Shown: piece after piece, positions 1 through 64,000 of the stretch | Position numbering within the stretch: position 1 is the first letter of the stretch | Layout of the letters: the number at the start of each line of letters is the position of its first letter | Source: Piromyces finnis finn | Lineage: Eukaryota; Fungi; Neocallimastigomycota | Direction of reading: 5' to 3' | NCBI GenBank assembly: GCA_002104945.1 | Contig: MCFH01000037.1 | Location: forward strand, 477,121 to 541,120 | Length of the DNA stretch: 64,000 nucleotides | Program-made: the position numbers and the translations under genes | Notes under the pieces: generated by a model | Seen by the model: the letters and a program-made list of their open reading frames with translations, nothing else | Told to the model about the DNA's origin: nothing | Database searches by the model: none

Positions 1-3244
<3,244 letters not shown>

Positions 3245-4026
3245 TGTTATTATTTTAAGTATTTAAAATGATTTCTTTTATTGTTTCCAATATAGGTAGT
3301 TAAATTATTATTTTTCTATTATATATAATGTTTTCTTTTTTATATGTTACTTTTGATTTGTAATAATTTATTATTCTTTTTTATTTTTTTGTTAAAAAAA
3401 GTAAAATGGTTTCTTTCTTTTTTTTTTTTTTTTTTACTCGATTATTATATCCTAGGAGATTTATAAAAAATTAAAATTATTATAAAATGTATTCAATATA
3501 AGACGTTTCTTTCTCTCTCTTTTTTTTCTTTCTTTATACTGGACTAATGAAAAATTTATTTCCCATTCATTCATTAATTAAACTTTATAAAATTTGAATT
3601 ATTTAAATTTAAATAATTATATAAATATATATAAAGTAATTTGTATACCAACTATGTGTTCAAATTTAATACTATTCTATAAGTAATTCTATATAGTTTA
3701 TTTTATTTTCATGAATTATCTAATAAACCTAATTATTAATTAACACTAATAATCTTATTTAGTATTTTAAGTAAGATAATTAATTTAATATATATTATTT
3801 AATAATAATTTAATATTAATTTTAACTTTTTATTCAATTTCAAAAAAAAAAAAAATTCTAAATTAAAATTTTAGTACTACCTTTCTAATGAATAATATTT
3901 TCAATTTATTTTTTTTTAATTTTTTTTTTCCCTAAATTGATGTTAAATTATTGGTATCAAAAGATGTTTATAAAAAGTTTTTAATAAAAAAAAATAAAAC
4001 CAAGATTTCTAAATATATAATAAATA

Positions 4027-5664
4027 ATGTCAAATATAGTAGAATTATTTCATAAACTAGAGTGTATTCCTTGGGAATATATTGAAGTTGAAAATGAAAA
4101 TGAATACAAGGAAATTTCATCCGTAAAGATAAAACAGGAAAATGATATAGAATTTCAAGAAAGTAATGAAAATATAAAGGATGATAAAAAACCGACAATA
4201 GTTAATTCCGTAAACGAATGTCAAAATAAAAAACCAAAAAAGAATAATTCTTTTGAAGAAAAAATAAAATCAATTAAAACAATAACAAATTTCTCAAATT
4301 CATTAAATTTCAAAAATAATTCTAATTCCAATATAGTAAATAACAACAACAACAACAACAATAATAACAATTCAAATTTAAATTTAACTATATTACCTCT
4401 AACATTATTATCACAAAATATTCCAAATACTACTTTCAATGATAATGATAATAATCTAGAATTTTCAAATTCCAAAATTTCAATTCCAAATTCTAATTCC
4501 AATGTAAAACTTGAATCAATTTCAAAAAATAATTTTATAAGAAATGTCAACAACAAAAGTTTTTATATAAAATACCATTTTAACGGCGATAATAATACTT
4601 ATTTATTTATGATAACAGATATGAAGAATATTTGGTATGAATATATAGATAGTGAAGAGGCTATAAATATTAAAAAAAAGGTTAGTTTTTTTGTTATAGG
4701 AATAAAGGAAGGAAATAAATGGAAAACATGTTATATCTCAAAATTAATTAATAATATTAATATGTAAATGAAAAAGGTAGATATATTAATTATTATATAT
4801 TATAATATATAATACTAATAGAAAAATGCAGTTAATTTTGAAACCCAAAACAATTTAATAGATTTAATACATAATAGTATTAAAAGTAAAGATGTAAATT
4901 CATTCTTCAAAATAAGTCAATATAATAATGACAAACAATATCTATGTGTAAGATTAAGTGTTCCATATATGTATGTTACTTTTAATTGGGATTTTGAATG
5001 TTCTTTGTTATCAGGAAAAATGACTTTGCCAGTAATTAAAAAAGAAAACCAGGAAAGAAAAAGTATATATTATTGATATAAATAAAAAGAGCATATACTT
5101 TTAGTTAAAAAAAATAGTATTTATAAAAAAACCCATCTATATTATTTATAAAAAATATAAAGTTTTTTTTTAATAATATAAAATAATTAATAATAAATAT
5201 TTAATTTTAGATGATTTGGTGGCAAAGTTAGATGGATCAAAAATTTTTTATGAACATCTTACATTACCCATGACTTTAATGATTTCCGAGTTACATCGTA
5301 GAATTCAAAGATATGAAGAAGTAATTATGAAAAAAGAAAAGAATATTAAAATACTATATGACCAATTACTATTATTAGAAGAAACACCTCCAAAAAGTAA
5401 ATATTATGATATAAGTTGAAAAATTCAATAATCGTTTAATATTTATATTATATTATTTTATTATAAAGGATTTAAAATGGAAGAGTTTAATAAAAAAATA
5501 TTTGATGATGAACTACGATATTCGATGGATATAAATTCAAGTGAGCAAACAGTTTTTACACAAGAAGATTTAGTAGATATATATAAGCAAGTTACAACTA
5601 CAGTTTTATCTAAGACATACCCTAATTTATTAAATGGTAATTTATATAATAATTAAAAATAATC

Positions 5665-5695
<31 letters not shown>

Positions 5696-6193
5696 CATTT
5701 TAAATATATATTGATTTTATGTTAATATTAATAAATAAAACATATTAAATATAGATGAAAATAATAATATAACAAATAATGAAAGATTATCACTTATACC
5801 AACATTATTAACCGAATCGAATGAACTTAAAGCGAAAGAAACAATACCAAATAATTTACAATCAAATAATATAAATTCATTTTCATCCCTTTCATATAAC
5901 GATTCAAATGAAATACCACCTCAAGATGATGAAGATAATAACAATCAAAGTTTATTGGAAGAGTTAGAAAAAGAAAAAAATCAAGAGGTAATTATATATA
6001 TATATATATACATATATTATTGAAGAAATTTTAATTATTAATCCATTTCATTTTATTTATATTACTTTAATAAATGTTTAAAAATAAATGATAGGCAATT
6101 AATAATATAATGAAAAATAAAAGAAATAAAATTGAGACTATAATAAATAAGAAAAAAGATAAAAAGAAAGTAAAAAAGAGAAAATTAGTTTAG
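4027..6193 (+). CDS. NHEJ1: XLF/Cernunnos/Nej1 family NHEJ factor; 5 exons
   Basis: Spliced product has XLF-like motifs in the correct order: LECIPWEYI (cf. human LMQPWAWL), YLFMITDMKNIWYE (cf. YALLVSDLQQVWHE), FNWDFEC (cf. FYWNFHC), FYEHLTLPM plus coiled coil (cf. VSQHLIRPL), FKMEEFN (cf. TEPFEEN). Ends with a basic tail KKVKKRKLV and TAG at 6191-6193. Comparison is from memory of the family; no search was run. Confidence 0.75.
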
Positions 6194-6876
6194 TCATTAT
6201 ATATATATATATGAAAAACAGTAATATTAATAACCTTTTTAATACAATCATCAAAATAAAAAAAAAAAAAGTTAAAATGAAAAGCAACAAAGCTTAAATA
6301 AAGATAAAAAAAAAAAAAAAATAAAACTAATTAAATAAAAAGAAACATTACAATTTTCCATAAAACTAATAAACAAAAGGGAATAATTATTCATTCATTT
6401 ATGTATTTGTTTATCCATTATATAGAGATCTGCAAAAAATCTCATATATACTTAATAGTTTAATTTGAATAAATATTATAATTATTATTATTATTTTTTA
6501 TAATTTAATTTTAAATGTGATTTTTTTTTTTATTTTAAATTTTATTTATTCATTATTATTTTAAAGTAACAACAATGACAAAAACAAATTACATAAAACA
6601 AAAAAGGATAGATTAGTTTAAAGACTAAGTAATTAATAAAATGAATTAAATTGAATAAAATATTTTAAATGTAATAACACCATAAATATATTAATGTGAT
6701 GATAATTATTATAAAAAAAAAAAAGAGTGTAACAAAACTGATTGAAGAATTATTTTTCATGATTTGATTTTTTTTTTTTTTAAAAGATATTTTATCTTTT
6801 CATTCATACATTTATATAGAATTTTTTATAACCCCTATCTATTTTATTTTTTAATATCTAATTTTTTTTTTTTATT

Positions 6877-8778
6877 TTAATTTGTTTTATTGAGTTCCAT
6901 ATCTAACAATTTACTCATTCTTAATCTTTCTAAACATTTCTTATAATAATCTCTTTCTTCCATAGGTACACTACTATTGTAAACATTTCCTCTAAGAAAA
7001 TCAAATACTTCTTGTAAATCCTTTTCAGAAGTTAATTTATTATTAAATTTTTCTTCTTCTAACATTCCGTTGATTATGTTTTTCATATTTTGTGGGTCAA
7101 ATAAAGAAGTTCTATCAATGCTAGAGGATTGAGATAATGATGTTGTAAAAGAAGAAACTAACAATGAATTATTGTTAATTATTTGGGTATTTTTATTTTC
7201 CTTGTTACTGCAATAACCAATATTATTAGAGCTTTGCTTATCATTTGCATTAATATTAATATTGATGCTTATATTATTTAAAGAATTACTAACACCACTA
7301 TTATTTTGGAATATATTAATATTATTGTTTATATTTATAATAGATGGTGAGTCTGTACTAGATGAAGATACGGGTTCTTGTGTATGAATAGTAGAAGAGG
7401 AAGATAATGCTATCATAGAAACTTGTCTATTTTTAGTTTTATTTGATTTTACATTTGAATTTATAATGAAGTTTGAGAATGATGTTGAATTTACAAATGA
7501 AGAATTTGTATTTGATATGTTGGAGTTAATGCGAGTAATTGGTGGTGTTAATGGGGTTGGTATCATAAATTCATTGATATTTTCATCGAATATTTCTGGT
7601 TCACTAGCATGTGCTAGTGGGAAATAACCAGTTTTATTTTTATTTTCTTCATCAGAAATAACCTTACCAGTTGCCCAACCATCTTTGTATACATTAATAA
7701 TTTCAACTTTATCACCTAGATGTAATTTTAATTCATCTGAACGAACTGGTATATAGTTTTTTACAATAGTACAAATCATTTTAATAGGTGGCATAGCAAT
7801 ATTTTTGGTATTAATAGATAATCTTTTTTTATTTAAATTCATTATCGAAAGATTACTTGGTTTTTTATTTTGATTTCTAGTATTAGTACTAATTTCATTA
7901 TTTTTTCTAAATTTCTTAATATCGTTGTTTGATTCTCTGCTTGATGAATCACAAAGTAAATTATTTTTACTTGGTTTGATATTTAAAGAAATACGTCTTG
8001 GCGCTATAACGCTTGTACTATTGATTCTTACATTACTAGAAAGTCGTTTATCCAATTTTCTGTGTCTAAGTTGACATTCTTCATCATCAGAAGCTGCCCA
8101 TCCATTATTTTTACGAATTTCTAATATTTCTTCTTCTGTAAGCTCATAAAAATTCCTTGTATTATTTTTGTTATGTTTTCTTTTATTAATTTTGTGAAGA
8201 AATTGCTTTTCTTCTTCAGTTAATGAAGTATATGAATTATTCAATTTTTCATTTTTATTTATTGCTTCTAATTCTTCTTTAGTTAAATTGAAAATACTAT
8301 TTCTTTTTCTTTGGTAAACATTGAAAAAGCCCACACCAACTAAAGCAATTGATACAATACCACCACCATACATATAATAACTATTTTCACTTTTACTATT
8401 TTCATTATTATTATTGGCTTCATTAGTATTATTATTTGAATTCTTTGCTTTTTCAACTATAATAGAATTCTTACTTTCTTTTTTAGTATTGGATTCTTTA
8501 GTATTTTCTTTGCTTATATCATCGTTAGTGTGAATATTTATTTTTGACTTTAAATTGAAAGATTCATGTTCCTTCTCTATAAATTTTTTTCTATATTCAA
8601 AAGAAAATTCAGGGTTTAATAATTTTATTGGATCTTTTTTTGATAAGACATGTTTATGATGTTTTTTCTTTTGATTTTTATTTATTATACCATTACCATG
8701 AACTATTTGGGTAATACATAAATAAAGAATAACAAGTTTAATAAATAATTTATGATTAGCCATGTTTGTCATTTTCAT
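6877..8778 (-). CDS. Intronless single-pass membrane protein with a cytoplasmic SH3 domain (Fus1-like topology, function unknown)
   Basis: Long ORF, first ATG at 8778. Signal peptide LFIKLVILYLCITQIVHG; TM segment YMYGGGIVSIALVGVGFFNVY followed by QRKR; SH3 CTIVKNYIPVRSDELKLHLGDKVEIINVYKDGWATG...GYFPLAH. Confidence 0.85.
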   Translation of the reverse strand: MKMTNMANHKLFIKLVILYLCITQIVHGNGIINKNQKKKHHKHVLSKKDPIKLLNPEFSFEYRKKFIEKEHESFNLKSKINIHTNDDISKENTKESNTKKESKNSIIVEKAKNSNNNTNEANNNNENSKSENSYYMYGGGIVSIALVGVGFFNVYQRKRNSIFNLTKEELEAINKNEKLNNSYTSLTEEEKQFLHKINKRKHNKNNTRNFYELTEEEILEIRKNNGWAASDDEECQLRHRKLDKRLSSNVRINSTSVIAPRRISLNIKPSKNNLLCDSSSRESNNDIKKFRKNNEISTNTRNQNKKPSNLSIMNLNKKRLSINTKNIAMPPIKMICTIVKNYIPVRSDELKLHLGDKVEIINVYKDGWATGKVISDEENKNKTGYFPLAHASEPEIFDENINEFMIPTPLTPPITRINSNISNTNSSFVNSTSFSNFIINSNVKSNKTKNRQVSMIALSSSSTIHTQEPVSSSSTDSPSIININNNINIFQNNSGVSNSLNNISINININANDKQSSNNIGYCSNKENKNTQIINNNSLLVSSFTTSLSQSSSIDRTSLFDPQNMKNIINGMLEEEKFNNKLTSEKDLQEVFDFLRGNVYNSSVPMEERDYYKKCLERLRMSKLLDMELNKTN

Positions 8779-10433
8779 ATTTATGAAGTAATTCAAAAAT
8801 TTATTTATAGTTATGTATGTTTATTCTGAATTGGTTTAAACAACTTTAAATATAATGTTTAATATATTAAATTATAACTTTATTTTCATATATATTTAAT
8901 ATTGTTGTTTATATAAAAAGTATTATTACAGTTATAACTCTATAATGATATTTTTTTAAACTTTTGAATTGGTTTTATTTATTGAAATTATGATAAAATT
9001 GATGATTAATAAATTTATTTATAAAAATTTTATTAATTATATTCAAAGTGGGTTAATTTATGATAATTGTTTATTTATCAATATTTATTGTTGATATATA
9101 TTTATTAATTATATTTAATTAATTAATAAAATTGAGATTACTTTTTAATACTGAAATCTAATAAAAAGGTTTCAGAAATAATGTATTTAGTATATATATA
9201 GTTAAATATTTTATAATCTCTTTTATAAATAAGAATTGTTAATAATAATTCTTTTCTATTTTAATTATTTTTTTTAAATAAAAAAAAAACAATTATATTA
9301 TTTCGTAGGTTTTAACATTAATGTATAAAAGAGAGAAATAAATAAATAATTATAAATTTAAAAAAAAAAACCTATAAATTATATATTTATTTTTCTCTTT
9401 TATTTTATTTTTTATATCCTCTTATTTTTAAAATTAAATAAGAAAAAAAATTTTTTTTTTGTGAATTTTAAAATTTTTTGTGTTAAATTAAAAGAAAATA
9501 ATACATATATTATTTTATATTAGAATATATATTAACAATATAACTTAATATAAATAAAATTTAATACCAGAAAATAAAGTTATTTAAATGTTACACAAAA
9601 TATTATAATAAAATAACTATTTATCAGTAACATTTAATAATATATAATATAATATACTATATTATTATAATATATTATTTAAATTGAATATATTTCAATT
9701 ATTTGAATTTATATAAATATTTATTAAATAATATTGAATAAATATTAATAAATAATAGACGAAATATTAAAATATTCCTTTTATAATTATTAAAGTTTGA
9801 AAAATAATAGATAATATATTATTATCGATTATTATATTCAAAAAAAAAATACTATAAAAGGAGAGATAATAATGTAATAATTATCAATAATAACAATATC
9901 AACGGAAACATTAAGAGTACTAAATAATTCTTTTTAAATATGTTACAGTTTTAACGAAATTATTTTCAGATGTTATATTTTTTTAAAAAAAGTACTTATT
10001 TTCAACTTTTTAATATTTTCTTTTCTTTTTTTTTGCATTATCTAATTTTACATTTCTTTATAATCATTTTCTAATAATTAATGTAACATAAAATATTAAA
10101 AGATTTATTGATTTTCAAAATTCTATTTCGTGTAACATATACCAAATTTTCTTTTTCTTTTTTTATTTTATTATTTTAAAATGGTTTAATATAAAAACTC
10201 TTTGAATGTATTGTTGTAATTTAATTATTATATAAAAAGTTAAATTATATTTAATTTGGATAAAATAATAATTAATTTTATATAAATATATTGGATATAA
10301 ATTTTAATATATTTATTTTAAATTAAAATGGTAAATTATATTTAGTATTAAATAAATAAATTAAAAAAAAAAAAGTTGGGTAAATTGATAAAAGAATGCT
10401 TTTTATGAATTAGATTACATTATAAATACTATA

Positions 10434-12446
10434 TTACTGCATATCCCATTTACTTTTTTTAACATATCCTATAAAATATAAAATATCAATTTTAATGATA
10501 ATTAGCATTTTTAAATTACAATTTATTTTATATTTATATTGTATTTTATATGGTATACCTGTTGACGTTGATGAGGTAGTTGTCGAATTTTTAGAATTGG
10601 CTATGGTTACAGGAATATTATTAGGTTTTGAAGAAAATGATAATGAAGCTGATATTTTATTTATATTGGTATTAGCTGCTGCAGCTTTGGCGGCAGCATC
10701 TTTAATTTGTTTTTGAATTTTTGCTGAAACTTCAGCAAGGTCAATTCCACTTGTTTTTGGCATACTAGATTGTACAAATTGTATACTTGGTAAAACACCA
10801 ATACCTCCTTGATTTGGTAATTGAACTGGAACTGGAACTGTTTGTATTTGTACTTTAGTTGTGTTTTGTTTATCTAATAAAAATATAAATAATAAAATAA
10901 TAATTGAGTCAATAATCTATATATTTACAACAACAAAATATAATCTTTTTTATATATTTCCATCAAATAAGCTTTGAAATAAAATGTATTATTTACATAA
11001 TTCTTTGTAATGTGCTTTTTTTGGTAGCATTAATGGATTAAATTTATCTTTTGCAAAATTTGAACCTATTTCTTTAATTCCCAAAGTATCTATTAAATTT
11101 CTTATAATAAATGGATCTTCTAATGCACTGTTCTTGTCAAAATTTTTATCAAATACTAAACCCTTCGCTTTTTTATATCTCCACTCACTAAATCTATTCT
11201 AAAATTCATTGGGAAATTTTGATTAAAATAATTAATAACTTTCAATATTAAGATTAAAATTGAATTTTACAAAATAATTAATAATTACTTGTAACTCGGG
11301 ATCACATTTATCATTTGTTTCAATAGGTAAACCATAGTCTTCTAAAATTAATTTTATATCTTCCATATTACTATCATTATCATTTTTATCTACTACATTT
11401 ATTTCTACTGTACTTTTATTCTCACTTTCCTTATTTTCTTTATCATTTTCACTTGTTGACGATTTATTCTGTTGAGAATTTTCATTATTTGGATTCAATA
11501 AACCATAAATTCTTTTTTTTAATGCATATGTACGTTCTTTATCATGTAAATTTATAACTTTTAACGATGAATTATCGTTATTCAATGTATTATTAATCAA
11601 CTGAGATATTGCTTGTGAAGGATTAGCTCCTGATTCTGTATCTGATGTTGTATTATCTGAATTTATAATTTTTGAAGAAGCTTCATTTTAAAATATATAA
11701 AATTTAAAAAAAAAAAAAAAATCAATATTCAAAATCTTTTATATTTTTAATATTAAATATCTGGATTATATATACTTTTTTGTTTTTGAGAACTACTTGC
11801 TTTTCTTCGGATTAATGATGCAAATAATGAATTAGATTTTTTTGGTCTTGGAGAATTTCCTAGAAATTTTAAAAAATTTTAATATTATTTTATAATAATT
11901 ATGTTTTTTATTTTAATTATCATTATTATTAAATAATACCATTGAGTTTATCTATTGAATTATCTGACATCTGAAATTTATTTAATAGTAATTATTCATA
12001 TTATTAGTCAGTATTTAAATAATAATAGATCTTTAATATTTATTAAAAAAATTTTTTTTCTTTTTACCTTTCTTTTTTTATTAGAAATGTTATTTGAATA
12101 TATAATTACATCTCCATTATTATTTGAATCGGTTGTATCATCATCACTATCATCATCATTATTATAATTGACTAAACTAAGTAAACCTAAAGATATTAAA
12201 TAAAATATTTATATATTTTATTCATTAAATACATTAATAATTATTATAAAATATCTCAATTGAGCATTTATAATTATTATTTAATAACTGATAGTTTTAG
12301 TATATTAATTAAATAAAAAACAATTTACCATGACTATCTGTATTTAATGTACTGTTTGTGGTGTTTGGAGATTTATTACTTGTTTGATTATTGTCATTAT
12401 CACTATCATCATCACTATAATAATTCAAATTTAATAATCCGTTCAT
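10434..12446 (-). CDS. SAP30BP: SAP30-binding protein / HCNGP-like protein; multi-exon
   Basis: ATG at 12446 (MNGLLNLNYYSDDDSD). HCNGP-like core after splicing: GLPIETNDKCDPELQNRFSEWRYKKAKGLVFDKNFDKNSALEDPFIIRNLIDTLGIKEIGSNFAKDKFNP...AHYKEL. C-terminus KKSKWDMQ, stop at 10434. Confidence 0.75.
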
Positions 12447-13740
12447 GCTTTGGTTACGATTTATTTGTTTAGTATTGCCGATTCTTTGATGTTTTATTAA
12501 ATTGCTTATTTATACAATCCTTTGTATATTTTCCTTTAATTATTATATAATATTAAAAAAATTTAAAATAAAAGATTAAAAGATATATTTTAAAAAGATT
12601 TTAAAATTTAATGAAATTCAAATTTAATAAATTTTATTTTAATTAATTTCAGTAGCATTTCATATTTAATATTAAACATATATATAACTTACTTTTTACT
12701 AAATTAAAATCTTTAAATGGCTTATTATTTTTTTATTTTTATTTTTATTATTATTATTATTTTTCTAATAAATTCTTACTATACAATTAATTAAATTAAT
12801 TTGACATTCTTAAAATTTGATTTACTTTATTTTCATTTATATAATTAAATTAACATAAATAATGAAGCCTATAATTAAAGGTTAAAAATCTATTTTACCT
12901 TTTATCTTATAATATATTAATATTCAAGTTAAATATAAATAAAACAAATTGGAAATTTCAATAAAGCAATTTTCAAATGTAGAAGTTGAATGTGTCAGTT
13001 TTGAAAATTTTATATGATTTAATTTTCAAAAAATAGTGTATTATAAATGTAATTAAAAATGTAATTAAAAATGTAATAAAAATGTTTTTCTTTTTTTTTA
13101 CATAAAATTTAAAATAATTTACATTTATCATAGGCAATAAACTTTATAAATATTAGAAATTTATAAATTTAGAAAATTATTACATTAAAAGAAATTAATT
13201 TTTAAATAATAAAACCAAAACAAAATACTAGGTAAACTAAACCCAAGGAATTTATTTAAAAATAAAAAGTAAAAATAAAATCAATATATATAAAATTATT
13301 AAATTTGGAATTAAACAATAAAAACAAAAGGAATAAAATAAATACAAAAATATATAAAACATTAAGCTTATTATATTATCTAATATTATCTTTTATGGAT
13401 AAAAATAAATTTCATTTTAATTTTTACATAAATTATAAATCTTTTCAAAGAAAATTAATATAATTAATTTTAAATAATAAAAAGCAATATATAGATAATT
13501 AAACAAACAAATTAATAGAAACAATTAAATTATAAATATTCTGTTCAAAATTATTTATATTTATTCTAATATTCTTTCATATAATATATATTTAAATATC
13601 ATATTTATAAGAATTAAAAATATTATTAACCCAAAAGTGAGAATCTTCAAATCATTTATATACCTTTATATCAAACTAAGAAAGAGGAAAAAAAAAAAAA
13701 AAAAAAAAAAAAAAAACGAAGTTTATATAAATATATACAA

Positions 13741-16700
13741 ATGAAGAATTGCGATAATTTTCATTTTAATTCCTTACTATGTCAGCTTTTATACACATTA
13801 TTATTTATTAATGTTATAACAAAAGTATTAGCTAACGAAAAAAATCATAAAGTATTTTTCATTATATTTTTTAATATTAAACATAATATCAATTTATATT
13901 TAATAATACAATTTTTAAATTTATTTTTAAAAAATGTTAAAAATATATTGAATTTAAAATATAAAATAGTACGAGGATGGAGAGAAAGTTATTCTCTGGG
14001 CCAATACAGTAGGACCATATAGCAATCGTCAAGAAACATATGATTTTGATACATTACCTTTTTGTTTATCTCAAAAAGACAATATTGAGCACCGTGAAAC
14101 TTTAGGTATGTATAATTTACAATAAAAAATTTAGGGATATTAATAATTAAGAAATTTAATTATTTATAATTTTAACTATTAAAATTAAAGGTGAAGCTCT
14201 ACTTGGATATGATTACAAAAATACTGGTTTAGAAATTAACTTTAAAGGTAAGATATAGGAATTTTATTTTATTACTAAAATAAATAATCAATATAAAAAA
14301 AAAATTATATATTTAATATTATTTGTAATATAAATATTTAGTTGATATGGAAAATAAGAGTATTTGTAAAAAAATTTTGAATGCCTCGGAACTTGAAAAA
14401 TTTATATATGCTATTAAAAACAATTATTGGTTCGAAATGTATATGGATGATTTACCAATACATGGTAATTTAACAATGAAAACAACGTAATAATTTATCA
14501 ATTAAACTTTGCATTCTTTCTAACCTATTTCTAATATAGGGCTTGTTGGAGAATTGAAAGATAAAGATGTTTATTTGTATACTCATTATGAAATAATAGT
14601 AAAATATAATGAAGAAAGAGTGAGTAAAAAATTAATATTTAAAAAAGAAAATAAATAACAACTCTGTTATAAACTTATAATAATATAATTTATATTATTA
14701 ATTTTTTTTTCTTTTTCTTTTCATTTTTTAATCTTATAAAATTTAAATAAAGATCATTCAAGTCGATTTTAATAAGTAAATATTAATATACAAGCATTTC
14801 TCTTATCGAAACCATTTTCTCTATTGTTTTAAATAATTAAATTTACTAAATATATTATTTTTAAAAATCATAGTGATAATCGTAAACCAATAAAGTTACC
14901 AGAACTTCCATCATATGAAGAAATTAAAAAAAATAAAAATGCATTGTCAAAAATAATAAGCAATATTGAATTTTCATATTCAGTTAAATGGGAAAAAACA
15001 AACATTCAATTTAGAGACAGGTTTGATCGTTATTTAGAATCATCCGCTTTAGAATTTAAAGTAAAAATTTTTTTAGTAAAATATATGATTTTCATTACTC
15101 TAAAAAGTACTAAATTAATAACAAAAAATTATAATTTTTATTTTTAGATCCACATTATAGCTGTTATAAATTCTATAATTATTGCTTTCCTTTTAATTGC
15201 AATTGTAATTACAATTCTTTATAAAACTTTAAAAACGGATTCAAAGAGTTCAAATGATTTAGAAGCTGGTTTATTAAATTTTGTAAGTTAGATGTATAAA
15301 TTATTAATGCAACATTAAATCCTTTTTTTTTTATTAATCAATTAATAAATATGTTTAAACCTAACAGGATACTGATTTTGGAGATGATTATGGTTGGAAA
15401 TTAGTTCATGGTGATATTTTCCGTCGTCCACCACACTGTGCAATTTTATCAACTTTATTAGGTTCTGGTATTCAATTAATTATCCTTTCATTCATTGTTA
15501 TAGTATATACCATGCTTAGAGATCTTTATATAGAGTATGCTTATTTAATTATTAATTTTATAAAAATAATAATTTTTATATTCCTTATTCTAAATAATAA
15601 ATAATTATTTTTTACTCAATTTTATTAAATAGGCAGGCAACAATATTAAGTTCTATTATATTTATCTATGCTATTACATCCATGATTGGTGGTTACTACA
15701 GTGGTAGTTTTTTCGCCAAATATGGAGGAAGAAGTTGGATTAAAAATATGTTCTTAACAGCATGCCTTTTTCCATGTATCATTGGAGGCGTTACCCTTAT
15801 AATAAATTTTATTGCTATATATTATCAAAGTTCAAGAGCAATTCCATTTAAATCAATGGTAAATTAAAATTATATATATTATAAGATTTAATATCTTATC
15901 AACATTAAATAATAAAAAAAAAATAATATCGATAATAATATATTATTAAAAAAATATTATTTATATAATTTTTTTTTTTTAAATATGTAATATCAAACAG
16001 TTAAGTATATTTGCTATATGGTTATTTATAATTTTCCCATTAACTTTATTTGGTTCTATTATTGGTAAAAACTTTGCAGGAGATTCAAATAATCCATGTA
16101 GAACCAATTTAATTCCAAGACCAATACCAGAAAAACCATTGTAAGTAATAGTAACGTAATTTTTTTAAATATAATTATTTAAAGAGTATCATATAGATAC
16201 TAAATTAATATATATTGTTGATTTAGTTATTACCAACCAGTAATATTAATTTTAATGTCAGGAATTTTACCATTTGCCTCAATTTTAATTGAAGTATTTT
16301 TCCTTTATTCTTCTTTCTGGGCATACAAAATTTACTCCGTCTATGGCATTATGCTTATAATGTTATTTATTTTAGCAATTTTAACTGCATGTGTTTCAAT
16401 TATATCAACATTTATATTATTAAATGCTGAAGATCACAGATGGTATAATAATACATTTAATAATATATCTATGTTTTGTAATAATTTTAATATTTTTATT
16501 AATTAAATTATCTATCATTTTATATTTTATTAAAAACTATTAGGCCATGGACATCTTTCTTCTCAGGTGCTTCTACTGTTATATACATATTTTTATTCTC
16601 AGTATACTATTTCTTTAATAAGACAAAGTAATTTTCTTTATATATATTAAATATAAAAAGTATAATAAATAAAAAAGGACAGAATAATATTAAATATCTA

Positions 16701-16976
16701 TTAAATTAATTAATAATAATTGAATAAATATTTAGATCAATTAAAAAAAAGTTATTGATATAAAAATATCACTAAATTTTAATTTTATAATTAACCTAAC
16801 TTATATATCATCGAATTTTATTAATTTTTAGAATGCATGGTCTTTTCCAAATAATATTTTACTTTGGTAATACTACAATAATATGTCTTTTACTAACATC
16901 AATTTTGGGTACCATTGGATATACAGCATCCAATTGGTTTGTAAGGAAAATCTATACAAATGTTAAAATTGATTAA
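13741..16976 (+). CDS. TM9SF3: Transmembrane 9 superfamily (EMP70/nonaspanin) protein, TM9SF3-like; multi-exon
   Basis: Signal peptide; [26 protein letters not shown]; [11 protein letters not shown]; [16 protein letters not shown]; [30 protein letters not shown]; C-terminal IYTNVKID* (KxD Golgi-retention motif). Confidence 0.92.
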
Positions 16977-17607
16977 GTGTATTTAGTCAATTAAATAGAG
17001 TTAACATCTATTTACAAAAAAAAAAAAAAATTATAAATAATAGAATAAATCTAAAATATTATAGATATAAATAATAATAAATAGTATTTAAGTAGATAGT
17101 TATAATTAACAACAACTAATCATATAAAAAAACAATAACTAAAAACTAGAAAAAAAAATAATATTAAATAAATAAATAAAATAAAATAAATATATAATAT
17201 AATAAAATATAAAACATTAAAAAAGAAAAATTATAATAAGTATTTATAGAATATCCTTTTTAATTTAGCTTTTTTAAATTTACAATCTGTTAATTTTATT
17301 ATAAGGATTCATTTTTATATGCTTTTTTCTTTGATTTATTATTATTTTTTTTTTTTTTTTAATATCCAATGTAATTTTAATCAATTAAAAAAAAAAAATG
17401 AAATGAAATTAAATATAAGAAATTAAGTGATGAAATAATAATAAATAAATGATGGCTTTGTTATTAATATTTTTTAAAATTTTTTTTATTTTTATTATTT
17501 ATTTATTTGTATAACGAAAAAAATATTTTGCTATTATAATTATATGTATAATTTATTGATTAGCTGATATATAATTTTTATTGTTGTTTTTACTGTTGTT
17601 ATTATTA

Positions 17608-20600
17608 TTAATTCAATTTTCCTTTTTCTTTTAATCTTTTTTCTCTATATGTTTCTTTGGTTTTTCCTACAGTATACGATCTTACTAATTTCTTTCTAAG
17701 TTGGACTGTATTACGAGATTTTATATCTGTTTTTAATATGTAGATATCATCCATAAATGATTTTGGTGTTAAAATACCAGTTGAACCTTTTTTTTTTTTT
17801 TTTAAATATATATATAGTGTAAATTTTAATAATTAAATATTGAAAATACATATTTTATGTATAATAAATTTTTATAAAATATAAAAAATAAAATAAATAC
17901 CAATGATAATATCACGATTATGTTCTTTAACCATATCGTACACTTCACGCATTTCTGCATAAGTCATTCCACCTAATATAAATATTATAATTCTTGCTCC
18001 ATAAGTTCTTAAATCATAAATATTTTTATCATTAGTTCTTCTAGCCCAAGTTGGCTTATAGTTTTGTAAAGACACATCATCATATAAAACTTTGTGTGAT
18101 TTTGGTTTTTTTATTTCATTTAATGTTTCATTAGCTATTGCAAGATTAGTATGTTTAAAAAATTTTTGTTTTGTTTTTTCTTTTATTATATCCTAAATAA
18201 TTTAAATAAATTAGAAAAAAAAAAAATTTTTTTAATAAGATATAATATCTTGACTAAAAAATGTTGTATTTTATCTAATTATTTAAAAATATTACTTACC
18301 CTTATTAAAATTTTTATTGGAGTAATATAACGACTTAAATCTGAAATTTCATATCTTTGATTCTTACTTAATTTTTTCCTTTTTTCAGCAAGATAACTCT
18401 TGAATTCAGTTGATTTTATATTAATGATATCATCAGATATTGTTACATTATTATTTTGTTTTTCAACATCTAATAAATCATAGATTTTTTGTTCGTCAAT
18501 TGCTGCATCAGAACAAAGGTTTGAAATAGTAGATTTCATTATTGATTTACTACATAAAACATACAACATTATTAATTGCATTTTTTCCCTTGAACTATTA
18601 ATATAATATATATATCAAAAAAAAATAAAAGTCAATTAATCAATTAAATATCTATTTGTTTTTATTATTATTACAAAAATATATATACATTAATAAAAAT
18701 ATCTTACTTTAAATTTCTATCTTGAACAAATGTTCTTATTTGAGATAATAGTTTATTATCTACAAAAGATTCATCAGCAAGATCCTATTTAATTATTTAT
18801 AAATTTAATGATAAATAATAATATATACGAAAATAATTTTTTTTAATAATAATTTAATTCATTTTAGTTTTATACATATAATATTTACTTGTTCTATTGT
18901 TGCAACATCTCTATTAATTTCTTTCTGTGCAGTATAATAATCCATACATTCTTCAATTAATTTTTGATGCATAGTTGCTTTATCTTTGATCATTAGCTGT
19001 TTTGGAATTTCATAAGTTTGCATTTTTAACTTATTTAATGAAACTCTATAAAGTAAAAATGAAAAAAAAAAAAAAAAAATCATTATTATTTGCTTTTTAA
19101 TAAAATTAATTCATATTATGCAATGATTTTAATACGCACCCTTCTTCATTATTTTGAGCAAATTTAGTGCATTCATCCACCTTTTCTTTAACATATTCCA
19201 TAGCATCAGAAATATACATATGACGAATATCTCTCTATTGAATATTTTTTAATTTAAAGAATGATTATAAATGGTTATATAACTATAATAATTAAATTTG
19301 AAAAAACATATACGCTAAGTTTATTACCCAAAAATCTTCATTTTCATTTAATTTTTCTTGTTTATTTGTTCCATTACTCATTGTATATCTTTAAATTTTT
19401 TATAGAGTGAGAGAGTTTATAATAAGAATTTAAAAATATTATTTATTATTATTCTTAAATCTCCTTATTTTTTCATCAAATATAAAATTTATTTGCTATT
19501 ACCTATATATAACACCATCTTCAATGTCTGCAATATCATTAGCCATACCTTGATAATAAAAATCATGAAGTAATGGACCAACTAAATCATAAGAACGATC
19601 GACAATAATCATATTTGTTCTTTTATAAGGTGTTTTCTTTGGAAAATCACCATCAATATCAGTCAAGTTATCTAATTTTTCTTGTAATTTATAAGCAAAT
19701 TTTGAGGCAATATTACTAGTATTACCGTCTGGGTCAAAATATCTAATATCTGGATAATCTCCAAGTGTAGCAAGTAATGACACTACCTTTATTTTATTAG
19801 AATTTTTGGTATTTAATATTTAATATTTCTAATTGTATTATTAATTTTTTTTTTTTTTTTTTTTTGTTTTTTTTGTTTTGATTTTTTGTTTTATAATAAT
19901 TTGGATAATTTATATATTAATTGATAATATATTTTTGAATTATATTACTTTATTAGATATATCTTCCAGTGTATTGTTTTGAAGTTTTGAATTATAAAGT
20001 CTTTGGAAACATTCCTCGGAACGAATAGTAAAAACTCTTGATTCAAAAACTAATATTTATCATAGTTTAAGGATTTTATTTTTTAATATATAATTCATTT
20101 AAAATTTATAAGAAATTAGTCAATATTATAATACTTTATTTTTACTTTATAAAATATTTAATTTTTTTTTTTTTTTACCGAAGAAATCAACATATAATTC
20201 TTTTAAAATTTCAACAGAATTAGAAATAATTTTTAATTTTCCAATTAAATCATCTGTGACAGCTTTAATAAGAAAAAAAAATTATTACATAATTAAAATT
20301 ATAATTTAAAAATAACAATTTATTATTAATAAATATAATTTTTTAGAAATTTCATTACTTTTTGTAATGTTTTAATAATTATATAATAAATATAAGAATA
20401 ATTACTATTTGTAAAGAATATATTTGCGGTGGAATACATGTTTTTATTTCTAAAATCATTAACAACGAATTGAATAGATTCATCTGTTGGAGAAATAAAA
20501 TAAATAGCATCATATGTTGGAAAAGAATCCTTACGGTCAATTCTATAAATTACTTTTTAAATATAATTTTATAATTGATATATATTTAGAAATATTAATA

Positions 20601-21014
20601 TTATTAAATTTATATCTTTGCACTCAAATAATTAATATCAATATATATGATAATAATAATAATTATTTCCAATACATATTTATATTTATATTAAAATTCA
20701 CTAAAATTTGAAATTACATTCAACATTCTCATTAGCAAGTTCACTACGGGAAAAAATCGAAAATATAATATCATGTGTATAATAATCAACAATTAAAATT
20801 TTTGAAGAAGAATTAACTTGTCTTATCATATCCTCAATGATATCTTAATTTGTTTTGTATATTCAGAAAAATATTTGCCAAGTTAGAGATTAAAATATGT
20901 TATTCTTAACTTTAATTACATAATATATAATAAAATAAATAATATCTATATTTAAATATTACGATTCTTAAGCAAATCAATGAGAGAATTTGATACACCC
21001 TTTGTTGCTAGCAT
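17608..21014 (-). CDS. SEC1: Sec1/Munc18 (SM) family protein, diverged tandem paralog A (short C-tail)
   Basis: Exons give YDAIYFISPTDESI, FESRVF, SLLATLGDYPDIRY, IIVDRSYDLVGPLLHDFYYQGMANDI, DLSRYITPIK, RIIIFILGGMTYAEMREVY, GSTGILTPKSFMDDI. ATG at 21014, TAA at 17608-17610; no in-frame stop found in the exons I walked. Confidence 0.85.
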
Positions 21015-21768
21015 GTTTTTATTATTAATACTGATAATATATTGTAAATATTGAAAACACAAAAAAAAAAACTTTTATTTAAAGAGCTAAATTGTACACC
21101 AATCTAATATAAATAGAATTATCTTTATTTATTATCTTTTTTTATTTTTTTAATATTTTTATATTCTGATTAAATTAAATTTTCTTTTTTTTTTTTTTTT
21201 ATATCTTTATCAGTTATAATTTTGTTGTTTGCTTTTCTTTTTTAAAAAAAAAAAATAATAATAAAACTATGTAATATCCTTTTTATATATTAAAAAAAAT
21301 AAATTAAATGTGTCACAAAAAAAATTATTAAACACTATTGAAATAGTTAAATTTTATTTATTTCTTTTTTATTTTTTTTTTTTTCAATTTATTTTTTTAA
21401 TTTTTTACTTTTTATTTCTTATTTTTATTTTATTTTAAACTATTTAATAATCATTTTTAAAAAGTAACCTTTAGCAATTTATCATAATTATTAAAAGCTT
21501 TTATTTGTTATTACAAATTTATTATTTCTTTTTACTTAGGTTTTTGTTTAATTTTAGTTTTACAACAATTACTTTACATTCTAATTTATTATATTTTTTG
21601 TTAGTTTTTTTTTTTTTTTTTTTTTTTTAGTCTTAATAGTTATTTGTGAATCATTTAATTAAAATATAACTTTTATTATTTTATTATTATATGCCATTAT
21701 TAAATGTACAGAAATTAAAACACTAATATTATATTAATATTTTTTATTGTTTTCCTTATTTAAGAAAA

Positions 21769-23887
21769 TTAATTCTTTTTGAAAAGACCAAACTTCTTCT
21801 TCTTTTCAGGTTTATCAACTCTCTTCAATTGTTGACTTGGAGGAGCACGTTGCATTTGTTGCATTTGTTGTTGATGTTGTTGTTGTTGTTGTTCCATTAT
21901 ATTATTATTACTATGACTTGTATGGAAAGATCTTTGACGACTACTACTACTAATTGGTTCCATTGGTCTAGATGGTGGTGAATTTGTTCTCATTCTTCTT
22001 TGTTGAGTTGGAGATGGTCTTTGTTGTGGACTTCTTGATCCAGAACCTGATCTCATACTTGAGCTTCCCATTGGATTAGAACTACCACTTCTCATTGGAC
22101 GTGCTGGTGGACTACCTCTCATTCCTGGACTACCATGCATTGATGGACTATTTCTTGGAGACATTCTTGGACTTTGTTGATGGAGAGAGCCAAGACTTGC
22201 ATTTCTTGCTTTACGATCCAAATAACCAGAACCATAGCTATTTAATGAGCTACTGGTACTACTTGGTGCAGTTAATAAATTATTACCTGTCTTTAAAGAT
22301 TGAATAGAGTCCATATAACTAACTGGAGTAATAATATGAGTAGATCCTATTATAATATCACGATTATATTCATTACATAATTCATATACGGATCTCATTT
22401 CACTATAATCTAAACCACCAACAACGAATATAATAGTTCTTGGGCCATATTTTCTTAAATCTTCCTTTTCGGAAAGGGCTGGAGATGAAACATCTTTTTG
22501 CTTATCACGATCAGCAGATTTTTTTGCCCAGCTTGGCTTTGTACTTCTTAAACTTGTTCCTTTAACAGTCGCTTGTTCGCCTTCAACCTTTTTATGAGTT
22601 GCTGGTTCCCTAGTAGCCGGGAAAACACGTTTATTCAATACATTATGAAGATTATCCTAAAAATAAATAAAATATATATATGTAAAAAATTTATATCAAT
22701 TAAATTATATATAATTAATTATTTATTTAATAATATATAATATATAATACCTCTATAACATATTTCAATGTGGAAACATATCTACTTAATTCGTAAGAAT
22801 CTTCATCATCATTCTTATTTTGCTTTTTTTTAGCTTTTTCTTTTTCCCACATACTATCATAGCCACGTTTTGGTTTTAAGTCCTTTAATTGACTGCTTTT
22901 TAAATTGGCACCTAAGTATTTAAAGTTACTAATAATATCTAATTCTGGATTCCTAATATGAGCATGTTCTACAAGTTTTCTTAAATCATCTTGTGGTACA
23001 CCATCATGGCATAAAATATATAAAATTAATAAACGTAATTTATCATAATTGCTATTCCATAATAATTATATATAATTATATATATATAAAATGAAAAGGG
23101 AGAAAAATAAGTTTAGAAATATAATTTAAAAAATTTTTAAAATAAAAAAAAAAAAAAAATTGCTATTTAAATATTATCGATCTAATTAAATAATTACTCA
23201 ACATCTGGGTTATCTAATAATGGAACCATATTCATTATAATATTCTTTGGGATAGAGCCTTCGGAAGTTAAACCAGTAATTAAGTTCTATCATAATTAAT
23301 TTATGGATATATATATATAATTATTAAATATCCTCTGTTAAATAATAATAATAATAATTTATTCATTGTTTTTATATAATACTATACCTGTTCAATTTCA
23401 GCAATAGAAGAAATATTATTTTTAGAGAAAATATTATTACATTTCTGACATAAATCAATATGTACAGCAAATTTATCCTTTAATTCATGATATTGTGGTA
23501 ATGCTTGAATTGTATCCTTTAATTCTTTTAAACTTGCACCACTGATTATTTAAATAGATATTTATAATTATTTAAATATTTTTTTACGTTAAAATAATTT
23601 AATAATTTTTATTAAAATTACAAATTATTACCCTTGTCTTCCTCTTGATACACTTGAAGCAGCTTTATTTTCACTAACAAATCGATTAAATTGTTTTGAG
23701 ACTTCTTCACTTACTTCAGCAATATGTGTATGACGATATTTTTTCTTTTTTAATTTAAAGGATAAAACTTATGAGTAACTCTATTATTATATATCATTAA
23801 TAATATTAATAAACACTAATTAATTTACCCATAGATCATCCTTTTCATCTAAAAGAACTACTTTTTCACCAGAAGCACCATTTTGAC

Positions 23888-23932
<45 letters not shown>

Positions 23933-25432
23933 GTTTATTATTATTATTATGTTTATTATTATTATTATTATGTTTATTATTATTATTATTATGTTTATTA
24001 TTATTATTATTATTATGTTTATTATTGTTATTATTATGTTTATTATTGTTATATTTATTACTATTATGTTTATTATGTTTATTATTATATAATGATTTAT
24101 CACTTACGTATATTTGGATCCATTTTCTAATCCAATTAAATCGTTAACCATTGCTTGGTATGTAAATTCATGAACTAATGGACCTGTAATATCAATTGTA
24201 CGGTCAACAATAATCAATGTGGTACGTTCATAATTTGTTTTTTTAGTAATGCTATCATTTAAACCTATATTTTCGCATTCATTTTCTAATTGAAATGCGA
24301 CTCTTGCAGCCATTGTTCTTCTATCGCCATTTGGATCATAATATCTGATAATTGGATATTCTTCAAGAGTTGATAAAAGAGATACCAACTAAATATTTCA
24401 TTATTTATATAAATTATTTAATTATAGATATAATTGATTTCTCTGAATTAAATTATTAATAATGATTTTTTTTTATTATTATAATCCTTGCCAACCTTTT
24501 TTGCAACATTTTCAACTTCATGAGTAACTTCTGTGGTTGAAGTTATTAATGGACTATAAAAAGTATGGAAAGATTGAGGGATATCAAAATTAAATACTCT
24601 TGATTCAAATGCTGAATGAATATACAAAGTTAGTGTTAAATAAGAAACTTAGTTTAAAATGGGATAAATTTCATGAATAATACATAATAATATGTACCCA
24701 AAAAATCAACATTAAGTTCTTTTAGATTCTTAATATGCTTTTGTACATTATTTCTCTTTAATCTTTGGAATAATTTATCAGATATTGCTTTAAAGTTACG
24801 TTTAAATATTTAAAATTTTTGATTAATGTATAAATTATACATAAGTATGTTTGTATATCAATTAACAGTAAAATAAATATTTAACATATTGTTAAAAAGG
24901 TATAAAGATATATTTAATCGATGATATTTACATGAGGTGAGAAATACATTAGCTGCAGCGTAAAGAGGTCTTTGTTGAAAATCAGCAATTAATCTATCAA
25001 TTGAATCTGCTGTTGGAGAAATAAAATAAATAGCTTCAAGATTGGTATAAGGTTGTCTTTTTCTTTCAATGCTTTCTACCACTTTATTTTTAAATTAAAA
25101 ATGTTTAATTACTTTACTTAATTCAATTAAATAAATCATATTGTTTCATTTATATTACTAACAAGTAACGTTTTCATCCAAAATATCATAAATTTCACAA
25201 ACAGAATTTAATATTTGTAAAGATTTTGAATCCACAACAACTAATTTCCATTGATTTGGAACAACGGATTTTATCATATCATGTAAAAGACCTTTTATTA
25301 TTGTTATTTTCAAAAAAATAAATATAGTAATAAACCAAAATTTTAAATATTAATATATAATATTTGACATTGTTTTCTTTTTTTTTTTTAAATATATATA
25401 TTACGTTTTCTTAAAAGTTCTTTTATCGACAT
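21769..25432 (-). CDS. SEC1: Sec1/Munc18 (SM) family protein, paralog B (conserved, long S/P/R/Q-rich C-tail)
   Basis: ATG at 25432 (MSIKELLRK). Motifs WKLVVVDSKS, ESIERKRQPYTNLEAIYFISPT, IIVDRTIDITGPLVHEFTYQAMVNDL, ELSRYVSTLK, RTIIFVVGGLDYSEMRSVYEL, IIIGSTHIITP. Confidence 0.93.
23888..24090. repeat. Interrupted (ATT)n microsatellite / 18-21 bp minisatellite filling a Sec1-B intron
   Basis: Recurrent ATTATTATTATTATGTTT units. The poly-Ile ORFs 23858-24103 and 23883-24092 are artefacts of this repeat. Confidence 0.9.
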
Positions 25433-28400
25433 TTTTGTATTCAATATCTAATGTATGGATTACAAAATAATAATGAGATAATATGATATTATATTATATT
25501 TATCATACAAATATTAAAAAAATAAAAAATAAAAATAAAAAAAAAATACAAAAAAGAAAAAAATTAGTAAATTAATATATTTTTTAACTACATGAAATTA
25601 TCTATTCATTATTATTACAACACCATATATTTCTTTTATTATTGTTATAATTTATTTTAATTTCGCTTATTTCTTTATAACTCATTCTTTTAACTAAATG
25701 AAGGAAATTTATTTTGATAAAAATAATTTTATCACCGCAATATATTGTAATAAATATGTTAATATTATATAAATTAACATTTTATATTATTTATTTTTAA
25801 AGACACTTTATACTTTATCAGTATATTTTTTTATTAATACTGTTTTTTATTTGTTATCTACTTTGTTTTTATTCTTTTATTAATGCATTACTGATTTCTC
25901 AATTATTACTTCTGTTGTATATATAATTAATAAAACATTATACGTATAATAAAAAATAAATATTTGTTATGTAAATTAAACTTTATATTTTCTCTCTTGA
26001 ATATTAATTTAGCTAATATTTAAAATAATAATGTTGTTAAATAAATTTCATAATTCTCGAGTAAATATAATTTTATCTTCATTTTACTATCCAAAAATAT
26101 ATAAATGGACAATAAATCCATTTCTATTTTATTATTTTCATTTGCAAAATATATAATTAAAATTAAAATAATTTAAATTACATTAGTTCTATAGGATATT
26201 AATTACTATTAAACTCTATGTTATGTTTGTTTTGTTTTATATTTATAATAATTATAATAATCCCATAAGAGTAATAATGTATAAAAGAAAAAAAAATAAT
26301 ATTTTAAAATAATTTATTATTTAATAATTAATACAATTTATTTTTATAAAATATTAATATTTAAGTTTAAATTTTATTTAATATAACTTCAAGTATATTG
26401 TAATTTTAAAATTAATTACATAAATTTATACATTTTTCATATTTTGTGGCTTTATAAATATAATATATGTAATCATCACATGTGTATATTTTGGTGATTT
26501 GAACAGCTGTATTTTAACAAGCAATTATTAATATTGAGTGAGTACTTTTATAAACAATTTATAATTATATTTTTTTTAAATTAGAGTGAAATAGCATAAA
26601 AATATGATGTATACATATAATAATAAAAAATAATATATATAAATTTATTTAAACTATACTAACACTAATTTTATAATCTAATCCACATAAAATAGAATAA
26701 CTAGAAAAAAAAAAAAAACATTCTTATGTATAATAATGATATTTATAATATTTTTAAACATATCTATGTTGATTAGGACATTAACCATGTTATTGATGTT
26801 ACTGATGCATATATACAAGCGTTAAAGTACACTGAAAGTAAATTTTTATATAATTTAAAATTTTTGATGGTATATTTTAACTCTTTTATTCAGATGAATG
26901 TTAATTTGGATAACAACTAATTATAAGTTATAATTAGAATAATTAGATGTATTATTAAACAAAAAGAAAAGAACTATTACTGATTTTAATAAGAAAGACT
27001 TTTTGAAAAAAACCAAAAATTAAATAAATTAACTAGAAAAACCAACAAAAACTGAAAAATCTAAATATAATGATATAAAAAAATATAATTTCTGTAAAAT
27101 AATTATACCAAATTTTTTTTTTAGAAATTCAGTAAAATACTCTTCTCTAAAATGCAAAAATAATATTGAGAGGTAATTATATTTGATATTCCTAATTATT
27201 CAAGTAAGGAATTTAATAATTCATGTAAAAACTAAATATTGCAAAAATATAAAATAGAAAAAAAAAAACCCTCAATATATACAATATCATAATTACTTAG
27301 TATATAGTATATATAATTATTATTATTATCAATTTCACATGTTTGTTTTTTGTTTATTTCTATTTATTCTATATTTTATTTAATTAATATTTAATATATT
27401 TATATTATTAATATTTAAATCAATATAGTTTTATACATTGGAGAGTGGAACTTTGTTAAAAAATTAAAAGAAACTTAAAAAAAAAAAGTTAAGATTTTAA
27501 TAATGATAAATAGTATAATATTTTTTGATGAATGAAAAATAATAATAGGCATTATAAATGTCTTTTACTTTTTTAAAAGTTATACTAGTAATTTTTGATA
27601 ACTGTTATATGATTATATGTGTATATTAATTATAATTTCTAATTTTTTTTTTTTGATATTAAATTGAATTAATATATTATTATCAATAAAAAATAATTTA
27701 ATTATATTACGATTAATTAAAAAATTTTTATTATTGATTTATTTTCATTTCAATTTGACCAATAACAATACATATATGTATTATATATATTTTATTATTT
27801 TATAAAAATTGAAAAGATGCCTTTTTCGTTTTTTTTTAATTATTTGTTAAAGGTTAAAAAAAAGTAATATATAAATTTATTCATTTATAATAAAATAATA
27901 AAATAATGATATTTCTAAAAAGAGTGTAGTGAATCATCTTTTGCATGTGAAAAATATTTATTTATTTTTTTTTAATATAACAAAGTGTAAAAGCATCATT
28001 TACATCATACATCAACATACATCAATAAAACTTTAAACAGTATAATAATTGAATATATGCTTTAATTAAAATTTAAAATTTTTAATAATAATTATTTTAA
28101 CTTATTGTTAATAAGTTTTTTTTATTTATATAAAGCCAAAAATGAAGATAAAAGATTAAATGAATTTTTTTTTGTTTTTGTTTTTCAATAAGTGCTCCAA
28201 CTAATAGTTTTTCTCGAGGGAATTTGAACAAAATCCAAAGATAAATAAATAAAACATTCATGCATGATAGATAAAGATGATAAAAATACATGTTTCATTA
28301 GTTTATAATAAAGAAAGCAATATAAAGGAAATTAATTAACAAAGATTAAAATATTAGTTTTAATAAATAGAATCATCCATAATTTAACAATGTTGATGCT

Positions 28401-28636
28401 TTAATACAATTATTTTGTTGGTCGCATTTTATTTATAAAACATTTTTATAGATGAAATGAAATTCAATTCTAAACAAATTTTATTATAATTATAATTAAT
28501 TATTAATATAATTCAAAATATTACTATATTTTAAAAAATTTTAGATTATAATAGGAGAAATAATATCCATAATAATTAATATAAAACATTTATAAGCCGT
28601 AAGATATAATCCATTTAGAAATATTATTTGCCAAAA

Positions 28637-31508
28637 ATGGTCAAGGTATAATTGAATCAATAATTTTTCAATTAAAATAAATAATTATTAAAGTTTTTTT
28701 TATGCATATAATAGGATATATCAGAAATAAATAATGATTTAGAGCCGGAAATTGATTCATTTCAAGATAAATTTAGAAATTTTCTTTATGATTCTATTAT
28801 CTTTTTCTTTAATATTGTAATTAATAGTAAGTTTTTTTATTACTTTTATTTTATTAATTCAATGAATTAAAATAAAATCATTTTATAATTAATAAATATA
28901 AATAATTTTTTTCATCTTAAAATTTATAAAACTCAAAAATGATAGTTTTCTTTAGAGATGTTCAATCAAGAGGAGAACATTATATACCAAAAACAGGTCC
29001 TGCTATTTTTGTAGCTGGTAATATTTCATTATACAATAACTATATATATATATAAAGAAAAGTGTGAATAAATAACTGATTTTTTTTATAACAAATATCT
29101 TTTAATTTTCAAATTTCAAAATATTTTAGCCCCACATGCTAATCAAGTATAAATCTCTCTAATAATATAACCTTCATTATATAATTATAAGAAAAAGATA
29201 TGAAATTAAAATATTAACAAAAAACTTCATTATTTAAATTAAATGATTATATATAGTTTGTTGATCCAATTCTTTTAATCACTAAAACAAACAGAAGAAT
29301 TGGATTTTTAATTGCTCAATCATCAATGGAAAGAAAATGGATTGGTAGATTTGCTAGAGCTTTGAGAACAAGTAATATACTTTATAAATATTTATTAATA
29401 TATAGTTTCATAGTTATTAATGATATAAATAATATTATTTTAAAATATGTTTTATTTAATTATTATGTTAATTTCAACTACATATTATTTTACTCAAAAT
29501 CAAAAAATGCTTTCAAAAATGACTATATTAATATTTTATTATACAATACAATAAAATTTACAAAACATGTATGTTAAAATCTGGGAATATATTAATATAT
29601 TATAACTATGTTATTTTTTGAAAACACTTTATTTACAATATAGTTCCTGTAATTCGTGCTCAAGATTTAGCTAAAACTGGTGAAGGAACAATTTATTTAC
29701 CAAGCCCATTAACTGATCCATTACTTGTTCGTGGTTATAATACTAAATTCTTGTCAACTTTAAAGCCAAAATATAAGTTATCATTACCAAACAAATGCTT
29801 GGCTGAAGTAGAAACTGTTGTTTCTGATACCGAACTTATTTTAAAGTATCCATTTGAAAATGGTGTTGAACTTTTAACTAAGGAAAATGGTAGTTCTTTC
29901 AGATATGCTCCATTTGTTGATCAACATGTTGTTTACAGCAAGGTATTCCATCGTCTTAATAGTAATAGATGTATTGGTATTTTCCCAGAAGGTGGTAGTC
30001 ATGATCGTTCTTCATTCTTACCTCTTAAAGCTGGTGTTACTATTATGGCATTGGGTGCAATGGCTGAATATCCAGGTTTAAATGTTAAAGTCATACCAGT
30101 CGGTTTAAATTACTTCCATCCAAATAAGTTTAGATCTAGAGCTGTTGTAGAATTTGGTAAACCAATTGATATTCCAAAGGAATTAATTGAACAATACAAG
30201 TTAGGTGGCCAAGAAAAGCGTGAAGCTTGTTCTACTCTTTTAGAATCTATTTACAATAGTTTACTTACAGTTACAGTTACTGCTCCAGATTATGAAACAT
30301 TAATGGTTGTTCAAGCAGCTAGAAGACTCTATAATCCACTTCACAAGAAACTTAATTATGATAATACACTTGAACTTACAAGAAGATTAACTGCTGGATA
30401 CATTGCTTTTAAAGATGTTGATGAAATCAAAGAACTTACTCAAAAAGTTACCGAGTATAATGAAAAATTAAATTATTTCGGTTTAAGAGATCATCAAGTT
30501 CATACAACTTCATTAGGAAGATATGATGCATTTATTTTACTTTGTATTAGATTCTTCTACTTCTTATTAATGTTCGTCATATCTTTCCCAGGTTTTATCA
30601 TAAATGTTCCAATTCTTTATATTAACTCTGTATACAGCAAGAAAAAGGCTAGAGAAGCTAAAGCAAAATCAACTGTTAAAATTAATGCAATTGATGTTAT
30701 TGCCACATGGAAAATTTTAGTTACTTTAGGTATATGCCCATTATTCTATATTATCTATTCCCTTATTGTAGTATATATATATATCAAATCAACTCCAACC
30801 CATACTACACTTCTTAAAGATATAAATGTTTTCTTTAAGGCATTTACATTTATTCCACTTATTTCATATCTTTCTATTCGTTTTGGTGAAACTGGTGTTG
30901 ATTTATACAAGTCATTACAACCTTTATTCTTAGCTTGTCTTCCAGATGGAAGAAGAGAAACTGAAAAACTTAGAATGGAACGTTTAAGTCTTCAACGTAA
31001 AATTAATCAATTAATTGATGAATATGGTCCAAAATTAATTGAAAACTTTGATTCTATAAGATTAGTTAGTAAGTCTGAAGCAGATGAAAGTGCTAAATTT
31101 GGTGAAAAATTAGATTTAGGTGAAGCAACTTTAAGTACTAGAAAACGTATTTTTGATAATATTAATCATAGAATTTGGTACAGAGGTGGTAATGCCAGTG
31201 CAACAGAAGCCGAAGAAGATCTTGCTGAAGATGAATCTGAAGAAGGTGCATCATCATCTGATGACGATAATGAAAATAACGGTAAACTCTTAAAGGGATA
31301 TCGTAATAAATTACGTAGAAGATTCAGAGAAACAAAATATAATAGATTAGATTCCAATAATACTGATGTTGAAGAATACACAAATAAATTTTCCAAATCA
31401 AAGAGAGAAAATATATTAAAGAAGATTCAAAGTGAAGAAAATTATAATGATTCCGATGGCGGTTTATCTTCCTATGCTACCTCCTTTAGAACTAAAAAGT
31501 ATAATTAA
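28637..31508 (+). CDS. SCT1: Glycerol-3-phosphate/DHAP sn-1 acyltransferase, Sct1/Gpt2 type; short 5' exons plus a long terminal exon (29644-31508)
   Basis: Spliced N-terminus FFRDVQSRGEHYIPKTGPAIFVAAPHANQFVDP (HxxxxD catalytic motif); IPVIRAQD; GIFPEGGSHDR; IPVGLNYFH..FRSRAVVEFG. The start ATG at 28637 (MVK micro-exon) is inferred. Confidence 0.9.
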
Positions 31509-32537
31509 AAGTTTTTGATGAATATTATGTTTTTTTAAGTAATTAAAAAATATAGATAAAGAAAAAGATTTATTTTCAAAGGTTTCTAAGAAATGAAGAT
31601 ATTGTAATAACGGCTTTAATTCATATATTTATTTTTATATACGATGCAAACAGAAATATAAAAAAATAATTAAAATAAAAAAGCAAAAATAAATCAAAAA
31701 CAAAAATAAAAAAGTCAAGTTAAAAAGTCAAAAGAAAAACAAAATTAAAAAATTCAAAAAAAAAAAAAATTCAAAAAAAAATTCAAAAAAAAACCAAAAA
31801 AAAAAACCAAAAAAAAAAAAAGAAAAAAAAAGAAAAAAAAAATAAACAAAAACAATAACAAAAACAAAAAAAAAAAAACAAAAATATAAAAACATAAATA
31901 TATATATATATAACAAATTTTAATTTTTCAAATTCATCATTATTATTTCCAATTTCATTAATTTCAGCCATTTTTTTTTTTTTTTTTTTTTGATTTTTCT
32001 TTAGTTTTTATTTTGATTCTCTCTTTTTTTTTTTTTTTATAAATTATCTTTTTCCTACTAATGATGCTTAATATTATAATCATCAGTAAAGATATACTCA
32101 CATTAAAAAAAAAAAAAAAGGAAAAAGAAAAATAAAAACGAAATATATAATAATTACCATTAACCATTTAATACTTTTTTTTTTTATTTTTCTTAAAATC
32201 TATTATTAATTTTAAATTTTATACATTCTTTGTTTTTTGTTTATTGTTTTTTATTTTTTTATTTTTTTTTTTTTTATACTTTCTATATCATTATAAACAA
32301 TATTTATATTTTTTCTAATTAATTTATTAATACCATATTTTTAATACTAATAAATAACCATTTCCCCTTTTTTAAACTTTTAAATTAAAAAAATAAAAAA
32401 AATAAAAAAAAAAAAATAAAAAAAAAAATATAAAAAAAAATATAAAATGACTGGAAAAAAACTTGTTTCAATTCATATATTTTTAATTTGTGTTAATTTT
32501 TTTTTTTATATTTTTATAATAAAAAAACTGAATGCAA

Positions 32538-32576
<39 letters not shown>

Positions 32577-32723
32577 AAAAAAAGTCAAAGTTATGAATTT
32601 TAGATAAATAACAAATAAAAAATCTTTTGTTATTGATTTATTTTATTATATTATTCATTATATTTTATTTTTGATCCATTCCTTAATTTTTTTTTTTTTA
32701 TATTCTATTTACAAATTTTGATT

Positions 32724-33885
32724 CTATGGAGTTAAAAAGAGTATTAAAAATTCCACTAAATTTAAAAGTTCAAATAATAATGGTTATAATAATAATAACA
32801 ATAATAGGCATAGTAAAGAAAAAAAGAAAAAAATGTGTTATAATTAAAATATAGTTTAAATATATTAAATATTATATTATTTTTATATTTACATGCTCCA
32901 ATGGAAGAGGATGAGTTTTTGTCTTGATTAACATTAACATGACTGCATAGAACGGTTAAGGAGTTTAAAATAAATTGAAGAGTTTTATCAAATTCTTCAT
33001 TAATATGTTGATATTGCTTAAGAAGACGTTGTCTATTAGTTTCTTCCATATTTTTACGATGATAGTAAAGTTTTACTCGTTTTTGATATTCATATATGTC
33101 TTCTTGACTTTTTCTTTCTAAAAGACTTTCTTCTTCTGATGCATTAATATCATTTCCTTGAAATAGTTTTTTATTGTTAAGAGTGATTTCTGTAAAAATC
33201 AAACACATATTTAATATATCCTTAATATTTTTATGAATTATCTATTCATTTAGAAATTTTATAAAGGAAGATTATTTTTATTAATAAATATTAATAATAT
33301 TTATTTATTTTATAATGATTATAATTATAATTATAAATTACGGTTAAACTAATTAAACAATGCTCCCATATTTTTTTAACAAATTTGGAATGTTCTGTTT
33401 TAATACGATCAAAATTCTTATAGTTTACAATCTCTTCTTGAAATTCTTTTATATTATTATTTAAAACCTGTATTTATTGTAAGTATATGTTTTAATAGGT
33501 TATTTATATATATATATAGAATGATTAAATTTAAATTAAAAAGTTTATTTTTTTTTTTTACTTTATAATATTTCAAATATAAATTAATTTACCATATAAA
33601 AAACATAATTTTTTAAACCATTCACAAAATGAAGAAATTTCATTCTTAGACCAATTTTATAACCACATAATTTTGAAAGGGTATTATTTTCTGATAACAT
33701 TGGATTTCTTTTTTTATTCTGATGAATCCAATCATTAATAGTTAATGATTGAAATGCTATTTGTATAAACAATAAATAAGAAAATATATCATTATATTTT
33801 GCTAATGATTCCTTCGTAATGACATTATTTATTGGCCATGGCAACTATTAAAATATATTGAAAAAAAAATTTAGGTCTATTAGTT

Positions 33886-33918
<33 letters not shown>

Positions 33919-35349
33919 GAATCATTCTTATTAATTTTATATGAAAATATTATCTACATTAAAATTTAGTTTTATGTCAGGGAATAGATAACTTGAAATT
34001 TTTTCAGTTGGTATTGAGAGATAAATATTATTCATATAAATTTTCTTTTCCTTATTATTGATAGTTGATAAACTTTCCAAACAATCAATAAATACTGAGA
34101 ATAATTCATTAGATCTTTGCCAGACTAAATCATTTTTATTGATCTATTTTAAAATAAATTGTATTATCAATTAGCGTTATATGATATATAGATATATATA
34201 TTATGCCTAAGATTGTACTAAAATAATTATTATTTTTTAATAAAATTGACTTACCTTGTTGAAAATTATTTCAATAAATTTATGCCAAAAATCACCATTT
34301 TGTTGAAAATAAACATTTTGTAGAAGAGTAACATAATAAAATAAATGCTTATGCTTTTGTATTAAATTCACCAAAAGTTCAGAATAATATTGAAAAGGTG
34401 GTTGAATTGTTTTTTCAAATGAATTATATAAAATATTATCCATTGGTATCCAAGAAAATGATGAGTCTGTATATTTATTTGATAGATCTTTATAAAAATA
34501 AAAAAAGGTTTTAATATTCAATGATTAATAAATAATTAGTATTATCACCCAAGAGATCATAAAGATATTTTTTACTTACTTGAAAGAATTCCATCAATTT
34601 CAATATTATTTTTGGATATATTTTTCACAATTTGCATTTTATTTGGAAGATAAAAATCAATTATATCAGGATATATAGATTTTAGTTCATTAATATCCTT
34701 AGAGTAATTATCATCGTTATAAATTTCCATATCAATAATCATAGATTGATTATCATTATTTTTTGAGTTTATAGTATCATTGGCAATTATGTTAGATCTG
34801 GTATTCTGTTGAATAATATCTAGTATATCTTCTGTAGTATGTTCAATAGATGTCTCAGCATTATTTTTATTATCATTTGATATAATCATTTCTTCATTAT
34901 TTTTATTTTCCTTTAAAGAAATATCCATTGATTTTTCCTGATTTTCATTAATACTATTTATAAAACAAAAACACCATAATTCATAGAGTGTTGGAAAACC
35001 TTTTAAAAATGATGATTTTTCTTGAATATCCTATTTTTAATAAATATTGTATTAATTATAAAATATAAATATTTATTAATCAGCTTTTTTTTTTTTTTTT
35101 TTTTTTTTATATTCTAAAAATAACTTAGGATTTATGATTAAAATTTACTATTTTAAGATTCAATTCTTTTATTAAGTTAAAACTTTTTCCAGCTTCTAAA
35201 ATTTTTTGAACATAATCTTTTAAAAAGGTTGGATATATCTTTGTTTCATTAAATTCCTTAATATTATAATGAGATTCCCAAAAATCTGCTGAGTTGATAT
35301 CATTTTCAATATCTTGACTTCTACTCATACATAATTTTATATTTATAAT

Positions 35350-35392
<43 letters not shown>

Positions 35393-38083
35393 TATATTAA
35401 TTAATAAGAATACATTAATAATTTATTGATATTTTATTACATACTCTTGGATGAAAAATTCATTCATTGGATCATTAATAGTTCCTTCAAAAATCCAATT
35501 TTCTATAAAGGATATATATGGTTCTAGGGTATTTTTAAATATATTCATATAAATATTGAAAAGAACTTCATTTCTTATTAGAAAATACGATTTCATTTTC
35601 TCATACGTGAATAAAGTCAAAAATTAAAAGTTAAAGAAAATTAATTGTAATAAAGTTTTATAAATTTATATATTATTATTGTTAAAGGATATAAATTAAT
35701 TAATAAAAGACAAGCTTGAATAGTATTATTATATTTTAATTCTTAATATAATAAGAAATTAAATAATAAATAATAATAATATTTTAGTATTAAATATAAT
35801 AATCTTGAGCTTTATTTAAAAATTAATAATAAAATTATTTTTTGTTCAACTATACCATCTATTGATAATACACTGTTTAAGAAAATATGTAATTCTGATA
35901 GAACTGTAAGTATTAATGATAGTTCGTTTTTAATTGATAGAATAGTTGTAGTAGTTTTAGAAGACAATACTAATTTTTTATTATTTTTATTATTGATTAT
36001 TTTGTTAATATAAAAATCTTTTATATAATAATTTATTTTAATATACTAAAAAATTATCTATTTGTATATACCATTTTCTTTAATATAATTATTTTGAAAA
36101 TTTTCTTCTAAGTTTGATATTTTTTTATTTAAATAATTTAGTATTTCTGCTAGTGATGATGCAAAAGACTGCATTGTTTTAGAAACATGTTGATTAGGAT
36201 CTAACATACTATTATAGAATTTTAATATAAATAATTTTCCTTTTAATTTTGTATAAAATCTTTTAAATTCAAACTCAATAATTATTATTTTATTATTTCA
36301 TACTACCTTTTTGTAAATGAATGTAAATCTTTAATTTTTGATCCTTTATCTGCAAAATATTCAATAAGTTGGTTAATACAACTTGATGTCAAATGTTTCA
36401 GTGATAAATTTCTATTAATCTTTTTTTTTTTTTTAGAAAAAAAAAAGTTAAATTTATTATATTTTAATGAAAGATACATTTAATTTATACTTTCATTATA
36501 TTGCTTAATCTACCTCTACTTTATTGTATTTATCATATTTAAAAAATGCAGTATCATATCCCATTAACATAAACAATATTTCTCTGACAATATTTACTTC
36601 ATTTTCATAGCTTGATTTTAATAATAAATCGGGAATTATTTTGTTATTATCTCTAACTCCCTGTATAATTCCAATATCTTAAAAGTATGAACAACAATTT
36701 GTTAGTTTATTAATATAACTACATATATAGAGATATATGAATATTTTATTATTGCTACCAACAAGTAAATTTAATTTTAACAAATATTTATATATTTACC
36801 TAATGTATATGGATTTGAAATATCAAATCTTGTATTTACTGATATTTATAATATATATATTATATTTATTTTAATATTAAGAAAATAGTACAATAAATGT
36901 ATATTAAATATAATTATTTCTTACTTTCTTCTATTTTTATAATATTTTCTTGATTCCAATATTGACTTTTTCCAAAATTTTTTAAATTTCTCGATAATAT
37001 GTGCTAATTTTTTAATATAATTAAATTTTATAAATTTAAATTTAAATTTTCAGATACAAGTTGAGAAAAAAAAAAAAAAATAATAAAAATTTACAGATTT
37101 GAAATTATCCACATTTATATTATTGAAATGAATTGTTTCATTATTTAATTCTAAATTTTTACTAAAATTATCTTCATTTTCTCTTATAATATTTTTTTCG
37201 GTTAAAATTTCCCTTTCCGATTTAATAAATGAATCATTTTTCATCGTACAATTATCAATATATTCTGATTTTGTATCATATTCTGAATATTGTGTATCAG
37301 ATGAATCACTTGAATAGTTTGGAATTTGCCAATAATCTCCTGTCAAAGGATCTTCCTTTAATATGTCTTGCCATGTTAATTCTTTTTTATCAATATCTTC
37401 TTTAATTTCAAAGTAATGTGAATTGTAAAAAGCGCGAGTAGGTGATTTTGATAGATTTAATAGTAACATTAATATTTCTAATATTTTTGAATTTTTCTGT
37501 TTGAAAATTTATTAATAGTAAATCATTATTAAATGATTATAATAAAAAATATTTATTGTTATATTATTTATTATTATGGCTTCTGTTACTATAAAATTTA
37601 CCATTTGCATACTGTTTTTTTCGAGTAGTTTAAGAAGTTTTGTTAAATCTTCTGCACTTTTTTCTTGGGCAGAAATTTTAAACTTTTCAATAATACTTCA
37701 ACATTTAAAAAAATAAATTTGAATTTGATATAGTATTATATATTATGTTTTAAGATTTTTAAAATATAATTTATATCTATATTTTTATTATATGTATCTA
37801 CCCTTGATAAGAATCTCTAATATATGAAGCACTAGTCATTGTATAAGTGTTGAATCGTATTTTTGTAACCATACGTTTAGTTATATCTTTAAATTCCTTT
37901 GAATTTTTCTATTCATATATTTATTAAAATAACAAAATTACATTATTTAAATTAATATTTATGCTTATTATTATTATTATTTATTTTTTTAAAGCAAACC
38001 AAAATTTAATATACTTCTATGCAAGTTATTGCATATACTAATGGACTTAATTGTTCATAGTAATCTTGTTTAATTGTTGACAT
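32724..38083 (-). CDS. TUBGCP5: Gamma-tubulin complex component 5 (GCP5/Mod21-like); many exons, includes one AT-AC intron
   Basis: ATG at 38083. SYQGIIEKF, MLLLNLSKSP, EDPLTGDYWQIPNYSSDSSD (GCP5-type N-terminal signature); GRIP motifs VREILFMLMG, LEPYISFIENWIFEGTINDPMNEFFI, LPWPINNVIT..YNDIFSYLLFI; end LEFLILFLTP*. Confidence 0.82.
35616..35692 (-). other. U12-type (minor spliceosome) AT-AC intron in GCP5
   Basis: 5' end ATATCCTTT, branch TTCTTTAAC (35630-35638), 3' end TGAC. Removal joins ...LLLINF|LFTYEKMKSY in frame. No GT or AG exists inside the interval. Confidence 0.88.
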
Positions 38084-38577
38084 TTTTAAATATATTATTT
38101 ATAATTTATTAAGTTTTTTTTAAGAAGTTTATTTTTTATTTTCTATATTTTATATGTTATATATGTTATATTTTAAATTATGATATGTATGTTTTTTGTT
38201 AAATTTAAAATATATTAATGTAATTTAAATTTAAATATCTTCCATATAATGAAAGATATTTATAATTTGAATAAAAAAAGTTTAAAAAAAATCAATATTT
38301 TAAATTTTAAACCATAATATTTGTATTATATTTAATTTATTCTGTCCATTAAAAAAATGTATTTATATATAATTAATTAAACTTTTAAATATTAATTTAA
38401 TTAAATTAATATCTATAAATTTTATTTTTTTTTTTAACATATTGAAATTCTTTTTAAGTGGAAAGTATTATAGAAGAAACATTTTGAAGAATATTTAATT
38501 TTATTTATTTATTTTATTATATCTAAACATCTTATGAAAAATAAACGCCATAAGTAGTATTTTCATTGTTATTGAAT
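38084..38577. promoter_or_regulatory. Short (494 bp) divergent intergenic region between GCP5 and DNA-PKcs; putative bidirectional promoter
   Basis: Head-to-head start codons at 38083 (-) and 38578 (+). No specific motif identified. Confidence 0.5.
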
Positions 38578-39433
38578 ATGTCAGCTAATATAGATATACT
38601 AAGAAATTTACTGAATGAACTCTCAGTAATCAATAGAGATGTCAAATCCATTGCAATTGAAATTTACAATTTTCCATATAAAATGTTAAATAACAAAGAG
38701 ATTGGTAATTTTTAAATAAAAATATTATATTAAATATATAATATTAGGCAAAAATATTTCATTTTAAATTTCAATTTCAATTTAATCTAAATTTTAAAAT
38801 TAAAAGAAATTTGAATTTAATTTTTAATTTCATTACAACCTATATATATATTTCTATTACTAATTATATGCCATAAATAAAAGTTTATGCATTATCGCTG
38901 TTATTTAACAATGAAAATGGTATATTAGAATTTATAATAAAGACTATGAAGTATAAAGAACATGCATATTCTAGAAATGTTATCCTAAATTTAATTCATG
39001 ATTTATTGGAAAATTCTCCAAATTATTTAACTGAATATCTTGATAGAATTAGAGTAAAATTAAAATAATATTAAAATATATTAAAGCATTGAAGTTCCCT
39101 TCATTTCTTATTAGAAGAAATGAAAATTATTGCACTTAATTATACTTATTTATAATTTCCGTTATTCTTCTTATTATTATTATCTTCATTATATGTATAT
39201 ATTTTATATTTTGTATAAATAAATTTAGCGGGTTTCCGAAAATTTCTTTTTTACCGAAAAAACTGCTAGAACAATAAGTGCCTCATTTAAAATTTTGAAT
39301 ATATTATATAATCCAGAAAAAAAATTTTTATCTAAAGATAATATTCAACCTGGTGTATTATTTGAAAGGTTATATCCAAATATCTACAATATAAATTTTG
39401 CTTAGCAAGTTTTATAAATAAAATTTTTAATTA

Positions 39434-39465
<32 letters not shown>

Positions 39466-41592
39466 TATCCCCTTTTTTTAAAAATCTTAGATTCATGAAT
39501 AATTATGTTCAAAAATATACGAAATTAGCAACTTCAGGTTAATACAATATAGAATCATATTCCTTTTTTAAAATTTAAATATAATAATGATATTGAAAAA
39601 TAAAATATATATTTTTATTTTTATTAATGTAAATGCTATTTATTTTAATATCTAATAATATTAAACAGTTAAGTGTGATGTTATACAGTTTTTAGGAAAA
39701 TTAATTCAATACTATTCAGATGATATTCATGATAATCAAAAAAAGATTTATACTCGACATTGTATTCAAACTATAAATAGTTTCATAAAAAATCCAAAAT
39801 CTTTTGATGACTATGCTCTTATAACTAGCATTGTTTATGGTTTAAATTCTTATTTACATTCAAATAACGATATCATTAAAGAAGGTTCATTAAATTTCAT
39901 GACATAAATCAATATTTAAGAATTTTATAAAAATTATTGATTAGTAACATATATTATATATTATATATATAATATAGAAAACCCAGAATATATCACTATA
40001 ACAAATCTTATTAAAATAATTATATCTATTGATATTAATTCTCTTAATCGATATGAACAAATTAAAGGTTTTATAAATAATATATAAATTATAATTATGT
40101 CAATTTGCAAATTATGATTAGACTAAAATATTCTTGTATTTTTAAAAAGCATGCCTTCAATTTATTATCGATAATGGTCATTATATATCAAAGGTTTTAT
40201 TTAAAAATTGTATTTTATTTTTTGAATCCTTTTTAAAAATATGCAAACATCAAAATAGAGATTTACATAAATTAGGTTTTAACGCTATGGATTGTTTGTT
40301 AAATGAAGTAATAATACTTAATAATAAAATTAAATATAAAAATTTTTTATATGGTATACTAATAAAAAATTTTTATATTATACTAATTTTAGATTGTTAA
40401 TTATAGTGAAAATTATTCAGATGAAATTGAAGCTAAAAAGATATTTTGGGTAAATAATATAATTATAATACATCCTAATTTTTGTATAAAAAGTATTGTT
40501 ATTAATCCTAATTTTATATAATTTTAATATATGCTAAAGTACTTTATTGAATATTTCACAAATTCATTAAGAAAAGATGATGCAAGTACCAATGATATAT
40601 CGTTAGCAATTCGCGGCTACGGTTTATTTTCTGGACCTTGTAAAAAATATTTTAGTGAATCAGAATTTAATATAATTATAACTGAACTTTTAAAAAAAGC
40701 TGATTCTATATTTTCAAAGTAAGTAATATTATATTTGTAAAAAGGTGATATATTTATTTATTATATATTAATGATTATTATTGTTGAAGTGATAATTTAA
40801 ATGAAGAAATGTTTCTTCATTTTTCATCATTTTTACAAGCGTATCATTCCATATTGAAGGTTTCAGTGAATGTAGATAATGTTCTTTTAAAAGGAATAGG
40901 TATGATATATAAATTATATAATTATACATGGCTTAATAATAAATATTTAAATATAAATTTAAAAATATATTTTGATGAATTAATGTAGAGCTCATTATTA
41001 CGCAGCTTATGATTAGTTTTCAGTTAATAAATGAAAAATTAAGGTATATTAATTCTAAAGTTATACAACATATTCTATGGGAATTAAATAACAAATCCAT
41101 CATGGATTCATTTTTCTATAAAATTGGTAATTTTAATAAAATTATAAAAATAATTGCTAATAGAGGAAGGTTAAGATATTAATTACTATTTTTTTTATTA
41201 CTTATGGATATTTAGCAAATAACATATTAGTTTTAACATGCTTAGATAAAGAAAAACAGATTGAAACTCCGGAAGATGAAAATGCTATGGATATTGATGA
41301 TAAACCTACGAATGCTATTACAGTTATTAATGATATGATGAATGAAAATGATCATTCATATAATGATTATTATTATCAATTTTGGAAAATTATTCTTGAT
41401 AAAAGTAATTTACCTGAAAGAAAAATTTTTAAAATGGAAGATGATGATCTAATTGAAGATGAAAATAAAAGAAAACAATTTATTCAAAAAATTTATGATA
41501 TTATCATTCAAACAATAATAGATTTTCCAAAACATTTAAATTTAGCATTATACGATGTTGAAAATAACAATGAGGATATTGGTGATAAAGAA

Positions 41593-41657
<65 letters not shown>

Positions 41658-44600
41658 TAATAATAATAGTTCATCAGATAATAGTATACTTTTGTTAAAT
41701 GATAAAACTGGTACTGAAACGAATAGTAGTTCAAATGTTCAGACTTTAAAACCATATTGTATACGAGATTTTGATATTTTCATTAATTATGTTGAGTTTA
41801 CAAAATTAGTTCTTTTAGCAAGTAATACTCGATCTCTTTTTGAAAAATGGATATTTAACTTTGGAAAAGAAATTATTAATTTTTCCGAGAAATATCCATT
41901 AGTTAGTGGTTTTTATAAATTATTTGAATGCTGTTTAACTATTGCTGAAGATCTTCACTTTTTTAATGGAGTTCTGAAAAAGCAATTTATTGGGGAATCT
42001 CATAAGGTAAATATATTAGAAAGTTATATAAAGGAAGAATTTATTAAAAATATATTAATAAATATTTAGGGAATGATAAATGAAATAAACGAACCATATT
42101 CTGGAATTATACAAAGAACCTATATATTGTATACAAAGTATATTAATGAAATTATTATTAGAATGAAGCAATATAAAGATGATTTATTAGTTTCATGCTT
42201 AAAGTTAGTTCTTTCATCTCCTAATGAATTAATTTCATTGGAAGACTTTATGATGCCATTGAAAGTAATACTAAATCTTGGTATCAGTGAATAGTATGTT
42301 AAAATAATGTTTTTTTTATTATATATTACGAATAATTTTCAAATGGTTATTAATGTTATATTAATATAAGTTCATTAGCCAAACTTGGTTTAGACTTTTT
42401 TGAAAAGTGTCTTTCATATATCCCAAAAGAGAAAATGAAAAAATATTATAAAGAAATTTTCCCTCTTTTTAATAATTATTTGATTAATATTAATGAAAAT
42501 AAAGATGCTGAATTAGATGATTATATCTCAAATAATAAAATAAAAATGACAAAGGTATATTAAAGAATAATTTATATTATTATATAAATAAAATTTAAAA
42601 ATGCTTATGTAGTAATATTATTTTTATTCTTTCATTTTTTTAAAGAGAATTAATAAAAAAGAAAAAGAGATAATTGAAGAAACTAATATTAATATTAAGA
42701 TTAAAGTTTTAAAAATATTGGGTATGATTGGTGACGGTATTCAATATCTTTATTCTAATTTTGACATTAAGAACTATTTGAAATGGGATTCTGAAAATAG
42801 TATTTCCTTTGTTCTTCATTTTGTTGATTTTCAAACTGAAATTGATTTAGGTAATAAATATAATGTGAATAACATAGATTGAAACATATCAATTAATATC
42901 TAATTAATAATATAATTTTTTTTATTCAAAGATAAATTATTACCAAGAATACTAGAATTATCACAACATTCATCTAATAGAAAAGTAAAAATATGGGCTT
43001 GTGAATTATTACATTCCATAATCATATATATGGTGGGGCTAAATGCTCATCGTATTCGTGACAATTCTTCTATAAAAGAAAGTTATACAAACAGTTTTAA
43101 TAAATATTATTTAAAAATTTTCCCAGTCATTTTACAACTTTCTGTTGATATTGATAGAATTTCAAGAGATCTATTCTCATTATTAACTTTTCAGCTCATC
43201 CACTGGTTTACTAATAATTCATTAAATGATGATACTGAATCCATAGTATTGCTTGATTGTTGTTTCAATGCATCAATTAGTCAAGATGGACCATTAAGAG
43301 ATTATGGTACACAATGTATAAATGAATTTCTGATATGGACAATAAAACAAAATTTCGATGAAGTAATTTTTTTTTAAATATTATTAAATATATAATTTAT
43401 AATATTTAAAATTTTGTTATTTAATTTATATTTATAAAGAGTAAATTAATAGGAAATATCGAAGTATTATTAGAGAAGATTTATCAATATTGTCGTAATC
43501 CAAATCCATTTAAACGTTTAGGAGCTTCATTGATTTTTAATAAAATTTATGTTGAACTACGTGAAAATCAAAAAATTATAGATAAATTTTTATTTGAAAT
43601 TTTATATTATATACTTTATAATTTAAAGCTTTCTTATTACGACAAGGATGTCACTGGTATTATTATTATCTAAAAATATTAGTATATATAAAGTGTTTTA
43701 TTAACATATTTATTATTATATAAATAATTAAAAGAAACATCTGAGCAATGTAAGATTGCTATCAGTCATATTGTAAGAATAATAAAAAAGACATATTCAA
43801 TATTTATATTACCAAAAGAAAATAGAAATTCATTCCCTGGATTGAAAACAACAGATTTAAATTCTTTAATTAATTGGTTATTACATGAAACTGGTTCAGT
43901 AGAAGAAGTATATTCAAAGCAATGCATGGATTTGGTTATAATATTAAATTCATTACTTCCAGGTTCAAAAAAAATAATAAAATATAATAATATATATGAT
44001 TTATATATATTTATATGATAAATTTTTATTTTTTTATTGTTATTATATAATTATTAGAAAATTCCAAGTTAAATTTAAATGACTTATTTTTTGCAGACAA
44101 TAATATATTCAATGACATATATAAAATAGATGAATTAGTTGTGAAAGAAGATGAAAAAAAAATATTAATGAACAATAATTTCAAGTGGGCAGATCGACTT
44201 TCTATTTGTTTAGAGGGCTTTTCGTGGATAATTAAAAATGAATTAATGGAATCAAGTTTTATTTTCAAGAATAGACTAAATTGTGTTATTAATTCTATTG
44301 TATTTTTCATTAATTCAATATCTAGAAATGAAATTGAACAAAATGAAAATAATTTAGTTTTTTATTCAGTTAGCGAGATTTATAAATTGAATAATAAAAG
44401 ATTTAAAATTACAATTAAAATACTTTATTTTTTAAATCTATTGATTGAAAAATCAGTAGATTTAAAACATACATATAAAAATCTAATAGATAATTATATA
44501 TTATCAGATCAATTTATTAATCTATTAAATTGTTGTCTATTTAATACAAAAGTCTTAGGAAATGATTTAGAAGAAAAAGAAATACAAATAACATATTATA

Positions 44601-47600
44601 AAATACTTCAAAAATTACTAATTTTATTAAAGAAGAATTATATTTATATAGATTATAAAAATTTAGTTTCAAGTATTGAAGAATATGAAAAACTACATTC
44701 AAAGAATTTTTTTGAAACATATGAAGATATTAATTCCGTGACTGAAAATACATCATTCTTAAATAGTATTTACTTATTAAATACATCTGGAATATTAAAA
44801 GATATAATTGAAAGTAAAGGAATGAATGAATATAATTACTATTCAGGATATCTTAACTGTTTAGAAAAAATAAAAAATGATGAAAATCCCTCTTTTGAAC
44901 TTTTAGTAAAGCTATTAATTGATATATGTATGATATGTCCTGATGTTCAAGAAGAGAGTTGGGGAAAATTATTGGTAAAAATAAAAATCATATATTAATA
45001 TTATTAAGAATTATTAAGAATATAAAATTAATATATATAATGTATGAATAGGGATTATCATCTATGACGGATTTAAAGTATTCAGATGTTATTTCTTTCT
45101 ACTCAAGAAATAAATATAAAGTAAACCATTTTTTTAAATAATAATAATTATTTTTGATATTTAATATAAATATTAATAACAATATATTACTTTCTTTTTC
45201 AGATTAATTATCTTTTTATAGTTAACTTTGAAAAGTTTCAAAAATATCTTTCAAATTGTATTTCAGAAAATATTGTTACTGATATACTAAATGATAGTAT
45301 TGATTTAATAGTTGATTATTCTAGTATTATTAATGAAAAAACGAAAATTAAATATTTAATGGAGGTATATTTCAAATTATTGTAATATAAAAATTTTGTT
45401 GTTAATGAATTTAAATATTAATATTTTTTAATTATTTTTCATAAAAAATTATAAATAGATATCTAATCAAATTGAATTTATAAAAAGTTATTTGACATAC
45501 CATTTAGAGAGGAAGAATGTAATTAAAATTAAATATATATTTTTAAATGGTTTTTTCAATTTAATAATTTTTTTTATAAATTAGTTCTATATAATTATAG
45601 ATTATTTTAAAAAATTATTTAAATTGGAAAACAAATTTTTAGAAAAATATGCATCATCAAATTGTAAGGATGAATTGTGTAAAATATATTTATCTTTATT
45701 TGATCCTATGAATACTCTTAAAGTTAAAAGTGAATCTCTTAAACTCTTTCCAATTTTTGAAAGTTGTTTAAGTAATAATTATCATGATCAGGTAAAATAA
45801 AGAAATTATTAATTATATATTAATAATAAACAACATATTAAATTTTAATTTTATTTTTTAGCTTGAAAAAGCAATTGAGTTTATTATATATAATCAATTC
45901 CCAATATCCTCACATGATCTTACTAAGGATACTATACAGTAAATATTAATAAAATTAAGTAGTTTATTAATTTAGTTTTGGTATTTGATTATACAAATAA
46001 GAAATTGATTTATTTAATTATATATATTATAATAGATATATTGAATATAAAAATACAATAACTGCACTGATTAATTTATTATCCACAGGAAATTTTATAA
46101 TAATAAAAAATTTAATTTTATTAACATGTAAAGAAAAGAATTTCAAGTATCAAGAAAAGATAACAGAATTTATTGCAATAATAATTAATAACTATACGGA
46201 AGAACAATTTACAAATTTTACTGATTACTGCATGAGGTACAATTATAATATCACTAAAACCTTTCATGAAAATAATTATACTTTTAAAAACTAATTTAAT
46301 TTATATCAATAGCAATTTATTAAATACTTGTAATGATCCTTTAGTTAGAGTAAATGTTATTAAACAATATTTAATACCAGCATTGATTTATGTTAAGTCC
46401 AAATACAAAATCAAATTTTATTCAAAATATATAAAACAATTAACTGAAGTGATAAAAGAACAATTAATTAATAAAGAAGACGAATTATGTATACAACTGA
46501 ATATCCATTCCAGTATTTTTAATATTTTACAAATATCCTTTTTATAACAATAGAATTATATTTTTTTTAAACTTATAATAACCCTGATATTATATATTAT
46601 ATCCTTAACTCTATTTTGCTAAATACATTATGTATGAGTATTTACCAAATATTGAAGTAAATGGTACAAATAGTATAATAAATAAGGCTTTTTGTAATGG
46701 TATTGTTAAAAATGGAAAAGAGTTATTAACAAGTTTAATGAAACCAGTTGCATATATTGCTAGATCAGTTGCAGTAAATATATATTATGTAAATTTTTTT
46801 TGGAAGTATTTTATTATACTTATACATTTATATTATGATTAATTTAAAAAGAATATAAATAGTAGTAATGAAGAATATATAAGAGCCAACAAATATTATA
46901 AACAATCAGCATATTGTTTAATTGCTGTTATGCTTTATTGCACTCAAACAAAGGAAAACTTTTTTAATGCCTTCTTATTCCAAGAAAATGAAGCTAAAAA
47001 TGAAAAAATATGGGAAAATATAATTGACACTGAAAATAAAATATTTTTCAAAGTTGAAGACGGAATTCCACATAAAAAAAATAGGAGATATTATGAAAAT
47101 ATTCAATATAGAAAAAATGTTATTCGTAATCAAAGAAATACTTTTTCAAGTTTTCTTTCTGCAAGTAGTTTAAGCCAAGTAAAAATTAATTAATTTTATT
47201 AATGTTAAAGATATACTATCTTATTTTATAATATTTATTAATTACTATTTTTAATATAAGTCCGTGGACTTTTTAGGTGAAAATAACGAAATAGATTTAA
47301 GTCAATATAATGAAAATGAATGGAATAATACAGAAAGTGATCAATATAGCAAAAATGAAATAACAAAAAATTATGAATATAGGTAAGCATAGAAAATAAA
47401 ATAAAAAATTGTAGGATATTCAGTAAATAATATAAATATGTGAATGCAATTTAAACAATATTAACTTTAAATAATATATATAGTGAACCATTTTTTGATC
47501 AAGATTGTGTTAATAATAATATATGTATGACAGTTATTTTAAAAATTATAAAAAAAATTTCAAATCCTAATAGTAATTCAACAGATCAAACTCTAATAAT

Positions 47601-50600
47601 GCCAGCATGGATGAATGCATTGTTAAAAGTATTTACTGCATTTTCAACACATATCAATGTTAAAATATTCATAGCAAAAATTATTGTAAATTATCCAGAT
47701 TCATTTGTTGCCTTTGCTAACTCATGGTATATACCATTAGTTAAATTCATATCAAGTTGTGAAGATTTTAATGACGGATTTACTTATTACGTTGAAGTTT
47801 GTTTAAAAATAATAAATCAAATATCTATATATCTATTTAATAAATTAAATATTAAAACATAAATATTAATTCTATTATATAAATATAAATAATAAAAGGA
47901 TTTATGTAATTTACTTATTAAATGGAAAGAATTAGTTAATATTGAAAATAATTCCGAAAATAGATTTAATTTTACAAATATGATGGTATAAGGATATATA
48001 ATTATAAATTTATTATTTTAACATTAATTAACATTTATTATTTTAAGAATATTATTATAAGATTTTCAAATGTCCAAGATGGCATATCCATGAAAGCAAT
48101 TATCGATATTATTAATGAATTTTTAAATAAATTTAAAGAACTTATTGATACACCAGTGGTAATATAATATTGTTTTTATAACTTTGATAATTATTAAATT
48201 TATGTGATTTGATACTAAAATTTTAATTAACCGTTTTGTTATAAAGGAAATAATCTATAATTTTTTAAAAAATAATAACGATCAGCAAAATAATGTTCAT
48301 TCAATTAATTTAGCTATTCAATTATTGGCATCTTTTGTATCCAATGATATACCAGAATATAATACGTTAAATATGGCATCCAGTAATACATATCCAACTG
48401 AAAACGAATTTTATGGTATTTTAGCAAATTATATTCAATTTAATCATAAAAATATATATGAGGCAGCATCAGAGGTATAAAAAATATAGATTTAATCTAA
48501 ATTTATAAAATATATACAAAGTACGCAAATTTAAAAATTTATATCATATTATTTATAGTTATGTGGTCTAATACTTAAAAGAATGAGTAAAACTAGTATG
48601 AATGATAATGTACTTTCCATCATTACAAATAAGGTATGAATCAACAATGAAATAATAAATAAATTTAATGTATCATAATATGTTAATATATTTTAATTAT
48701 TAAATTAAATTTATATTATAGATTGAATTATTGAATCCGGTTAATACAAAAAATAAAACTATAGATAAATTTATTATTTGTCTTCATCAAATTGGTTTGA
48801 ATTACAGTGAAATATTAGATAAATATCTAGTTTTAATTTTATTTTTATTCCCAAATCTTTCTCTGGATAGAAAAATTCAAGCTTTAGAAATTATTCGTTT
48901 AAGATGTCAAACCAGAAAAGAAACGCTTTTTGATGAATTAAAAGGAAAAGAATTAGAAGGATTACTTATGAATAGGTATATTTTAAAAAAAATAGAATAT
49001 ATAAAACAAAAATAAATAAAAGAAAAAAGGAGAGAACCCAAAATAATTAAATTAATTTTTTAATATATATAATATTTTTATTTATATGTTAAAGTTCTGA
49101 AAATATTCAATATTTAACCTTGGATATTATTTATAATATCAAGGATGTATTAAATGAAGAACAAATTAAATTTTTACTTAATAATTCAAATCATTTTATT
49201 AAACATAATTCATTAAGATGTCGAAATATCTTTTATGCAATCCTTAAAGATATTTATAATTTAAATATAAAAGAAGAAATTAAAGAGTCCGTAAAAGTAA
49301 TTTTATTAAATGGATTAGCAGATTCTGATGAAGAAATAAGAAATAATATTTTATCAATTTGGCATGATTCTTCTTTAGTTGATTCAACATTTGATCTTTT
49401 TGACCGTATATTAAAGTAATAATACTATTAAATAGTTTTAAAAAAATGAATAAATGAAATAACTAATCAATCTTTATTGCATACTAATGAATTGAATTAA
49501 AAATCATTAATATATACATATAATGTTTTTTTTTAAAAAAAACCATTTACCTAGTTCATTATATTCTAACAAAACAGAATCAATTTATTTATCATATGCA
49601 ACACCAATTCTATTATTATCCATATCAGATTTAGAAAATAACTTATTTATGAATTCATTACCAAATGCAATATTTGGAAAAAACAAAAAGTTTAATATGT
49701 CATTTATTAGTTCTTCAATGGATCCACTTTTTACTTCATCTCAAAATGATTCAGTAAATTAATAAAAAAAAATATTTAAATTTCTTTTATTAAATATATT
49801 CTAATATAATTATTAATATAAAATATAATAAAATATAATATTATTCTAATAGAATTATAACAGAATTTTTTCTAGTCAAAGAGAACTTTCGTTTACTCCA
49901 ACAATTGAAATGGGTAAAATCAAAATAAATGAGTAAAATAATTTTATGAAAAAAAGGTTTTAATTTTTTTTATGATATATTTATAAAAAAAAACAATTAT
50001 AGGTTCTCAGTATAGTTATAAACCAACTTATTCACAATCAACTCTTTTAGTCAATTTTGAAATTAATCATTTAAATGATGGATCTAAGAATGTAAAAAAC
50101 AAGCCACTAATAAATAATTTTGAAAATAATAATAATAAATCAAGTAGTTCAAATGTAAAAGAATCTAGTAATATATCTCCAACCCAGAGAAGAAGAGCCA
50201 TGAGATTCAATAGAACAAATGATTCCAAAAAAATATTTTTTGCAAACATCGCTGAAAGAAAGAAAAAAAGAATCGAAAAACATTTAAAATTGGGTGTAAA
50301 TAACAAAATATATAATAAAAATAGTATTAGTTTTAAAAAATTAAGTCTATCTCTGAATATAATAATAATTAAAATTTTATTTTAAATATATGCCTATAGA
50401 AACAAGCAAAGAATAAATTGGTATATACATTAAGAAATTACAAAGAAGGGGAACTTCCTGACATTCAAATAAAGTATAAAGAAATAATACAACCTCTTCA
50501 AGCTTTAGCTATTGCTGATATTGATATCTCAAAAAATTTATTTGTCATGATTCTTAATTCTATTTGGTTAAAAAGAGAAGAGATTATGGTTATTTATATA

Positions 50601-53600
50601 TATTATAGAATTAAATATCATAAATTCAATAACTATATTAATAATTATTTATTAATCTATTTTCATATTTATAAAGAGCGAAAATGAAAATGATATTTTT
50701 ACCGAAAAAATTGAAAAATGTTTAAATATCATATTAAAGAATACAACAGAATATGATTCTTCATTCATAACATCCATTTTAGTAAGTTACTTAATGTATA
50801 GATATTTAGTTTTAATTATTAGATTAATCTCTGTACCATAGAGTATTAATTTTTTATTATATTTATTTATTAAACAAAAATAGACTTTTTGTTTAAAAGA
50901 AAATATATATGTGGATACGGATATCATAAAAAAAATAGGGATGAACAGTAATAATGAGGCTTTAGCTATTTTACTTATTGAAAATATTCAATTAAATCAA
51001 CAAGAGAATTCAAAATCCATTATGGATAGTGATAATAGGAATCTTTGGAATAACTTAGCTCAATTATATAAAGATATAGGAGAAAATGAAATCTATCGAA
51101 ATATTGAAGAAAGCAAAATTAAAGCAAATCAATCAATAAAAGGTATATGAGTAATATAAATAGTATTTTTTTTTATTTATTTTTTTATCGGTTTTATTAA
51201 TAACATAACTTTTAAAAAAAATGTATAAATATTTTTTCTATTTGACGTTAAATATAGATGCAATTGAAATGGAAGTCCTAGGCTTATATCAAGATGCCTT
51301 ATCAATTTATTCAAAAAACATAGAAAATACTAATCAAATGAATGATCAATATGAGGTAATTTAAAAGAATTATATAAAAAATATTATAAATAATAATATA
51401 TTGATTATGAGTTATATTAATAAATAATATTAAAATGTAATAGTTAAATTTATGTGAGCAAGGAAGATTAGAATGCTATAATAAGGTAAGCATTATTAAA
51501 AATTTAAATAAATATATATTAAAAGATAATAATAAATTAATGAATTAAATCTATTAGCTTGGAAGTTGGTCTGATTTAGTAGATAATGTTGTCGATATAT
51601 GTGAAAATAATACCGAAAATTTATGGAATAATAATAATAAGGTAAATTATAGGAATAATAATAGATATTTATTATACAGATAATAAAATTAATTTTATTG
51701 TATATAAATCTATTTTTAATCTTACTAATGCTAAAAATTATATTAAAATTTATACCAATAATTATAAAATTATAGGATTTATTAAACTTTTACATAAGAG
51801 GTTGCATAAAATTACACCAAGGTTTTTATGATAGAGACAAAAATTATCATGAATGGAATGAAGATCATCAAAATCCAGTTATTAAATTTTTAAATAATGC
51901 TTTAAAAGATAACAATAAAAGGTAAACTTTTTTTTTACTTTAATTATTAAATAATAATTATTCATCCCTCTTTTTCTTTTTTAGTATTTCTTAACATTAT
52001 ATATTTATATGTATATATAATTATCATTTTAATAGAGAAATTGTAAATTCGTCTTATCCATATGGTAATATTATCAACATGTGTAATATAAAAACAAAAT
52101 AATTCGAAATTAAAAAAAAAAACTAATTCTTTTATTATTATTGTATAATAATAGAATTATCGGTTATTAGTATGATGGAAAATAATATAAACCAAACTAA
52201 ATATTATATATATCAAACTTATGAAAAGATATTTAAATCTTTATCCAATTCAAACTTTTTTACAAATAGTAATCACTTAATAAATGCTAGTCAAATACAA
52301 TCTGTAAATATAGATAGTTATTTAGATATTTAAATCATTTAATATGAAATTTTCTACTTATTTATATATCTATGTATATTAGATTTTAGAAATATCTGAA
52401 GCCATTGATCTTATAGAAAATGTTAAATCTGAAAATTCAAAATATATGTTTAATAAGATGATATCAAAATGGAATTCCAGATATCCAACAGATAATGAAA
52501 TATACATTGATTATTGGTTTGATATTTGTGAAAATCGAGAAATTATATTGAATTTGATTAAAAAGGCCTTTGAAAGTAATATTTATGAAGATAAAATAAT
52601 TGATCAGAAAAAAAATATTTGGTTAAAATGTAGTAAAGCTGCTTTAAATCTTAAAAACTTTTTCGTTGTTGCTTCATGTCTCAGTAAAAGTAAAAGCTAT
52701 GGTCTTTCAAAAATGGAATTTTCTTATGAAGCCATTAAATATATTACTATTGAATTAAAAGTATTAAAAGATCCTGTCGAAAGATTAAAAAAGATTGTTT
52801 CTCTTGGGATTTCACTCACTAGTATATATAAGGTTAGTATAAAAATAGTCTATTTAAAAATATGTATATACAAAATAATAATTATATAAATAATGTATAC
52901 TTTTATTGTTACTTTCATTCCTAAATATTATTAATATTTCAATAATTACTTTTTAAATGAATTAAAAAATTTATTGGGTAAATAGAAATTAGAAAAGAAT
53001 CCGGATTATCAATTACTATCAAAATTATATCAATTAGATAGTGATTTATCTTCAATTATTCTTGAAGATAACAAATCTATGCATCAGAGTCTACTAAACG
53101 AGTGTCATTCAAATCCAAAATTTTCAAAATTTATACCAGAAACCTTTACTACAAATATTTCAACATTATTATATTATTTCCAAGGAAGAGGTCTTAAAAG
53201 ATTATTAGAAACCCTGAAACTTTATAAAACAAACAATGTTATTGAGGTCAGTATAATTCAGGATCTTGAATAAAATTTCATTTCCATTGTTTGATAAAAA
53301 TAGGATGTATTGTAATACATGTAATTTATAATCATATAAATCAACTAAAATAAATATACTATGTATTTTTTCCATTTTTTATTTAGGAAAATAAAAATAT
53401 ACATTTAGCTATTGCAAAATTCTGCGATAAAAGTATTAAAAGGATGGAACATAATTTAAATGAAGATATTGATGAAGTAAGTATACAAATATTTAAGGAT
53501 ATCGTTCTGAAGATCGATTATAATAATTTTTCAAAAAAAAAAAAAAAGGAAAATAATCTCTTTGATAACAATAATCGATTAATTAATAATACCTTTATTC

Positions 53601-54850
53601 CAATAAAAACTATTTATAGATTATTAAAAAAAATTAACATTTTCTATATTTATATTATTTTATTACTAACGAAAAACAAACTTTTCAATTCAAAACTAAT
53701 TTATATATTTAATATAGGACAATTTACAAAAAAATTTCAATGAATATTCCAAATTAGAAATCAAATACCTTTTAAGATCCTTAAAGTATGGTTCAATTGA
53801 AGCTATTGAACTCTTCCCAAGATTATTACAATTAATTGAAAATAATGAAGATAATCAAAAAAGTTTTATGAAAAATGTAATTTTAATATATAATTAATAA
53901 TAAATAGAATAAATTATTTATATTACAGAATGTTTGTTCAATCAATTTATTATAACTATATTATATCCATTTAAAAAAAATAATAGGTTGAAGGAATAGA
54001 ACCTTGGTTATTTATTCGATGGATACCCCAAATAACTTCTCTTTTAGATAAAGATTGTGGCTATTCATTAATTCCTTTATTGAAGGAGGTATTAAATTGG
54101 AATAAGAATTATATATTATAAATATTAAAATGAAGTTTTTACTAAAAAAAATGAAATTTTCAATCATTTTTTTTTTTAGATTGCAATACATTATCCTAAT
54201 GCCTTAAATTATCCATTAAATATTAGTTGTGAACAATTTAATTTTGAAGAAAAAATCACCAATAGCTTTAATATTGATGTAGAAAAAGAAGTTGAAAAAT
54301 TAAAAGAAATTATATATGACGAACAGAATGAAACCTTTATTATGGAATTACAAAGATTATCTGAACCAGTTCATATTTATAAAGATTATGCAGAAAAAAT
54401 AGCAGTAAGTTAATTAATAATAAATCGAAGAAAATAAAAGTTTTTATTTTTATGTTGTGATATATAAAAATAGTTTATAAATCTTAATTATTTATTTAAA
54501 ATGCCTTTGAAATTAGGAAAAATTAAATAGTAAAGAAAAATCAAGTGTAAAAGTTGCAGATTTAAAGGAATATTCAAGAATTATTTTTGAATATTTAATT
54601 GATCCTCCATCAAATAAAGCTGGAACAATATATATCCTTTTTTAATTATTATGACTCTTTTTGTTTAAAACATTTTAATAATATTACAACCCTTTTTTAT
54701 ATTATTTACTTTTTCTTTAACTCTTTTTTTTGTATATATATACATCAGAAATTTTCAAAAAAATATAAAAATGAATTAAAAAAGGTTTTTGGTATGTTTA
54801 ACTATTCCTTTTCATATTATCGATTGAATTATTTATACCAATATATATAT

Positions 54851-54897
<47 letters not shown>

Positions 54898-57673
54898 TCT
54901 ATTTATGATATATAATATAATAAGATCTATCAAATTTAGTAAAAACTAAGCCAAGAACCTACTTAAATGCATTTAAAAAACAATTACAGACATTACGCAG
55001 TGATAAAGAATTCGAAAGAAATGAAACTTATAAAACACACTTGAAAAATTATTCCAATTGGCTTGCAGAATATCAAGGAAAGAATTATGACAAGGTAAAA
55101 TTATATATAAACATATAAATTAATATTTTAAATATGTTTTAAAAGTAACTTTAGTTAATAATAAAAAATGATTAAATATAATTTATTAAATACAATACAA
55201 AAAGGAAATTGAAATTCCTGGTCAATATGATGGTAAAAGTAATCCAAGGTTAAAAAAGCATAAAATGATTTCAATTTTCAATTCAAATATATTAGTACTA
55301 AATTCACTTAGAAAGCCAAAAAGATTAGAAATTATTGGTGATGATGAATCTCAGCATTTATTCCTTGTAAAGGTAATAACCAGTATATATATATATATTT
55401 TTTAGGTTTCTTTCTAAATAAATAATCATAATAATCAATTATTCCAATTTAATTTCATAGGGTGGTGAAGATTTAAGGTTGGATCAAAGAATTCAACAAT
55501 TATTCAATATAATGAATGATTTATTAATGAAAGAAGCTTATTGTAAAAAAAATAATATTAATATTAAGACATATAAAGTAATTCCCATGACCGGTTCTTT
55601 GGGTATTATTGAATGGGTTGTAAGTTTAATATTTTTTTTTAAAAAAAAAGATTAATAGAGCACGGATATTCTAGATGATTAATGTGTATTAATGTTAATG
55701 GATAATTAAAATTGATTTTATTTATCATATTTTATCTATAACAAAAAATAATCCTTAGCCTGATACCATATCCATTGGTAGTTGTGTTCAAGATATGTTG
55801 GAAGATAAAAATTTAATAACAAATTCTAGAAATAAATATTGTGATTGGGTTAATTCATTTTATAAAAGAGGAAATGGTTAGTTTTCCTTAATTACTATTT
55901 TAATAAACTAATATAGAAAAGAAAAAATAATTAATCTTTTTTTTTATTTATTTAATAAATATAATAGAAAATGTATTCCATACCATGTTTAAAAAAGCTA
56001 GTAGAGAAGATACCATTGAAAATTTAATAAAAATTGAAAATCAAATACCTAAAAGACTTATTAGTAAATATTTATTAAACATTATTAGAACACCTGATGT
56101 ATTTATTAAAATCAGAAATGAATATGCAAATTCACTTGCTGCTATATGTATTTGTTCTTATATACTTGGTGAGTATTTATTATTAATGACGTCTAATTAT
56201 TGTATGTTATAAAATTATTCCTAATCTATGATATATATATATATATATATATAGGTATTGGAGATCGTCACTTGGAAAATATTCTTATTAATAAAAATAG
56301 GTAATTTAAAAGAATATATATATAATACATATAATATATATTTGTATATATGATGATCTGATAAATTCTCCTTATCGTTCGTGGAGGGAGAGATATTTGG
56401 ACCTTTAAGAGTTTATAACATAATATATTTATATATTTAATTTTATATTTATAACTCGATATATAATAATTATTTTATATATATTAATTTAGTGGACAAC
56501 TTATTGGTATTGATTTTGGACATGCATTTGGGTAAGTTTTATAGCTACACTAATATATTTTATATATTCCATACCATAAAATTAATTATTGATCTATTTA
56601 TTAAATATTTATTGAAAGAACTGCTACCGAAGTTTTAGCTATACCAGAAATGGTACCATTTAGATTAACATCTCAAATGGTAGAATGTCTTGATCCATTA
56701 GGTATATCTGTTTTATTAGAAATTCCAATGATTTATATACAAACAGGTAGAGAAATTCGAAAATTTTAATCTAAATATAGAAAAGATGAAAATAAATTAT
56801 AATCTTTTGATGAAAAATAAAATCTAAAAAAAAATATTCTTTGTAAAAGTTTTAAGAGAAAATAGTGAAATATTATTAAATGCCATGAGTATCTTTATTA
56901 ATGAGCCTTTATTGGATTGGAGAAACTTTGCCTTACGTCAAGCAAAACAACAAAGTAAACCATTTTTAATCAATTTATTATTCATTTAAAATTATCAATA
57001 CCAACTAATTTTTAATCGATTTATTATTCATTTAAAATTATCAATACCAACTAATTTTTAATTATATTTATTATTCATTTAAAATTATCAATACCAACTA
57101 ATTTTTAATCGATTTATTATTCATTTAAAATTATCAATACCAACTAATTTTTTAATTATAAAGAAATTTCTTCTAAAGAAGAAGAACAATCGTTGAATGC
57201 AAAAGAACCACCAAAATGGTATCCTAAACAAAAATTAAGTATTGCTGAAAGAAAACTTAGAGGAGAAAACCCATCAAGTAAATATAGATCATGTCATACC
57301 TAAACTTTTATCCCAATAATTTTCTTTTATTAAGATGAAATATAAAAAAAAACCCCTCAATTAAACCAAAAATTATATGGATTATATTAATTATTTTATT
57401 CTTTTACAATAATAAATATTATGATTTTCATTAGATATTTTAATTACAGAACTGGAAAATGGACATGGTAATACAAACTTTTTACGTTATTTAAAAGAAA
57501 TTGTTAAAGGTGATCAAAGATATAATATAAGAGCACAACCAGAATATAATGAAGTTAATGATGAAGGTAGTAACATACTAAGCCCAATTCAACAAGTAAA
57601 ATGTTTAATTGATTTAGCAACAGACAAAAATATATTAGGAAGAGCATGGGTTGGATGGTCACCATTTGTTTAA
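38578..57673 (+). CDS. PRKDC: DNA-dependent protein kinase catalytic subunit (DNA-PKcs); about 65 exons, two AT-AC introns
   Basis: Collinear with human DNA-PKcs landmarks: KWDSEN..LDKLLPRILEL..RKVKIWACELLHS; NPFKRLGASLIFN; YKEGELPDIQIK; LFPRLLQLIE; EIPGQYDGK; FLVKGGEDLRLDQRIQQLF; GIGDRHLEN; IDFGHAFG..EMVPFRLT; WYPKQK; FATC CLIDLATDKNILGRAWVGWSPFV* (TAA 57671-57673). Frame continuity was checked manually across most junctions. Confidence 0.95.
41593..41667 (+). repeat. Coding (AAT)n repeat giving a poly-Asn tract of about 25 residues in the DNA-PKcs N-HEAT region
   Basis: In-frame AAT run inside ORF 41287-42069. Confidence 0.95.
46533..46626 (+). other. U12-type AT-AC intron 1 in DNA-PKcs
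   Basis: 5' ATATCCTTT, canonical branch TCCTTAAC (46602-46609), 3' ATAC. Phase-0 removal joins ILQ|IMYEYLP. Confidence 0.92.
54632..54743 (+). other. U12-type AT-AC intron 2 in DNA-PKcs
   Basis: 5' ATATCCTTT, branch TTCTTTAAC (54713-54721), 3' ATAC. Phase-1 removal gives NKAGTIYQKFSKKYKNELKKVFG (cf. human [22 protein letters not shown]). Confidence 0.87.
56355..56403 (+). ncRNA. Candidate structured intronic RNA (GC-enriched hairpin with UUCG loop)
   Basis: TCTCCTT (56367-56373) pairs with AGGGAGA (56385-56391) around a TTCG loop (56378-56381). A weaker basal stem is possible (GATCTGA/TTGGACC). The surrounding intron is almost pure A/T. Confidence 0.35.
56973..57160 (+). repeat. Four-copy 46/47 bp tandem repeat (2 x 93 bp higher-order unit) in a DNA-PKcs intron
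   Basis: Unit ATTTATTATTCATTTAAAATTATCAATACCAACTAATTTTTAAT followed alternately by CG and TAT; copies start at 56973, 57019, 57066, 57112. Confidence 0.95.
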
Positions 57674-58934
57674 TTTTTTTTTAATATCCATAAATTAAAC
57701 TTTTTCCATCTATTTATTATGGTTACACCAAATTGATTTATTCAAAAAAAAATTAATAAACAATTCATTTAAATATAAATTAAATTTTTACTTGTATCAT
57801 TAATAATTAAATATAAAAAAGTATTAAATCAATAAATATATAAAGTTGTCATGATAAACTTTTTTTTTTTTTTAAAAAAAAAGTTAGGATGACTCTTTAT
57901 TTTTTATGAAATTAATCATATGATGAATGACTATTGACATCTATTTTATATATAAAAAAGAAATTGAATTGGTGTAGAAAACATCAAGATTTCTTTTTAT
58001 TTATTTTCTATAATTTATCTTTATATAATTGCAATATCAATGATATTAAAGGATGATGGTGTAGGAAGAAGGGAACGTTAATTAAAACGGTCAACACAAT
58101 GTAAAAATAAAAATTGTAATTATAATTTGATTTAAAAAAAGTTTGAAATTTTATAAATAATTATTTTAAAAAATGGTTGAAATAATAAAATGGATTGTCC
58201 TAAACATATAGAGATCTATAGATATAGATAGTTTATATATATAAGTAAAAAAAAAAAAAAGAAAAGATTAATAGTTACTAAACCTTTTATAATGAGTAAT
58301 AAGTACTTTCATCATGAATAAAATTTTTAGTCACCTTTCACTTTTTCCTTTTTTAATTTTTAATTTATTGTATAATATATTAATAATTTATTAAAATGTA
58401 TATTATAATATATATAATTTATATACTGAGAGATATACTTTTTAATTTTTTAACCAATCCATTGTGTATAAATTTTTGAAATTGTCCAAAAGATGATATA
58501 AAAAATTTATATATATGATTATAATCTAATATATAATGGAATCATATTTTTAAATTAAAATTTAAATTAAAAAAATTTCATATTAAAATACAACAAGGAT
58601 TAAAAAAAAAAAAAATTTTTTTTTAAAGGAAAAAAAAAAAAAAAGCTTTTTTTATTCCTTTAATTTTTGTTAATTAGCTCATTTAATTTATATTAAAAAA
58701 AAGGTTTAATTTCAAATTAAAAAAAAAAAAAAAAAGAATATACATATATTAAAAATATTTATTCACTTAAATATATACATCTGTAGTATTGAAAATACAT
58801 ATATTTTATAATATATTTTCATACTTTTAAAATAATTATATTCATGAAAAAATAATTGGTATTATTATACCTACTCTATCAAAAACGAAAATCCCAATTA
58901 TAAATTCATATATTATTATATTTAAAAAAAAAAA

Positions 58935-61900
58935 ATGAATCAAACTCCAAGAAAAAATTCAAATAATAAAAACAATGATACAAAACAAAAAAAGCAAATG
59001 AGTATTATGTCTTTTTTTAATACTCCAAAAATAAAAAAAGTACAAGCTCAGGAAGTCACACCGGAATCAAATAATTTAGAGTCACCAAATACAAAGAAAA
59101 ATAATGAATATATTTTAAATAATATTAGCAATTTAAAAATCAATGAAAATACATTTTCCCCTCCCATTGAAAAAGATACGGTCAATGAAAATAAAAATGA
59201 TAACAAAAAGAAATTAAGTGAAGAAAAGAAAATCCATGAAATAAATAAAGATTCTGAGGATGAGGATGATATGCCAATAATGTATAAAAAAAAGGTATAA
59301 AGTTAAGAAAAATTATTAGTAAAATTATAAAGATTATAAATTTTAAAAAGAAAAACTACTTATTATTATATACATAATATATGTATTAATTGGGATAGGC
59401 AAAAAGAATAAAGATCGAAAATAATGATATAGAAACACCAAAAGTTGAAAATAATATTAATAATGAAGGTATATATAAAAAATAATAAAAATTAGTAGTT
59501 TTACAATAACTATAGTAATTAATATTTATTATTTAAATTTTAAATATAAAAGATGATGACGACGAAGACGATGATTTACCAATAAGACCACTTAAGAACT
59601 TAAGAAGAGGAACACAAAGAAAAAGAATTAGTTATAAAGAAAGTGATAGTGAGGATTCGGGAAATGATGATAGCGATGAATATATACCAAAAAAGGAAGA
59701 ATCAGGTAAACTAAAATCTAAAATTAAAATTATTTTTAAAATTTATTACCTCCTTTTATTTTTTCTTAAAAAATGCTTTTACTTAAAAAAAAATAGAGTA
59801 TATATATAAAAATAAATTTACAATTAATCATTTCTATTATTTATTATCAATTTTCATAAATAATTATTAATATTAAAAAAATTGTCTAAAAAAAATGAAT
59901 GAAATAATAAATATTACTTGCTATTAATTTTATTAATGAACTATCTACAATCTATCAATATTTTTAAAATAATTAATGAAATAATATATATATGTGATAA
60001 TTATAATTATTATATTAATAGATGAAGATGAATATAAAGATGACGTTGTTGAGGAGGAGGAACCGGAAACAGCATCAGAAAGTGATGATGATGTAGCATA
60101 TGAAGATATGAAAAAGAAATCAAGTAGAAAAATTAGTAAAAGCAGTAGTTCAAGTAGTATTTCAATAAAGAAAGATAGTTCATATAAAAGTCCAATAGAA
60201 AAATTAAGTGCTTTTAGATCCCCAAAAATGGCTAGTAAAACAAATTTATTTGGATTAAGTACACAACAAGAAAAACGTAAAGAAAAAGAAGAAAAATTTA
60301 AGGAGAAAAATGAGGATCGTTACAGTTGGTTAATGGATATTAGAGATGAAAATGGTAAAAGACCAGGTGAGGAAGATTATGATCCACGTACTCTATATAT
60401 TCCACCTGCAGCATGGAAAAAGTTCACACCATTTGAACGTCAGTATTGGGAAATTAAAGCAAAACATTGGGAAAAGGTTGTCTTTTTCAAAAAAGGTAAA
60501 TTCTATGAACTTTATGAAAAAGATGCTGATATAGGTCATCAAGAATTTGATTTAAAGATGACTGATCGTGTAAATATGAGAATGGTAGGTGTCCCAGAAG
60601 CTTCATTTGAACAATGGGCATCTCAATTTGTAGCAAAGGGTTACAAAGTTGCTAAAGTTGATCAAATGGAAACTGCATTGAAAAAAAGTATGAATGCTAG
60701 AAACTCTAAATCCAAGGAAGAAAAGGTTATTAAGCGTGAACTTGCACAAGTTTTAACTGCAGGTACATTAGTTGATTCCGGTTTCCTTACGAACGATATG
60801 AGTGCATATTGTGTAAGTATAAAAGAAGAATTACAACCTATAAATGGTGTGTCAGAATCATATATGGTTACAGAAGATCGTTCACCTCCAAAATTCGGTA
60901 TATGTATAGTTGATACTACCACAGCGACATTTAAATTCTCAACATTTGTTGATGATATAGACAGAACCCGATTTGAAACCCTTTTAATTCAATATAAACC
61001 AAAAGAAATTGTTATTGAACGTGGTGGTTTAAGTCAACGTACTATTCAAATGTTAAAAAGAATTGTAGGTAATAAGGATCAATGGAATGTTTTAATTCCA
61101 GAAAAAGAATTCTGGGGACCTGAAAAAACCGAAATGGAATTAAAAATCCAAGATTACTTCAAGAATTCTGATAAAAAAGAAAGCAGTGAAGATGTTGAAA
61201 TGAAAACAGAACAAGATGAATCAATGGATATTGATAATGATAAAAATAGAAATATTCCAGAAAATTGGCCAACTGTATTAAAGCAAGCCGCAAATGAACC
61301 AGTTCTTTTATCTGCTATTGGTGGTCTTTTATGGTATTTACAATCATTAAAAATTGATGTTGAACTTTTCTCCCTTAAAAACTTTAGTTTCTATGATCCT
61401 GTTAACGACGCTTCCAGTCTTATTTTAGATGGTCAAACATTAATGAATTTAGAAGTTTTCCAAAATAATGGTGATGGATCTACAGAAGGTACTCTTTTTG
61501 AACTTTTAGAACACTGTACCACACCGTTTGGTAAGAGACAATTCCGTAATTGGATTTGTCATCCTTTAAGAGATATTGATGCTATTGAAGACCGTTTGAA
61601 CGCATCGGATGATATGTTAAATATATATGTGGAAGAAAATAATTCAAGTTTAGTTGATTACATTGATACTATTTTAAGAAAACTTCCTGACTTGGAAAGA
61701 ATCATTAGTCGTATTCATGCTGGTTCTTGTAAGGTTAAAGAATTTATTCAATCCTTAAAAGCATTTACAATTATTATGGAACTATTTATTAATGTATTAA
61801 ATTCCCAAGTGGATCATTTAACCTCAAAAAGATTAAAGGAGATTGCTCAATTTGGCTTCTTTGATGTTTTAAAAGAAGAATTAATATGGTTCCAAAACGC

Positions 61901-63429
61901 ATTTGATTGGGAAAGAGCCACTAAAGATAATAACATTACACCAGTCGACGGTTATGATGAAACCTATGATCAAACAAAACAAGCCATTAAAGATATTGAA
62001 ATAGAACTACAAGATTACCTCCGTAAAATTCAAAAGAAATTGGGTTCCAAAGATATCGTCTATAAGGATTTGGGTAAAGAAATTTATCAAATTCAAGTAC
62101 CCAAGAGATTAGTAAAATCCGTTCCAAAGGATTGGATTCAAATGTCAAAGACTCAAGCTGTTAATCGTTATTATAATGCTAGTTTACGTGATGATATACA
62201 AAGATTAAATGAAGCTAAAGAATTATTTAATGATGCAGAAAGTGAAGTAAAACAACGCATATACCAAAGATTTGATGCTCATTATGATAAATGGCTTCAA
62301 GTAATTAAATTAGTAGCTGAAGTTGATTGTTTAGCTTGTTTAGCTCGTTGTCGTGAAGTTTTAGGTGAGCCTTCTTGTCGTCCAGAATTTGTAAGTACTC
62401 TTGATACAGAAATGACAGAAAGTAGTGTACTGGAACTTACGGAATTAAGACATCCATGTGTAAATGTTGGAGTAACCCAAGATTTTATTCCAAATGATAC
62501 CTATCTTGGAGGCGTCTACAATGAATTAGATGGTTCAATGGACACCGGTAAAGAAAGACCAAAACTTATTCTTTTAACAGGTCCAAATATGGGTGGTAAA
62601 TCTACACTATTACGTCAAACTTGTATAGCGGTAATCATGGCACAAATTGGTTGTTATGTACCAGCTAAAAAATGTCGTTTAACACCATTTGATCGTATTT
62701 TCACCAGAATTGGAGCAAATGATAATATTTTAGCAGGACAAAGTACATTTATGATTGAATTGGCCGAAACTTCAAAAATTTTAAAGGAAGCAACTCCAAG
62801 ATCACTTGTTATTTTAGATGAACTTGGTCGTGGTACAAGTACTTTTGATGGTTTCTCTATTGCCTATTCTGTATTAAATTATATTATTACTCAAGTTCGT
62901 TGTATTGGTTTATTTTCTACTCATTATGGTATGCTTACGGAAGAATACAAAAGCAATCCTTTAGTTGCCTGTAAATTTATGAGTTTCCATAGTGATGAAG
63001 AAAATCATGAAGTTATTTTCCTTTACAAGTTAACTGATGGTATTTGTCCAAAGAGTTATGGTATGAATGTTGCCAATATTGCCGGTGTTCCAAAGTCTAT
63101 TGTACTACAAGCTGAAACTGTTGCCGCAGAATTTGAAAAGAATTCCAAAATTCAAGAAGCAGAACTAACCACGTAAGTTTATATAAAAATAGGGATCAAA
63201 TATATATATTATTTATTTATTTATTTATTTATCTAAATTTTAAAAATAAAAAATCTAATTTTCTTTTTTTTTAACCTATTCATTTTCCAGTTCAAATGAT
63301 TTAACCATGATACATCAAGCTGATTTTGCCTATTTATTTAATTCAATCAAGTCTATAGATGATGCTAAAAATATTAATACTCAAATGGCAAAAACAATTA
63401 AATCTATTTATTGTTCATTACAAAAATGA
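58935..63429 (+). CDS. MSH6: MutS homolog 6 (mismatch repair); 5 exons
   Basis: N-terminal PIP box QMSIMSFF (58995-59018); YDPRTLYIPP; FFKKGKFYELYEKDA (Phe-X-Glu mismatch motif); Walker A LTGPNMGGKSTLLRQ; DELGRGTSTFDG; STHY; CPKSYGMNVA. Stop TGA at 63427-63429. Confidence 0.96.
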
Positions 63430-63844
63430 TTCAAAAAAAAAAAAAAAATATCAATACAAGAATTTTTTTTATTTTTATTTTTCTATAATAATTTATTTAT
63501 TTTTTAACGTATATACCACCACCACCTAAAATTCTTGGAAAGAAAGAAAGGAAAAAGGAAAAAAAAAAAAATAAAAAAAACTTATTATTTATTACTATTA
63601 TTATAAAATATGTATATAAATACTCAACGAATCCAATATATTTTTTTTATTATTATTTTCAATTTAAAAAAAAAAACACTATTATTTCTTATAATTTTTT
63701 TTTTTTTTTTACAACGCTATCGATAATAATTCCTATTAATTTCATTATACTTTTTTTTTTTTTTCTAACTATTTATAATTTTTTAAAAAAGGAAAAAAAA
63801 AAAAAAAAAAATAAAAATAAAAACGAAATCTCTAAAATATATCA

Positions 63845-64000
<156 letters not shown>

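Follow-up and report, generated by a model that had tools for sequence, protein, structure and literature searches.

A very probable U12-type AT-AC intron in the DNA-PKcs gene of a Piromyces-like gut fungus

The window analyzed here, a 64-kb stretch of fungal DNA, contains a gene for DNA-PKcs whose reading frame is interrupted at positions 46533–46626 (+ strand) by a short interval with unusual ends. This locus raises the questions of whether the interval is removed, at which nucleotides the flanking exons are joined, and which of the two spliceosomes would carry out the reaction. As set out below, the interval is very probably a U12-dependent AT-AC intron in the DNA-PKcs gene of a Piromyces-like gut fungus of the Neocallimastigomycota.

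The sequence-only reading had taken the gene for a fungal DNA-PKcs, and this assignment stands, the host being an early-diverging fungus. In all profile and sequence searches the exons were searched singly (the spliced model was checked for stops only), and separate exons of the + strand matched, in order, the Pfam families PF20502 (DNAPKcs_CC1-2, 3.9e-25), PF08163 (DNAPKcs_CC3, on four exons, best 1.2e-20), PF00454 (PI3_PI4_kinase, 3.9e-12), and PF02260 (FATC, 5.8e-10). The part of the gene backed by these family matches extends from 42916 to 57670 (+) and is divided by many short introns; exons for more N-terminal parts extend the gene in the 5′ direction to about 38.9 kb. The top full-length relatives are the DNA-PKcs proteins of chytrids (Borealophlyctis, Podochytrium, Spizellomyces, and Synchytrium) and of Dissophora, followed by those of animals and Naegleria. 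The orthologues from Spizellomyces punctatus (SPPG_00077) and Dissophora globulifera (KAG0316168) share the domain order found here (CC1-2, CC3, kinase, FATC), and in the CC3 region early-diverging fungal orthologues such as these two show 30–40% identity. A large representative sequence search gave no full-length DNA-PKcs from the Neocallimastigomycota; it returned a 113-amino acid fragment at 67% identity together with distant orthologues. A PDB sequence search with the exon upstream of the interval returned a chance match only.

Directly 3′ of DNA-PKcs lies a single-exon MSH6 gene (59994–63176, +) with an open frame of 1060 amino acids and all five MutS domains. Its product is 94% identical to MSH6 of Piromyces sp. 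E2, 90% to that of Neocallimastix, 89% to that of Anaeromyces, and ∼54% to those of chytrids, which puts the host in the Neocallimastigomycota, closest to Piromyces. The G+C content of the window is ∼19%. Features typical of this AT-rich genome are a run of ∼24 asparagine codons within a DNA-PKcs exon (41164–42066) and the long TAT/ATT-type microsatellite with which the window ends (63850–64000).

The exon upstream of the interval (46313–46532, +; …NLLNTCNDPLVRVN…SSIFNILQ) ends with the complete codon CAA and is matched by chytrid orthologues in tblastn searches. The exon downstream of it (46627–46773, +; IMYEYLPNIEVNG…ARSVA) is matched by the Pfam CC3 profile, by human DNA-PKcs, and by fungal orthologues. 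Its 3′ end is most likely at 46773 (GCA/GTAAAT) and not at the alternative donor 46788, because the comparison with contigs from relatives points there. The two exons are bounded on their outer sides by ordinary GT-AG introns, one of 76 nt at 46237–46312 (+, GTACAA…AATAG) and one of 78 nt at 46774–46851 (+, GTAAAT…AAAAAG).

Across the interval itself, which corresponds to C164:523653–523746 of the genome assembly, the sequence reads TTT AAT ATT TTA CAA, then ATATCCTTTTTATAAC ... TATATCCTTAACTCTATTTTGCTAAATAC, and then ATT ATG TAT GAG TAT TTA CCA. The U12-type 5′ splice site ATATCCTTT occupies 46533–46541 (+) and follows the [A/G]TATCCTT rule at intron positions +1 to +8. Near the opposite end, the branch-site box TATCCTTAACTC (46600–46611, +) contains the core TCCTTAAC (46602–46609), which ends 17 nt before the 3′ end of the intron; the branch adenosine at 46607 or 46608 is located 18–19 nt from the last intron base. 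The spacer between this box and the terminal AC (46625–46626, +) is TCTATTTTGCTAAATAC, without a polypyrimidine tract, and the 3′ end of the intron reads …GCTAAATAC, with 46626 as its last base. A gap lacking a GT donor, carrying U12-type boxes, and bounded by AT and AC had been described from the letters, and this description is borne out: neither GT nor GC is present at the end of the exon.

The combination of signals is rare in its surroundings. The core TCCTTAAC occurs a single time on the + strand of the window, and the paired pattern ATATCCTT…(40–70)…TCCTTAAC occurs once, compared with 0 of 100 dinucleotide-preserving shuffles. A second apparent U12 pattern at 55768–55908 was rejected as a false positive: the ATATCC there is coding, and TTCCTTAAT opens an ordinary GTTAGT…AG intron. 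An Rfam scan of the 64-kb window matched no RNA family.

The reading frames require an intron spanning 46545 to 46609. The upstream frame (…SSIFNILQ) ends at a stop at 46545, the downstream frame (IMYEYLP…) is open from 46609 only, and the two exons are shifted by one frame because the intron is 94 nt long. Removal from AT to AC restores the frame and joins …FNILQ to IMYEYLP… (the joined frames were checked for stops), and for the donor at 46533 the AC at 46625–46626 is the sole AC that leaves the frame open. The intron is in phase 0, which is the phase least favored for U12 introns in animals and plants.

Could the major (U2-type) spliceosome instead remove the gap by means of a cryptic GT-AG pair, as GT-AG-only gene predictors would be driven to propose? 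We listed exhaustively the in-frame, stop-free GT-AG, GC-AG, and AT-AC pairs, and the GT-AG pairs all lose 17 to 64 residues. The best of them, from 46513 (CCA/GTATTT) to 46657 (TTGAAG/), would excise 145 nt and leave the frame open. However, it drops 17 residues including IMYEYLP, a segment that is matched to VMYSRLP of the human protein and to the CC3 profile from position 64. Alignments with orthologues are contiguous at 46532/46627, and the spliced transcript of a relative described below retains all of the residues that this pair would remove. Cryptic GT-AG splicing is therefore highly improbable as an explanation of the gap.

The position of the junction follows from comparison with the protein family. 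In the upstream exon (73 amino acids from 46314), residues 12–59 match positions 1–49 of the CC3 profile, which leaves 14 residues for positions 50–63, and the downstream exon matches positions 64–104 of the same profile (PF08163) from its first residue. The exons thus meet on the profile without leaving out or doubling a position. The first residue of the downstream exon is likewise where the match to residues 1879–1917 of human DNA-PKcs (VMYSRLP…) begins, and in a local tblastn alignment of Spizellomyces DNA-PKcs, residue 1702 falls at 46532 and residue 1703 at 46627. The open frame would allow orthologue alignments to begin as early as 46609, yet five of them begin precisely at 46627 and three at 46630.

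When metagenome contigs were searched with the downstream exon, two from relatives proved to cover the same junction. The first, JAEEGK010450080.1 (hereafter L005), is genomic and colinear with window positions 46482–47798 at 74% identity including introns; the second, Ga0307907_104117 (hereafter L006), can be aligned with the window as seven successive blocks of 74–85% identity. They match residues 1–50 and 1–49, respectively, of the downstream exon.

The exons of L005 read …ELCIQLKIHSSIFNILQ and IMYEYLPNAEVNG…, with the same codon boundary as in the window. Between them lies an AT-AC counterpart of 111 nt (L005:52–162) that starts with ATATCCTTTTTTT, in which the 5′ splice site is kept as ATATCCTTT, and that ends in …ATTATAC. 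This interval behaves as an intron, because its interior has diverged, its ends and its 5′ box have been kept, and the difference in length is not divisible by three. The branch box of L005 is TTTTTAAC, with both C changed to T, and lies behind a run of T. It is located ∼36 nt from the 3′ end, whereas the box of the DNA-PKcs intron in the window stands at the textbook distance of 18–19 nt. The L005 box still pairs with U12 by way of G·U pairs (−9.2 kcal/mol).

In L006, all six of the window introns that intervene between the aligned blocks are missing, indicating that this contig is a spliced transcript. The AT-AC intron and the 76-nt GT-AG intron upstream of it are both without counterpart, and across the join L006 reads …ATATTACAA/ATTATGTATGAG… (TTACAA/ATTATGTATGAG). 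The removal of the intron at the predicted junction is thus seen in the transcript of a relative, with ∼82–84% nucleotide identity in the exons (84% for the upstream exon). The AT at 46533–46534 is repeated at 46627–46628, which permits three placements of the cut; we placed it at 46532/46627, the sole placement with recognized splice-site dinucleotides, and the AC terminus in the window agrees with the L006 junction. Profile, orthologues, and transcript therefore all agree on the join of 46532 to 46627 that the sequence-only reading had given.

At the next intron, L006 uses an acceptor equivalent to 46862/46863 (L006:540–560, …AAATAG/TAGTAATGA), 11 nt past the in-frame acceptor at 46851/46852. 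L006 runs out of frame downstream and contains in-frame stops, because this acceptor lies 11 nt too far 3′. Use of the shifted acceptor appears to reflect noise in splicing or a nonproductive isoform.

The same comparisons bear on whether the interval is removed at all. A pseudogene or an assembly artefact would account for the in-frame stop at 46545, and for nothing else. Against this reading, the DNA-PKcs domains are conserved and ordered through to FATC, the independent metagenome contig L005 shows the same exon–intron–exon layout, and the transcript L006 is spliced at the site. We regard the chance that the interval is retained in this way as negligible.

If the interval is a U12-type intron, the genome is expected to encode the minor spliceosomal snRNAs, and the sequence-only reading had predicted U11, U12, U4atac, and U6atac in this organism. 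Searching the fungus's own genome assembly (56,455,805 bp in 232 contigs) with the Rfam models yielded one locus for each of the four. U12 (C189:428380–428555, 66.6 bits against a cut-off of 53) and U6atac (C112:211500–211648, 52.1 bits against 33) exceed the Rfam thresholds; the U4atac candidate (C90:253883–254011, 49.2 bits against 53) and the U11 candidate (C152:317514–317628, 38.2 bits against 39) fall just below theirs. The prediction is thus confirmed, with two of the snRNAs as near-threshold candidates. A match to a SNORD14-like C/D box snoRNA (L004:2162–2325, −), ∼550 nt from the U11 candidate, scored 52 bits, under the cut-off of 64, and contains a long insertion.

Besides an Sm site, the U12 RNA has …AAUGAGUAAGGAUAA… as its branch-site box. 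Its box GAGUAAGGAUA is predicted to pair with TATCCTTA[A]CTC of the intron through 11 bp with one bulged adenosine (−12.9 kcal/mol). The 5′ segment CGUCCUUAUCU of the U4atac candidate is the perfect complement of AGAUAAGGACG in U6atac and forms an 11-bp stem II; both strands differ from the human pair, indicating that the stem has co-varied. [quoted passage not shown]

The U6atac gene is single in the genome. It has a GGC in place of the AGC triad, and its 5′ part can be folded as GCC…GGC (−6.0 kcal/mol). Its box facing the 5′ splice site is GCCGA, where the Rfam consensus is AAGGA, and its pairing with ATATCCTTT is weak (−5.0 kcal/mol, compared with −10.7 kcal/mol for the consensus box). We had considered this box an unexplained novelty and dropped that view, since it corresponds to the published "[GU]CCGA CC variant" of Acanthamoeba, Physarum, cnidarians, oomycetes, and others with working minor splicing (Dávila López 2008, PMC2396436). 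The fungi Rhizopus and Phycomyces have the AAGGA box (PMC2396436).

A weak exon-by-exon search of the genome for proteins of the minor spliceosome gave a match of 35–38.6 bits to half of the PF18036 domain (Ubiquitin_4), which we take to be the SNRNP25-type domain, and a non-specific match of 27.9–29 bits to the CHHC finger PF05253 (zf-U11-48K). The same weak search gave no match to PF16021 (PDCD7/59K).

AT-AC termini do not by themselves identify the spliceosome, as rare U2-type AT-AC introns occur in other eukaryotes. The intron could accordingly have the ends at 46532/46627 and yet be spliced by the major spliceosome, an idea with which the poor pairing of the U6atac box and the 5′ splice site is compatible. 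However, U2-type AT-AC introns are without the ATATCCTT and TCCTTAAC boxes, both of which are perfect at 46533–46626. Moreover, the branch box forms its 11-bp duplex with the U12 of this fungus, the minor snRNAs were located in the same genome, and several lineages in which minor splicing works have the CC variant as their sole U6atac (PMC2396436). We consider U2-type splicing of these AT-AC ends very unlikely; in this fungus, the reaction would be performed by the minor, not the major, spliceosome, as suggested by the boxes and the snRNAs together.

On this U12-dependent reading, the steps of the reaction can be sketched from what is established about splicing by U12. The U11/U12 di-snRNP would bind the 5′ splice site ATATCCTTT and the branch box TATCCTTAACTC together, with U12 pairing to the branch box so that the branch adenosine is bulged out. 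The U4atac/U6atac.U5 particle would join next, and excision at CAA/AT…AC/ATT would leave …FNILQ and IMYEYLP… fused in frame.

Genome-wide, 20 loci carry the strict pattern RTATCCTT…TCCTTAAC, 6 with a gap of 25–55 nt and 14 with a gap of 56–86 nt, the DNA-PKcs intron included. Most of these loci are AT-rich intervals starting with ATATCCTTT. A control with the two motifs in swapped order gave 2 occurrences, and the expectation from composition is ∼1.5 per gap range. The backward control gave 15–17, owing to one tandem array at C162:97384–97925, which consists of at least 15 copies of a 33–36-bp unit (TATAGGAATTGTATTAGGAAATTCATTTTCATT…). The strict-pattern loci begin with ATATCC in 17 of 20 cases and with GTATCC in the other 3; the AT-AC subtype thus seems to dominate the recognizable U12 introns of this genome, although the pattern is biased by base composition.

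Two further AT-AC candidates are present in the window. One lies in DNA-PKcs itself, just 5′ of the kinase domain (54632–54743, +); it starts with ATATCCTTTTTT, terminates in AC, and carries TTCTTTAACTC at 18 nt from its end. It would be in phase 1 and join …KAGTI-Y-QKFSKKYKNELKK, a place where support from orthologues is weak. The other is a 77-nt interval on the opposite strand (35692–35616, −) that reads ATATCCTTTAAC…TTTCTTTAAC…TTGAC.

The second AT-AC candidate in the same gene, taken with the decayed and distant box in L005, leads to a speculative extension, which we rate as rather unlikely: the gut-fungal minor spliceosome with its CC-variant U6atac could tolerate weaker and farther branch sites than the textbook ones, and the intron position might be ancient and common to other DNA-PKcs lineages.

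A study that corrects the 2008 survey describes minor introns and minor snRNAs in Piromyces finnis and Neocallimastix californiae (Larue & Roy 2023, PMC10639083). In comparison with the U12 AT-AC introns known across eukaryotes and in these two fungi, the intron described here has the same ATATCCTTT start, the same TCCTTAAC near the 3′ end, the same AC terminus, the same lack of a polypyrimidine tract, and the same accompanying minor snRNAs. Nothing essential is different, phase 0 being the less usual feature. In the accessible part of PMC10639083, the DNA-PKcs intron is not individually described, and our literature search returned no report of a minor intron in PRKDC of other organisms. With minor splicing in gut fungi already published, the DNA-PKcs intron is a further instance of it rather than a discovery.

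The intron is ordinary for its lineage and leaves the understanding of the minor spliceosome unchanged. For the gene itself, a correct DNA-PKcs model requires an AT-AC-aware join of 46532 to 46627 and probably another of 54631 to 54744. The Neocallimastigomycota were formerly believed to be without minor splicing, and the intron enlarges the set of minor introns known from them by one well-supported case, backed by comparison with relatives and by a relative's transcript.
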